Source: an uncultured bacterium (lineage in GTDB: Bacteria; Zixibacteria; MSB-5A5; JAABVY01; JAHJOQ01). Taken from it: a DNA stretch of 45,098 nucleotides. The notes beneath the pieces are model-generated. The model did no database searches and was not told the DNA's origin. It saw nothing but the letters and a program-made list of their open reading frames with translations. Made by a program: the position numbers and the translations under genes. Positions within the stretch are counted from its first letter, which is position 1. The number at the start of each line of letters is the position of its first letter. Positions 1 to 45,098 of the stretch are shown here, piece by piece. The DNA lies in assembly GCA_965369655.1 (NCBI GenBank), contig CBDUQR010000023.1, positions 1 through 45,098 of the forward strand, written 5' to 3'.

Positions 1-233
1 AGTGGGCAATCAATAAGATCTTGTAATTCGCTATTGGTGAGCATCAGTTGCTTAGAGATTTGCGAAAATATGCTTGTAGGAATTGTTTTCCCACTGTGAC
101 TTATCTTGGTTTTGACCCCAACCTCCTTATCATCAACAACCAAGGCAAAAAAAATGTGATGTCCAGACCTGTCTTCTTCAAAACCCTTCTTCTTGAGAGC
201 CTTTTGTAATAACCTGACAGGCGTTACTTTCAA
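1..233 (-). CDS. HicA-like small toxin (runs off the window edge; not in the ORF track)
   Basis: Manual translation from TTG at 233, overlapping the upstream TGA as TTGA: MKVTPVRLLQKALKKKGFEEDRSGHHIFFALVVDDKEVGVKTKISHSGKTIPTSIFSQISKQLMLTNSELQDLIDCP... The L..KGF...GHH.F...T.ISH...I.KQ pattern resembles HicA-fold proteins. Confidence 0.6.
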   Translation of the reverse strand, partial: MKVTPVRLLQKALKKKGFEEDRSGHHIFFALVVDDKEVGVKTKISHSGKTIPTSIFSQISKQLMLTNSELQDLIDCP

Positions 234-679
234 TCAAAGTTCTCAACTTTCCGGACAATCTTTTTTATATGATTTTTGAGAACTTGAGCGTGACGATGTA
301 GTTGTTCATCTTTTTTTTGCGCATATCTATGCCAGATGAATGCTAAGTATTCCTTGAAGGCAAGTTCTGTTTCCTCTTCTGAGAACTCACAAGCAATAAT
401 ATCAAGGTATTTGTATTCGATGACGAAAATATCATCACTTCTGTCGATTCTCAGACTTAGCGGTTCTTTCAAGTAGAATTTGCAGCCATCAACAATGAAA
501 TCGCTGAGAATGAAAGTATATCCAGAGATATAATTATCCCAAGTTGAAACACGATTATCCTTGCCACCTGCGGTAGACTGAGGTTTCGCCCAATTTGCTT
601 TCTGGTCAGCTAGAGGAGGCGAATAATCGGAGTAGTAGGGGTGGGTTGGGATTCCATGTGCATCCATTTGCTCACGCAT
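230..679 (-). CDS. Putative HicB-like antitoxin
   Basis: C-terminal half (LSLRIDRSDDIFVIEYKYLDIIACEFSEEETELAFKEYLAFIW..Y) resembles the partial RNase H fold of HicB N-domains. Translationally coupled to the HicA-like ORF. Confidence 0.5.
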   Translation of the reverse strand: MREQMDAHGIPTHPYYSDYSPPLADQKANWAKPQSTAGGKDNRVSTWDNYISGYTFILSDFIVDGCKFYLKEPLSLRIDRSDDIFVIEYKYLDIIACEFSEEETELAFKEYLAFIWHRYAQKKDEQLHRHAQVLKNHIKKIVRKVENFD

Positions 680-685
680 CAGACC

Positions 686-1006
686 TCAATCCTTCTCATC
701 TTCAGATTCAAACTTTATGTAGCCAAGCTCAACAGCTTTGTTGAGTTGGTCTGCGATCAAATCCTTGAAGGCAAATGCTACATTGAGAGGCATCAGGATC
801 TCTTTGACGATCTGGAATTGACCGGTTTCAGGATGCATTTGGCCAAAACTGATAAATAAGCCCATGCTACCGATCCGAACCTTTGCCCAGTCAGACCAAC
901 TAAATTCCTCCACACCTGTCAGTGGATAACTATAGCCTTGTGCTGGTTTCTTGGAACTATCCTTCTTAGTTTTCTTTGAAGAAGTCTTCGTTTTCTTTGG
1001 TGGCAT
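686..1006 (-). CDS. DUF3467-like protein
   Basis: WSDWAKVRIGSMGLFISFGQMHP...VKEILMPLNVAFAFKDLIADQL...GYI matches the general DUF3467 pattern. GGGAG RBS upstream; 6-bp gap to the next gene. Confidence 0.5.
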   Translation of the reverse strand: MPPKKTKTSSKKTKKDSSKKPAQGYSYPLTGVEEFSWSDWAKVRIGSMGLFISFGQMHPETGQFQIVKEILMPLNVAFAFKDLIADQLNKAVELGYIKFESEDEKD

Positions 1007-1185
1007 AGATTCTCCCAGCTATAATTATTACTAAGATAGAGCATTGGCAGATCGAAAGCAACCTCTTACTGTATCGTCATGCCATTACTGCACTTTAACA
1101 TCAGGCTCCGCAGATAGCCAGTAACCCATGATCGTTCGTTGATTCAGTCGCCGGCAGGCCTCCTGGCATGCCACCCTTCTAAGTC

Positions 1186-1214
1186 GAGATTGCCATGCTC
1201 TGCTCGCAATGATA
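1186..1214 (+). repeat. Degenerate REP-like palindromic unit (GAGATTGCCA...CTCGCAATGA type)
   Basis: gagattgccatgctctgctcgcaatgata resembles the reverse complement of the GTCATCGCGAG...GGCGATCT unit at 6046-6079. Confidence 0.45.
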
Positions 1215-1283
1215 ACTCCTGAAGCACTTTTTTCTGGAACCATCCTCTTGCTTTACGTACTGTAATAGAAGCAGGGATGAAAT

Positions 1284-2690
1284 ATGATTGAGCGGGATAT
1301 TCTTACACAACTGATCTCCATCATGATGGATGGAGGCGCTGACTACTGCGATGTTTATGCCGAGGAATCGGCGTACAATGGCGTGACATCGGATGACCGC
1401 AAACTCAACACATCACGGTCCTCGCAGTCGGGTGTCGGGCTGAGAATCATCAAGCATCACAATACATTCTATACAGTCTGTCAGGATACATCATCGGAGA
1501 ATCTCATCGCCGCCGCAAAGCATCTCGTTTCGGGTATCGGCACGGCGCCGGTTTCGCCGCGAGAGCCAGTCGTGTTGGAATATGGACAGAAATCTGATCC
1601 GATGTCTGAGGGCAATGATGATCCGGAAGCAGTCGATATCAAACTCAAGTTCGATACGATGCACGAAGCCCAGGATAAGGCATGGAGTTATTCTGATGAA
1701 GTGCATCAGGTGACTGCCAGATACTCAGATTTCTATCGGGAAATTACTATCGCAACATCGGATACAGATCGAATCATACGACAGAAACTCGGTCTGGTCG
1801 AATTCCTGATCGCTGTCTATGTCGGGAACGGATCGGACCGTCAGATGGGATGGGCAGGCAAGTCATTCTACAAAGGATTCGATGCGCTGACCGGCGAGAA
1901 CTCCCCGGTCGCACTTGCCGAGACAGCGTGCAGGCAGGCGCATATCATGCTGGAAGCGGATGACTGCCCGCGCGGAGAAGTGCCCGTCGTATTTGCGCCC
2001 GGCGAAAACGGTATCCTGTTCCACGAATCATGCGGGCACGGCATGGAGGCTGATCTCGTCGAGAAGGGAAGCGCATTCGCATCCATGATGGGAGAATCTG
2101 TTGCTTCAGAGAAAGTGACTATCCACGACAGCGGGCTTCTGCCGGGATATCCGGGATCATACGCGTATGACGATGAGGGAGTCGCTGCGCAGGATACGGT
2201 GCTCGTCGAGAACGGTCGCTTGAAGAATTTCCTCCACAGCCGCACGACCGCAGCAAGACTCGGAGCGAGTCCGACGGGTTCCGGACGACGACAGAATTTC
2301 AAATTTCCGCCGCTCCCGCGAATGAGGAATACATACATATCCGCTGGTCAGGACGATCCTGAAGAGATCATTCGCTCGACGAAGAAGGGCATCTACGCCG
2401 CCGATGTTGGGTTCGGAGGGCAGGTCGACGTCGTGACCGGAAGATTCATCACGAGTATTGTGCTCGGTTATCTGATCGAAAACGGCAGGCTGACGAGACC
2501 TGTCAAAGGAGCGACGATCACAGGCATAGGGATTGATGCGCTCAGGAATATCGACATGGTCGGCAACGACCTCGTCATCAATCATTCACCCGGCAGATGC
2601 GGCAAAGGACAGGAAGTGCCCGTAGGCGTCGGCATGCCTACGGTTCGGGTCAGGAAACTGACTGTCGGCGGAACAGGAAGCGCTTTTTGA
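1284..2690 (+). CDS. tldD: TldD family metalloprotease
   Basis: HESCGHGMEAD (HExxxH), YDDEG, PRMRNTYI and C-terminal CGKGQ.VPVG.G.PT motifs; 468 aa. Confidence 0.93.
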   Translation: MIERDILTQLISIMMDGGADYCDVYAEESAYNGVTSDDRKLNTSRSSQSGVGLRIIKHHNTFYTVCQDTSSENLIAAAKHLVSGIGTAPVSPREPVVLEYGQKSDPMSEGNDDPEAVDIKLKFDTMHEAQDKAWSYSDEVHQVTARYSDFYREITIATSDTDRIIRQKLGLVEFLIAVYVGNGSDRQMGWAGKSFYKGFDALTGENSPVALAETACRQAHIMLEADDCPRGEVPVVFAPGENGILFHESCGHGMEADLVEKGSAFASMMGESVASEKVTIHDSGLLPGYPGSYAYDDEGVAAQDTVLVENGRLKNFLHSRTTAARLGASPTGSGRRQNFKFPPLPRMRNTYISAGQDDPEEIIRSTKKGIYAADVGFGGQVDVVTGRFITSIVLGYLIENGRLTRPVKGATITGIGIDALRNIDMVGNDLVINHSPGRCGKGQEVPVGVGMPTVRVRKLTVGGTGSAF

Positions 2691-2691
2691 T

Positions 2692-4047
2692 ATGTTCGAT
2701 TCCAAATTCGCAGAGAAACTGATAGACGCGGCTCTCTCGCTGGGAGCCAAGGGCGCAGAGGTCTACTGCTGCAGATCGACGGAAACCGAGATTATGGTTT
2801 CCAACGGTCAGGCCGACATCGTCACGGTCAAATCCGACAATGGGTTCGCTGTTCGGCTTGTGAAGAATCAGCGCGTGGCATTCGGATCGTCGAATCAGTC
2901 CAATGAAAAGAACGCTATCGAGCTTGTGGCTGAACTGGCGAAGAGATGTGCGCTGCATTCGCCGGACGAAAACAATGTCATTCCGAAACCGGCGCGCGCG
3001 CCCGATTCTGCCATCGAGGAACCATTTGATCCGACACTCGCGACTCGTCCGCTATCTGCCAAGATCGAGATGGCACTCGATGTAGAACATGCTGCGATTG
3101 CATACGATCGGCGCATCACAGGTTTTATGTGGCTGCAATATGGCGATTCAGTTCAGGAGACAGCGATCTACAACAGCAACGGAATCTGCTGCGAATCGAC
3201 AGGCTCTGTCGCGACGGTATTCGCGTATGCAATCGCCGAAGACGGCGAAGCCGTGCAAACCGGACTGAATGTAGAAAGCTCCGGCTACTTTGACAGGCTC
3301 TCCGCGAAATCGATCGGAGAGACAGCCGCTGAATATGCCATCAGAATGCTGGGGGCGTCATCTGCCGAGACTGGTGAATACAGGATTGTGCTTCCGCCTG
3401 AGACATCATCGGCGTTTCTCCGGGCTCTGTCCGATATGCTCTCTGCGGATCGTGTACAGAAGGGCAAGTCGCCATTTCGGGACAAGTTGGGCGAGTTGGT
3501 CGCGTCAAATCTTATCACTGTGGTCGATGACGGCGTATTCCCGGGAGGCTTGGCTACGAGTCCGCATGACTCCGAAGGGATGCCATCACAGACGACAACA
3601 CTGATCGATAAGGGAGAGTTGAAGACATTCCTCTATGATTCATATTGCGCAAAAAAGGGAGGGACATCTTCTACGGGAAACGCTTCCCGCGCGAGCTATC
3701 ACTCTCAACCGGTAATTGCTCCGACAAATTTCTATCTGAAGCCTGGAGAACAGACGCGCGAGAGCATACTCAAATCGGTCTCGAACGGGCTGTATATTAC
3801 CGATCTCTCGGGACTGCACGCCGCAATAAATCCGACAACGGCGGATTTCTCAGTACCGGCCAAAGCCATTGTTGTCAAAGGCGGAGAGCTTTCGTACCCT
3901 GTCGACAATATCACGCTGTCGGGAAATCTGTTGGAACTTTTCCGAAATATTGATAGTATTGCTGATGATTTGGTGTGGGTAGCGGCCAACGGTATGATCG
4001 GCGCACCCACGATATCCATCGATAAGGTCAAAGTAACGGGAACCTGA
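2692..4047 (+). CDS. pmbA: PmbA/TldE family protein
   Basis: Directly follows tldD; DSEG.P, L.TFLYD, STGNASR, G.L.YPV.NITLSGNL motifs; no HExxxH. Confidence 0.9.
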   Translation: MFDSKFAEKLIDAALSLGAKGAEVYCCRSTETEIMVSNGQADIVTVKSDNGFAVRLVKNQRVAFGSSNQSNEKNAIELVAELAKRCALHSPDENNVIPKPARAPDSAIEEPFDPTLATRPLSAKIEMALDVEHAAIAYDRRITGFMWLQYGDSVQETAIYNSNGICCESTGSVATVFAYAIAEDGEAVQTGLNVESSGYFDRLSAKSIGETAAEYAIRMLGASSAETGEYRIVLPPETSSAFLRALSDMLSADRVQKGKSPFRDKLGELVASNLITVVDDGVFPGGLATSPHDSEGMPSQTTTLIDKGELKTFLYDSYCAKKGGTSSTGNASRASYHSQPVIAPTNFYLKPGEQTRESILKSVSNGLYITDLSGLHAAINPTTADFSVPAKAIVVKGGELSYPVDNITLSGNLLELFRNIDSIADDLVWVAANGMIGAPTISIDKVKVTGT

Positions 4048-4064
4048 GACCCGGGATTGCAGTA

Positions 4065-4853
4065 GTGGAAACGAAGCCAGATTCGACAGCCAAACATACC
4101 GGTGACAGAAAGCTCGGCGACGAGTGGCTCGACTGGGACGGCACAGTTGGCAGCACCAGTCCTGTCAGGCGAGGCATATTTGTCGGCATAGCTTCCCTTG
4201 CGGTCGGCGTGGTCATCGCTGTCGCATTTGTAGTACTGTGGTTGATTGAACCGAGGCTTCTAAGCATTAATCCAATCCTGTACAGCGTCGCCAGATGGTT
4301 AGTTTATCTTTTCTCCGGAGTCGTGGTTTTCTGGCTGCTTTTCTTTCTCCTCTCGGCGATGGCCGGCACATCAGTACTGGGGGGGCTGCTGATAGTTCCG
4401 CACCCAGTCAACTGGCTGCTAGCGATCGCGCTGAAGATCGGTAGTATTCTCGGCATATCCAAAGACAGGTTGTTCAACTCGTTTCTTAAAGTTCACAATA
4501 TCCTCCTGCCGTTCAGAAAAGTCTATTCTCCGGACGAACTTCTCGTGCTTTTGCCGCGATGTCTCACGAAGGATACTTTTGTGTACCTGCGGGAACTTCG
4601 CGACAAATTCAAGTTCAACATGACTACCGTCGGTGGTGGTCAGGAAGCTCGCAAGAAGATTCAGGAACTCAAACCGAAAGCGATCGTCGCGATTGCATGC
4701 GAGAGAGATCTCTTAAGCGGCTTTGTCGAGGTCAATCCACAGGTACCGGTGATGGGATTGCCGAACATAAGACCCGAAGGTCCCTGCAAGAATACTGAGA
4801 TCGACAGAGAAGAATTCCTAACTCTGATCAAGAAATTGTTGGCCGCGAACTAA
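4065..4853 (+). CDS. DUF116 domain membrane protein
   Basis: N-terminal TM helices, then LLVLLPRCL, GG..AR, AIVAIACERDL.SG and RPEGPCKNT motifs. Confidence 0.85.
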   Translation: METKPDSTAKHTGDRKLGDEWLDWDGTVGSTSPVRRGIFVGIASLAVGVVIAVAFVVLWLIEPRLLSINPILYSVARWLVYLFSGVVVFWLLFFLLSAMAGTSVLGGLLIVPHPVNWLLAIALKIGSILGISKDRLFNSFLKVHNILLPFRKVYSPDELLVLLPRCLTKDTFVYLRELRDKFKFNMTTVGGGQEARKKIQELKPKAIVAIACERDLLSGFVEVNPQVPVMGLPNIRPEGPCKNTEIDREEFLTLIKKLLAAN

Positions 4854-5958
4854 TCCGGTCGCAGGCTATCTGATTCAGCCGCCAGGCGAGTCTGGTCAGC
4901 GACAATCGCGGAGAGACATTTCGATAGAACAGCTTCCTCGTTTCGAGCAATTCCGACATCGCCAAATGAACAGCGCGTTCGGATCCGATGCTCGATGCAA
5001 TCTTCCGCAGCTCAGATTCGTAATCGTCGTTGAAAGCGTACGATTCTGACAAGTCGAGCTTGAAGATCATCACGTCACGGAGCAGGCTAGTCCATATCTG
5101 AATGTACTCCAGAGCTTCATCGCGATTGCGAAGATTGATGCCATCTGTCAGGGCCGAGAATGCCTCAGCCTTACCGCCCGCAGTGAAAACACCGAGCAGG
5201 TTCACCGCAATCTCCCTCTTCTGCTGGATATTGCTTCCAAAAAGACGAAACGCCTCGCTGAAACTGCCGCCCGAAAGCCGGGCGAACTGCTCTGCCTGCT
5301 CCCGTTGAACACCCTTTGCATCGGTGAGATATTCCCGGATTGACGATTCTGGAACAGGAAGGAAACGTACTCGCTGGCACCGCGAGATGACTGTCGCCGG
5401 AAGGCGGTTCACATTGCTCGTCGTCAGGATCAGAACTGTTTCTGGCGGAGGCTCCTCGATCGTTTTGAGCATGATGTCAAAGCTTGTATCCGGCATCCGT
5501 TCAACTTGATGGAAGATCGCCACCCTGTAGCCACCCTCGGCCGGCGTCGTATAGAGCGTCCTCTTGACCGCGCGAACATTGTCCAGGAGAATATTGGCGA
5601 CGCGGCCATATTCGACCGGCGAATGCGGGTCATCGATCTTGGCCTGCCTGAAGAACTGAGGGAATTCGGCTTCCTCCGACTTGTTCTTCGGCGAAGGCAT
5701 TGGAAAGAGAAGGTGAAGATCGGGGTGGATCAGTTTCCTCACCCTTGCGGCGCACGTATTTGATTCAGATTCTGACCGACAGGTGTGGCAGAGTATTATG
5801 GCGGCGAACTCCACCGCAGTGAGCCATTTGCCGTACCCATCATCTCCGGTGAAAAGATAGGCGGAGTGCAACCGGCCCGATCTGAGAGCATTCGTCAGCA
5901 GCCTGACGACTGCCGGTTGAAACGTGATGTCAATTTTGTACGATAATTCTCTGTCCAT
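4828..5958 (-). CDS. holB: DNA polymerase III delta-prime subunit
   Basis: RLHSAYLFTG..GYGK, HPDL, LKTIEEPP, LPATVISRCQ motifs. Confidence 0.9.
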   Translation of the reverse strand: MDRELSYKIDITFQPAVVRLLTNALRSGRLHSAYLFTGDDGYGKWLTAVEFAAIILCHTCRSESESNTCAARVRKLIHPDLHLLFPMPSPKNKSEEAEFPQFFRQAKIDDPHSPVEYGRVANILLDNVRAVKRTLYTTPAEGGYRVAIFHQVERMPDTSFDIMLKTIEEPPPETVLILTTSNVNRLPATVISRCQRVRFLPVPESSIREYLTDAKGVQREQAEQFARLSGGSFSEAFRLFGSNIQQKREIAVNLLGVFTAGGKAEAFSALTDGINLRNRDEALEYIQIWTSLLRDVMIFKLDLSESYAFNDDYESELRKIASSIGSERAVHLAMSELLETRKLFYRNVSPRLSLTRLAWRLNQIACDRISSRPTIS

Positions 5959-6045
5959 CAGTCTGGATCATACTCCCAAACGAGTATTTTGTCAATGATG
6001 TCGTACACATAGATCTCACCCCAGGGGGATGAGCCACCGGCCGTC

Positions 6046-6079
6046 GTCATCGCGAGGAGCGACAGAGACGTGGCGATCT
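6046..6079 (+). repeat. REP-like unit GTCATCGCGAGGAGCG..GACGTGGCGATCT
   Basis: Its reverse complement matches 35211-35236 at 24 of 26 positions (counted by hand). Confidence 0.65.
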
Positions 6080-6111
6080 TCTGCAAGCTGTTTCCAGACA
6101 TTACTTCCATT

Positions 6112-6160
6112 TTCCGGCAGTTCCCGCGCCAGCCTTCGGCGGATGCAAGAACAGCCGGAA
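6112..6160. repeat. Palindromic repeat TTCCGGCAGTTC...GAACAGCCGGAA
   Basis: Terminal inverted arms. The reverse complement matches the unit at 11751-11789 apart from the central loop. Confidence 0.6.
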
Positions 6161-6214
6161 CGGGTGTATTTTTCCTTTGATTTTCAGTTCGGACAAGTTA
6201 ATATGCATTTATAG

Positions 6215-6421
6215 GTGTTTGGGCGTAATGGTGTAAGTTCCGAAGGGTTTTGGACCGATGCCAGAATACCGATCGATAGCGAAATTAACTTGTTGGGACA
6301 GGAATGTGGCAAGGAACGGGAGTACCGTGTCATCGCCTTCAACAAAGCCGGTGACCTGTCTGCGCGCGGTTACGCACAGGCAGGAGGCCAACCCAGCAAC
6401 ACCGTCATGGCGGTGCTGTAG
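6215..6421 (+). pseudogene. C-terminal remnant of a fibronectin type III-like protein carrying a 30-bp in-frame palindromic insertion
   Basis: GQECGKEREYRVIAFNKAG[DLSARGYAQA]GGQPSNTVMAVL. EYRV.A.N.AG...S is the FN3 C-terminal signature. No credible N-terminus. Confidence 0.55.
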
Positions 6422-6513
6422 GCTGGTTCACAGCGGTGATCTACCCGCACATACTAAACGTGTTGTGATGGAATAATATAAGCTCATAGCTCTGTGACAG
6501 AAGGGATCACAAT

Positions 6514-7005
6514 ATGGATGAATCACCTGACTACGGCGCGAGAACCAAAACAAAGGAATATCGGGAAGTAGACTATTCACCAACTATGAAACCGCCTATA
6601 AGGTTCCAGGCCTTGGAGGAGTCTTGGGGGTTCCCGCTTACTGATTTGGTATCAACACTGGGACAAAGTTCCAACAAAGACGCCAACTTTCTCATCCTTC
6701 TGTCTAAAACGACTTCTCGCTCTCACGAAATAGAAAAAGAGAACACCCGCCTCAATGAACAACTGAAGCAGAGGAATAGATTGTTGGAGTATATATCGCG
6801 AACCAAGGCTATTGTCGGAATTCTTTCTCCCCTCGGTGCGATCTTGATAGGTCTTGTCATATTCATTTGGTCATCGTATTCGGATTCGGCCAGGACAACA
6901 TCCATAAACGTGACATGCGGATTGCTGGCCTTAATCGGGATGTTGATGAATATCTTACCCATATTCGTTATAGATAGATTCAAGATTAAGGAGAACGAAA
7001 AATGA
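6514..7005 (+). CDS. Hypothetical protein, coiled coil plus two C-terminal TM helices
   Basis: ORF with AAGGG RBS; hydrophobic segments AIVGILSPLGAILIGLVIFIW and INVTCGLLALIGMLMNILPIFVI; visibly AT-richer than flanks. Confidence 0.65.
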   Translation: MDESPDYGARTKTKEYREVDYSPTMKPPIRFQALEESWGFPLTDLVSTLGQSSNKDANFLILLSKTTSRSHEIEKENTRLNEQLKQRNRLLEYISRTKAIVGILSPLGAILIGLVIFIWSSYSDSARTTSINVTCGLLALIGMLMNILPIFVIDRFKIKENEK

Positions 7006-7763
7006 ATGACCTTAAGGCGCAAGTTACAAGAGTTCGAGTCAAATATGTTTCGTCATTACCGACCGAAAACATCCTTAAGTTCTTGAAGGAAATGTCATCT
7101 GCTATTCCAGAGATGAAGTATCCTGATCATGATGAAGAAAAGAAGAGATTCAAGGTAACAACAAATAGGGGTAGCGATTGGAAATCGGAAGTCCATGCTA
7201 TTGCGAGTGAGGCTACCATAGAGATTGCCTGGGGACCAGAAGTTGATAATGACACAGCTCTCCAGCACGTCAAAACCTTCGGCGATACGGTTGCAAACCT
7301 CTTTGATGAGTTTTTGATAAAGGCCTTTGACTGCAATATCAAAGTCGATACCAAATGCAAGATCAATCCATATTTACTGTTTGAAGGCAGCTTCTACAAC
7401 AGCAATCTTCTGTCGCAACTTAAGACAGCTTGCAAAAACGTATACGGATCGGAACTCAAGACATATGACAATGACGTCAATCTTATTTATGGAATCGGTA
7501 ATTCTCTTGTATTAGCCATCAACCTTTATGGTACCGCCACTCATGACGAAGTGCAGAAAGCTGAATATAGCGAAGACACCGAAATACAGGTTTCAGCCGG
7601 CTTATTAGAAACTGATCCGAAGAGTTCCGATACGTCACTGGCATCCCGCTTAGTTGACCATACCAAAACCGCTCTTGCACTATTTGATCAAGGGGTATTC
7701 CCGTACACATTGAAGCATATAAGAGAAAATGTGGATTCGACAAAGGGATCTAACATACAGTGA
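7002..7763 (+). CDS. Hypothetical protein
   Basis: 253-aa ORF with ATGA overlap and AAGGAG RBS; no family recognised. Confidence 0.7.
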   Translation: MNDLKAQVTRVRVKYVSSLPTENILKFLKEMSSAIPEMKYPDHDEEKKRFKVTTNRGSDWKSEVHAIASEATIEIAWGPEVDNDTALQHVKTFGDTVANLFDEFLIKAFDCNIKVDTKCKINPYLLFEGSFYNSNLLSQLKTACKNVYGSELKTYDNDVNLIYGIGNSLVLAINLYGTATHDEVQKAEYSEDTEIQVSAGLLETDPKSSDTSLASRLVDHTKTALALFDQGVFPYTLKHIRENVDSTKGSNIQ

Positions 7764-7986
7764 ACTCGCTACGTAGGTTTACTGCCGTTGATTCCTGTCG
7801 CTGAGAAGTTATATGTTGAATGGCAGCATTTCGGTCATCGGAACCGGCATCCCAAGTCACAAACTCGAAGTCCCGTCGCGTCTGGGACAGCACGCTTTCG
7901 GCAGGTGGGCCACCGCCTGCGGTGGGGTTGTTGAATACAGAATGAACCCTTAGTCCCCATCCCAATTGGTGAGCTACTGGAGAGAA

Positions 7987-9120
7987 TCACTGCCTCAGCC
8001 ATTCCACTGGGTCGAATTGCTCTTTCCTGTGCCGTATCTGAAAGTGAAGCGTCGGTCCCCGGTCAGGATCATTGGTCCCGATATGCCCGATCCCTTCTCC
8101 TGTGCCGACCATTTCGCCAAGCTCCCGGGAAAAGCCTGCGAGATGTCCATACAGCGTGTACCAGCCGTCGCCATGGTCCAGGATCATGACATTGCCGTAT
8201 CCTTTAAGATAGCCCCGGTGAAAGACGACGCCGTCGTATACCGCTCGGACTTCATCTCCTACTTTACTTCTTATATCTATGCCCGGCACGAAGATGTCGG
8301 TCTGTGTTTTCGTGTCCCGGTGGATTCCGAAACTCCGGACTATTTCGCCGCCGACAGGATACCGCAGTCGTCCTTTCTGTGCTTCAAACAGCGAACCGCC
8401 TGCCCTCTCGAATTGAGGTTCGAAAAGCGAATCGGTCGACGCGATATCCAGCGTCAGTTGGCGCATGTGCTCACGGTACAGCGCCTCTTCCTCTCTGATT
8501 CTGTCCATCAACTTGTCTCTTCTCCTGAACTCAGATTTCAGCAGACTCTCTTCGAGATTCTTTTCTTCGCAGGCTTCGCTGAACTGTTGCCGAGTATCGT
8601 CAAGCGCATTCAGGCTCTGTTCGTGCACCGCCATCAGGCTGTCGGTCCTGATGAGAAGCGTCTCCAGTGATCCGAGCGATCGCCGCGTATACAGCGACTG
8701 CATTCCCGCCTCCACTATATCGGATGACGAAAGGAACGCGCCTGTCGGGCGACGTCGTTTCAGATAGTAATTGCGAAGACTCAGAGCAAGTCTCATTCTT
8801 TGACGAACAAGAGTGAAATCGAGACGGCTCGATTCCGCTTCGAGATATGTAGCCTGTCTTTCCAGTCGCCTCAGCTTCAGGTTCAGCCTTGACAGCAACT
8901 GTGACGTCAATTCGAGTTGATCCTCGACACTGTTCAACTGTTCGAGTTCGGTCTTTTTGGTATGCGAGAGTGAATCGAATTCATTGCGCTCATCTTTAAG
9001 TTGCTCTCTCAATCGTTCGATCATGCGCGAATCATTGCTGTCAGAGTGCATCTGAGCGATGACCACTCCCAGAACCGCGACAAGCAACGCAGTTGAAAGC
9101 CATGCGAGTCGGCATTTCAC
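7987..9120 (-). CDS. envC: EnvC-like murein hydrolase activator (coiled coil + degenerate M23 domain)
   Basis: GTG at 9120 overlaps the ftsX stop (GTGA). Signal/TM segment, long coiled coil, KGRL.YPV.G, GIDI, GYGNVMILDHG, LHFQIR...DP..WL; downstream of ftsEX. Confidence 0.82.
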   Translation of the reverse strand: MKCRLAWLSTALLVAVLGVVIAQMHSDSNDSRMIERLREQLKDERNEFDSLSHTKKTELEQLNSVEDQLELTSQLLSRLNLKLRRLERQATYLEAESSRLDFTLVRQRMRLALSLRNYYLKRRRPTGAFLSSSDIVEAGMQSLYTRRSLGSLETLLIRTDSLMAVHEQSLNALDDTRQQFSEACEEKNLEESLLKSEFRRRDKLMDRIREEEALYREHMRQLTLDIASTDSLFEPQFERAGGSLFEAQKGRLRYPVGGEIVRSFGIHRDTKTQTDIFVPGIDIRSKVGDEVRAVYDGVVFHRGYLKGYGNVMILDHGDGWYTLYGHLAGFSRELGEMVGTGEGIGHIGTNDPDRGPTLHFQIRHRKEQFDPVEWLRQ

Positions 9121-9983
9121 GTCGATGGTCCCGACGCGAACGTGTTCGATTGTGATCTCCCGGCTGAAATCAGGAGCGAGATCAGCGCGAGAACAACCGG
9201 AACGGCGATGACCAGAGCGATCAGTTCCGGAGTCAGGAACGGCACGGTCACCACATATTCGCAGCATAGTTTCCACAGCAGCATCGTGACGCCGATTCCG
9301 ACGGCTCCGGCGACGATTCCGACAAAAAGCGCCCGCATCACCGAGATTGTCCTCAATTTCCAGGGCGAGATTCCGAGGAGTCGCAGGTTCAGGACGATAT
9401 CCCGTCTTCGTTCGGATATGTGCCTGTGCAGACTGACAAAGATGAACAGAGAACTGATTGCGACCAATGCGAGCAGGACTCCAGACAGGGCGACAGAGGT
9501 GTCGGTGAGTCTTTCCAGATTATCGAGCCACTCCGACGCATATTGCACTTCCATGACCTCATCGCGGAGGGCAAGCTCCGATGAGATGCGGTTGAGATTG
9601 CCTGCGTCATACGAACCGGGTTCAAACCTGACTTCCAAACTATATGGCAATGGGTTGAACCCGAGGATGTCAGTGAGGTCACTGCCGAGTATTGCGCTCA
9701 TCTCGGTCATAGCTGCCTCGGGATCCTTAATCGATACTTCCGACACGCCGGAAAGCGATGATACGTATGCTGCAATGGAGTCGATTCCACTCTCCGTAAT
9801 CTCGTCGATGAGGAATACTTCAAGCGCCGACTCGCTTTTCAGCTCGGACGAGAACATCGTGAGATTCATTGTCGCGAGGACCGCGCAATCGCCCAACGCA
9901 AACAGAAGTCCGGCGGCGATCAGGGCGGATAGAAGCTCGACGACGCCCGATTTAAGACCTCTCCAGAACTCGCCGAGTATCAT
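9117..9983 (-). CDS. ftsX: Cell division permease FtsX
   Basis: Four TM segments, extracellular domain with EVFL and NPLP.S.EV, RR.I..LRLLG; lies between ftsE and envC. Confidence 0.82.
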   Translation of the reverse strand: MILGEFWRGLKSGVVELLSALIAAGLLFALGDCAVLATMNLTMFSSELKSESALEVFLIDEITESGIDSIAAYVSSLSGVSEVSIKDPEAAMTEMSAILGSDLTDILGFNPLPYSLEVRFEPGSYDAGNLNRISSELALRDEVMEVQYASEWLDNLERLTDTSVALSGVLLALVAISSLFIFVSLHRHISERRRDIVLNLRLLGISPWKLRTISVMRALFVGIVAGAVGIGVTMLLWKLCCEYVVTVPFLTPELIALVIAVPVVLALISLLISAGRSQSNTFASGPST

Positions 9984-10651
9984 GCTTTAACTCCCGGAAG
10001 ATCGTAAATATCCCAGCCGAGTTCTCTGTACTTTTCCGGTCGCGTGGAGGTAATCAGGAGTGTGGTTCCAGCAAGGTTTTTTCTCCGAACCAACTCCAGC
10101 GCCACACCGAGATGAGTCTCGTCGAGCGCGCTGTCCGGGTCATCCCAAAGAAGGAATGCCGGATTTCTGGCGCAGGCCATCACCAGTTGGACAAGCTTCT
10201 GTTCCCCTTTCGACAAGGCTCCGGGGATTCGCCCCGCCTTTTCGACAAGCCCGAATTGCATCAGCATTGAATCGACTTCGCTTCTGTCCGGACGGATTCG
10301 CGACGACGACAACCTGACCGAAGCCGAGATATTGTCTCGCACCGATCGATCTGCGAGGTAGGTTGTGCGTTCGAGGATCATACCCCAGCCCGACAGCATT
10401 CTTGCTCTCTCTGTCGCATTCATTTCGCTGACTGATTTGCCGGAAACCCCGATCTCGCCTGAATCGGGATTCAGGAGTCCCGCTACGAGTCGAACGAGAG
10501 TCGTCTTGCCTGATCCGACCGGACCGGCAACGACCGCAACTCCGCCAACTGGCAGTGAGAACTCCAGGTTGCTAAACACCGGTTGTTCGGGATGATAGCC
10601 GAAGGTGACGTTTGCCACCTCCAGATAGATTCGCATGTCACTACTTGTCAC
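9980..10651 (-). CDS. ftsE: FtsE-like ABC ATPase with degenerate motifs
   Basis: Walker A GPVGSGKT; signature LSKGEQ; Walker B/D-loop LLWDDPDSALD; synteny with ftsX-envC. Confidence 0.72.
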   Translation of the reverse strand: MTSSDMRIYLEVANVTFGYHPEQPVFSNLEFSLPVGGVAVVAGPVGSGKTTLVRLVAGLLNPDSGEIGVSGKSVSEMNATERARMLSGWGMILERTTYLADRSVRDNISASVRLSSSRIRPDRSEVDSMLMQFGLVEKAGRIPGALSKGEQKLVQLVMACARNPAFLLWDDPDSALDETHLGVALELVRRKNLAGTTLLITSTRPEKYRELGWDIYDLPGVKA

Positions 10652-10755
10652 GGATGGAATATATCGGCAGGCAATATCAAAAAAAAGCTTTTCTTCGTCG
10701 GTAAAAACACGAATATTCGCTCAATAACAACTACGAAAGCAGGAGCTTTGAGAAA

Positions 10756-11703
10756 GTGATAATAAGAATCGGATTACTGTTGCTCGCGATGCTGATCGCA
10801 ATTGCCGGATGTGATAAGACGGGTATTCTGGAGATGCAGTGGGAAAAGCTGTCGATCGGAACCGACGACGATATATACGGCATCTACTTCAGAAATGACG
10901 ATGACGGTTGGGCGGTGACCTCGGACGGCAAAATACTCAGGACAAACGACGGCTGCAAGTCATGGAACTCCTATGACGTGGGAGAAATCTGGCTGGAGGA
11001 CGTCTACTTCATAGACGGCGACAAGGGTTTCGTGACAGGCTCCAAAGGCGGACTGTTTGAGACGACCGACGGCGGCGGCATCTGGACAGACAGATCGCTC
11101 GACTCCGACTGCTGGTTCTACGACATAGCATTCTGGGACGATGACGAGGGAGTGCTGGTGGGTGCGAAGAAGACCGATGACGGCGACTTGATCGGCGTCC
11201 TTTATTCGACAAAGGATGGCGGCGGTACCTGGCAGGAAGTCTATAACGACATGAACGGCATATCGGATTTGTTTCTGAGCAAGCCGAAACTTGGATGGAC
11301 AACCTGCACCGGAGCGGTCGGGTCGACAACGAATGGTGGCGAAAACTGGGACAAGAATATCCTAAACGATGACGATGTCATCAGGGGGACATATTTCCAC
11401 TCCGGTCAGTCAGGCTGGATCGTCGGACACAACGGCCTTCTCGCGAACACGACAGACGGTGGATGGTCGTGGCAGAGGAAAGGTCAATTGACCGAAGATA
11501 AGCTCTATGCGGTAGCTTTTCTCACTGCATTCGAGGGTCTGGCTGTCGGCGACAGGGGCATGATGTTCATTACGACCGACGGTGGTATCAGTTGGAATAT
11601 CGATTCCATGTTCGTCAGATCGACTCTGCGGGATATCGAGATTGTCGATGGTCAGATATGGATATGCGGCGATAACGGGACCATAGTCTCTGTACACAAG
11701 TGA
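10756..11703 (+). CDS. YCF48-like beta-propeller lipoprotein
   Basis: Lipobox IAGC; repeated GW.VG..G.I..T.DGG.TW blades. Confidence 0.85.
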   Translation: MIIRIGLLLLAMLIAIAGCDKTGILEMQWEKLSIGTDDDIYGIYFRNDDDGWAVTSDGKILRTNDGCKSWNSYDVGEIWLEDVYFIDGDKGFVTGSKGGLFETTDGGGIWTDRSLDSDCWFYDIAFWDDDEGVLVGAKKTDDGDLIGVLYSTKDGGGTWQEVYNDMNGISDLFLSKPKLGWTTCTGAVGSTTNGGENWDKNILNDDDVIRGTYFHSGQSGWIVGHNGLLANTTDGGWSWQRKGQLTEDKLYAVAFLTAFEGLAVGDRGMMFITTDGGISWNIDSMFVRSTLRDIEIVDGQIWICGDNGTIVSVHK

Positions 11704-11752
11704 TTATCATCCGGCACATCGGATGCCAATGATATTGAATCAGATGCGTTCG

Positions 11753-11787
11753 TTCCGGCAGTTCTTGCGACCGATGAACTGCCGGAA
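11753..11787. repeat. Palindromic repeat TTCCGGCAGTTC-n11-GAACTGCCGGAA (possible terminator between convergent genes)
   Basis: Perfect 12-bp inverted arms followed by an A-tract; related copy at 6112-6160. Confidence 0.6.
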
Positions 11788-11855
11788 AAATAGCTTACAG
11801 AGTATCGACAGGTCACACCGACGACTTCGTCGTCACCAAGACCTATCGAAACTAC

Positions 11856-12635
11856 TCATATTTCAATTTCACCCTTGAGGTATCTGACCGCTCGCCCTGC
11901 GATGTTGATTCTGTCTCCTCTGTCCTCGCAGAACAACTCGCCCCCGCGCTCCGAGACTTGCAGCGCATGCAGCACCGGTTTGCCGAGTCTTTTCGACCAG
12001 TATGGCGTCAGTGTGCAGTGAGCCGCACCGGTGACCGGGTCCTCATCGATGCCTGCACCCGGAGCGAAAAACCGCGATACGAAATCGGATATCCTGCCTT
12101 CGGCTGTCACGATTGCACTGCCGTCGCCGATCTTTGCGAGCGATTGGAAATCAGGATTGATCGCAAGTACGTCGTCTTCGCTATCGAAAACAGCGAGATA
12201 TGATTGTGCTTTCAGGACTTCCTTCGGTTCGCGACCGAGCGCCCCGATCAGATCGGCTGGCGCATCAATCCGTTCAGGCACGTGCGCCGGGAAATCGAGA
12301 TAGAGCAGATCGAATTCCTTTCTGACAATCAGCAGGCCGCTCTTAGTCTCAAAGCGAATCTCAGGTTCCACATGACCAAGCTCGTTGAAAATTACATAAG
12401 CTGATGCCAGCGTGGCATGGCCGCACAGATCGACTTCGACTTTCGGAGTGAACCATCGAAGCTCGAAATGGTCATCCTTGCGCACGAAGAACGCAGTCTC
12501 GGACAGGTTGTTCTCTACGCCGATGGCCTGCATTGTCTCATCATCGAGCCAGCTTTCGAGCGGACAGACCGCCGCCGGATTACCGGCGAAAAGTTTTCCG
12601 GTGAACGCATCGATCTGGTAGATGGGAATTCTCAT
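11856..12635 (-). CDS. PhzF family isomerase/epimerase
   Basis: QIDAFT...FAGNPAAV, NLSETAF, LRWFTP..EVDLCGHATLA, EDPVTG.AH motifs. Confidence 0.93.
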   Translation of the reverse strand: MRIPIYQIDAFTGKLFAGNPAAVCPLESWLDDETMQAIGVENNLSETAFFVRKDDHFELRWFTPKVEVDLCGHATLASAYVIFNELGHVEPEIRFETKSGLLIVRKEFDLLYLDFPAHVPERIDAPADLIGALGREPKEVLKAQSYLAVFDSEDDVLAINPDFQSLAKIGDGSAIVTAEGRISDFVSRFFAPGAGIDEDPVTGAAHCTLTPYWSKRLGKPVLHALQVSERGGELFCEDRGDRINIAGRAVRYLKGEIEI

Positions 12636-12773
12636 ATCAAGGCTCCGCTGAGGTTGTTTGTATCTTTGAGAGGAATTATATACAGTTGCGAGAGTCCGGT
12701 CGACAGTTTTTTCTTTGCGCTGACTTGTAAGCCAGCTAAGTTAATGAAAACAAGGGTTAATGGAGGCAGGTCT

Positions 12774-13370
12774 ATGTTTTTCAAGTATTGCAGAAGGATT
12801 GTCGGAGCATCAGCAGCTTTACTTATTATACTATCCGTGATTTCACAGCTTTCATGTGATGGTAGCAAGACCGCTCTTGAGGAATGTCGTCGCGAAGCGG
12901 ACAGCTTAAGAACAGACATGCAGGTTCTTTTAGATAGCCTTTCCAAATCAATAGAATTGGATCGACGCTATTTTAGGGGTCCGATAAAGCTCTTCTACTT
13001 CAATGTAGACAGCGCAAGAGCATATGGAGTTGACGGACCTCTCGACAGTATGGCAGTGTTGCCTGTCGAAAGGAGCTTACCTCCTACACGCACTCCAATT
13101 GAGGATGCAATAGAGCTATGGATCGCTGGAGAGCTAACCGAAGAGGAGAAGGCTGCCGGGTTTGTAGCACCTCAGTTTAATAGTGTTAGATTAGTGAGGA
13201 GCGTACTCCACAACGGAGTTCTGTACCTGGAGTTTGATGACCCTAAGTATGAAACAAGTGGCGGAGCCACCAGAGTGCATATATTGTGGTCGGAGATTAG
13301 GAAAACTGTCCTTCAATTCCCTCAAGTTCGGGAAGTAGGATTTCCCGACGGCGAGGAATTCCAACCTTAG
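12774..13370 (+). CDS. GerMN domain protein, possibly a lipoprotein
   Basis: ATG at 12774 with GGAGG RBS; TM segment plus LSC; PVER.LP, GELTEEEKAAGF, SGG..RV.....I.KT.LQFP.V.EV motifs. Confidence 0.75.
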   Translation: MFFKYCRRIVGASAALLIILSVISQLSCDGSKTALEECRREADSLRTDMQVLLDSLSKSIELDRRYFRGPIKLFYFNVDSARAYGVDGPLDSMAVLPVERSLPPTRTPIEDAIELWIAGELTEEEKAAGFVAPQFNSVRLVRSVLHNGVLYLEFDDPKYETSGGATRVHILWSEIRKTVLQFPQVREVGFPDGEEFQP

Positions 13371-13385
13371 CGAGCTGTAACTTCC

Positions 13386-14396
13386 TCACACCACCGTCAC
13401 TTCTCCTGCTGTCACGCGCAGGGTTTCCTTGCGGCGTTTGACCAATAGCGCGCCGCTTGTGTCGATATCTATGGCTTTCGCGATTATTGTCTTGTTGCCC
13501 ATTTTCAGTTTCACCTGCTGGCCGAGGAGCGATGATCGTTTCTTGATTCTCGGCAGCAGCGGCTTGAGGCCTTTTTTCTTGAACTGGAGATACATCTTCT
13601 CGAAACTCAGAAGGAAATCAGCGAGAAACGCGATCCTGTCGATTCGACCGCCCGATTCGATCTGAAGCGATGTCGCTTTCTTCTTCAGATACGGTGGGAA
13701 GTCTTTCCTGAGATGATTGATATTGATACCGACGCCAATGACGACGAAATTCACTTTGTCAAGCTCCGCTGATAGTTCCGTAAGAATCCCGGCGACCTTG
13801 AGGTCATCGATAAGGCAATCGTTAGGCCACTTGACTTTGGCGTCGAGATTTAGTTTCGAGATGATCGTTTCGGCGAGCGCGGTTGCTGTGACGATCGACA
13901 GGCCGGGCGACTCCGACGGCGGGAGTGTGGGGCGGAGGATCAGCGATGCCCAGAGTCCGAGCTTGGATGGCGAGTGCCATCTGCGTCCAAGCCTGCCCCT
14001 TCCCGATGTCTGCTTTTCGGCTATCACGAGGGTACCTTCCGGCGCGCCTTCCGAGGCGAGAGTGAATGCGAGCGAGTTCGTCGATGGCAGCGAGAAATGC
14101 GAGACTATGTTTCGACCTATGAATATCGTCTTCAGGTGATATCCGATCTCGTGAGGGAAAATGCAGTCCGGCGCCGAGACAAACCTGACTCTCGAAGTAT
14201 TGTCAAAATCGAACTTGTAGCCCCAGACGACAAGCCCGCGCAGGGCTTCGTTGATGAACTTCACGCGGGTCGAAAACCTCTCGGCGAGTTTCGGGATTGC
14301 ATAGAATCTGTCGGGGGAGTTTCTCAGGAAGTTGAGCAGTTCGACCGCTATGTCATCGACCCGGCCTCCCATTTCAACCGGTAATTCTGACGACAT
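13386..14396 (-). CDS. birA: Bifunctional biotin-protein ligase/repressor
   Basis: STN, AEKQTSGRGRLGRRW.S, KWPND, KVAGIL.E, IGVGIN motifs; N-terminal wHTH-like region. Confidence 0.93.
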   Translation of the reverse strand: MSSELPVEMGGRVDDIAVELLNFLRNSPDRFYAIPKLAERFSTRVKFINEALRGLVVWGYKFDFDNTSRVRFVSAPDCIFPHEIGYHLKTIFIGRNIVSHFSLPSTNSLAFTLASEGAPEGTLVIAEKQTSGRGRLGRRWHSPSKLGLWASLILRPTLPPSESPGLSIVTATALAETIISKLNLDAKVKWPNDCLIDDLKVAGILTELSAELDKVNFVVIGVGININHLRKDFPPYLKKKATSLQIESGGRIDRIAFLADFLLSFEKMYLQFKKKGLKPLLPRIKKRSSLLGQQVKLKMGNKTIIAKAIDIDTSGALLVKRRKETLRVTAGEVTVV

Positions 14397-15240
14397 TCAG
14401 CGAGAAATCGCCGGCTGGCGCGGAGTGCGTGAGTGCTCCGACCGAAATGTAGTCGATCCCACACTCGGCCAGTTGTCTGACTGTCTCGAGAGACACGCCT
14501 CCGGATACCTCGATCTTTATGTCGGTCGAGACAGCGCGGATTTTCTCGACGGCATCCCGTATCTGGTCGACGCTCATGTTGTCGAGCATAATCCAGGAAG
14601 CGCCCGACTGCAGGGCCTGCTCCAGTTCGACAGGCGATGATGCCTCCACTTCGATCTTGATATCCGGTTTGACCTGGTCGCGATAATCTGTGCATCGTTT
14701 CACCGCGGCAGACAGCGATCCGGACGCCCGGATATGGTTGTCCTTGATGAGGATCATATCGTAGAGACCTCTGCGATGGTTGTAGCCGCCACCGCAGACG
14801 ACCGCATGTTTCTCGGCCTGACGCATCCCCGGCGTAGTCTTCCTCGTATCGAGGATTTTGACATTGGTGTCCTCTACGCGGTCGACAAACTGTTTCGTTA
14901 GCGAAGCAATGCCGGAGAGTCTCATCAGGAAATTGAGCGCCGTGCGCTCCGCAGTCAGGATTGAGGTAAGGTTGCCTGTGACCGTAGCGATGACACTTCC
15001 AGCTTCGACAACAGAGCCATCCTCGAACATCGGCGTATATCTGAGATTCTTGTCAACAGTCTTGAACACCCGGCGGGCGATCGACTGACCCGCGAGCGCA
15101 CCACCCGACCGGAAGAGAATATCAGTCTCTCCGTTTAGATTCGGGTCTACACTTGCGCGCGTTGTCAGATCGCCATCGCCGACGTCTTCCTGAAGGGCGA
15201 GGTCGATCAACTTGTCGAGTTCTTCGGCGAGGAATTCCAT
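14374..15240 (-). CDS. nadC: Nicotinate-nucleotide pyrophosphorylase (QPRTase)
   Basis: ALQED, AERTALNFL, DTRKTTPG, HR.GL.D..LIKDNH, IMLDN, SVGALTHSA motifs. Confidence 0.96.
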   Translation of the reverse strand: MEFLAEELDKLIDLALQEDVGDGDLTTRASVDPNLNGETDILFRSGGALAGQSIARRVFKTVDKNLRYTPMFEDGSVVEAGSVIATVTGNLTSILTAERTALNFLMRLSGIASLTKQFVDRVEDTNVKILDTRKTTPGMRQAEKHAVVCGGGYNHRRGLYDMILIKDNHIRASGSLSAAVKRCTDYRDQVKPDIKIEVEASSPVELEQALQSGASWIMLDNMSVDQIRDAVEKIRAVSTDIKIEVSGGVSLETVRQLAECGIDYISVGALTHSAPAGDFSLNVVRITG

Positions 15241-15287
15241 GTCACGAAAAAAAAGGGAACACAGAGCTATGTCAACTCGTATTTTGA

Positions 15288-15316
15288 TTGACCCCGACGT
15301 GCGCAGCCACTAATAT
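15288..15316 (+). promoter_or_regulatory. Putative sigma70 promoter for the kinase operon
   Basis: TTGACC-17 bp-TAATAT, followed by a GGAGG RBS before ATG 15338. Confidence 0.5.
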
Positions 15317-15337
15317 TGATTCTGGAGGCAATTTGAT

Positions 15338-16969
15338 ATGGAACGCCGCCGATGTCTGCTCGAAGGCTATGAATCAGTCGAGTGCTGGATATTTGACATA
15401 CTCGATGGCAAACGGCTCGATGAGGTCCCGCTGCCGATTGACAGGATCAACAAATGTATCACGTGCGATGTATTCGCCGATGCCATCGTGCGATCGACAG
15501 GCAGACGAAGCTCCGATCGTCTGATATCCGAAGCGATCAACAGACTCCTTTCGATATTCTCCAATTACAATGTCGAACTCGGCGAGATGGCGGACTCGCT
15601 CCGGAAGAAAATTGAAGAACTGACAGTGCTCAAGACAGTGGCAGAGGCTCTCCTGAAAGCCACGGATCTCAGGAGCGGCCTGAAGATATTCCTTTCCGGG
15701 ATCACATCGGGGGAAGCATTTGGATTCAACAGGGCGGTCGTGTTTCTTGTCAATAATCCAAGACACACACTCGAAGGTCAGTTCGGCCTGGGACATCTCA
15801 ACGTCAGTTCATACGACTCGACCTGGGAACGCATTCAGCGCGAGAAATTGACGTTTGCCGAGATCGTCGAGAACATTCTGAGCGAAACCGATGAGCCTGA
15901 CAACGAATTGAGCAAGGCGACCTCCAGGATATATATCCCGCTCAAAGAAGATTTCGGTATTCTGGCTCAGTCGGTCATTCGTCGGAAATCATTCAGGATA
16001 CAGAAGTTCGGCAGCGATCATTCGACCGACAAGCAGGTACTCGATATATTTGGAGGAAACCCGTGTGCGGTCGTACCGATCATCTCCAAAGAAACCGCTC
16101 TCGGAGTCGTCGTCGTCGATAATCCCGTAACATCCAGAGATATATCTGACGAGGAAATCTCGACACTGGAAACCTTGTCATACATGACCGCCGCCAAGAT
16201 AGACAACCTGAATCTTCAGAACCAGCTCGAGCTCCGCGTCGCACAGCTTGAACACGTCAATGCCCTGTTGCAGGACAACAATAAGTATCTGATGGAGACG
16301 GAGCCGCTCGTCGAGGCGGGTCGGCTGGCCACTACAATCGCACACGAGATCAAGACGCCGCTCGTCACGATCGGCGGATACGCGATGAGAGCGATGAAGG
16401 AACACAGGAACGGCAGGGATATATCGCGCGATCTGAATGTGATGGTCGAAGAGATATCGAGGCTCGAGGAACTCGCGAGCGGCGTGCTCGATTTCTCGAA
16501 AAAACGAAAACTTACGCTCGAAACCCTGGACTTGAACGTCCTGATTAGCGAAACTTTGAACATCGTGACAGACAAGCTGTCTTATGGCAATATCGAGGTT
16601 GTGATAGACCTGTGCGACAGGGAACTGAGCGTGAGGGTGGACAGAAACAGAATGAAGCAGGTGTTGTTCAACCTGATCGACAATGCCATGCAGGCGATGC
16701 CGAATGGCGGCAAACTGGATGTCTCGACCGGAACGAACGCCAGCTACCGATGGTTTAAGATTATTGACACCGGTTGCGGGATGTCGAAGGAGACTGTCGA
16801 GCAGCTTTTCAAACCATTTTATACTACGAGAAGCGCCGGGTGTGGGCTCGGTTTGCCGGTCTCCAGGAGAATTGTTGATGATCACGGAGGTTTTCTCGAG
16901 GTTGAGTCGATTCCGGGCAGGCAGTCTGTCTTTACGGTCAATCTGCCTGCGATCGATACTGACAAATGA
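15338..16969 (+). CDS. GAF-domain sensor histidine kinase
   Basis: H-box IAHEIKTPL, N-box QVLFNLIDNA, D.G.G, F.PFYTT and G.GLGL boxes; GFNRA..FL GAF region. Confidence 0.92.
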   Translation: MERRRCLLEGYESVECWIFDILDGKRLDEVPLPIDRINKCITCDVFADAIVRSTGRRSSDRLISEAINRLLSIFSNYNVELGEMADSLRKKIEELTVLKTVAEALLKATDLRSGLKIFLSGITSGEAFGFNRAVVFLVNNPRHTLEGQFGLGHLNVSSYDSTWERIQREKLTFAEIVENILSETDEPDNELSKATSRIYIPLKEDFGILAQSVIRRKSFRIQKFGSDHSTDKQVLDIFGGNPCAVVPIISKETALGVVVVDNPVTSRDISDEEISTLETLSYMTAAKIDNLNLQNQLELRVAQLEHVNALLQDNNKYLMETEPLVEAGRLATTIAHEIKTPLVTIGGYAMRAMKEHRNGRDISRDLNVMVEEISRLEELASGVLDFSKKRKLTLETLDLNVLISETLNIVTDKLSYGNIEVVIDLCDRELSVRVDRNRMKQVLFNLIDNAMQAMPNGGKLDVSTGTNASYRWFKIIDTGCGMSKETVEQLFKPFYTTRSAGCGLGLPVSRRIVDDHGGFLEVESIPGRQSVFTVNLPAIDTDK

Positions 16970-16993
16970 CTGAATCATACTGAGGGGTCAGAG

Positions 16994-17362
16994 ATGAATA
17001 AATTGTTGATAGTGGAGGACGAGAAGAATCTTCTCGAACTGTACAGAATGGAGTTCGAAGAAGAGGGATACAGCGTGGCTACCGCTGAGTCGGGCAAAGC
17101 CGCTCTCGAAATCTCCAAGACATTCCAGCCGGACCTTGTGGTGCTCGACATCAAGCTCGGAGACGAAGAAGGGCTCAAGGTTCTCAGCGATTTCAAGCAC
17201 CAGTCTAAAGACCGACCGGTCATCCTCAACACGGCATTCACACACTATAAGCATGATTTCACATCGTGGGCGGCGGATGACTATGTTGTGAAATCGGGTG
17301 ACCTGACCGAACTCAAAGCGAAAATCAGGACGTTGCTTGAACGAGGCAAAGCGCATGAGTGA
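16994..17362 (+). CDS. Single-domain response regulator (receiver)
   Basis: LLIVEDE, PDLVVLDI, VILNTA, ADDYVVKS motifs. Confidence 0.93.
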   Translation: MNKLLIVEDEKNLLELYRMEFEEEGYSVATAESGKAALEISKTFQPDLVVLDIKLGDEEGLKVLSDFKHQSKDRPVILNTAFTHYKHDFTSWAADDYVVKSGDLTELKAKIRTLLERGKAHE

Positions 17363-17467
17363 ATCCGGTTGTGACTGGATACCGATCCGAAGTTGATTGA
17401 AACATAGTTCAGTCCGGAATTGACGCCATGAATACAGGCGCAATGGCAGACTTGAAAAGGATGCAAA

Positions 17468-18892
17468 ATGGCTGAGAAGATGAAGATGTACCTTGCCGGT
17501 GAGTGGAAAGATTCAGACAAATCGATCGATGTCATCAATCCGTACGACAAATCGATCTATGGAACTGTCGCAGCGGCGTCACCTGACGATTTCACCGAGG
17601 CGATTGCGAAAGCAGACAAGGCATTCAAGGACTACCGTTTTTACCCAAGCTACAAGCGGTCCGAAGCGCTGCAGTTCATTGCATCGGAGATTGAGCGTCG
17701 CAAAGATGAACTGGCCGAGACAATCACATGCGAAATGGGGAAATCACTGGCCGATTCGCTCGGCGAAGTAGGCAGGGCAATTTCGGTGTTTAATATCTCC
17801 GCCGAAGAGGCCAGGAGGATGGGCGGAGAAGTAATGTCGCTCGACTGGCAGGCCGGATCCGAAGAACGATGGGGGATAGTCCGAAGATTCCCTATGGGAG
17901 TCGTTGCCGGAATATCGCCGTTCAACTTCCCTCTCAATCTGGTTGCACACAAGATCGGACCCGCGCTGGCTTCCGGCAATGCCATAGTGTTGAAACCAGC
18001 CTCCAAGACTCCAATAACAGCGTTGAAACTCGCGGAGATCATAGACAAGACTGATCTTCCGAAAGGTGTCTGCTCGATCCTGCCAGCGTCTTCGAAAGAT
18101 ACAACACCCCTGCTCGAAGACCCGCGTGTCAAGGTGATAACATTCACCGGTTCCTCGCCCGTCGGCTGGAAGATCAAAGCGATGTCCGGGAAGAAGCGTG
18201 TGGTGTTGGAACTCGGCGGAAACGCGGGTGTGATTGTGGCCGACGACGCCGACATCGATTACGCTGCCGAACGCATGGTGTTCGGCGGGTTCGCGGTGTC
18301 GGGACAGAGTTGTATTTCGGTACAGCGAATATTCCTGCATGAGAATATCTATGATGAATTCATTCGTATCTTCGCTGATAGAGTGAACAGTCTGAAGGTT
18401 GGGAATCCACTCGACCCGAGTGTCAGCATTGGCCCGGTCGTCGAGGAGAGCGAGGCAATCAGGATCGAGGAGTGGATCAACGAGGCTGTCACCGATGGCG
18501 CCAAAATCCTTGCGGGCGGCAAACGCGATGGTGGAGCCGTGCAGCCGACTATTCTCACCGATGTCAAGGCGGAGATGAAAGTCTGCTCGATGGAGGTGTT
18601 CGCACCGTTGGTCACAGTCTTCAAGTACACTGATTTCAAGAGCGCAGTTGACGAGGTCAACAGGTCTGACTTCGGCCTGCAGGCGGGGATTTTCACGAAT
18701 CGGCTGAAGGACATTTGGTACGCATACGAGCGGATCGAAGCTGGCGGAGTTGTTATCAACGATGTCCCGACATACCGCGCCGACCATCAGCCATACGGCG
18801 GCATGAAAGACTCAGGCTTTGGCCGCGAGGGTATACGCTATTCAATTGAAGACTACACCGATATCAAAATCCTCTCGATGAATCTGAAATAG
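17468..18892 (+). CDS. NAD(P)-dependent aldehyde dehydrogenase family protein
   Basis: PFNFPLNL, LKPAS.TP, FTGS, LELGGN, catalytic Cys in GQSCIS, EVFAP, PYGG.K.SG.GREG. Confidence 0.93.
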   Translation: MAEKMKMYLAGEWKDSDKSIDVINPYDKSIYGTVAAASPDDFTEAIAKADKAFKDYRFYPSYKRSEALQFIASEIERRKDELAETITCEMGKSLADSLGEVGRAISVFNISAEEARRMGGEVMSLDWQAGSEERWGIVRRFPMGVVAGISPFNFPLNLVAHKIGPALASGNAIVLKPASKTPITALKLAEIIDKTDLPKGVCSILPASSKDTTPLLEDPRVKVITFTGSSPVGWKIKAMSGKKRVVLELGGNAGVIVADDADIDYAAERMVFGGFAVSGQSCISVQRIFLHENIYDEFIRIFADRVNSLKVGNPLDPSVSIGPVVEESEAIRIEEWINEAVTDGAKILAGGKRDGGAVQPTILTDVKAEMKVCSMEVFAPLVTVFKYTDFKSAVDEVNRSDFGLQAGIFTNRLKDIWYAYERIEAGGVVINDVPTYRADHQPYGGMKDSGFGREGIRYSIEDYTDIKILSMNLK

Positions 18893-19595
18893 TGAGTTAC
18901 GGACTCGGCTAATCTTCGAGTCAGACAAACAGGTCCGGGCCGCGTGGAGATGCGGGCGGTTTACGCATGTCGTCGGGGACGGCGGGTAGTTCGTCGGCCT
19001 GGAAGCAGGGACCTGCGACTATGGTTTCCAGCAGTTTCGCTTGTTCGGGATAACCGTCGATTGTCGCTTCAAGCACCCAAAGCAGTTCGAGTAGTTCAGT
19101 GGTGAACTGGCTGGTCCAGCGTTCGGGGCGGATGTCGTCCAGCGGTGAGGATTTCTTACCCGCGCCTTTTTTCATGCGATACTTGAGCCATGACTGGACT
19201 ACCTTCAGCCCGGAGACCTCGAAATTGAAAACGTCGCAGGAGACCGGACGAAACTCACCATCGCCAATATGGAGTGTCCGCGTCGTGTCATTGTAATCGA
19301 ACTTCTCTGGATAGCTGTCCGATTCGCCGGACACAGCCTTGACACACTTCGTCCCACCCCGCGGGACATGACCGCGCTGCTTGCCTCTGGGGACGAAGCG
19401 TTCGCCATAAGTGTACAGCCAGAGGAGTCGCGCGCCGATGTCGCGGACCTGCTCGAACAACGCGATGTCCCTGGTGATCGGTACGCGTAGCTCGCGCGTC
19501 TCCAGTTCCTTCTCATATCGTGCGGTGAAGGCCGGTTGCGCCAGTGCGCCATAAACGTAAGCCAGAAAATCCTCCGGCGTGAGGTGGCACGGCGT

Positions 19596-19650
19596 GAAGT
19601 GGCACGGGCTTCCAGCCAGTGAATCATGGGCAGGATGCCCATGCCACTTC
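19596..19650 (+). repeat. 55-bp double-hairpin REP unit, copy 1 (inverted relative to copies 2-4)
   Basis: gaaGTGGcacgggc-ttcca-gccagtg-aat-catgggca-gga-tgcccatgCCACttc; read in the R-M frame as KWHGHPAHDSLAGSPCHF. Confidence 0.88.
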
Positions 19651-20361
19651 CTGCTGTATTCCTTGCCAAGCAGATCAAGTAGGCCGGGCAGGATGTTAGC
19701 CTCCGAAGCGTCAGCGGTGCGGTAAAGGGGAACAGTATCCTTTGCCCCCCGACCCGAGAAATGGTGCAGGTCTGGAATCAGTGCACAAGCCGTAGCGGCT
19801 GGTCCTTGTCCAAGAGGATGATTCAGGAGGCTCGTCAGATATATCTGCCGTTCGCCGTGAGCGCGCCAGAGAGCGGGACGGAAGTAATCGCCCAGTCGAC
19901 TGTCGGCAAAAACCTATTGCCGGTCAAATGAACGATAAGCGTAGCGTACGACACTCGGTGCAGAAGAATTGCAAGGCAATTGGTCGACAGGTTTCGCGGT
20001 TTCGTTAGTCTCTAACAATGATGAGCACTTGGAACTGATTTTGCGATCTCGCGTTTCCTTGAAAGCCATAACCATGTTTTCGGAGGTTAGCAATTTACGC
20101 CACCTAATCTCTAATGTGTCAGGGTTATGACAGATTGGCCAAGTGCGCTTCAACTGAACGCCGGAATGTTGCCACGGCATAAGGTCAGTAAGTAGCGGCC
20201 AGTCAAAGTAGTTGCCTTTGCAAGCCGGGCGGAACGGCGCTTGCCAGTCGTCGGGGCAGTCCTGCCATTTCACGGATTCAAAATCACCGATAGCGTCGAG
20301 TTCGGCGAGTTTGGTGTCGCGCGTCCCGTCGATACGGGCGTAATGGACCTTCGCGGGCGTT

Positions 20362-20416
20362 GAAGTGGCACGGGCATCTTGCCCGTGATTCATGGGCTGG
20401 AAGCCCATGCCACCTC
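20362..20416 (-). repeat. 55-bp double-hairpin REP unit, copy 2 (3' flank of RAYT)
   Basis: Minus strand gagGTGGcatgggc-ttcca-gcccatg-aat-cacgggca-aga-tgcccgtgCCACttc; encodes GGMGFQPMNHGQDARATS. Confidence 0.92.
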
Positions 20417-21015
20417 CAACCCACTTCCAATCTTCCAAGCCTGCCTTCTCAGGATTGCACAATACATACTCAAGGGAATGAGCAAGGTCCTGTTCATCTC
20501 GTATCAGATGATCATAGTACTCCGGCTGCCAGAAAGAGCCTTTGCGTTTCAGCGCTTTGTTAGCGTGGCTTGCGGTGAAGGACTTCCACGAATGCAGAAT
20601 ATTCGGCAATTCATGCTTTGGCAATGGTTGAACAACTACGTGAACATGGTTGGGCATTATGCACCAAGCCAGAAGTCGATAGCGCTCGCCGTCGAAATGC
20701 CTGAGCGCGTTGTCAATGATTTGAGCGATTTTGTCTTGCTTCATCCAGCACGCGCCGTGACCCGCGTCCATGTATTTATCAACCTTCTCGGAGAAAAGGT
20801 ATTGCAGTCTCTTTTCCTCGTCTTCAGAGAGGGAGCGGTTCATCTGCTTTGATATTTGAATGATGTTTTCGCGTTCAGCAAGCCATCCTTCGACAACAGA
20901 CTTCGGAAGAGAATCGCTGAGACGAAAGGTTACAGAATAGATCGAATGGTCCTTCGTCCAGTGCGGGAGGTATGCCCCCTGGCGGATTTTAACAGAGGAT
21001 TCCTCATTTGAAGTG
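20417..21015 (-). mobile_element. REP-associated tyrosine transposase (RAYT, Y1/HUH) domain embedded in frame in the R-M gene
   Basis: LPHW...YSVTFRLSDSLP, AWCIMPNHVH (HUH), ILHSWKSFTA, FWQ.EYYDHLIRDE, EYVLCNP..AGL (catalytic Tyr). No stop codon of its own. Confidence 0.9.
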
Positions 21016-21070
21016 GAAGTGGTATGGCCATCCTGGCCATGATTCACGGTCTGGAAGCCCGTGCCACCTC
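21016..21070 (-). repeat. 55-bp double-hairpin REP unit, copy 3 (5' flank of RAYT)
   Basis: Minus strand gagGTGGcacgggc-ttcca-gaccgtg-aat-catggcca-gga-tggccataCCACttc; encodes GGTGFQTVNHGQDGHTTS. Confidence 0.9.
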
Positions 21071-21276
21071 TGACGGTCACGGCGATGGCGACGGGCGTCT
21101 GGATGGCGAAGACATTATCAGTCTTACGAGTGCCACGCCCCTCACCACCAAGATCGAGAATCCAGATTTCATCACATACACGTCGCATGTGCTCGCGCAT
21201 CCCACAGAAGGCGTCGCCGTCGAGGTAGCTTGAGGCGCTGATAAAACTGACGACGCCCGGCCCGCCGGTGGGTTTG

Positions 21277-21331
21277 GAAGTGGCATGGCCATCATGGCCA
21301 TGATTCATGGGCTGGAAGCCCATGCCACTGC
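21277..21331 (-). repeat. 55-bp double-hairpin REP unit, copy 4
   Basis: Minus strand gcaGTGGcatgggc-ttcca-gcccatg-aat-catggcca-tga-tggccatgCCACttc; encodes SGMGFQPMNHGHDGHATS. Confidence 0.9.
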
Positions 21332-23380
21332 CGCCGCCTTCTCTTGTTTCATGCTCGAAGACCTTCCAGAGCGCCCAACGCCAGAAATAGACATACAGGT
21401 TATAAGCATTCTTGACGTGGATACCATGACCGGCGGCAATGACTGGATCAATGAAGTTTCTGAAAATCGAGTGTCGTTCTCTTTCTGTCAATCTCGCTTT
21501 AGCAGACTTGAGTTTCCTTTTCTTCCCTTTCTTATCCTTTATCGTATCTGCGGGTAAAGGATCACCAAAACGAACCCATCCTCCATACCGCGATAAGTTT
21601 TCCTCATCTTTGGTATCTACTGCCTCATGCCGGTCATAGGGCGGATTGCCGAGGCAGACGATGACAGGAACCTCCGCTTTCACACGGGTTGCTTTCTTAT
21701 GTTGTTCGGCGAACGCTTTTTGGGCAAATCCCATCACCGTCTGCGGTGGCTTAGCGTTCGGGCTTTCGAGTGTGTCAGTCAGGTAGATGTGCGTGCCGTC
21801 TTTGGGTAGTTCCGCGCCACGGTCTCGCAGGGCGCGACTGACGCGCAGTTCGGTCACGGCGTATGGACCGACCATGAGTTCAAATCCGTATAGGTTGTTG
21901 GCTAAAGCAGTCGCCTGACCTGCAACGGCACCACCGCCCTGTTCGGACTCGATTCTGCCAAGCGCGTGTTCGATGACGCCCAGTAAATAAGTTCCTGTTC
22001 CGGCAGCCGGATCAAGAGTTATTACGCTGGGGTCGGCGAAGCCGAGCGGTTTGTTCAGCCGGTTGACGAGCAGGTCGTCGATCAGGCGCACCTGTGCGCG
22101 GACGACTTCAATGGGAGTGTAGTAGGCACCGTAATCCTTGCGCAACTTGGGGTCGTAAACCGCGAGGAAATCTTCGTAGAAATAGAGCCAGGGGTCCTCT
22201 GGACCGGTCAGACTTGCCGTAGGTATGAAGCCAATAACTCTAAGGATCAGATTGAGCGAAGCGGAGATTTCTTCCCGTGCATTCGTATCAGTCAACACCT
22301 GAAGCGCACGAGAGAGTAGACTGTGCTGTGCATCAAGTGCCTTTTCTGCGCTATCGAGCGTTAGCGGATCGGCACCTTCGCTGCGTCCTAGCAGCAGAGC
22401 GAAAGCCACGGTTTGGGCATAGGCGTCGGCGAATTGTTCGTCCGATGCATCAGGGAAGAGGAGTTCACGCCAGTCCTTCGCCAGTTGGACGAGAGGCGAA
22501 TCCGAATCTTTGAGCGCGTCGGTCACATCATCGCGTAACATTCGACAGAGAGGAGCTATCATTGCCGCAAAGTCCTTGAGATCGATCTTCCCATTGCGGC
22601 CCGTGGGGATGATGGGTTCCCAGGACAGGTAGTCGTGCAAAAGGCGCTCGATTGCATGGGCATCAGGCGGGGTAGCTGCTTTCTTTCCCTCTTTGGAAAT
22701 ATCGCCTGAGAGACAGACGATCTTGTCTACAAGTACACCACTGCGATAGAGCGCCCATTCGTTGCCGTCGGTGTACAGGATATTAGGGATGGAAGAGAAA
22801 CGTTTCCATTGGTCGCGATTGTGGCCTTTGAAGCGCTTTACATTTGCGCCAACGCCGGGAGCCTTGAGTTCGACATAACCTGAAAGAAGCTTGTTGTGAT
22901 GAACAGCGTAGTCAGGTCTCCCGAGACGATCAGGCAGAGACGTTTCGCCCGTGCAGACCAGATTCAAACGCAACGCGTCGGCAACGCTCGCCATGAAGTT
23001 CTCGAACGGCGCGCGCAATTGGTCTTCCCGTTCGCCGCGCGTCATCTGCGACATTTTGTTCGTGACGGTCTGGGCTAAAGCTTGAAGGGCACCCAATATC
23101 GATTCGTCATTGGTCATGCAGAATGTCCCTGATCATTTCGTTGGTGTCTTCTCGCATCCCCATCTTCATGGTTGCTCGGCAATCATGCGCATAGATCAAT
23201 AAACTATGCAGAGTCTATGCGCATGTGTCAAGCGCCAAAATGAGCATTCTGCACTTGGGTTATCAATGTCCGCAAAGCTATATCCAGATATTGCTCCTCC
23301 ATTTCGCCCTTGACTTCACACGTACATCGCGTACCATATGGCGTTGTTTTGGTATAGATAGACGATCCCCGGAGGAATCG

Positions 23381-24775
23381 ATGGACTATTTCACTCGCAC
23401 CAAAGTCCGCGCAATCATTCTCGATGATGAAGTTGAACTCGGCGGTAGGCTGATCATTCTCGGATGGGTTCGCTCAATCCGTGTCTCGAAGAATGTCGCT
23501 TTTGTCGTAGTCAATGATGGTTCGTGCATGGGCAATATACAGGGCGTAATCGAGAATCCGGAATCGTTCCCCGATCTCGAGAGAATATCGACTGGAGCGT
23601 CGGTCAGGATGGTCGGCGAACTGGTCGAGTCGCAGGGCAAAGGTCAGAAATATGAAATCAAGATCGAGACACTTGATTTGATAGGCGAGGCGGATCAGAC
23701 ATACCCGATGCAGAAGAAACGTCACAGCCTCGAGTACTTGAGAGAGATCGCGCATTTGCGTCCGAGAACAAACACGTTCGGTTGTATGAACAGAATAAGA
23801 TCGAAGATCGCGTACGCGGTTCACAAGTATTATCAGGAACGCGGGTTCTTTTACATCCACTCGCCGGTAATAACGGCATCCGACGCTGAAGGCGCAGGCG
23901 AGCTGTTCCGCGTGACCGTACTCGATTTCGACAACCCGCCTCGTGTCGATGGCAAGGTCGACTTCAGTGAGGATTTCTTTTCGGGCGAGTCTTTCCTGAA
24001 TGTCTCCGGTCAGCTTGAGGGTGAACTTCTCGCAACCGCGCTCGGCGACATATACACATTCGCGCCGACATTCAGGGCGGAGAATTCCAACACAGCGCGC
24101 CATGCCGCCGAGTTCTGGATGATCGAACCGGAGATGGCGTTCTGCGAACTCGAAGAGGACATGCAGGTCGCGGAAGAATTCCTCAAGTTCCTGTTCGAGT
24201 ATGCCCTCACTGAGTGCGACGACGAGATGGAGTTCTTCGGCAAGTGGGTCGACACGACCGTCCGCGAAACGCTTGAAGGCGTCATCAAGTCCGATTTCGA
24301 GCGAATAACCTACACCGAAGCTGTCGCGATTCTGGAAAGATCGGGCGAGAAATTTGAATTTCCCGTCAGTTGGGGTGTTGATCTCCAGTCCGAGCACGAA
24401 CGATTTCTGACCGAGAGATATTTCAAGAAACCGGTGATCGTCTACGATTACCCGCGCGAAATCAAGGCGTTCTACATGAAGGTCAATGACGACGAAAAGA
24501 CAGTCCGGGCGATGGATGTGCTCGTTCCAAAGATCGGCGAGATCATCGGAGGCAGCGAGCGTGAACCTCGCTATGATGTTCTCACACAGCGCATTAAGGA
24601 ATGTGGACTGCCGATCGAGCACTACGACTGGTATCTCGATATCAGGAAATATGGCACCGTTCCGCATGCCGGATTCGGTCTCGGTTTCGAGAGGACATTG
24701 ATGTACATCACGGGCATGTCGAACATTCGCGATGTGATCGCATTCCCGCGCGTACCGAGATGGGCGAAATTCTGA
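23381..24775 (+). CDS. asnS: Asparagine--tRNA ligase
   Basis: ATG 23381 with GGAGG RBS; GWVRS.R, HLRPRTN, D.EGAGELF.V, SGQLE.E, PTFRAENSNT.RH..EFWMIEPE, PH.GFGLGFER. Confidence 0.96.
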   Translation: MDYFTRTKVRAIILDDEVELGGRLIILGWVRSIRVSKNVAFVVVNDGSCMGNIQGVIENPESFPDLERISTGASVRMVGELVESQGKGQKYEIKIETLDLIGEADQTYPMQKKRHSLEYLREIAHLRPRTNTFGCMNRIRSKIAYAVHKYYQERGFFYIHSPVITASDAEGAGELFRVTVLDFDNPPRVDGKVDFSEDFFSGESFLNVSGQLEGELLATALGDIYTFAPTFRAENSNTARHAAEFWMIEPEMAFCELEEDMQVAEEFLKFLFEYALTECDDEMEFFGKWVDTTVRETLEGVIKSDFERITYTEAVAILERSGEKFEFPVSWGVDLQSEHERFLTERYFKKPVIVYDYPREIKAFYMKVNDDEKTVRAMDVLVPKIGEIIGGSEREPRYDVLTQRIKECGLPIEHYDWYLDIRKYGTVPHAGFGLGFERTLMYITGMSNIRDVIAFPRVPRWAKF

Positions 24776-25064
24776 TGCGATATTGTCCGAATTGGAACGT
24801 TGACATCAACGCTGGCAATCGCTGTTCGGCCTGATTTGGAGCGGTCAAATCACGAAAACTTTTTTTCGCGAAATGTCCAAAAACGTCATTTTTTTCTTGC
24901 GCGCTCAAATCAAAGGTTCTATTTTAGTCAGTAAATTAACGGGTTTCACGCCTGTCATACAACAGGACACCGATCTTACCCTTGATTCTAAAGGGGAAGA
25001 CGAGATAAGAGAATCAGGCTGTGACGCCCGGAGTTGTTGAAGGACTTCTTAACTAACGGAGGGT

Positions 25065-25367
25065 ATGATGCCCGCAAAGCCACTGACGAAATCGCAGCTT
25101 GTTACTAAGCTGTCGAAAGACCTTGAAATGACCAAGGTGCAGGTGAATGGTTTTCTCGACGAGTTGCACAAGGTAGCCGTCACAGAGACAAAGAAGGCCG
25201 GCCAGTTCACACTCCCCGGCTTCGGCAAGCTGGTGAAGTCGCACCGCAAGGCTCGTATGGGTCGTAATCCGCAGACCGGCGAAGCGATCAAGATTCCGGC
25301 CAAGACGGTCGTTAAGTTCCGCGTAGCCAAGGCCTGCAAGGACTCTGTCGTCCCGCCGAAGAAATAG
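25065..25367 (+). CDS. hup: HU family DNA-binding protein
   Basis: FTLPGFGKL...RKARMGRNPQTGE.IKIPAK..VKF; GGAGG RBS. Confidence 0.93.
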   Translation: MMPAKPLTKSQLVTKLSKDLEMTKVQVNGFLDELHKVAVTETKKAGQFTLPGFGKLVKSHRKARMGRNPQTGEAIKIPAKTVVKFRVAKACKDSVVPPKK

Positions 25368-25407
25368 TAAGCGGCCGCCAGGTCATACGCAGCTAAGCTG
25401 CAAAATG

Positions 25408-25445
25408 AAAATGCTGTCAGCGTCAACCGCAGGCAGCATTTTTTT
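25408..25445 (+). terminator. Intrinsic terminator, likely bidirectional, between HU and the R-M gene
   Basis: aaaatgctgtc...ggcagcattttttt hairpin with a T-tract and an upstream A-tract. Confidence 0.65.
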
Positions 25446-25460
25446 GTTAGTGCTATGTCG

Positions 25461-28400
25461 CTACTTCTGGGATGCTTTTCCCAGCAAGAGATCGTAGTGC
25501 TTGAGAGTGAGGCTGATAGCATCATCCAAATCGAACAGGCCGCTGTCATCAGTTCGTGCCCCCGCGAAAGTTGTCAGGATGTATTCAGCATCATCTTTCT
25601 CAATTCCATACAGGATGAAATAAGCCGCATCGAGTTCAGCTAACAGATTCTTCCGTTCATCAGGTTTCCATTTGTGAACCGGCGGATCGAATCCTGCTGC
25701 CTCGGCAAGAGGGATCATATCGTTGCTGGTGCAGGACAATTTGAGAACGCGGTCAGAAATCCATTTCTCAAGCGTCTGACGGCGATCCCACGGGCAGCGG
25801 TCAGAGTATCGGTCAGGCGACAATATGGGAAGCTGCTCGACGATAAAGAAATTGAGATGAACACCTCCAACCTTCTGACGAGCTACGAAATCAAGAACAA
25901 CTGTATTCAGATTAGCGAGTAGACAAGACTGCCTGCGGGCAGAAATTGCTGCATCAGTCTCAATGAGTGGTGCAGAATTCATAACCGCAGAGAGAGGTAA
26001 TTGTGCCGCTATCATCGTTCGTCGGTTTGTAGGGCTGGTAATGTCCTTGTAGCTCAGGATGCCTCGTTGCATAGTGCGCGAAACAGACGGAGGGATTTCT
26101 GCTGAGTTCACCCACCATCTTGGTTCTGGGACAAACTCCGGATTCTGATGCTCCACAAGACTTGCGGGGATAGTCTGTCCCTGCCTCATCCAATTGCTGG
26201 GATCAATCCTGATACTGGCAGCCCTATGATCATACATCTGAACCATCTTTGCTTCGTACAACGGTAGGTATGTGCTCTTTCCCTTTATCCATCGGTTCCC
26301 GACACGGCGGAATTTCTTTTCTTTTAGTTTCTCGGCATTTATGAACAGTTCCGCATCGTTGGTCTGATGGAACATAGTGTGGAATTTGATTCCCCACGGA
26401 TTCCCGCCTTCTTCGCGGTTTCTGTCTATGAGAATGGGTACGCGCCTGTAGATGCTTTTCGTTAGTTCCGCATCGCGTTGCGATCTGAAGATCGGGCAGG
26501 TGCGAGTATTTGGATTGAGCAGTTTGATGTCGGCGGGAGAAAGCTTGATATGGCGGCTCTTGTCTTCCAGTTCATCCACCCGGTGCGCGAAAAAGACAAA
26601 GTCCATGGATTTCGCTTTCTGTTTGCTGCCGCCAAAGAGAAGAACACAGAATTTATATCTGCTATCAACGTCCGGAAATACCTTCTTGCGATTCTCGAAG
26701 TCGTACAGTCCGGATAGTGACTCTGAAGAAACGAGAGCGTTGAAGAATTCTTTGGTCGTATTATCAGTTGCGATCCCGGATGGTACGAGCAAGCCGACGA
26801 GGCCGTTTGGCGCAACGATGGTACGTGCAAGTTCTGCGAACACGGAATATGTATTGACATCGCCCTTTCCCGTTAACGGGTATCGATCAGATTCGCGGAT
26901 GTATTTCAGCGCTCCTTCAGCATTTTCTTTTGCCTGAATGTATCGCTCGTACAACTCCGGGTTGCTGGTCTTGAGATCGTCTACCATCTGACGGCGTGTG
27001 GCGGCATTTACAGCCGAAGCGATCTTTGGATCGCTCGCATCGAAGAACTCCCGTTCCTGAAGCTTAATCCTCTCCCACGGTGGATTGCCAATCACGCAAT
27101 CGAATCCGTTTTCATCGCGCTCGAACACATCGGTAAATATCTCTCTCCAGTTCAGAGCACGGGCATCTACTTCCGGATCATCAACGAGACTGTTTCCATG
27201 AACGACATTCCTGGAAAGATCTGCCAGTGATTTGTCGGGTTGCGCGGAGCGAATCCACAGAGCGAGTTGAGATATTTCAACAGCTTCCTGAGACAGGTCG
27301 ACTCCGAACAGATTGTCATTCAGGATGAATTCCGGCACCTGATCCGCAAGCTGACTGTCGTCCTTACCGGCATGGTACACTATTTGATCGATTATGAAAT
27401 GGTACTTCTCCTCGAAGATGCTATATGCGCTGATAAGAAACGCGCCGCTTCCGCAGGCAGGATCCACGACCTTGATAGTCCGTACAAGGCTAAGGCATTC
27501 ACGCCAGAAATCGGCAGTTTCCTTTGATTGTCCTTCATCGCTTTGCGCATCAATCTGCACACCACGATTCCGGGCAAGCGCTTGAATTCTATCGTCGATG
27601 ATCTTACCGACAGTGTTGTGTGTGATGAATTCGGTGAATTCGGATGGAGTGTAGTAAACGCCGTGTCGCTTACGTTCGGCGGACTTGGTCATCCGGGGCT
27701 GCTCGTCATCAGTCGTAACCGCATCGAATAGCCCTGTCAACTTGATGCGCTCCAAATCGTTGATGGACTTCTCAAAGAGATGACCGAGGACTTCGACATT
27801 CACCTCGTCCCTGAAATCGTATTTACCGACGATCTCAAAGAAATCAGTCCACTCGTCATCGAGTTTCAGATTGTCAACTTCCGGATCTTCCCTGAAAAGA
27901 CCACCGTCAAATGGAGGAATACGGAGTCTCTTGTTCCCCTGGTCAACACTTCTAAAGAGATCGAGGAAGTTCTTCCATTTTGGATGCGTTACCTGGTCAA
28001 ATGGCGCCGATTGGCTGTACGCCTTGTGAATCGAGTTCTGAGGCAGCAGGTTACGATCTTCACAGAAAGCGACGAAAATGATCCGGTCCAGCAGCTTCTG
28101 CGCAATGCGAATTGCTTCGTCCTGTGATTTCTTATGCTGTGGTCCAGTCAGATGCTTGATGAGCTTCACGCGGTTTCTGTGGTAACTGTCGTACAGCTCA
28201 TCGCCAACCTCCTGTTGTCGCGCTCCGGTCTTTTCGAGAAGAACCAATGCCCTGGGCTTCTGTGCAGTCGTGCCGGGGAGAAGTCCTCCTCTTTCAAGAA
28301 CATAATAGAATTGCCTGAAGATTTCTTCTCTATGCAAGTCCTGCAATGTGAATAGCTGGTATGTTCTTGGCGTATGTTCGCGGTGATAGAGGCGGAAGCT

Positions 28401-28916
28401 CACGAAGTTGCACACGATACCCCACGGGCATTGTGGGATCGCATTCATATAATCCCAGCACTGCTGAACTGCGGTTCGTCCTCTTGACCTGTCCCGGTCA
28501 AGGTTGATATTCGGCCCTTTGAATTCGATTACGGCCACAGGTGAAGCCTTCTCCTGATGGCCAAAGTTCCCTATGGCTGCGTCTGCCTCACCTCCATTAA
28601 CATTGTACTTTACTTCAATATCCCAGTTCTCGTCCCCTTTTGAGAAGAGTTTGTATCCCAGTGCTTCGCCGAATACTTCAGTAAGAAACTCAGCTTCGAG
28701 GTTGCTTTCTTTCCGGGTCTTGAGTTTACCTCTCATTTCCAGATCAGCCCATCTGGACATGATCTGAAATGCTCTATCCCAGGCTTCCCCGCGGAGTCTT
28801 TTCTCTACGGACTCCTGTTCAAGTAATCTGGGCAGAAACAGATTCTGATGGTGGCGGTTCTCACCATACTTCGTCTTGTCAGGGTCAGGAAACAACGTCT
28901 CTTGATTCGGATTCAA
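25461..28916 (-). CDS. Type IIG-like fused restriction endonuclease/N6-adenine methyltransferase
   Basis: N-terminal E...ADAAIG...VIEFK nuclease, RIIF.AFCEDR, LG.LFE, G.YYTP, DPACGSGAFL, GNPPW, plus a C-terminal target-recognition region; 1151 aa, uninterrupted. Confidence 0.88.
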   Translation of the reverse strand: MNPNQETLFPDPDKTKYGENRHHQNLFLPRLLEQESVEKRLRGEAWDRAFQIMSRWADLEMRGKLKTRKESNLEAEFLTEVFGEALGYKLFSKGDENWDIEVKYNVNGGEADAAIGNFGHQEKASPVAVIEFKGPNINLDRDRSRGRTAVQQCWDYMNAIPQCPWGIVCNFVSFRLYHREHTPRTYQLFTLQDLHREEIFRQFYYVLERGGLLPGTTAQKPRALVLLEKTGARQQEVGDELYDSYHRNRVKLIKHLTGPQHKKSQDEAIRIAQKLLDRIIFVAFCEDRNLLPQNSIHKAYSQSAPFDQVTHPKWKNFLDLFRSVDQGNKRLRIPPFDGGLFREDPEVDNLKLDDEWTDFFEIVGKYDFRDEVNVEVLGHLFEKSINDLERIKLTGLFDAVTTDDEQPRMTKSAERKRHGVYYTPSEFTEFITHNTVGKIIDDRIQALARNRGVQIDAQSDEGQSKETADFWRECLSLVRTIKVVDPACGSGAFLISAYSIFEEKYHFIIDQIVYHAGKDDSQLADQVPEFILNDNLFGVDLSQEAVEISQLALWIRSAQPDKSLADLSRNVVHGNSLVDDPEVDARALNWREIFTDVFERDENGFDCVIGNPPWERIKLQEREFFDASDPKIASAVNAATRRQMVDDLKTSNPELYERYIQAKENAEGALKYIRESDRYPLTGKGDVNTYSVFAELARTIVAPNGLVGLLVPSGIATDNTTKEFFNALVSSESLSGLYDFENRKKVFPDVDSRYKFCVLLFGGSKQKAKSMDFVFFAHRVDELEDKSRHIKLSPADIKLLNPNTRTCPIFRSQRDAELTKSIYRRVPILIDRNREEGGNPWGIKFHTMFHQTNDAELFINAEKLKEKKFRRVGNRWIKGKSTYLPLYEAKMVQMYDHRAASIRIDPSNWMRQGQTIPASLVEHQNPEFVPEPRWWVNSAEIPPSVSRTMQRGILSYKDITSPTNRRTMIAAQLPLSAVMNSAPLIETDAAISARRQSCLLANLNTVVLDFVARQKVGGVHLNFFIVEQLPILSPDRYSDRCPWDRRQTLEKWISDRVLKLSCTSNDMIPLAEAAGFDPPVHKWKPDERKNLLAELDAAYFILYGIEKDDAEYILTTFAGARTDDSGLFDLDDAISLTLKHYDLLLGKASQK

Positions 28917-29030
28917 TATCTTGCCTCTGCATGGTTTCTGATATCAACACTGCCTATTGGGTAAGAATATGCCAAGTTGATAGTTGTGTCAATCAAGTAT
29001 TGCGCTGGAAAAGACTGTGACAAGGGAATC

Positions 29031-29062
29031 AATAACCCCGCGCCAATTATGCGACGCGGGGT
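29031..29062 (-). terminator. Putative terminator after sucD
   Basis: accccgcg...cgcggggt inverted repeat followed by TATTGATT on the minus strand. Confidence 0.5.
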
Positions 29063-29086
29063 CTGTATCGAATATATCAAATGATC

Positions 29087-29971
29087 TTACGACTCTTCTA
29101 CCGGCTCGATCCCTTCCTCTTTCAGAATTCTCGGGATGTCGAGGAAAGTCTTGGCTGGTTTGGCGCCTGCGGCTTCGAGAGCTTTGAGCTTGGTCCTGGC
29201 GGTACCCATCGAGCCTTCGATAATCGCGCCTGCGTGACCCATACGTTTGCCGGGTGGTGCGTACACTCCGCCGATTATTGCAATCACCGGCTTTTTCATC
29301 CGCTGGATCGTATCGCGGGCGATCTCCTCGTAGACGCCGCCGATCTCACCGCACATGACAATCGCTTCGGTCTCCGGGTCCTTCTCGAACATCTTGAGAA
29401 TGTCGTTGAAGGTCGAACCGAGCACCGGATCGCCACCGAGTCCGACGCATGTTGTCTCACCGTAACCTGTGCGAGTCAGCGTGTCCGCGACATAGTATGT
29501 GATCGAGCCTGATCTCGATACTGTGCCGATTTTGCCGCGCTTGAATGCGATGTCCGGCATGATTCCGAGATTCGCCTGTCCGGGCGAGATGATGCCCGGC
29601 GTATTCCCGCCGATTACAGTTGCGCCGTATCGTTTGGCTTCTTTGCGTATCGCCATCATGTCGAAGATCGGAATATGTTCCGGTACGACCACGACCAGCT
29701 TCATGCCGGCCCAGATGGCTTCGATAGCAGCTTCTTTCACGAACTGCGCGGGCAGGAATATGATCGACGTGTCCGCGCCAGTGGTGTCCATTGCGAACTC
29801 GACAGTGTCGTAGACTGCAATATCCTCAACGATTTCACCGCCTTTTCCGGGCGATGTTCCGGCGACGATGTTCGTGCCGTACTCGATCATCCGTTTGGTG
29901 TGGAACCGTCCTGCGGTGCCGGTTATGCCCTGGACGAGAATCTTCGAATCTTTGTCAACGAGAATAGCCAT
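29087..29971 (-). CDS. sucD: Succinate--CoA ligase (ADP-forming acyl-CoA synthetase) alpha subunit
   Basis: LVQGITG, G.SPGKGG, IG.NTPG.I.PG, SRSG, GLGGDP, GEIGG and phospho-His MGHAGA motifs. Confidence 0.9.
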
Positions 29972-31161
29972 TACTTAGCCTCCTTCGCAAGTGCCACAGC
30001 TCGCTTGGCGATATCCTCGATCGGCGTCTCGATACCGTGCGCTTCGATATTCTCGAAAAGCTCCGGGCTTTCCTTCCGAGCTTCATCGAAGAGCCTGACG
30101 CCTTCCTCCCAGTTGTTGCCGGTCATGCGCATGACCATTGGCTTGGAGAGGCCGTGATCCTTGAGGAACATAATTACGCCTGTAGCAAAATCATCGCAAC
30201 GGGAGATACCACCGAAACGCGCACCGAATATCGCTTTGACATTCGGATTCTCGTCGAGAAGCACGAGCATCTTTGCGAGCCGCTCAGGGGAGGGGCCGCC
30301 TCCCGAATCCATGAAATTGGCAGGTTTGCCGCCGTAGTAGTTGACAAAATCGTTGCCGACGATTCCGAAACCGGCGCCACCCGGGAACATCCCGATGTTG
30401 CCATCGAGATCGAGGTAGGGGATACCATGCTCACGTGCTTCCTTTTCGCGCGGAGTCATCTCGCCTTCCTCGTGTCGTTTCTCGATTCCCATTTCGGCTA
30501 ATTCCGGGTGTCGGAACAGGGCGTCGTCATCGACAGATATTCTTGCGTCCGCCGCGATCATCTCGCCTTCCTCGGTCTCGATCAACGGATTGATCTCGGC
30601 GAGTTTGCAGTCGTATGCCTTGAACGTCTTGAAAAGACCCTGGATGATCGATGCTATCTGTTTGAGTTTCTCTTTACGGAAATTGAGCTGCAACCCGAGA
30701 CTGTAGGCCTCGAACGCATGTATGTTCTCGTCGATCTCGAATGTTTCTTTGAAAACCTTCTGCGGGTTTTTCCTGGCGAATTCCTCGATGTCGACTCCAC
30801 CGGTGGGCGACCCGATCACGACAATCTTGTATTTTGCGCGGTCGATGGTGACGCCGAGATAGTATTCCCTGCGGATGTTCAGAACGCGATCGACAAGTAT
30901 CTTCCTGACCGGATATCCCTTGACCTCCGACTCGAACATATCCTCAGCGAGGTCGTTGGCATTCTCGGGTGATTCCGCCATCTTGATTCCGCCGGCTTTC
31001 CCGCGACCACCGGAGAGAATCTGCGCCTTGAGCATTCCCCTGCCGTCGAGGTTCATCACTGCGTTACGCACCTCTGCAGGCGTGCTGCACAGCGTTCCCT
31101 CGGTCACCGGTATTCCCTGTTCCGTGAACAGCTGTTTTGCTTCGTACTCGAACAGCCGCAT
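29971..31161 (-). CDS. sucC: Succinate--CoA ligase beta subunit (divergent)
   Basis: MRLFEYEAK, KAQI.SGGRGKAGG, GGVDIEE, EINPL, D.ALFRH, PANF.D.GGG, FGGI.RCD motifs. Confidence 0.88.
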   Translation of the reverse strand: MRLFEYEAKQLFTEQGIPVTEGTLCSTPAEVRNAVMNLDGRGMLKAQILSGGRGKAGGIKMAESPENANDLAEDMFESEVKGYPVRKILVDRVLNIRREYYLGVTIDRAKYKIVVIGSPTGGVDIEEFARKNPQKVFKETFEIDENIHAFEAYSLGLQLNFRKEKLKQIASIIQGLFKTFKAYDCKLAEINPLIETEEGEMIAADARISVDDDALFRHPELAEMGIEKRHEEGEMTPREKEAREHGIPYLDLDGNIGMFPGGAGFGIVGNDFVNYYGGKPANFMDSGGGPSPERLAKMLVLLDENPNVKAIFGARFGGISRCDDFATGVIMFLKDHGLSKPMVMRMTGNNWEEGVRLFDEARKESPELFENIEAHGIETPIEDIAKRAVALAKEAK

Positions 31162-31176
31162 TGGCTTCTCCTTTCT

Positions 31177-31308
31177 CTATTCCAAAGCGGAGCCGGAAGT
31201 ATTTCGCATCCGGCTCGATCTATTATCTTTCTCGTCGTTGTCGATGAGCTTGCGGCTCTTCGGGCCGGGAAGCTCGGTGACGATTCCTGGAATATGTACG
31301 TTAGCCAT
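31177..31308 (-). pseudogene. 43-aa remnant of a class III aminotransferase N-terminus
   Basis: AAGGAG RBS then MANVHIPGIVTELPGPKSRKLIDNDEK followed by unrelated sequence and TAG. The I.TELPGPK...L...D pattern typifies 4-aminobutyrate/acetylornithine aminotransferase N-termini. Confidence 0.55.
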
Positions 31309-31574
31309 AACCTTCTCCTTCAAGAGTGGCTTTTTCTGATCCCGTTCTTCGTGATCACGGAGAAAGCCGGCGGGCTATATCTGCCCTTTGTAGTAGGACA
31401 TGCTCACCATTCCATTGACATAACAAAACATAATACTACCCCATCGGTAATCGTACCGGCAGCCGACGCGTCCATGCGTCAGCGCCGGATAGTACACACG
31501 GGCCGGACATGCCGACCCGCATAGTGCGATAATGTATAAATGCGCGCTGGCTTGTCAACCTGAAAGTGGGGGGG

Positions 31575-31597
31575 ACCCTTCGAGACTCAGGACTTGC
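31575..31597 (+). repeat. REP-like direct repeat left of the Trypco1/protease cassette
   Basis: acccttcg--agactcaggacttgc versus acccttcgtcagactcaggacgtgc at 35163-35187. Confidence 0.6.
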
Positions 31598-31650
31598 GAG
31601 GACATCTGCCGCCCCCCCCGCGGAACTCAGAGCTTCTTCCTTGAATCTCG

Positions 31651-31679
31651 TTGACATTAGCTTTCTGGCAGGCTAAACT
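31651..31679 (+). promoter_or_regulatory. Putative sigma70 promoter for the Trypco1-protease operon
   Basis: TTGACA-17 bp-TAAACT; a TATAAT also lies at about 31694; GGAGG RBS precedes ATG 31749. Confidence 0.55.
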
Positions 31680-31748
31680 GCTGTAAGTAATAGTATAATC
31701 AGACGGTTGCAGCATAATTTTGAGAACGTGCAAAATGGAGGCAAGTTA

Positions 31749-32081
31749 ATGAAACAGCTAATCGAATTCCCTTTAGAAGATGGCAGCACGATTTTGGTCG
31801 AAGTTGATGAACCCGAAGGCGCTGGTAGAACAAGACAAGTCGCGCGCGGCGGTGATAAAACCATCGAAAAGGCAAACCAGACCTTTGAAAAAGCACTGGA
31901 TAAGGTAAAACCCACAGCCAATGCAGTGATTTCCAAACTGCGAGATTTGATTGAACAACCGGACGAAATCGGTGTTGAATTTGGACTCAAATTTAGTGCA
32001 GAATCGGGTGTTATTATCGCGGCTGCTGGAATCGAAGCAAATTTCAAGGTGATGATCAAATGGCAGAAGGACAAGGAATAA
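31749..32081 (+). CDS. Trypco1 (CU044_2847 family) trypsin-co-occurring protein
   Basis: LIEFPLEDG..ILVEV, TFE.AL..VKP.A..VI.KL, PDEI.VEFGLK.SAE.G.IIA....EANFKV..KW pattern; immediately upstream of a trypsin gene. Confidence 0.85.
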   Translation: MKQLIEFPLEDGSTILVEVDEPEGAGRTRQVARGGDKTIEKANQTFEKALDKVKPTANAVISKLRDLIEQPDEIGVEFGLKFSAESGVIIAAAGIEANFKVMIKWQKDKE

Positions 32082-32085
32082 AAGG

Positions 32086-35000
32086 GTGAGCACTAAATCC
32101 AGGCTCCAGAATCTGCGGAATTTCACCGTTCAGATTCGCCATGCCGAAACTGATGAAATTGTCGGGACCGGTATTGCGATTTCGATGGATGGTGAAATTG
32201 TGACTTGTAAGCATGTCCTTGAAGGCGCCGTGATCTCACAAACAGCAAATATTGAAACGGGCGAAGTCGGCGTCTATTTTCCACGAGCGAAGGGTGAAAA
32301 GAAAAATCGGCGGGCAAAACTGGCGCGGTATTTTTCGGATTCTAAAGATGATGTAGTTGTGTTGCAGGTGATCGGTAAGCCGCCGCCATTAGCACCGGAG
32401 CAAATCGCCATTCTGAGTGATGCCGAACGTTCGGCAGGCAATCCATTTCGCAGCTACGGATATCGAAAGCTGGATGGTTTTGATGATGCATGGGCTGATG
32501 GTAAGATCATGGGCAGTGTTAGCCCGCCGAAAGGTACTAAACTGCTTGTTGATCCGATTCAATTAGACTCCAAGCATATTAATCATGGCATGAGCGGTGC
32601 CGCTGTTCTTGATGCAGAACGAAATCTCATAGTCGGGATTGTTTCGGATACATATTTTGCTGATCAGTCCGGCAAAGACCGAGATACCGGCTGGGCTGTC
32701 AATGCGAGAGTTCTCACTTTCGATCCGTTTAATGTTTCGCTTTATGAAGGCGAATTTCTGGAACTCAAAGAAGCGGCAAAACCATCTGACGATGTGATGT
32801 CGCAGGCAAAAGATTTTGTCAAGCAAGACCTCAGTTTGACGGAACACGCTGCTCCGATTCCACCATCAGAATGGGTTGGTCGAGAGGAATTACTCGATCA
32901 ATTAAATCAGGATTGGAACGATGCGGAGACCAAAGTTGTCGGGTTGATCGGTTTTGGCGGCGAGGGTAAAAGCAGTCTTGCCAGCAGGTGGATTGATGAT
33001 TTGCTGCATAATCCGGATCAAAAGCAGCCGGACGGTTTGTTCTGGTGGTCATTTTACGACCGGCGCAGTGTGGACGAATTCTTCGAAGCCGCACTGACCT
33101 ATCTCAGTGACAATGATGAAGAATTGCTGGCACGATGTAAATCACCCAACGCCCGCGCTCACCAGATTGCTGCTATGCTCTACAACGGAAATTACCTATT
33201 TGTCCTCGACGGGCTGGAAGTGATGCAGAAGCAGAAAGGCGACGACTACGGCGAGTTCGGCAATAAAAATTTGCGCGAGTTTCTCGAATACTTCAGCGCA
33301 CCCGGACATTCCTCGTTTTGCCTGATTACCAGCCGCGCACCCGTTTTCGATCTGATGGACCACACCACATTCAAGCATCGTGACGTCACTCGTCTCAGCG
33401 ATAACGAAGGCTGTAATCTGCTGAAAAATGTCGGTGTGAAGGGCAGCAAACCTGACCTGAAAAAAGCCGTCGAGCTGTGGGACGGACACGCCATAACCCT
33501 GAGCTTGATTGGCGCCTATCTCGCTGAAGTCCACAATGGTGATATTGCCCACCTGAACGAAATCGAACCTCCCACTGCCGACGAACCGCGCTATGAACGC
33601 GTCCATCGCATCCTGCGCCGCTACGACGAACATTTGACCGCCGATGAACGCGCATTTCTACAGCTCTTTAGCGCCTTTCGCACGCCCGTAAAAGATGAAG
33701 CGTTTGATAGAGTTTTTCGCACCAAAACATCAGATGATGCCCTCAACGCTCCGATTGCCGACCTGAGTGATGACGAATTTGAAACCTTGATAAAGCGCCT
33801 GCTAAACTACCGTATTTTGCGTCACGATCCGCAGGAAAACCACTACACCACTCACCCGCTGATACGTTCGCACTACTTAACTCTGCTCACCAATCGAGAC
33901 AGTTCCCAAACTCAAAGGACGCACGAACAAATCAAGGACTTCTACCTCTCGGTGGCGGGTGATGTGCCCCATCATCCCACGTTAGACGATTTGATCCCGC
34001 TGATCGAAGTTGTTCATCATGCCTGCCAGGCTGGAGCGTATGATGAGGCTTATTGTATTTCTGACGAGCGAATTAGTCAAAAGAACCTGCATGTGCTTGC
34101 TCATCAACTTGGAGCTTATGAAACTCAATTAATGATAATGAGTGAATTCTTTCCCAATAGTGATACATCACAGAAGCCGCTGGTGAGCGATCCGAATGAT
34201 AAGGGTTGGATTCTTAACACAGTTGGAGCCTGCCTAATGAATCTGGGTCGCTTGGGTGAAGCTGCGCCGTTCTATGATCGTGGTGTAATGATTGCAAAAG
34301 TAATGAGTAATTGGGGCAACGCAAGCTCCAGCTACCATAATCTGGCGGATCTCTACGCTAATCTGGGTAGATTGGCAGAAAGTGCGCAGGCAGCGATGGA
34401 AGCCCTTCAACTCGCCCGTCGTGCGGATCATAAATGGGGTGAGAAAGCTTGCCTCGGCTGGCTAGCGTGGGGAGAACATTTGCTTGGTAAATCTGATTCC
34501 GCAAACAAGGATTTCTTGCAAGCGGAGAGCTTAGAACGAGAAAGCGATCCTGACAAACAGTATCTATCCAGTCTGGATGGCATCCAACATGCCGATCATC
34601 TGCGGCGAGTGGGTAAAGCGGATTATGCTCAGCAGGTTACCGAAGCCAATCTGGAGATTTGTGAGCGAAATCATTGGGCAGATGACATCAGCAGGAGTCA
34701 CCGGGTTTTGGGTGATTTAGCGGCGGATGCGGGCGATCATGAGCAGGCGGGCCAGCATTATGAAACCGCGCTCAAAATTGCGAGAAGTATTTCGTTCCTT
34801 CCTGCGCTGATTGAGGCATTGTTGGCGCGAGGGTGTTGGCAGGCAAAGCAAGCGGTAGCAGAGGAACATGCTCCTTTGTCGCAGCAGGCTTCAAGCGATC
34901 TGAACGAAGCTCTCGACTATGCCCTGAAGGGCGGCTATCGGATTTATGAGGCTGATATTCGGATTGCGTTAGCTTGGGCGCATCTGGCAAACAAGCAACC

Positions 35001-35106
35001 TGAAACCGCCCGTCAAGAAGCAAAGCATGCCCTGTCCATGAGCGAAGAAATGGGCTATTATTGGGGCAAGCTGGATGCTGAAGAAATTCTGAAAGCATTA
35101 AGTTGA
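32086..35106 (+). CDS. Trypsin-like serine protease + STAND NTPase + TPR protein
   Basis: Catalytic triad in TCKHV / DDVVVL / GMSGAAV; WVGRE, Walker A GFGGEGKS, Walker B LFVLDGLE, LITSR, wHTH HPLIR, C-terminal TPR-like helices. Confidence 0.88.
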   Translation: MSTKSRLQNLRNFTVQIRHAETDEIVGTGIAISMDGEIVTCKHVLEGAVISQTANIETGEVGVYFPRAKGEKKNRRAKLARYFSDSKDDVVVLQVIGKPPPLAPEQIAILSDAERSAGNPFRSYGYRKLDGFDDAWADGKIMGSVSPPKGTKLLVDPIQLDSKHINHGMSGAAVLDAERNLIVGIVSDTYFADQSGKDRDTGWAVNARVLTFDPFNVSLYEGEFLELKEAAKPSDDVMSQAKDFVKQDLSLTEHAAPIPPSEWVGREELLDQLNQDWNDAETKVVGLIGFGGEGKSSLASRWIDDLLHNPDQKQPDGLFWWSFYDRRSVDEFFEAALTYLSDNDEELLARCKSPNARAHQIAAMLYNGNYLFVLDGLEVMQKQKGDDYGEFGNKNLREFLEYFSAPGHSSFCLITSRAPVFDLMDHTTFKHRDVTRLSDNEGCNLLKNVGVKGSKPDLKKAVELWDGHAITLSLIGAYLAEVHNGDIAHLNEIEPPTADEPRYERVHRILRRYDEHLTADERAFLQLFSAFRTPVKDEAFDRVFRTKTSDDALNAPIADLSDDEFETLIKRLLNYRILRHDPQENHYTTHPLIRSHYLTLLTNRDSSQTQRTHEQIKDFYLSVAGDVPHHPTLDDLIPLIEVVHHACQAGAYDEAYCISDERISQKNLHVLAHQLGAYETQLMIMSEFFPNSDTSQKPLVSDPNDKGWILNTVGACLMNLGRLGEAAPFYDRGVMIAKVMSNWGNASSSYHNLADLYANLGRLAESAQAAMEALQLARRADHKWGEKACLGWLAWGEHLLGKSDSANKDFLQAESLERESDPDKQYLSSLDGIQHADHLRRVGKADYAQQVTEANLEICERNHWADDISRSHRVLGDLAADAGDHEQAGQHYETALKIARSISFLPALIEALLARGCWQAKQAVAEEHAPLSQQASSDLNEALDYALKGGYRIYEADIRIALAWAHLANKQPETARQEAKHALSMSEEMGYYWGKLDAEEILKALS

Positions 35107-35111
35107 GTCGA

Positions 35112-35139
35112 GTAGGTCGAAACCCGAAGCGGTTTCGAC
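35112..35139 (+). repeat. GTAG-type REP hairpin
   Basis: GTAG + gtcgaaacc-cgaagc-ggtttcgac, 5 bp after the STAND gene stop. Confidence 0.6.
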
Positions 35140-35162
35140 AACAAGAGAAGAATGTCGAAAAC

Positions 35163-35236
35163 ACCCTTCGTCAGACTCAGGACGTGCAGGGCTTTTGATC
35201 TACAAGGCTGAGATCACCACGTCGCTGTCGCTCCTC
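35163..35236. repeat. Cluster of REP-like remnants
   Basis: 35163-35187 is the direct-repeat partner of 31575-31597; 35211-35236 is the inverse copy of 6046-6079. Confidence 0.6.
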
Positions 35237-35361
35237 TCCCTCGGGGATCGGGATCAGCGACCGAGTGATGACGACAACACAGACCTGCACCCAATAAAGG
35301 TTTTTCAACAGCCCCAGGGAGTGGGCCACCAGTTACAATCGGGAGATAAAACACCCACAGA

Positions 35362-35889
35362 TTATTTCTTCTTCTCGCTTACAGCTTTTCGTGTGAGAAT
35401 CAACGTGTACTCATCACGTTCTTTGGAGAACTCCTTCGGTCTCTTGTCACTGGGCGAGTGTCTGATTTCGATCTTGTCAGCAGAGAGAAATCTCAAGATC
35501 CCAAACCTTGTTGTCCACTCAGAGCCTGGACCACCACATTTACCGAAACAGAGATCAAGAGTAATTGGCTGTTCAGACATATCTAACTCATATTCGCCCT
35601 GTATGGTCGCGCTCGTACTGTCGGTACCCATCTCAGTTTTGCTGTACTTGCCGTCTGCCTGAAAAGTCAACTCACCGTCCAGAATGTGCTTGCTCGGTTC
35701 TATCGCCCAAGTGCCGATGATTGTGAGATCCTGCTTTACGGCTATATCGCTTGTGTCTTCGGTAGCCGTTGAGGTTGCTGTCTGCTTTGCACTGTCAATG
35801 GAAATTGTCGGTTTGCTGTTCTCGCCCAGAACGGTTGCGACCAGAAACAGTGAAACCAACATTGCGACCAGGAACTGCATGTTTTTCAT
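35362..35889 (-). CDS. Secreted hypothetical protein (lipocalin-like/TIGR03067-like beta domain)
   Basis: AAGGGAG RBS before ATG 35889; signal peptide; IIGTW...G.YELD.S..PI.LDL...GI......RP.EF pattern (family call weak). Confidence 0.6.
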   Translation of the reverse strand: MKNMQFLVAMLVSLFLVATVLGENSKPTISIDSAKQTATSTATEDTSDIAVKQDLTIIGTWAIEPSKHILDGELTFQADGKYSKTEMGTDSTSATIQGEYELDMSEQPITLDLCFGKCGGPGSEWTTRFGILRFLSADKIEIRHSPSDKRPKEFSKERDEYTLILTRKAVSEKKK

Positions 35890-36203
35890 TTGATCTCCCT
35901 TTCCGTAAATTGTCAAACTTGTTGAATCATTCGATTCTCTTGATGTGCATCAAATGACCAACGCCTCCTTGGTGGACATAATCGTCAACGTAAGGAACCT
36001 ATTGTTATTGCAGGTTGGAAGCAAGCGAAATCTGTAAGTCGTCGGGACAGCTTAAGGAGTAGCCCACCAGCCAAAGACCATGTTGTGTTGACAATCTGAA
36101 TCAACGTACCGTGGATTGCCTTGCGGAGGACGGTGACGGCAGTTATATGCTGACTTTCAATCTGTGTTTATAGGGGGCAGGGCGCCGGACTCACAGATGC
36201 AAA

Positions 36204-36229
36204 CCGGGAGCCGCTTTCACGACTCCCGG
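36204..36229 (-). terminator. Possible terminator after the dockerin protein gene
   Basis: ccgggag.cg-ctttca-cg.ctcccgg hairpin with a short T-tract on the minus strand. Confidence 0.4.
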
Positions 36230-36254
36230 ATATTGTAATGCACTAAGAGTACGA

Positions 36255-39167
36255 TCAACAGTCCGGAGTTCCATCCCCGTCAGGATCGCACGGGTCATTG
36301 CCGCCACCAAAGATATAGTTGATCAGGTAGACAACATCGTCGATGTCGACACCGCCTGAACAGTCGGCGTCGCCTGCGGCGAGCGGAACTGGCGGGGGAC
36401 CGCCGCCAAAGATGTAGTTGATCAGATAGACAACGTCATCGATGTCGACGCCTCCGCTTGCGTCAGCATCGCCGCACAGGTACGACTGCGACGGGTTGAC
36501 TGTCGTATCGATGAACACATCCGAGTTGCCGTTCTGCTGGAAATCAGTGAAGACTGTATATGCGACTGAGTCTTTGATCGCAATGCCGATATACTCGCCG
36601 ACCCACTTAGTCGCCGGAGGCACTTCCATATCCTGAATCACATAACTCGGTCCAAAGCTGGCAGCACCATTTGTACTGACTGTCATGCGTACCTGCGACG
36701 CAGGGATCCATGGATCGAGCGGGCTCGTCTGAAATTGGTAGTAGGCTATGTCGACCGTACCATTCGATTTCACCGCCACCCACGGCAGGAGATCCGGGTA
36801 CGACTCAGGATTGTCGCTTACCTGAACCGGCGCCTGCCATGTCACTCCAGCATCGGTTGATCGCACACAGAAAACATCGGCTTCATCACTGCCGCTCAGC
36901 CATGTTGCACCGTTGTCGGATGAGTAATTCGAGAATATATCCTGAAATCCCATTCCCATATAGACGCACCGTGGGTCAGGCCATGCGATATTCACCCAAC
37001 CGTTGCCAGCATCAATAACTGGCTTTACCATGCCAAGGCCGAATGGGAGAGTGCCTGTGCTGATGAAGATATCGGATCCCCAAGTTTGTCCATTGTCTGT
37101 AGATCTGTTAAAGAACACCTGTCCGCCGAACTGCCCATCATACCAGGTGGCGTAAACGTAATTCGCTTCGGACTTGATATCGACGCCGGCTGATAGCATT
37201 CCGATGGAGCCCGGATCGAGTGGACCGATGTCTGGAGTCTGCCATGTGACGCCATTGTCGCTCGAGTAGTCGAAGAAGATGTCGTTACTCATGCCAGTTA
37301 GTCGATTGTCATCCCAGCCGATATAGACATAGCTGCCCTGGATGTTCATTTCGAGGTTATAGCAATTGAAGCCAGGTTCATTGATCTGAATATCACCGAC
37401 CCAACTGGCGCCGTTGTTTGTTGACCGATTGAAATACACTTCACTATTACCGGATCTGTTGTCGCTGAAACAGGCATAGACATTTGAACCAGTGCACTCG
37501 ATACCGTCGCGTAACGGCAACGAACTGTAGCCGATACCTGTCCCTGAACTGAGCAAGGTTGAAATCGCCTGCCAGGTTTGCCCGTAGTTGCTCGAGTAAT
37601 TGGAGTAAGGCTTGAGGACCGCTCCGGAGCGGAAGTCATTCCACATGCAGTAGACGTATGATCCAGTACACGCAAGTCTGGCATTTGACGAGGAGGTCGC
37701 ACCCGACCCATCTCCGTTGTCGACTCTGACTGTGGACAGCCATGTGGCGCCGCCGTCCGTCGAGCGAGCAAGGTAGATATCATCCATGCCTCCACTACGG
37801 AAGTCTGTAAACGCCACATACACATTGTTGCCTGTGCTCACAATGTGGGGATTGCTGGATGTCGATGTCGTATTGCCGTCGATGTGTTGTTCGGTCTGCC
37901 ATGTCAAACCGTTGTCGGTTGATCTGTTGAAGTAGATATCCGAGTGAGTGCCTGCTCGATAATCTTCCCATACGACATAGACATTGTTGCCCGAACTGCT
38001 CATCCTGATCCACCATGAATTGTTCGCGCCCGGCGTATCAGTATTGTCGAGCGGCCCTATGGCGGAAAGCTCCCATGTCTGACCATCGTCTGTGGAACGA
38101 TTGAAATAGACGTCTCCAGAGCCGTTTCTGAAGTCCTCCCAAGCCGCAAACACATAGTTGACATTTCGCACGATCACCGGTCGGTCTGCCTGTGACTGAC
38201 CGGGGTCATCGCCGACGTCGAGTCGAATGTCCTCATAGCCGTCCGGATCGGAAATATACGTGATATACAATTTGTTAAGATCATACGGATCGCCTGCGGC
38301 TGACGGGAAACACTTCGCTTTGAAACCGGTGCAGTCGCATGTGTAGAGCGGAGGAGCGAGGAAATCGGTGACTTTCACATCGCCGCCGAATGTCTGACCG
38401 CCGTCAAACGAAATGTCAACATACAGCGATCCGGGCACGCCGCCTTTGAAATAGCAGTCATACCACGTCATGTAGACCAATCCATTTGCACCGACGAACG
38501 GAAATGCACCTTCGGCGAATGCTGTCTGGGGTGGATTGTTGTTGATTTGAATCGGCGTGGAAAACGACATCCCGCCATCAGTAGACCGTGCAAAGAAAAT
38601 GTCGGAATGCTGTCCGTCAGTGTCGTCGCGTTGCCAGCCGACGTAGATGTTGTTTGCGTGAGCGCTGAACGCATTGGTGTCGACAGTCATCATGCACTTG
38701 TCCGCGAATTTCACAGGTGGGCCGCCGATGTATTTAAGTGAGTCGACCTTAACGGGCGTCCCCCATGTTCGACCGCCGTCAGTTGATTTGCAGACAAAAA
38801 TCCCACTGGAGCCGTAGAACCATGTTCCCTCATACGATAGAAAACAGGCATAGGCGTTGCCGTTGAGATCGCACGCAACAGACGGATCACCGGTAGTCGT
38901 CCAGACATATGGAAGCTGGACATCGAACCAGTTGATCCCGCCGTCGGAGCTGTAACTGACACCGAGCGTCTTCCCGATGTCGTTGTAGCCGACTATCACA
39001 TTCATCGGGTCGCCAGTGAAGTGATGGTTGATCGCGATGCTCGGCTCGTTCTGGACGCTGTTGTCGGTATCCTGATTGACCTGGACGTCGCTCGATGCAA
39101 CGGCGGTGACCGTCATCAGGATCGACACGAGAATGGACATGCTGATCTTGAACCTTAACAAATGCAT
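36255..39167 (-). CDS. Secreted BNR/Asp-box (sialidase-like) beta-propeller protein with C-terminal dockerin type I
   Basis: Signal peptide; more than 10 S.D.G.TW Asp-boxes; duplicated GDAD.SG.VDIDDVVYLINYIF.GG C-terminus. GAGAGG RBS before ATG 39167. Confidence 0.88.
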   Translation of the reverse strand: MHLLRFKISMSILVSILMTVTAVASSDVQVNQDTDNSVQNEPSIAINHHFTGDPMNVIVGYNDIGKTLGVSYSSDGGINWFDVQLPYVWTTTGDPSVACDLNGNAYACFLSYEGTWFYGSSGIFVCKSTDGGRTWGTPVKVDSLKYIGGPPVKFADKCMMTVDTNAFSAHANNIYVGWQRDDTDGQHSDIFFARSTDGGMSFSTPIQINNNPPQTAFAEGAFPFVGANGLVYMTWYDCYFKGGVPGSLYVDISFDGGQTFGGDVKVTDFLAPPLYTCDCTGFKAKCFPSAAGDPYDLNKLYITYISDPDGYEDIRLDVGDDPGQSQADRPVIVRNVNYVFAAWEDFRNGSGDVYFNRSTDDGQTWELSAIGPLDNTDTPGANNSWWIRMSSSGNNVYVVWEDYRAGTHSDIYFNRSTDNGLTWQTEQHIDGNTTSTSSNPHIVSTGNNVYVAFTDFRSGGMDDIYLARSTDGGATWLSTVRVDNGDGSGATSSSNARLACTGSYVYCMWNDFRSGAVLKPYSNYSSNYGQTWQAISTLLSSGTGIGYSSLPLRDGIECTGSNVYACFSDNRSGNSEVYFNRSTNNGASWVGDIQINEPGFNCYNLEMNIQGSYVYIGWDDNRLTGMSNDIFFDYSSDNGVTWQTPDIGPLDPGSIGMLSAGVDIKSEANYVYATWYDGQFGGQVFFNRSTDNGQTWGSDIFISTGTLPFGLGMVKPVIDAGNGWVNIAWPDPRCVYMGMGFQDIFSNYSSDNGATWLSGSDEADVFCVRSTDAGVTWQAPVQVSDNPESYPDLLPWVAVKSNGTVDIAYYQFQTSPLDPWIPASQVRMTVSTNGAASFGPSYVIQDMEVPPATKWVGEYIGIAIKDSVAYTVFTDFQQNGNSDVFIDTTVNPSQSYLCGDADASGGVDIDDVVYLINYIFGGGPPPVPLAAGDADCSGGVDIDDVVYLINYIFGGGNDPCDPDGDGTPDC

Positions 39168-39445
39168 TTCATACCTCTCTGTCTGCGGCAAAGAGTTCGT
39201 GAGGAAATAGGGAACTGCTTTATCTATATATATCGGTCTGTTCCTAAAGTAGTCCAGTCCGTCTAGAAAGCAAGAGGTTTTTTCTAATTGAACTCAAAAC
39301 ATGTTTAGGTTCAGAAAGCTCATAATGCAAATTACCAAGACATTGCATATTAAATGGCGGTGTGTCTCCATGATACTCACTAGGAAAGTCACTTGTGTTT
39401 CATAAGGTTAGGAGTTGTGCAATATGTATATAATATATATAATTA

Positions 39446-39610
39446 CAATAAAGTGTTTACATGTATAGAAATATATATTATATATAAACTAAATATATAC
39501 ACTTTATATATACAAGAAATGCACAATATATATAAAATCTCAATAAAGTGTTTACATATGTAGAAATAGATATTATATGTAAACTAAATGTATGCACTTT
39601 ATATATACAA
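39446..39610. repeat. Two 70-bp AT-rich direct repeats (39446-39515, 39541-39610) with internal inverted arms; probable promoter/operator
   Basis: 64/70 identity by hand alignment, 95-bp period; the second copy ends at the CAGGAG RBS of the Fic gene. Confidence 0.8.
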
Positions 39611-39622
39611 CAGGAGTCGTCG

Positions 39623-40954
39623 ATGGAAATATACAAACTACGAAAGCCTGAAATCACGTTGGAAATTGACAATGTGCTTCAACGAATTGACACGAAAGAA
39701 ATATCCTCTTACGTAGAAAGCACCAGTAAACCACGATATCTTTTTTGGGACAAAGTGCGTTATAAGCCTCGGCCGGATGGAATTACAGCTGAGGAATTTT
39801 GGTCACTGATCAAACTATTTCGAAAGTATTCCGCAAACAGGGTTAAAGCGGTTGTCCGTGATGTAAACGGAGACTACTTTACATGGCAACCATTACCCGG
39901 ACTGGACTACTTCCTGCACGAAGTAGATATGCAGTTAGGTGGTGCTCTTGAGTCCACACTCATTGAGGATCAATCGACACGTCGAAGATTCATAACGCGC
40001 GGAATAATGGAAGAAGCTATCGCGTCGTCACAGTTGGAGGGGGCGAGCACCTCGCGGCGATTTGCAAAGAGAATGCTTCTGGAAAAGCGAAAACCATCGA
40101 ACCGTTCCGAGAAGATGATAATCAACAATTACCAGGCGATGTTGGAAGTGGAGGAAGAGTTACGACATCAGGACTTGAGCTTGGATATGTTGCTCCATCT
40201 GCATAGCATACTAACCAAAGATACCATAGATAGTAAGGAAATAGGGCGGTTCCGAAAAGATCAGGACAACATCGTAGTGTGCGACACTGCTTCTCAAGTA
40301 GTCTATCATGAACCGCCACCAGAGAAACTCCTCAAGAAAGAACTTGTACGTTTTATCAAGTATGCGAATGGAGGTTCGAAAGAACACCAATTCGTGCACC
40401 CGTTGATTAAGGCAATTATCTTGCACTTCTGGGTCGGATATCTACACCCATTTACTGATGGCAATGGGCGGTTGGCCCGAACGATCTTCTATTGGTTTCT
40501 TTTGCGAAAGGGCTACTGGGCGTTTTCATATCTTCCGATATCCAGAGTGATTCGAAACTCATCAGCACAGTATCGGGATGCATACATATACTCTGAACAA
40601 GACGATAATGACCTGACCTATTTCATCGATTACAATGTTCGGAAACTTTCTCAAGCCAAGCGCGAGTTTGAGGAGTACGTGGAACGAAAAGAGATTGAAA
40701 ATCGCAAAATGGTTGAAGTTGCTCGTGATAAATACCACTTGAATGATCGTCAGACTTTACTCCTTCGCCATTTGTACAAGAATTCTTCTGCTACAACATC
40801 AATCAAGGTGCACTCACATGTCAATAGTATTTCCAAGATGACCGCTCGAAAAGATCTCGAAGAACTCGAGCGACTAGGTTTTCTCACATCACAGAAACTT
40901 GGCAGAGAGAGGCCATTTAAGGGCACAGACAAATTGCTTGAATTGTTTTCCTGA
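39623..40954 (+). CDS. Fic family protein with C-terminal wHTH
   Basis: HPFTDGNGRLAR Fic motif; SSQLEG inhibitory-helix motif N-terminal to it; LNDRQ...S.MTARKDLEEL...GFL wHTH; ATG 39623 with CAGGAG RBS. Confidence 0.92.
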   Translation: MEIYKLRKPEITLEIDNVLQRIDTKEISSYVESTSKPRYLFWDKVRYKPRPDGITAEEFWSLIKLFRKYSANRVKAVVRDVNGDYFTWQPLPGLDYFLHEVDMQLGGALESTLIEDQSTRRRFITRGIMEEAIASSQLEGASTSRRFAKRMLLEKRKPSNRSEKMIINNYQAMLEVEEELRHQDLSLDMLLHLHSILTKDTIDSKEIGRFRKDQDNIVVCDTASQVVYHEPPPEKLLKKELVRFIKYANGGSKEHQFVHPLIKAIILHFWVGYLHPFTDGNGRLARTIFYWFLLRKGYWAFSYLPISRVIRNSSAQYRDAYIYSEQDDNDLTYFIDYNVRKLSQAKREFEEYVERKEIENRKMVEVARDKYHLNDRQTLLLRHLYKNSSATTSIKVHSHVNSISKMTARKDLEELERLGFLTSQKLGRERPFKGTDKLLELFS

Positions 40955-41109
40955 GAACAACATGTAAGACTATTGCAAATGAGTCAGCTTTTCTCAGTCG
41001 AGGCGATAGGTCCATTACTTTCGATTCAGGGTAGTGAGACCTTTGACAAGCATTAGTTACGCACCTTCCACCACCTTCCACAGTTTACTCTTGAGCAACC
41101 TCATATGGA

Positions 41110-42636
41110 ATGCTACATTCCCCGCATATGATTGAGTCCATCAAGAAACACCCGCTTCTCTCGATCCTGATCATTGCAGGAGCGTTTCGTCTGTTTGCCG
41201 CGCTCTTTTCTCAGGGTTTCATGGCGCACGATGATCATTTCGAGACTGTTCGGATCGCGTGGGTGTGGCATCACGAAGGCCTGTTCCTCGAGGACGGCAC
41301 TCTTCGCTGGGATGGCAAGCCGGACGTCGGTCCCGGCAGAAGTCCTCTCTACAACCTGTTCCTGCTCGGCATGATGAAGATATCCTCCGTGTTTGGAGTC
41401 GAACACCTTGATCAGCACATGTATTTCGACAGGATGATGCACGCGCTGCTTTCACTTTTGCCGATCTTTTTCGGATACAGGTATCTCAGAGAAGAGACCG
41501 ATGAAAACACTGCGCTGGTCGGTGGTCTGATCCTCAGCGCTCATTTCCTTATGCCGTATCTTGCTGTGAGAAACTTAATCGAGATGGTGGGCGCGGATTT
41601 CCTTGTGCCTGCGCTCTACTTCGCTCATAGATCGATAAAGCGTTCCTCGGATCGTGATGCCCTGCTTGCGGCACTGTTCAGCGCGATTGCTTTTATGCTG
41701 CGTTTCCAGATAGCCGCCGCTCTGATCGCTGTACCGGTAGCTATTCTGATTTCGAGGCGAGACTGGCAACGTGCGGGTATATACTGCGTGTCGCTCGCAG
41801 GCGCCATAGGCATTCTGGGTCTGCTCGATATTTACACTCATGGCCGGTTTCTCGGCAGCCTGTACGCCCATATCCTCAGTAATCTGCCCGAGTCGGCGCC
41901 ATTGGCCGGACCCTGGTACAGACATCTGCTGCTGATCCTCGGTATCATGATTCCGCCGTTCTCGATTTTGTTTTTCGGATCAGTATTCCAGCGCGAGACA
42001 ATCCGAAAGCACCTGGTCATGCTGTTGCCTGCGCTGCTGTTTGTGATCGTACATTCGATAATTCCCAACAAGCAGGAGCGTTTTATGATACCGGTTTTCC
42101 CGGTGCTGATCATTCTCGGGTGCGCAGGCATGAGTTGTTTCTATCGTGCAAAGAACTACGCGAAGTGGCGCAAACTGGTGATCGGGTTGTGGATATGGTT
42201 CATAGTCCTGAATACATTGTTGCTGATTCCATTTACATTCAACTACGCTCATCGCGGGCTTGTCGATTCGATGGCATATCTGTCGAGGCAGGATGATGTC
42301 GATGGCGTGGTGTTCGACTGCACTGCGCGCAAAAAGTGGCTGCCGTATTCGTACTGGGATTACCGGAAACCGAATGCTGTCAAGCTTACGTCTAAGTATG
42401 ATCTCGATGACGCGATCCAATCTGATAAGATTTCACGATCAAGTCCGCCCAGTTATATCGTGGTGTATGCCGATGGTTATCCCGACGATCAGCTTGCGGA
42501 ATACGGATCGAAACTCGGCAGATACGAGGTTGTGCATCACGGGGAACCATCGCTGATCGACCTGATCCTGCACCTGATGAACCCGAAATACAACCACAAA
42601 AATGAAGCGTGGGTGCTGAAGAGAGCGCTACCCTGA
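41110..42636 (+). CDS. GT-C fold membrane glycosyltransferase (PIG-B/Alg9- or PMT-like)
   Basis: Multiple TM segments, first-loop HDDHFE acidic motif, GPWY, HS.IPNKQERF..P motif. The start could be ATG 41128. Confidence 0.75.
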   Translation: MLHSPHMIESIKKHPLLSILIIAGAFRLFAALFSQGFMAHDDHFETVRIAWVWHHEGLFLEDGTLRWDGKPDVGPGRSPLYNLFLLGMMKISSVFGVEHLDQHMYFDRMMHALLSLLPIFFGYRYLREETDENTALVGGLILSAHFLMPYLAVRNLIEMVGADFLVPALYFAHRSIKRSSDRDALLAALFSAIAFMLRFQIAAALIAVPVAILISRRDWQRAGIYCVSLAGAIGILGLLDIYTHGRFLGSLYAHILSNLPESAPLAGPWYRHLLLILGIMIPPFSILFFGSVFQRETIRKHLVMLLPALLFVIVHSIIPNKQERFMIPVFPVLIILGCAGMSCFYRAKNYAKWRKLVIGLWIWFIVLNTLLLIPFTFNYAHRGLVDSMAYLSRQDDVDGVVFDCTARKKWLPYSYWDYRKPNAVKLTSKYDLDDAIQSDKISRSSPPSYIVVYADGYPDDQLAEYGSKLGRYEVVHHGEPSLIDLILHLMNPKYNHKNEAWVLKRALP

Positions 42637-42745
42637 CCTTTTGAATCCTTGTGGACAATCACTATATCAGGATTCAATTGCACAAACGGACTGATTATGC
42701 GTCTTTGCCTAAGAAGCAGTATGGCAATACAGTCGGAGTAATAAC

Positions 42746-43636
42746 ATGCGCAAGATACAAGCAAGCGAATTCACACTCAAATCAATGATGATGTGTAGTC
42801 TTCTGATTGCCACATGCTTGCTGATACCCAGGACCGGTAATGCTATGAATATTGAGTTGACAATAACGGCTGACACAAACGTGTTTGTGAGTGGAGAGAC
42901 TGTATGGATCGATTTGATGTTGATCAACATGGCAGACACAGCGGTGTATATCCCCTGGCCAAGCAGTCTCAACAACTCGATTGGCTTCGATGCTCAAACT
43001 TCGGAAGGTGATACGCTTTGTCCCGGACTGATTATGTTCTGCGGGCTCGGTGAGCCGAGAACCTGGCTCGAACCAGGTGATACGTTCTACAACACTATTG
43101 AGCTCGAATTGGAACATATCCCACCTTGGCCAAACAAAGGAATCGATTGGCGAACATACGAAGATCCTCCAGTTGTGGGTGATATCTCGATCACATGTGT
43201 CTATCTTGATCATTACAGGTCTAACACTCTGAATGTCCATTTCCGAGATGCTGACAGCACTAGGGGGTGTATGTATGAATTGTGGCTAAACAGGGGCCGC
43301 CCCTGCGCAAACAATTATAATGGCGAGCGGGCGATGAAGCGGTTAATCTATGAATTCCCCGACAGTCTGCTTGCAGATGCAGCTTGCGGTTGGCTTATCA
43401 GGCACTTCGGATGTGAACTAAGCAGAGGGGGAGACGCTGACAGCGCAAGAAAATACAGCTATTACTTGATAACGAATTATCCTGCATCGGGACATGTCTA
43501 TAGAGCATTGCCTAATGTATGTAAGATTCGCGATCTGAAGAGTGGAGAGTTGGATGAACTCTTTCCTAACGGTGTACCTCTGGAAGTGCGGATGATCGCG
43601 AGGAGCGCCCAACGCGGGTTTAGTACCGGGCTGTGA
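42746..43636 (+). CDS. Secreted hypothetical protein
   Basis: GGAG RBS, signal peptide, Ig-like N-region (GE.V.I.L.L.N...LEPGDT), helical C-region with YP.S motifs. Confidence 0.6.
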   Translation: MRKIQASEFTLKSMMMCSLLIATCLLIPRTGNAMNIELTITADTNVFVSGETVWIDLMLINMADTAVYIPWPSSLNNSIGFDAQTSEGDTLCPGLIMFCGLGEPRTWLEPGDTFYNTIELELEHIPPWPNKGIDWRTYEDPPVVGDISITCVYLDHYRSNTLNVHFRDADSTRGCMYELWLNRGRPCANNYNGERAMKRLIYEFPDSLLADAACGWLIRHFGCELSRGGDADSARKYSYYLITNYPASGHVYRALPNVCKIRDLKSGELDELFPNGVPLEVRMIARSAQRGFSTGL

Positions 43637-43686
43637 TTCATCGATTATCCTTTTCATTTATTGCATCAGTTCTTATTTTCCTTTCC

Positions 43687-44415
43687 ATGTCAATCTTCTT
43701 CCTATCCGATGTGCATCTTGGGCATGATGAGCCTGAGAGAGAAAAGCTGAAGCTGCGTAAGCTCGATCAGTTATTTGAGCTTGTGGCGTCAGAAGGTGAG
43801 CAGCTATATATCCTTGGTGATCTGTTCGATTTCTGGTTCGAGTACAAACACGCGATCCCGAAAGATCATCTAACTGTCCTGTGCAAACTCCAAAAGCTTG
43901 TCGATGCGGGTGTGAAGCTGACATACATAACCGGCAACCATGATTTCTGGCTCGGCGATCTTCTGACTAGGCAGCTCGAAATCGATGTTCACCGCGACCA
44001 GATGACAATCGAACATCATGGAAAAAAGATATTCCTGATTCATGGCGACGGCCTCGCTAAGAACGACCGGGGCTACCGCGTACTCAAAAAGATCATGCGC
44101 AACAAGCTGAGCATATTCCTCTACCGACAGGTGCCGCCCGATATCGGGATACCCTTCGCGAAATGGTGCTCGCGGACGAGTCGCCTGCATACGTCGAAGC
44201 GACCGAAAGAATCATTCCTGCAGGAGTACCGCGATTTCGCGAAATGTAAGATTGATGACGGATACGATTGCGTTATTTGCGCGCACACGCATGTCCCCGA
44301 GATCATCCAGTTCGAGAATGGTACTTACATCAACAGCGGCGACTGGTGCGAGAATTTCACGTATGTGGTTCTCGGGGATGACGGATTCAAGTTGAATAGG
44401 TGGGAAGATCGCTGA
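43687..44415 (+). CDS. lpxH: UDP-2,3-diacylglucosamine diphosphatase (LpxH-like metallophosphoesterase)
   Basis: FLSDVHLG, LGDLFDFWFEY, GNHDFW, HGDG, AHTH.P, YINSGDW motifs; likely start ATG 43687. Confidence 0.85.
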   Translation: MSIFFLSDVHLGHDEPEREKLKLRKLDQLFELVASEGEQLYILGDLFDFWFEYKHAIPKDHLTVLCKLQKLVDAGVKLTYITGNHDFWLGDLLTRQLEIDVHRDQMTIEHHGKKIFLIHGDGLAKNDRGYRVLKKIMRNKLSIFLYRQVPPDIGIPFAKWCSRTSRLHTSKRPKESFLQEYRDFAKCKIDDGYDCVICAHTHVPEIIQFENGTYINSGDWCENFTYVVLGDDGFKLNRWEDR

Positions 44416-44492
44416 ACGGTAACGTGTCCGTCAGTTTGATACGCGAATTTTGGCAGATGTAAGAACCGTAGGTACTAACAAGGCAAGCTCTT

Positions 44493-44700
44493 GTAGGTCA
44501 GGCTCACTTGCCCTGACCTGAGCTTTCCGAAGGGGAGCCTGGCGCTTGAACATCACGCCCCAAGTTGGCATGACCTACTGTGACATTACTCTTGAGTAGG
44601 GCAGCGATCCGCAACGGAGCGGTTCTGTCATCTTCACAAGTTGGCAACGCAGTAAGCCTACTGAAACCCACCCGACGCTTTCGCTTTGGGTGGGCTACCA
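44493..44700. repeat. Cluster of GTAG-type REP-like hairpins
   Basis: GTAGGTCA (44493) ... TGACCTAC (44578) inverted pair; internal aggtcagg/cctgacct hairpin; GTAGGGCAG (44596); acccaccc/gggtgggCTAC hairpin (44666-44698); caagttggca occurs twice. Confidence 0.55.
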
Positions 44701-44734
44701 GATTTGCCTTCTGCATGGGATACCGGATTATCGC

Positions 44735-45050
44735 TTACGGACTTAAAACAACTCTTGCCGTCTCTCCACCTTCAACCTTAACGCTCTGCATCAACGTGCC
44801 ACCCTGCTGTCTGTATCCAACGACCCAGGTGATCATTGTAATAACGTAGAAATCTCCGTCTGCAACCTCATCGAATACGAAGTTGCCTTGAGCATCACCG
44901 AGCACTTTTCTTGTGGCTGCTGTGTACTCCGGAAGATCAGGAACAAATTTCGGCGCTCCACTATGAGAGTATCCCTTTTGATCGGATGCATAGATATTCA
45001 ACATCCGCTCCGTTGCGTAGGGCGTGACTGGAATAAGCCATACATTGATC
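44735..45050 (-). pseudogene. 5'-truncated remnant of an exported beta-sandwich (carboxypeptidase-regulatory-like) protein
   Basis: Frame extends upstream of ATG 45004 as INVWLIPVTPYATER to an in-frame TAG near 45059; DAQGNF.F..V.DG.FYV motif; no signal peptide. Confidence 0.45.
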
Positions 45051-45098
45051 TTCCCCCGCTATAACGGACATGTTAAGAAGATAGTGTTTGCAGTCGCT

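What the first reader, a model, noticed from the sequence alone, without database searches (positions are those of the whole stretch)
20362..21070. REP-RAYT-REP cassette carried in frame inside a restriction-modification enzyme (top candidate for an undescribed system)
Seen: a ~200-aa RAYT domain with intact HUH (MPNHVH) and catalytic Tyr (EYVLCNP) sits between R-M residues ...QTPVAIAVTVR and TPAKVHYARIDG.... It has no stop codon and no evident start or RBS. Both flanks are directly oriented 55-bp double-hairpin REP units that are themselves translated. Established: RAYTs are Y1/HUH ssDNA transposases normally encoded as stand-alone genes flanked by intergenic REPs. Inference: this is either a frame-preserving stealth element that rides inside a host protein and borrows its promoter and translation, or a domesticated nuclease-MTase-RAYT fusion in which RAYT remodels its own host gene.
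Basis: partly seen in the sequence, partly recalled or inferred. Interest (0 to 1): 0.9.

Follow-up and report, generated by a model that had tools for sequence, protein, structure and literature searches.

The report
Transposase cassette read inside restriction gene
A small mobile-DNA unit (a hairpin-cutting transposase gene plus its hairpin repeats) sits in the reading frame of a restriction-modification enzyme gene and is read as part of it; this habit is widespread for this transposase family and I could not find it described in print.

Summary
Observation confirmed. On the minus strand, one 1,398-codon frame (23117-18921) encodes a type IIG-like restriction-modification enzyme. A REPIN-RAYT-REPIN cassette (21070-20355) lies in frame in the loop between the methylase and specificity domains. 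Two more REPINs (21335-21270, 19657-19589) are also translated.

The cassette is neither chance nor decay.
- Five other homologues carry it at the same site; three are full length with no stop. Others have a solo REPIN or an 8-9-residue loop there.
- The RAYT is under strong purifying selection (pN 0.12, pS 0.73).
- REPIN codons are conserved as hairpins with compensatory changes.
- Close relatives of this RAYT sit in frame inside many other host proteins: 38 of the best 150 cluster representatives. Hosts include DinG, HsdR, methylases, ValRS, IspG and the only LeuRS of three genomes.

Best reading (0.7): a frame-preserving REPtron, tolerated in surface loops and expressed through the host gene. 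There are no expression data. I found no paper describing this. This scan noted the same habit before on other DNA (priA, sua5).

The parts
19914..23117 (-). Host gene, first part. It has 1067 codons: a PD-(D/E)xK-like N-terminus (RPDYAV...VELKAPG), N6 adenine methylase (NPPY at 21636-21647), the embedded cassette, and Type_ISP_C positions 1-88. It ends at the in-frame TAG.
19914..19916 (-). In-frame TAG nonsense codon, specific to this window. Homologues have F, Y, H, K, L or W at this position.
   Evidence: Present with 0 differences in contigs of runs X2 and X3. TAG is an ordinary stop in this genome: it ends 289 of 877 frames of 400 codons or more.
18921..19913 (-). Same frame after the TAG: 330 codons covering the rest of the specificity domain (Type_ISP_C 91-342 of 342).
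21270..21335 (-). REPIN at site B (double-foot REP doublet), read in frame as GGSGMGFQPMNHGHDGHATSKPTG. It adds 25 residues relative to empty homologues.
21009..21070 (-). Upstream REPIN of the cassette (site C), read as GGTGFQTVNHGQDGHTTS. Its stems carry mismatches. It holds the only in-frame start-like codon (GTG, 21045-21047).
20418..21017 (-). RAYT (TnpA-REP-like Y1/HUH transposase) domain, 200 codons, with no start or stop of its own. Motif positions: YLPHW 20958-20972, HUH 20634-20651, WQ 20508-20534, Tyr motif 20451-20471.
   Evidence: AF2 mean pLDDT 82; top fold match 4ER8_A, E 3.7e-7; pN 0.123 against pS 0.734 versus L001.
20355..20422 (-). Downstream REPIN of the cassette, read as GGGMGFQPMNHGQDARATS. 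It is direct to the upstream one, 654 nt (218 codons) away start to start.
19589..19657 (-). REPIN at site D, in the opposite orientation and read in the other open frame as KWHGHPAHDSLAGSPCH. The same site is occupied in all four cassette-bearing full-length frames. In other Type_ISP_C enzymes this site holds the whole RAYT cassette.
23203..23231 (-). Sigma-70-like match (TTGACA-17-CATAGT) upstream of the host start. It is a candidate host promoter only.
   Evidence: 4 matches in the region against 2.9 expected, so it carries little weight.

Best explanation
This is a REPtron: a RAYT/TnpA-REP gene with its flanking REP doublets (REPINs). It lives in frame inside a host gene.

The host is a single-chain type IIG-like restriction-modification enzyme (nuclease-like N-terminus, N6 methylase, Type_ISP_C specificity domain). 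The cassette replaces an 8-9-residue charged loop between a beta-strand at the end of the methylase part and the first strand of the specificity part.

Anatomy (shown):
- The cassette has no stop, and no start apart from the GTG/ATG that each REPIN carries.
- The REPINs are open in this frame.
- In models the REPIN-coded peptides are disordered Gly/Thr/His-rich linkers, and the RAYT is a separate folded domain.

Mechanism (inferred):
- The element is transcribed and translated through the host gene.
- Only copies that keep the frame and sit in tolerant loops survive selection on the host.
- The RAYT stays catalytically competent.
- The REPINs stay functional as DNA hairpins.
- The two direct, in-phase REPINs allow in-frame loss of the RAYT, leaving a solo REPIN.
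- The cassette spreads between alleles with its flanks by homologous recombination.

In this window the host was recently disabled by a TAG 151 codons after the cassette's last codon. The RAYT-bearing 1067-residue product can still be made.
For: Anatomy.

Same cassette, same site:
- P0003, P0004 and P0005 are 1369-1378 aa with no stop and are 64-70% identical. Fragments P0245 and P0248 carry it too.
- Read directly on DNA in L001-L003.

Alternative states of the same loop:
- Empty homologues have 8-9 charged residues there.
- A solo in-frame REPIN occupies site C in 5 of 119 R-M homologues. In all, 10 of 119 carry at least one REP peptide.

Selection (WIN against L001):
- RAYT, 189 codons: pN 0.123, pS 0.734, dN/dS about 0.05.
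- R-M N part, 576 codons: about 0.10.
- REPIN codons: pS only 0.15-0.21, so they are constrained as nucleic acid.

Hairpins: 20 hairpins (15 distinct) from four loci are 100% paired. In 2 of 7 pairs every change is on both sides. 0 of 500 shuffles reach the observed score.

Fold:
- RAYT model has pLDDT 82 with REPIN peptides below 50. The best PDB match is TnpA-REP 4ER8.
- In the full-length model, strands 676-681 and 925-929 flank the cassette.

Family-wide embedding:
- 1692 proteins over 350 aa hit this RAYT.
- Of 119 examined, 97 have it internal.
- Of the best 150 representatives among 1.84 billion, 58 are over 350 aa and 38 have it internal.
- On the DNA of 42 species-representative genomes, 19 are internal. 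Hosts include ValRS, LeuRS, IspG, DinG, R-M enzymes and chorismate-binding enzymes.
- In three genomes the only strong LeuRS match is the RAYT-bearing frame.

Assembly: contigs of 3 runs bridge all junctions.
Against: - There are no expression data of any kind: no RNA holder is listed and there is no proteomics. Translation as one chain is therefore inferred.
- In this window the host frame is broken by a TAG, so host function cannot be claimed here.
- Every REPIN read in this frame carries an in-frame ATG or GTG, so the RAYT could be made on its own.
- Synonymous sites are near saturation (pS 0.72-0.73), so dN/dS values are rough.
- All cassette-bearing R-M genes come from metagenome bins. 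L002 and L003 come from one co-assembly.
- The three read sets are contigs of one study, and one may be the source.
- The cassette replaces 7-9 host residues rather than simply inserting, and no transposition chemistry I know of explains that.
- The full-length AF2 model is poor (mean pLDDT 64.6).
- The RAYT tree does not resolve the R-M group: 6 rows need 5 changes, though starred branches allow 1.
Confidence: 0.7

Rival explanations
1. Gene within a gene. The RAYT is made mainly on its own, by internal initiation at the ATG or GTG that every REPIN carries in this frame. The frame continuity matters only because it keeps the host protein whole.
For: - There is an in-frame GTG at 21045-21047 inside the upstream REPIN.
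- Many stand-alone-sized relatives start inside or just after a REP peptide, e.g. P0128, P0146, P0149, P0177 (MLKIRQGAYLPHW) and P0134.
Against: - No stop follows the RAYT, so such a product would still run on into the host C-terminus.
- No promoter-like match lies upstream of the RAYT (weak evidence).
- Many stand-alone-sized ORFs begin far upstream and read through several REP peptides.
- This reading does not exclude the main reading. It changes only which product carries the activity.
Confidence: 0.25
2. Domesticated functional fusion. The RAYT domain gives the R-M enzyme, and other DNA enzymes, a useful activity such as ssDNA nicking or switching of its own specificity region. It is kept for the host's benefit.
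For: - Hosts are mostly DNA enzymes. My flank-motif labels (which also counted the window's own P0001) put 75 long proteins in that class: 44 DinG, 12 PF01555 methylases, 6 HsdR, 10 Type_ISP_C R-M and 3 MmeI-like. One search examined 119 long proteins.
- The RAYT is under strong purifying selection.
- RAYTs cluster by host on the tree: DinG, 44 rows with 5 changes; 0 of 200 shuffles as low.
Against: - The cassette is patchy among close R-M relatives. The nearest N-part relatives of the window and of P0003 are empty genes (79% and 88% identity), and 3 changes are forced.
- 109 of 119 R-M homologues have no REP peptide.
- The same family sits in ValRS, LeuRS, IspG, MetH, TatD and chorismate-binding enzymes, where a DNA activity makes no sense.
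- The sample is ranked by likeness to this RAYT, so the host tally is biased.
Confidence: 0.12
3. Decay. The R-M gene is a dead gene being colonised by REPs and a RAYT, and the open frame is a coincidence.
For: - There is a TAG in the host frame.
- The gene holds 4 of the 9 REP-like places in the genome that lie outside the separate 18-copy repeat.
- The upstream REPIN has stem mismatches.
Against: - The same arrangement occurs in three full-length, stop-free homologues at 64-70% identity.
- pN is far below pS in the RAYT and in all host parts, including after the TAG.
- The 330 codons after the TAG are still open and score E 1.3e-53.
- Four separate inserts all keep the frame.
Confidence: 0.05
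4. Assembly or binning artefact that joins a RAYT locus to an R-M gene through shared REPs.
For: The window is a metagenome contig, and REPs are repeats at which assemblers can switch.
Against: - Independent Logan contigs of runs X2 and X3 cross each REPIN junction and the TAG with 0 differences. One X1 contig spans 18800-23200.
- The same joints occur in unrelated MAGs from other studies.
Confidence: 0.02

Closest known systems
REPtron of E. coli: TnpA-REP (RAYT) with flanking REPs, PDB 4ER8
   Same: - Y1/HUH fold (top Foldseek match).
- HUH and Tyr motifs present.
- The gene is bracketed by its own REP hairpins carrying a 5' GT[AG]G foot.
- Single copy of this subfamily in the genome.
   Different: - The classical REPtron is a stand-alone gene between intergenic REPs.
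- Here the gene has no start or stop of its own and is read, with its REPINs, inside a host protein.
- This RAYT has about 100 extra N-terminal residues (YLPHW strand plus two long helices).
- NCBIfam REP_Tyr_transpos scores 78.9 bits, just under its cut-off of 80.
'Double-foot' REPs and in-frame REP insertions of TnpA-REP subclass 2.4 (Quentin, Siguier, Chandler, Fichant 2018, PMC6006769; passages read)
   Same: - The REPIN has a 5' GTGG foot and a 3' CCAC foot.
- REPs inserted in coding sequence do not break the frame.
- NHVH and WQ motifs are present.
   Different: - That paper describes REPs inside the tnpA gene itself and cites REPs in unrelated genes. It does not describe the transposase gene inside a host gene.
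[quoted passage not shown]
- I could not assign a subclass.
In-frame palindromic elements: Rickettsia RPEs and intragenic REPs (Di Nocera et al. 2013, PMC3733652; passages read)
   Same: - Short palindromic repeats are translated inside genes that probably still work.
- Replication and repair genes are favoured.
- The same site is reused in related genes.
   Different: Those elements are short non-coding repeats only. Here the autonomous partner (the transposase gene) is carried in frame as well, adding about 230 residues.
Inteins with homing endonucleases
   Same: - A selfish element with its own nuclease-type enzyme is carried in frame inside conserved host proteins, often DNA and translation enzymes.
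- It is expressed through the host gene.
- Filled and empty alleles occur at the same site.
   Different: - There is no Hint/splicing domain (Pfam finds none) and there are no splice-junction residues, so the insert presumably stays in the mature protein.
- The enzyme is a Y1/HUH ssDNA transposase.
- The identical tract between L002 and L003 extends about 50 codons beyond the cassette on each side. That is what recombination gives, and it is not a clean homing footprint.

Membership tests
RAYT / TnpA-REP (REP-associated Y1 HUH transposase) | HUH metal-binding motif and catalytic Tyr motif | tested here: met
   NHVHVV at aa 823-828 and EYVLCNP at aa 883-889 of P0001. Both are invariant in a 66-sequence alignment (H141, H143, Y201, N205 and P206 of A2).
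RAYT / TnpA-REP (REP-associated Y1 HUH transposase) | Curated profile match | tested here: inconclusive
   Pfam Y1_Tnp scores 37.7 bits against a cut-off of 23, so it is met. NCBIfam REP_Tyr_transpos scores 78.9 bits against a cut-off of 80, so it falls just short.
RAYT / TnpA-REP (REP-associated Y1 HUH transposase) | TnpA-REP / IS200-type fold | tested here: met
   AF2 model with pLDDT 82. Foldseek rank 1 is 4ER8_A at E 3.7e-7, followed by the ISDra2, IS200 and IS608 transposases.
RAYT / TnpA-REP (REP-associated Y1 HUH transposase) | Gene flanked by its own REP hairpins, with copies elsewhere in the genome | tested here: met
   - Flanking REPINs.
- Other copies of the same type at C31:8814, C37:11637 and C62:10043, plus 18 copies of a variant.
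- The population is small: 27 places in 2.99 Mb.
RAYT / TnpA-REP (REP-associated Y1 HUH transposase) | Stand-alone gene with its own start and stop (classical REPtron layout) | tested here: not met
   No stop, and no ATG or TTG. The only start-like codon is a GTG inside the REPIN. The gene is read within the 1,398-codon host frame.
RAYT / TnpA-REP (REP-associated Y1 HUH transposase) | Cleavage and rejoining of REP ssDNA | not testable with these tools
   Needs purified protein and REPIN oligonucleotides.
Type ISP restriction-modification enzymes (LlaGI/LlaBIII type) | Type_ISP_C specificity domain and N6 methylase with NPPY | tested here: met
   PF18135 covers positions 1-88 before the TAG and 91-342 after it. 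PF02384 is present, and NPPY is at aa 491-494.
Type ISP restriction-modification enzymes (LlaGI/LlaBIII type) | Superfamily-2 helicase-like ATPase motor between nuclease and methylase (a feature I recall as defining; it comes from no call) | tested here: not met
   No helicase or ATPase family appears in the Pfam or NCBIfam output for P0001. I therefore call it type IIG-like with an ISP-type C domain, not a type ISP enzyme.
Type ISP restriction-modification enzymes (LlaGI/LlaBIII type) | Intact reading frame | tested here: not met
   In-frame TAG at 19914-19916.
Inteins | Hint splicing domain and conserved splice-junction residues | tested here: not met
   Pfam finds no Hint or intein family. 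The junctions read VR|GG and ATS|TP.
In-frame REP/RPE-type palindromic insertions | A palindromic repeat inside an ORF that keeps the frame and sits in a variable loop, with empty sites in homologues | tested here: met
   Sites B, C and D in the window, each aligned against empty homologues. Solo REPINs occupy the same sites in 7 of 119 homologues.

The most novel reading that the evidence does not exclude
This RAYT clade is a distinct kind of selfish element: an 'intein without splicing'. On this reading:
- Its REPINs have evolved into translatable, stop-free linkers that also supply a start codon.
- It has given up its own promoter, start and stop.
- It persists by living as an extra domain in surface loops of host proteins, including sole-copy essential ones.
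- Being tethered to DNA motors and DNA-modifying enzymes (DinG, PriA, HsdR, R-M enzymes) gives the transposase access to single-stranded DNA.
- The two in-phase REPINs make its loss reversible and harmless, leaving a solo REPIN.
Probability: 0.3. Interest if true: 0.9.

Novelty: new variant of a known kind. Interest (0 to 1): 0.78.

Why it matters
RAYTs and REPs are textbook 'extragenic' elements, and the field treats RAYTs as single-copy, stand-alone, domesticated genes. Here the whole unit is carried inside proteins, in frame and under purifying selection. It occurs in many lineages and many hosts, including the only leucyl-tRNA synthetase of three genomes.

If the fused proteins are made and work, three things follow:
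1. This is a way for a DNA transposon to neutralise the cost of inserting into genes without RNA or protein splicing.
2. It is a natural source of large domain insertions and flexible linkers in bacterial proteins.
3. It is a systematic source of annotation errors. One carrier R-M gene is named 'transposase' by its source, and other carriers bear only the host enzyme's name.

It also offers a test bed for the unresolved question of what RAYTs do. The tethered enzyme and its substrate hairpins sit together in one gene that can be expressed.

Tried and rejected
- **Expression.** No RNA holder is listed for the stretch, so nothing can be said about expression.
- **Empty-site or excised alleles.** No joints were seen in the contigs of 3 runs. 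Contigs drop rare variants, so this says nothing either way.
- **Internal promoter.** The consensus scan found 4 sigma-70-like matches against 2.9 expected. None lies upstream of the RAYT, and one lies inside it at 20624-20596. This carries no weight, since the organism's promoters are unknown.
- **TAG recoding.** Rejected: TAG ends 289 of 877 frames of 400 codons or more in this genome.
- **Foreign origin by composition.** GC is 0.545 for the gene against 0.51 for the window, and GC3 is 0.56-0.62 against 0.64 in the neighbours. No clear signal.
- **Full-length structure.** The AF2 model of P0001 is poor (mean pLDDT 64.6, pTM 0.44). I used it only for local secondary structure and confidence. 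I could not measure the distance between the RAYT's two ends because the tools give no coordinates.
- **Single origin of the cassette in the R-M family.** The N-part FastTree (117 rows) needs 3 changes. These genes are mosaic: the specificity-domain types shuffle independently, and L002/L003 share a 100% identical tract. I therefore cannot tell repeated gain from recombination.
- **TnpA-REP subclass.** The motifs fit Quentin's 2.4 and 2.7 about equally.
- **Other embedded copies in this genome.** The four other Y1-like hits are stand-alone genes of 164-187 aa, or a fragment, from another subfamily.
- **Literature.** Seven full-text searches found no description of a RAYT gene in frame inside a host gene. 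I also read passages of three papers. The library lacks most subscription journals.
Full report
**What is in the window**

The window is the whole contig C23 of a 2.99-Mb, 100-contig genome. Earlier notes of this scan call the organism a Zixibacteria bacterium; I did not test that.

On the minus strand an ORF runs 23117..19914 (1067 aa, P0001). Pfam finds N6_Mtase, Y1_Tnp (37.7 bits, cut-off 23) and Type_ISP_C, but only positions 1-88 of 342. The ORF ends at a TAG. The same frame then continues for 330 codons (19913-18921), which are Type_ISP_C positions 91-342, E 1.3e-53. The host gene is therefore one 1,398-codon frame with a single nonsense codon.

TAG is an ordinary stop in this genome: it ends 289 of 877 frames of 400 codons or more. 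Homologues have F, Y, H, K, L or W at the position. The TAG is therefore a nonsense change specific to this population.

No helicase-type motor was found. I call the host a type IIG-like single-chain restriction-modification enzyme with an ISP-type C domain.

The neighbours are housekeeping genes: nadC, a histidine kinase, an aldehyde dehydrogenase and a class II tRNA synthetase. A second, MmeI-like R-M gene lies at 25461-28916.

**The repeats**

Four copies of one 55-59-nt unit lie in the window, and all four are inside this frame:
- 21270-21335 (site B);
- 21009-21070 and 20355-20422, which bracket the RAYT (site C);
- 19589-19657 (site D), in the opposite orientation.

Each unit is a REP doublet (REPIN) with a 5' GTGG foot and a 3' CCAC foot. 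Each folds as an outer stem plus two 7-bp hairpins, or as one long hairpin. Free energies are -15.9 to -22.2 kcal/mol, z is -3.6 to -5.1, and 0 of 200 shuffles fold as well.

Two of the three frames are open on each strand of the unit. Three copies are read as G-x-G-F-Q-P-x-N-H-G-x-D-x-x-A-T-S. The inverted copy is read as K-W-H-G-H-P-A-H-D-S-L-A-G-S-P-C-H. The two units flanking the RAYT are direct repeats 654 nt (218 codons) apart, start to start.

The genome holds only 27 REP-like places:
- 4 in this gene;
- 3 free copies of the same type (C31, C37, C62);
- 2 fragments;
- 18 copies of a variant embedded in a longer conserved repeat.

**The RAYT**

Residues 701-900 carry the motifs YLPHW, NHVH (HUH), FWQPEYYDH and EYVLCNP. 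With a 66-sequence alignment, AlphaFold gives mean pLDDT 82 for the cassette. The REPIN-coded ends (residues 1-32 and 227-230) are below 50. The best PDB match is the E. coli REP-associated tyrosine transposase bound to a REP hairpin (4ER8_A, E 3.7e-7), followed by the ISDra2, IS200 and IS608 transposases.

The cassette has no stop. Its only start-like codon upstream of the conserved N-terminus is a GTG at 21045-21047, inside the REPIN. This is the only member of its subfamily in the genome; the other Y1-like genes are stand-alone and 25-31% identical.

**Not an artefact**

Logan contigs of three runs from one marine-sediment study were laid on 18800-23200. One X1 contig spans the whole stretch with 0 differences, and X1 may be the source of the window. 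Contigs of X2 and X3 cross each REPIN junction and the TAG with 0 differences. No joints were seen, but contigs cannot show rare alleles.

**Not chance or decay**

A search with the whole protein found thousands of R-M homologues of about 1100-1130 aa that lack the insert. It also found three that carry R-M plus Y1_Tnp at full length with no stop:
- P0003, 1378 aa, 70% identical, from a Sedimentisphaerales MAG;
- P0004 and P0005, 1373 and 1369 aa, 64% identical, from Brocadiaceae MAGs.

Two fragments, P0245 and P0248, have the same junctions. In all of them the cassette follows ...TPVAIA(V/I)(A/T)VR and precedes PA(K/R)VHY(A/T)RI(E/D)G. Empty homologues have an 8-9-residue charged loop there, such as SKEANKDKA or TKKAKKDKP.

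Site D is filled in all four cassette-bearing full-length frames and empty in the three empty genes aligned. Site B is filled in the window, half-filled in P0003 and empty in P0004 and P0005. P0003 has a further REPIN elsewhere. Each insert replaces 1-9 host residues rather than simply adding to them.

Among 119 R-M homologues scanned, 10 carry at least one REP peptide:
- 3 carry the cassette;
- 5 carry a solo in-frame REPIN at site C, for example VR-TS-TGVSPVENHGRDGHAT-PAKVHY (also read on the DNA of L044);
- the rest carry solo REPINs at sites B or D.

A solo REPIN at site C is what a deletion between the two direct, in-phase REPINs would leave. In other Type_ISP_C enzymes (P0259, P0271, P0280) the whole cassette sits at the equivalent of site D, just before FGPEDVF.

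**Selection**

I read the frames stop to stop on the DNA of L001-L003 and computed Nei-Gojobori values.

Window against L001:

| Segment | Codons | pN | pS | dN/dS |
|---|---|---|---|---|
| RAYT | 189 | 0.123 | 0.734 | about 0.05 |
| R-M N part | 576 | 0.149 | 0.673 | about 0.10 |
| Upstream REPIN | 18 | | 0.207 | 0.6 |
| Downstream REPIN | 19 | | 0.147 | 1.1 |

- The host part after the TAG has dN/dS of 0.11-0.12.
- Window against L002: RAYT pN 0.199 and pS 0.719; REPIN pS 0.26-0.40.
- Synonymous sites outside the REPINs are near saturation, so the ratios are rough. The contrast is still clear: the RAYT is kept as a protein and the REPINs are kept as nucleic acid.

In line with this, 20 hairpins (15 distinct) from the four loci are 100% paired. 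In two of the seven stem pairs every change is on both sides (13 cells), and 0 of 500 shuffles reach the observed score. Two caveats apply. I picked the hairpins with a pattern that fixed five of the pairs and left those two free. Degenerate hairpins, such as those of the window's upstream REPIN, were not included.

**History within the R-M family**

The genes are mosaic. The window's N part is closest to an empty gene (P0007, 79%), and P0003's N part is closest to another empty gene (P0088, 88%). On a FastTree of 117 N parts the cassette needs 3 changes. Three specificity-domain types are distributed independently of the cassette.

L002 and L003 are 100% identical in nucleotides from about 50 codons before the cassette to about 55 codons after it. 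Their N parts are about 90% identical and their specificity regions 40-60%. That is a recombination tract, or possibly a co-assembly effect, since both bins come from one co-assembly. It is not a clean transposition footprint.

I cannot separate repeated gain at one site from recombination.

**The wider family**

- Stand-alone-sized relatives (60-81% identical) very often have ORFs that read through REP peptides at one or both ends.
- A search restricted to longer proteins returned 1692 hits over 350 aa.
- Of 119 long proteins examined (116 best-listed hits of that search plus P0003, P0004 and P0005), the RAYT is internal in 97 (80 aa or more on both sides), at the N end in 14 and at the C end in 8.
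- Hosts include DinG/Rad3 helicases (44 by my flank label), HsdR, PF01555 and DUF1156 methylases, MmeI-like and ISP-type R-M enzymes, AlaRS, ValRS, IspG, MetH, NadE, TatD and Sua5. One HsdR is named by its source as from Schlesneria sp. DSM 10557.
- A search with no length limit over 1.84 billion cluster representatives gave 12,218 hits at E of 1e-3 or better. Of the best 150, 58 exceed 350 aa, 38 have the RAYT internal, 31 have host sequence on one side only and 81 are of stand-alone size.
- Read directly on the DNA of 42 species-representative genomes, 19 RAYTs lie in frames with 80 or more codons on both sides.
- Pfam on ten of those frames gave ISP-type R-M, MmeI-like, DinG (two), chorismate-binding enzyme (two), ValRS, IspG, LeuRS and one with no family.
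- In three Verrucomicrobia genomes the only strong match to the LeuRS editing domain (over 200 bits) lies in an open frame of 1082, 1092 or 1070 aa. Those are the lengths of the RAYT-bearing frames of L035, L036 and L038. MAG completeness was not given. If no second copy is hidden, the essential enzyme works with the insert.
- On a RAYT tree of 240 rows the domains cluster by host: DinG needs 5 changes for 44 rows, and 0 of 200 shuffles are as low overall. The R-M group is unresolved.

**Mechanism**

Shown:
- the anatomy;
- the conserved site;
- the alternative loop states;
- protein-level constraint on the RAYT;
- nucleic-acid-level constraint on the REPINs;
- disordered REPIN peptides and a folded RAYT in models;
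- beta-strands at residues 676-681 and 925-929 on either side of the cassette, in an otherwise poor full-length model (mean pLDDT 64.6).

Inferred:
- The unit is transcribed and translated through the host gene.
- Only frame-keeping copies in tolerant loops survive.
- The RAYT is active.
- Loss of the RAYT through the two direct REPINs leaves a solo REPIN.
- The cassette spreads between alleles by homologous recombination.

In this window the TAG lies 151 codons after the cassette's last codon. The R-M enzyme is probably inactive here, while a 1067-residue RAYT-bearing product can still be made.

The main open rival is independent initiation at the REPIN's in-frame GTG/ATG.

**What is known**

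- The passages I read in Quentin et al. 2018 (PMC6006769) describe double-foot REPs and in-frame REP insertions inside tnpA-REP genes. [quoted passage not shown]
- The passages I read in Di Nocera et al. 2013 (PMC3733652) describe REPs inside ORFs, often in replication and repair genes, and cite the in-frame Rickettsia RPEs.
- Corneloup et al. 2021 (PMC8266576) yielded no passage on intragenic copies.
- Seven full-text searches gave no description of a RAYT gene carried in frame inside a host gene. From memory, the Nunvar 2010, Ton-Hoang 2012, Messing 2012 and Bertels 2017 papers do not describe it either; I did not reread them.
- This scan has noted the same habit before on other DNA: a RAYT module inside priA (e1-3624908) and a RAYT read as the tail of Sua5 (e1-4067132). 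My searches test the general claim independently and agree with it.

**Verdict**

This is a real, non-trivial feature. It is a new variant of a known kind of element, a REPtron living in frame inside host proteins. The window's copy sits in an R-M gene that has just been broken by a nonsense codon.

Noticed in passing
window 25461-28916 (-): A second single-chain R-M gene (MmeI_N, MmeI_Mtase and Eco57I domains; 1151 aa) lies 2.3 kb from the first, with a class II tRNA synthetase gene between them. It contains no REPIN.
   Followed up: partly
G000: 18 places, e.g. C1:10258-10303, C3:42695-42740, C3:43990-44035, C7:9859-9904: A variant REPIN (feet GTGG...CTAC) is embedded in a longer conserved AT-rich repeat (ATAAAAAGCGGCAAATTAAATC ... 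ACTACAAAAGAATATATGAAC). The repeat lies directly upstream of unrelated ORFs, whose open frames read through it as ...GMGILPMIHGQDARAT...MNIYPGHD.... Several copies sit within a few hundred bases of contig ends, so the repeat probably breaks the assembly.
   Followed up: partly
G000 C62:9831-11132 (-), repeat at 10043-10084: Another in-frame REPIN in the same genome. A 434-codon histidine-kinase-like frame reads it as SEWHGHPGHESRAGSH, near its ATPase end.
   Followed up: no
G000 C37:11637-11701: A free REPIN of the same type lies just upstream of an acyl-carrier-protein gene (MSVETKVKDIIVEQLG...).
   Followed up: no
L002:~3800-4900 and L003:~3800-4900: The R-M genes of two Brocadiaceae bins share a tract that is 100% identical in nucleotides. 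It covers about 345 codons: the cassette plus about 50 codons on each side. Around it the flanks are about 90% and 40-60% identical. This is recent gene conversion or a co-assembly effect.
   Followed up: partly
L047 around 4001-4120: In a delta-proteobacterial MAG the homologous R-M gene loses its frame exactly in the site C loop (…AVRSGKAEEGQARKGSLRPH*). The loop is therefore also a place where these genes break.
   Followed up: no
window 20418-20429 (-) and the REPIN feet: The codons of the nearly invariant RAYT C-terminal motif W-K-W (TGGAAGTGG) have the same letters as the extended REPIN foot (GGAAGTGGCA). The end of the protein may overlap, or derive from, a REP foot.
   Followed up: no
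loci L004-L042: Relatives of this RAYT occur in MAGs whose record titles name Planctomycetota, Verrucomicrobiota, Acidobacteriota, Hydrogenedentota, Zixiibacteriota, Ignavibacteriales and Peregrinibacteria. A distant relative (36% identical) occurs in a Spirosoma isolate.
   Followed up: no
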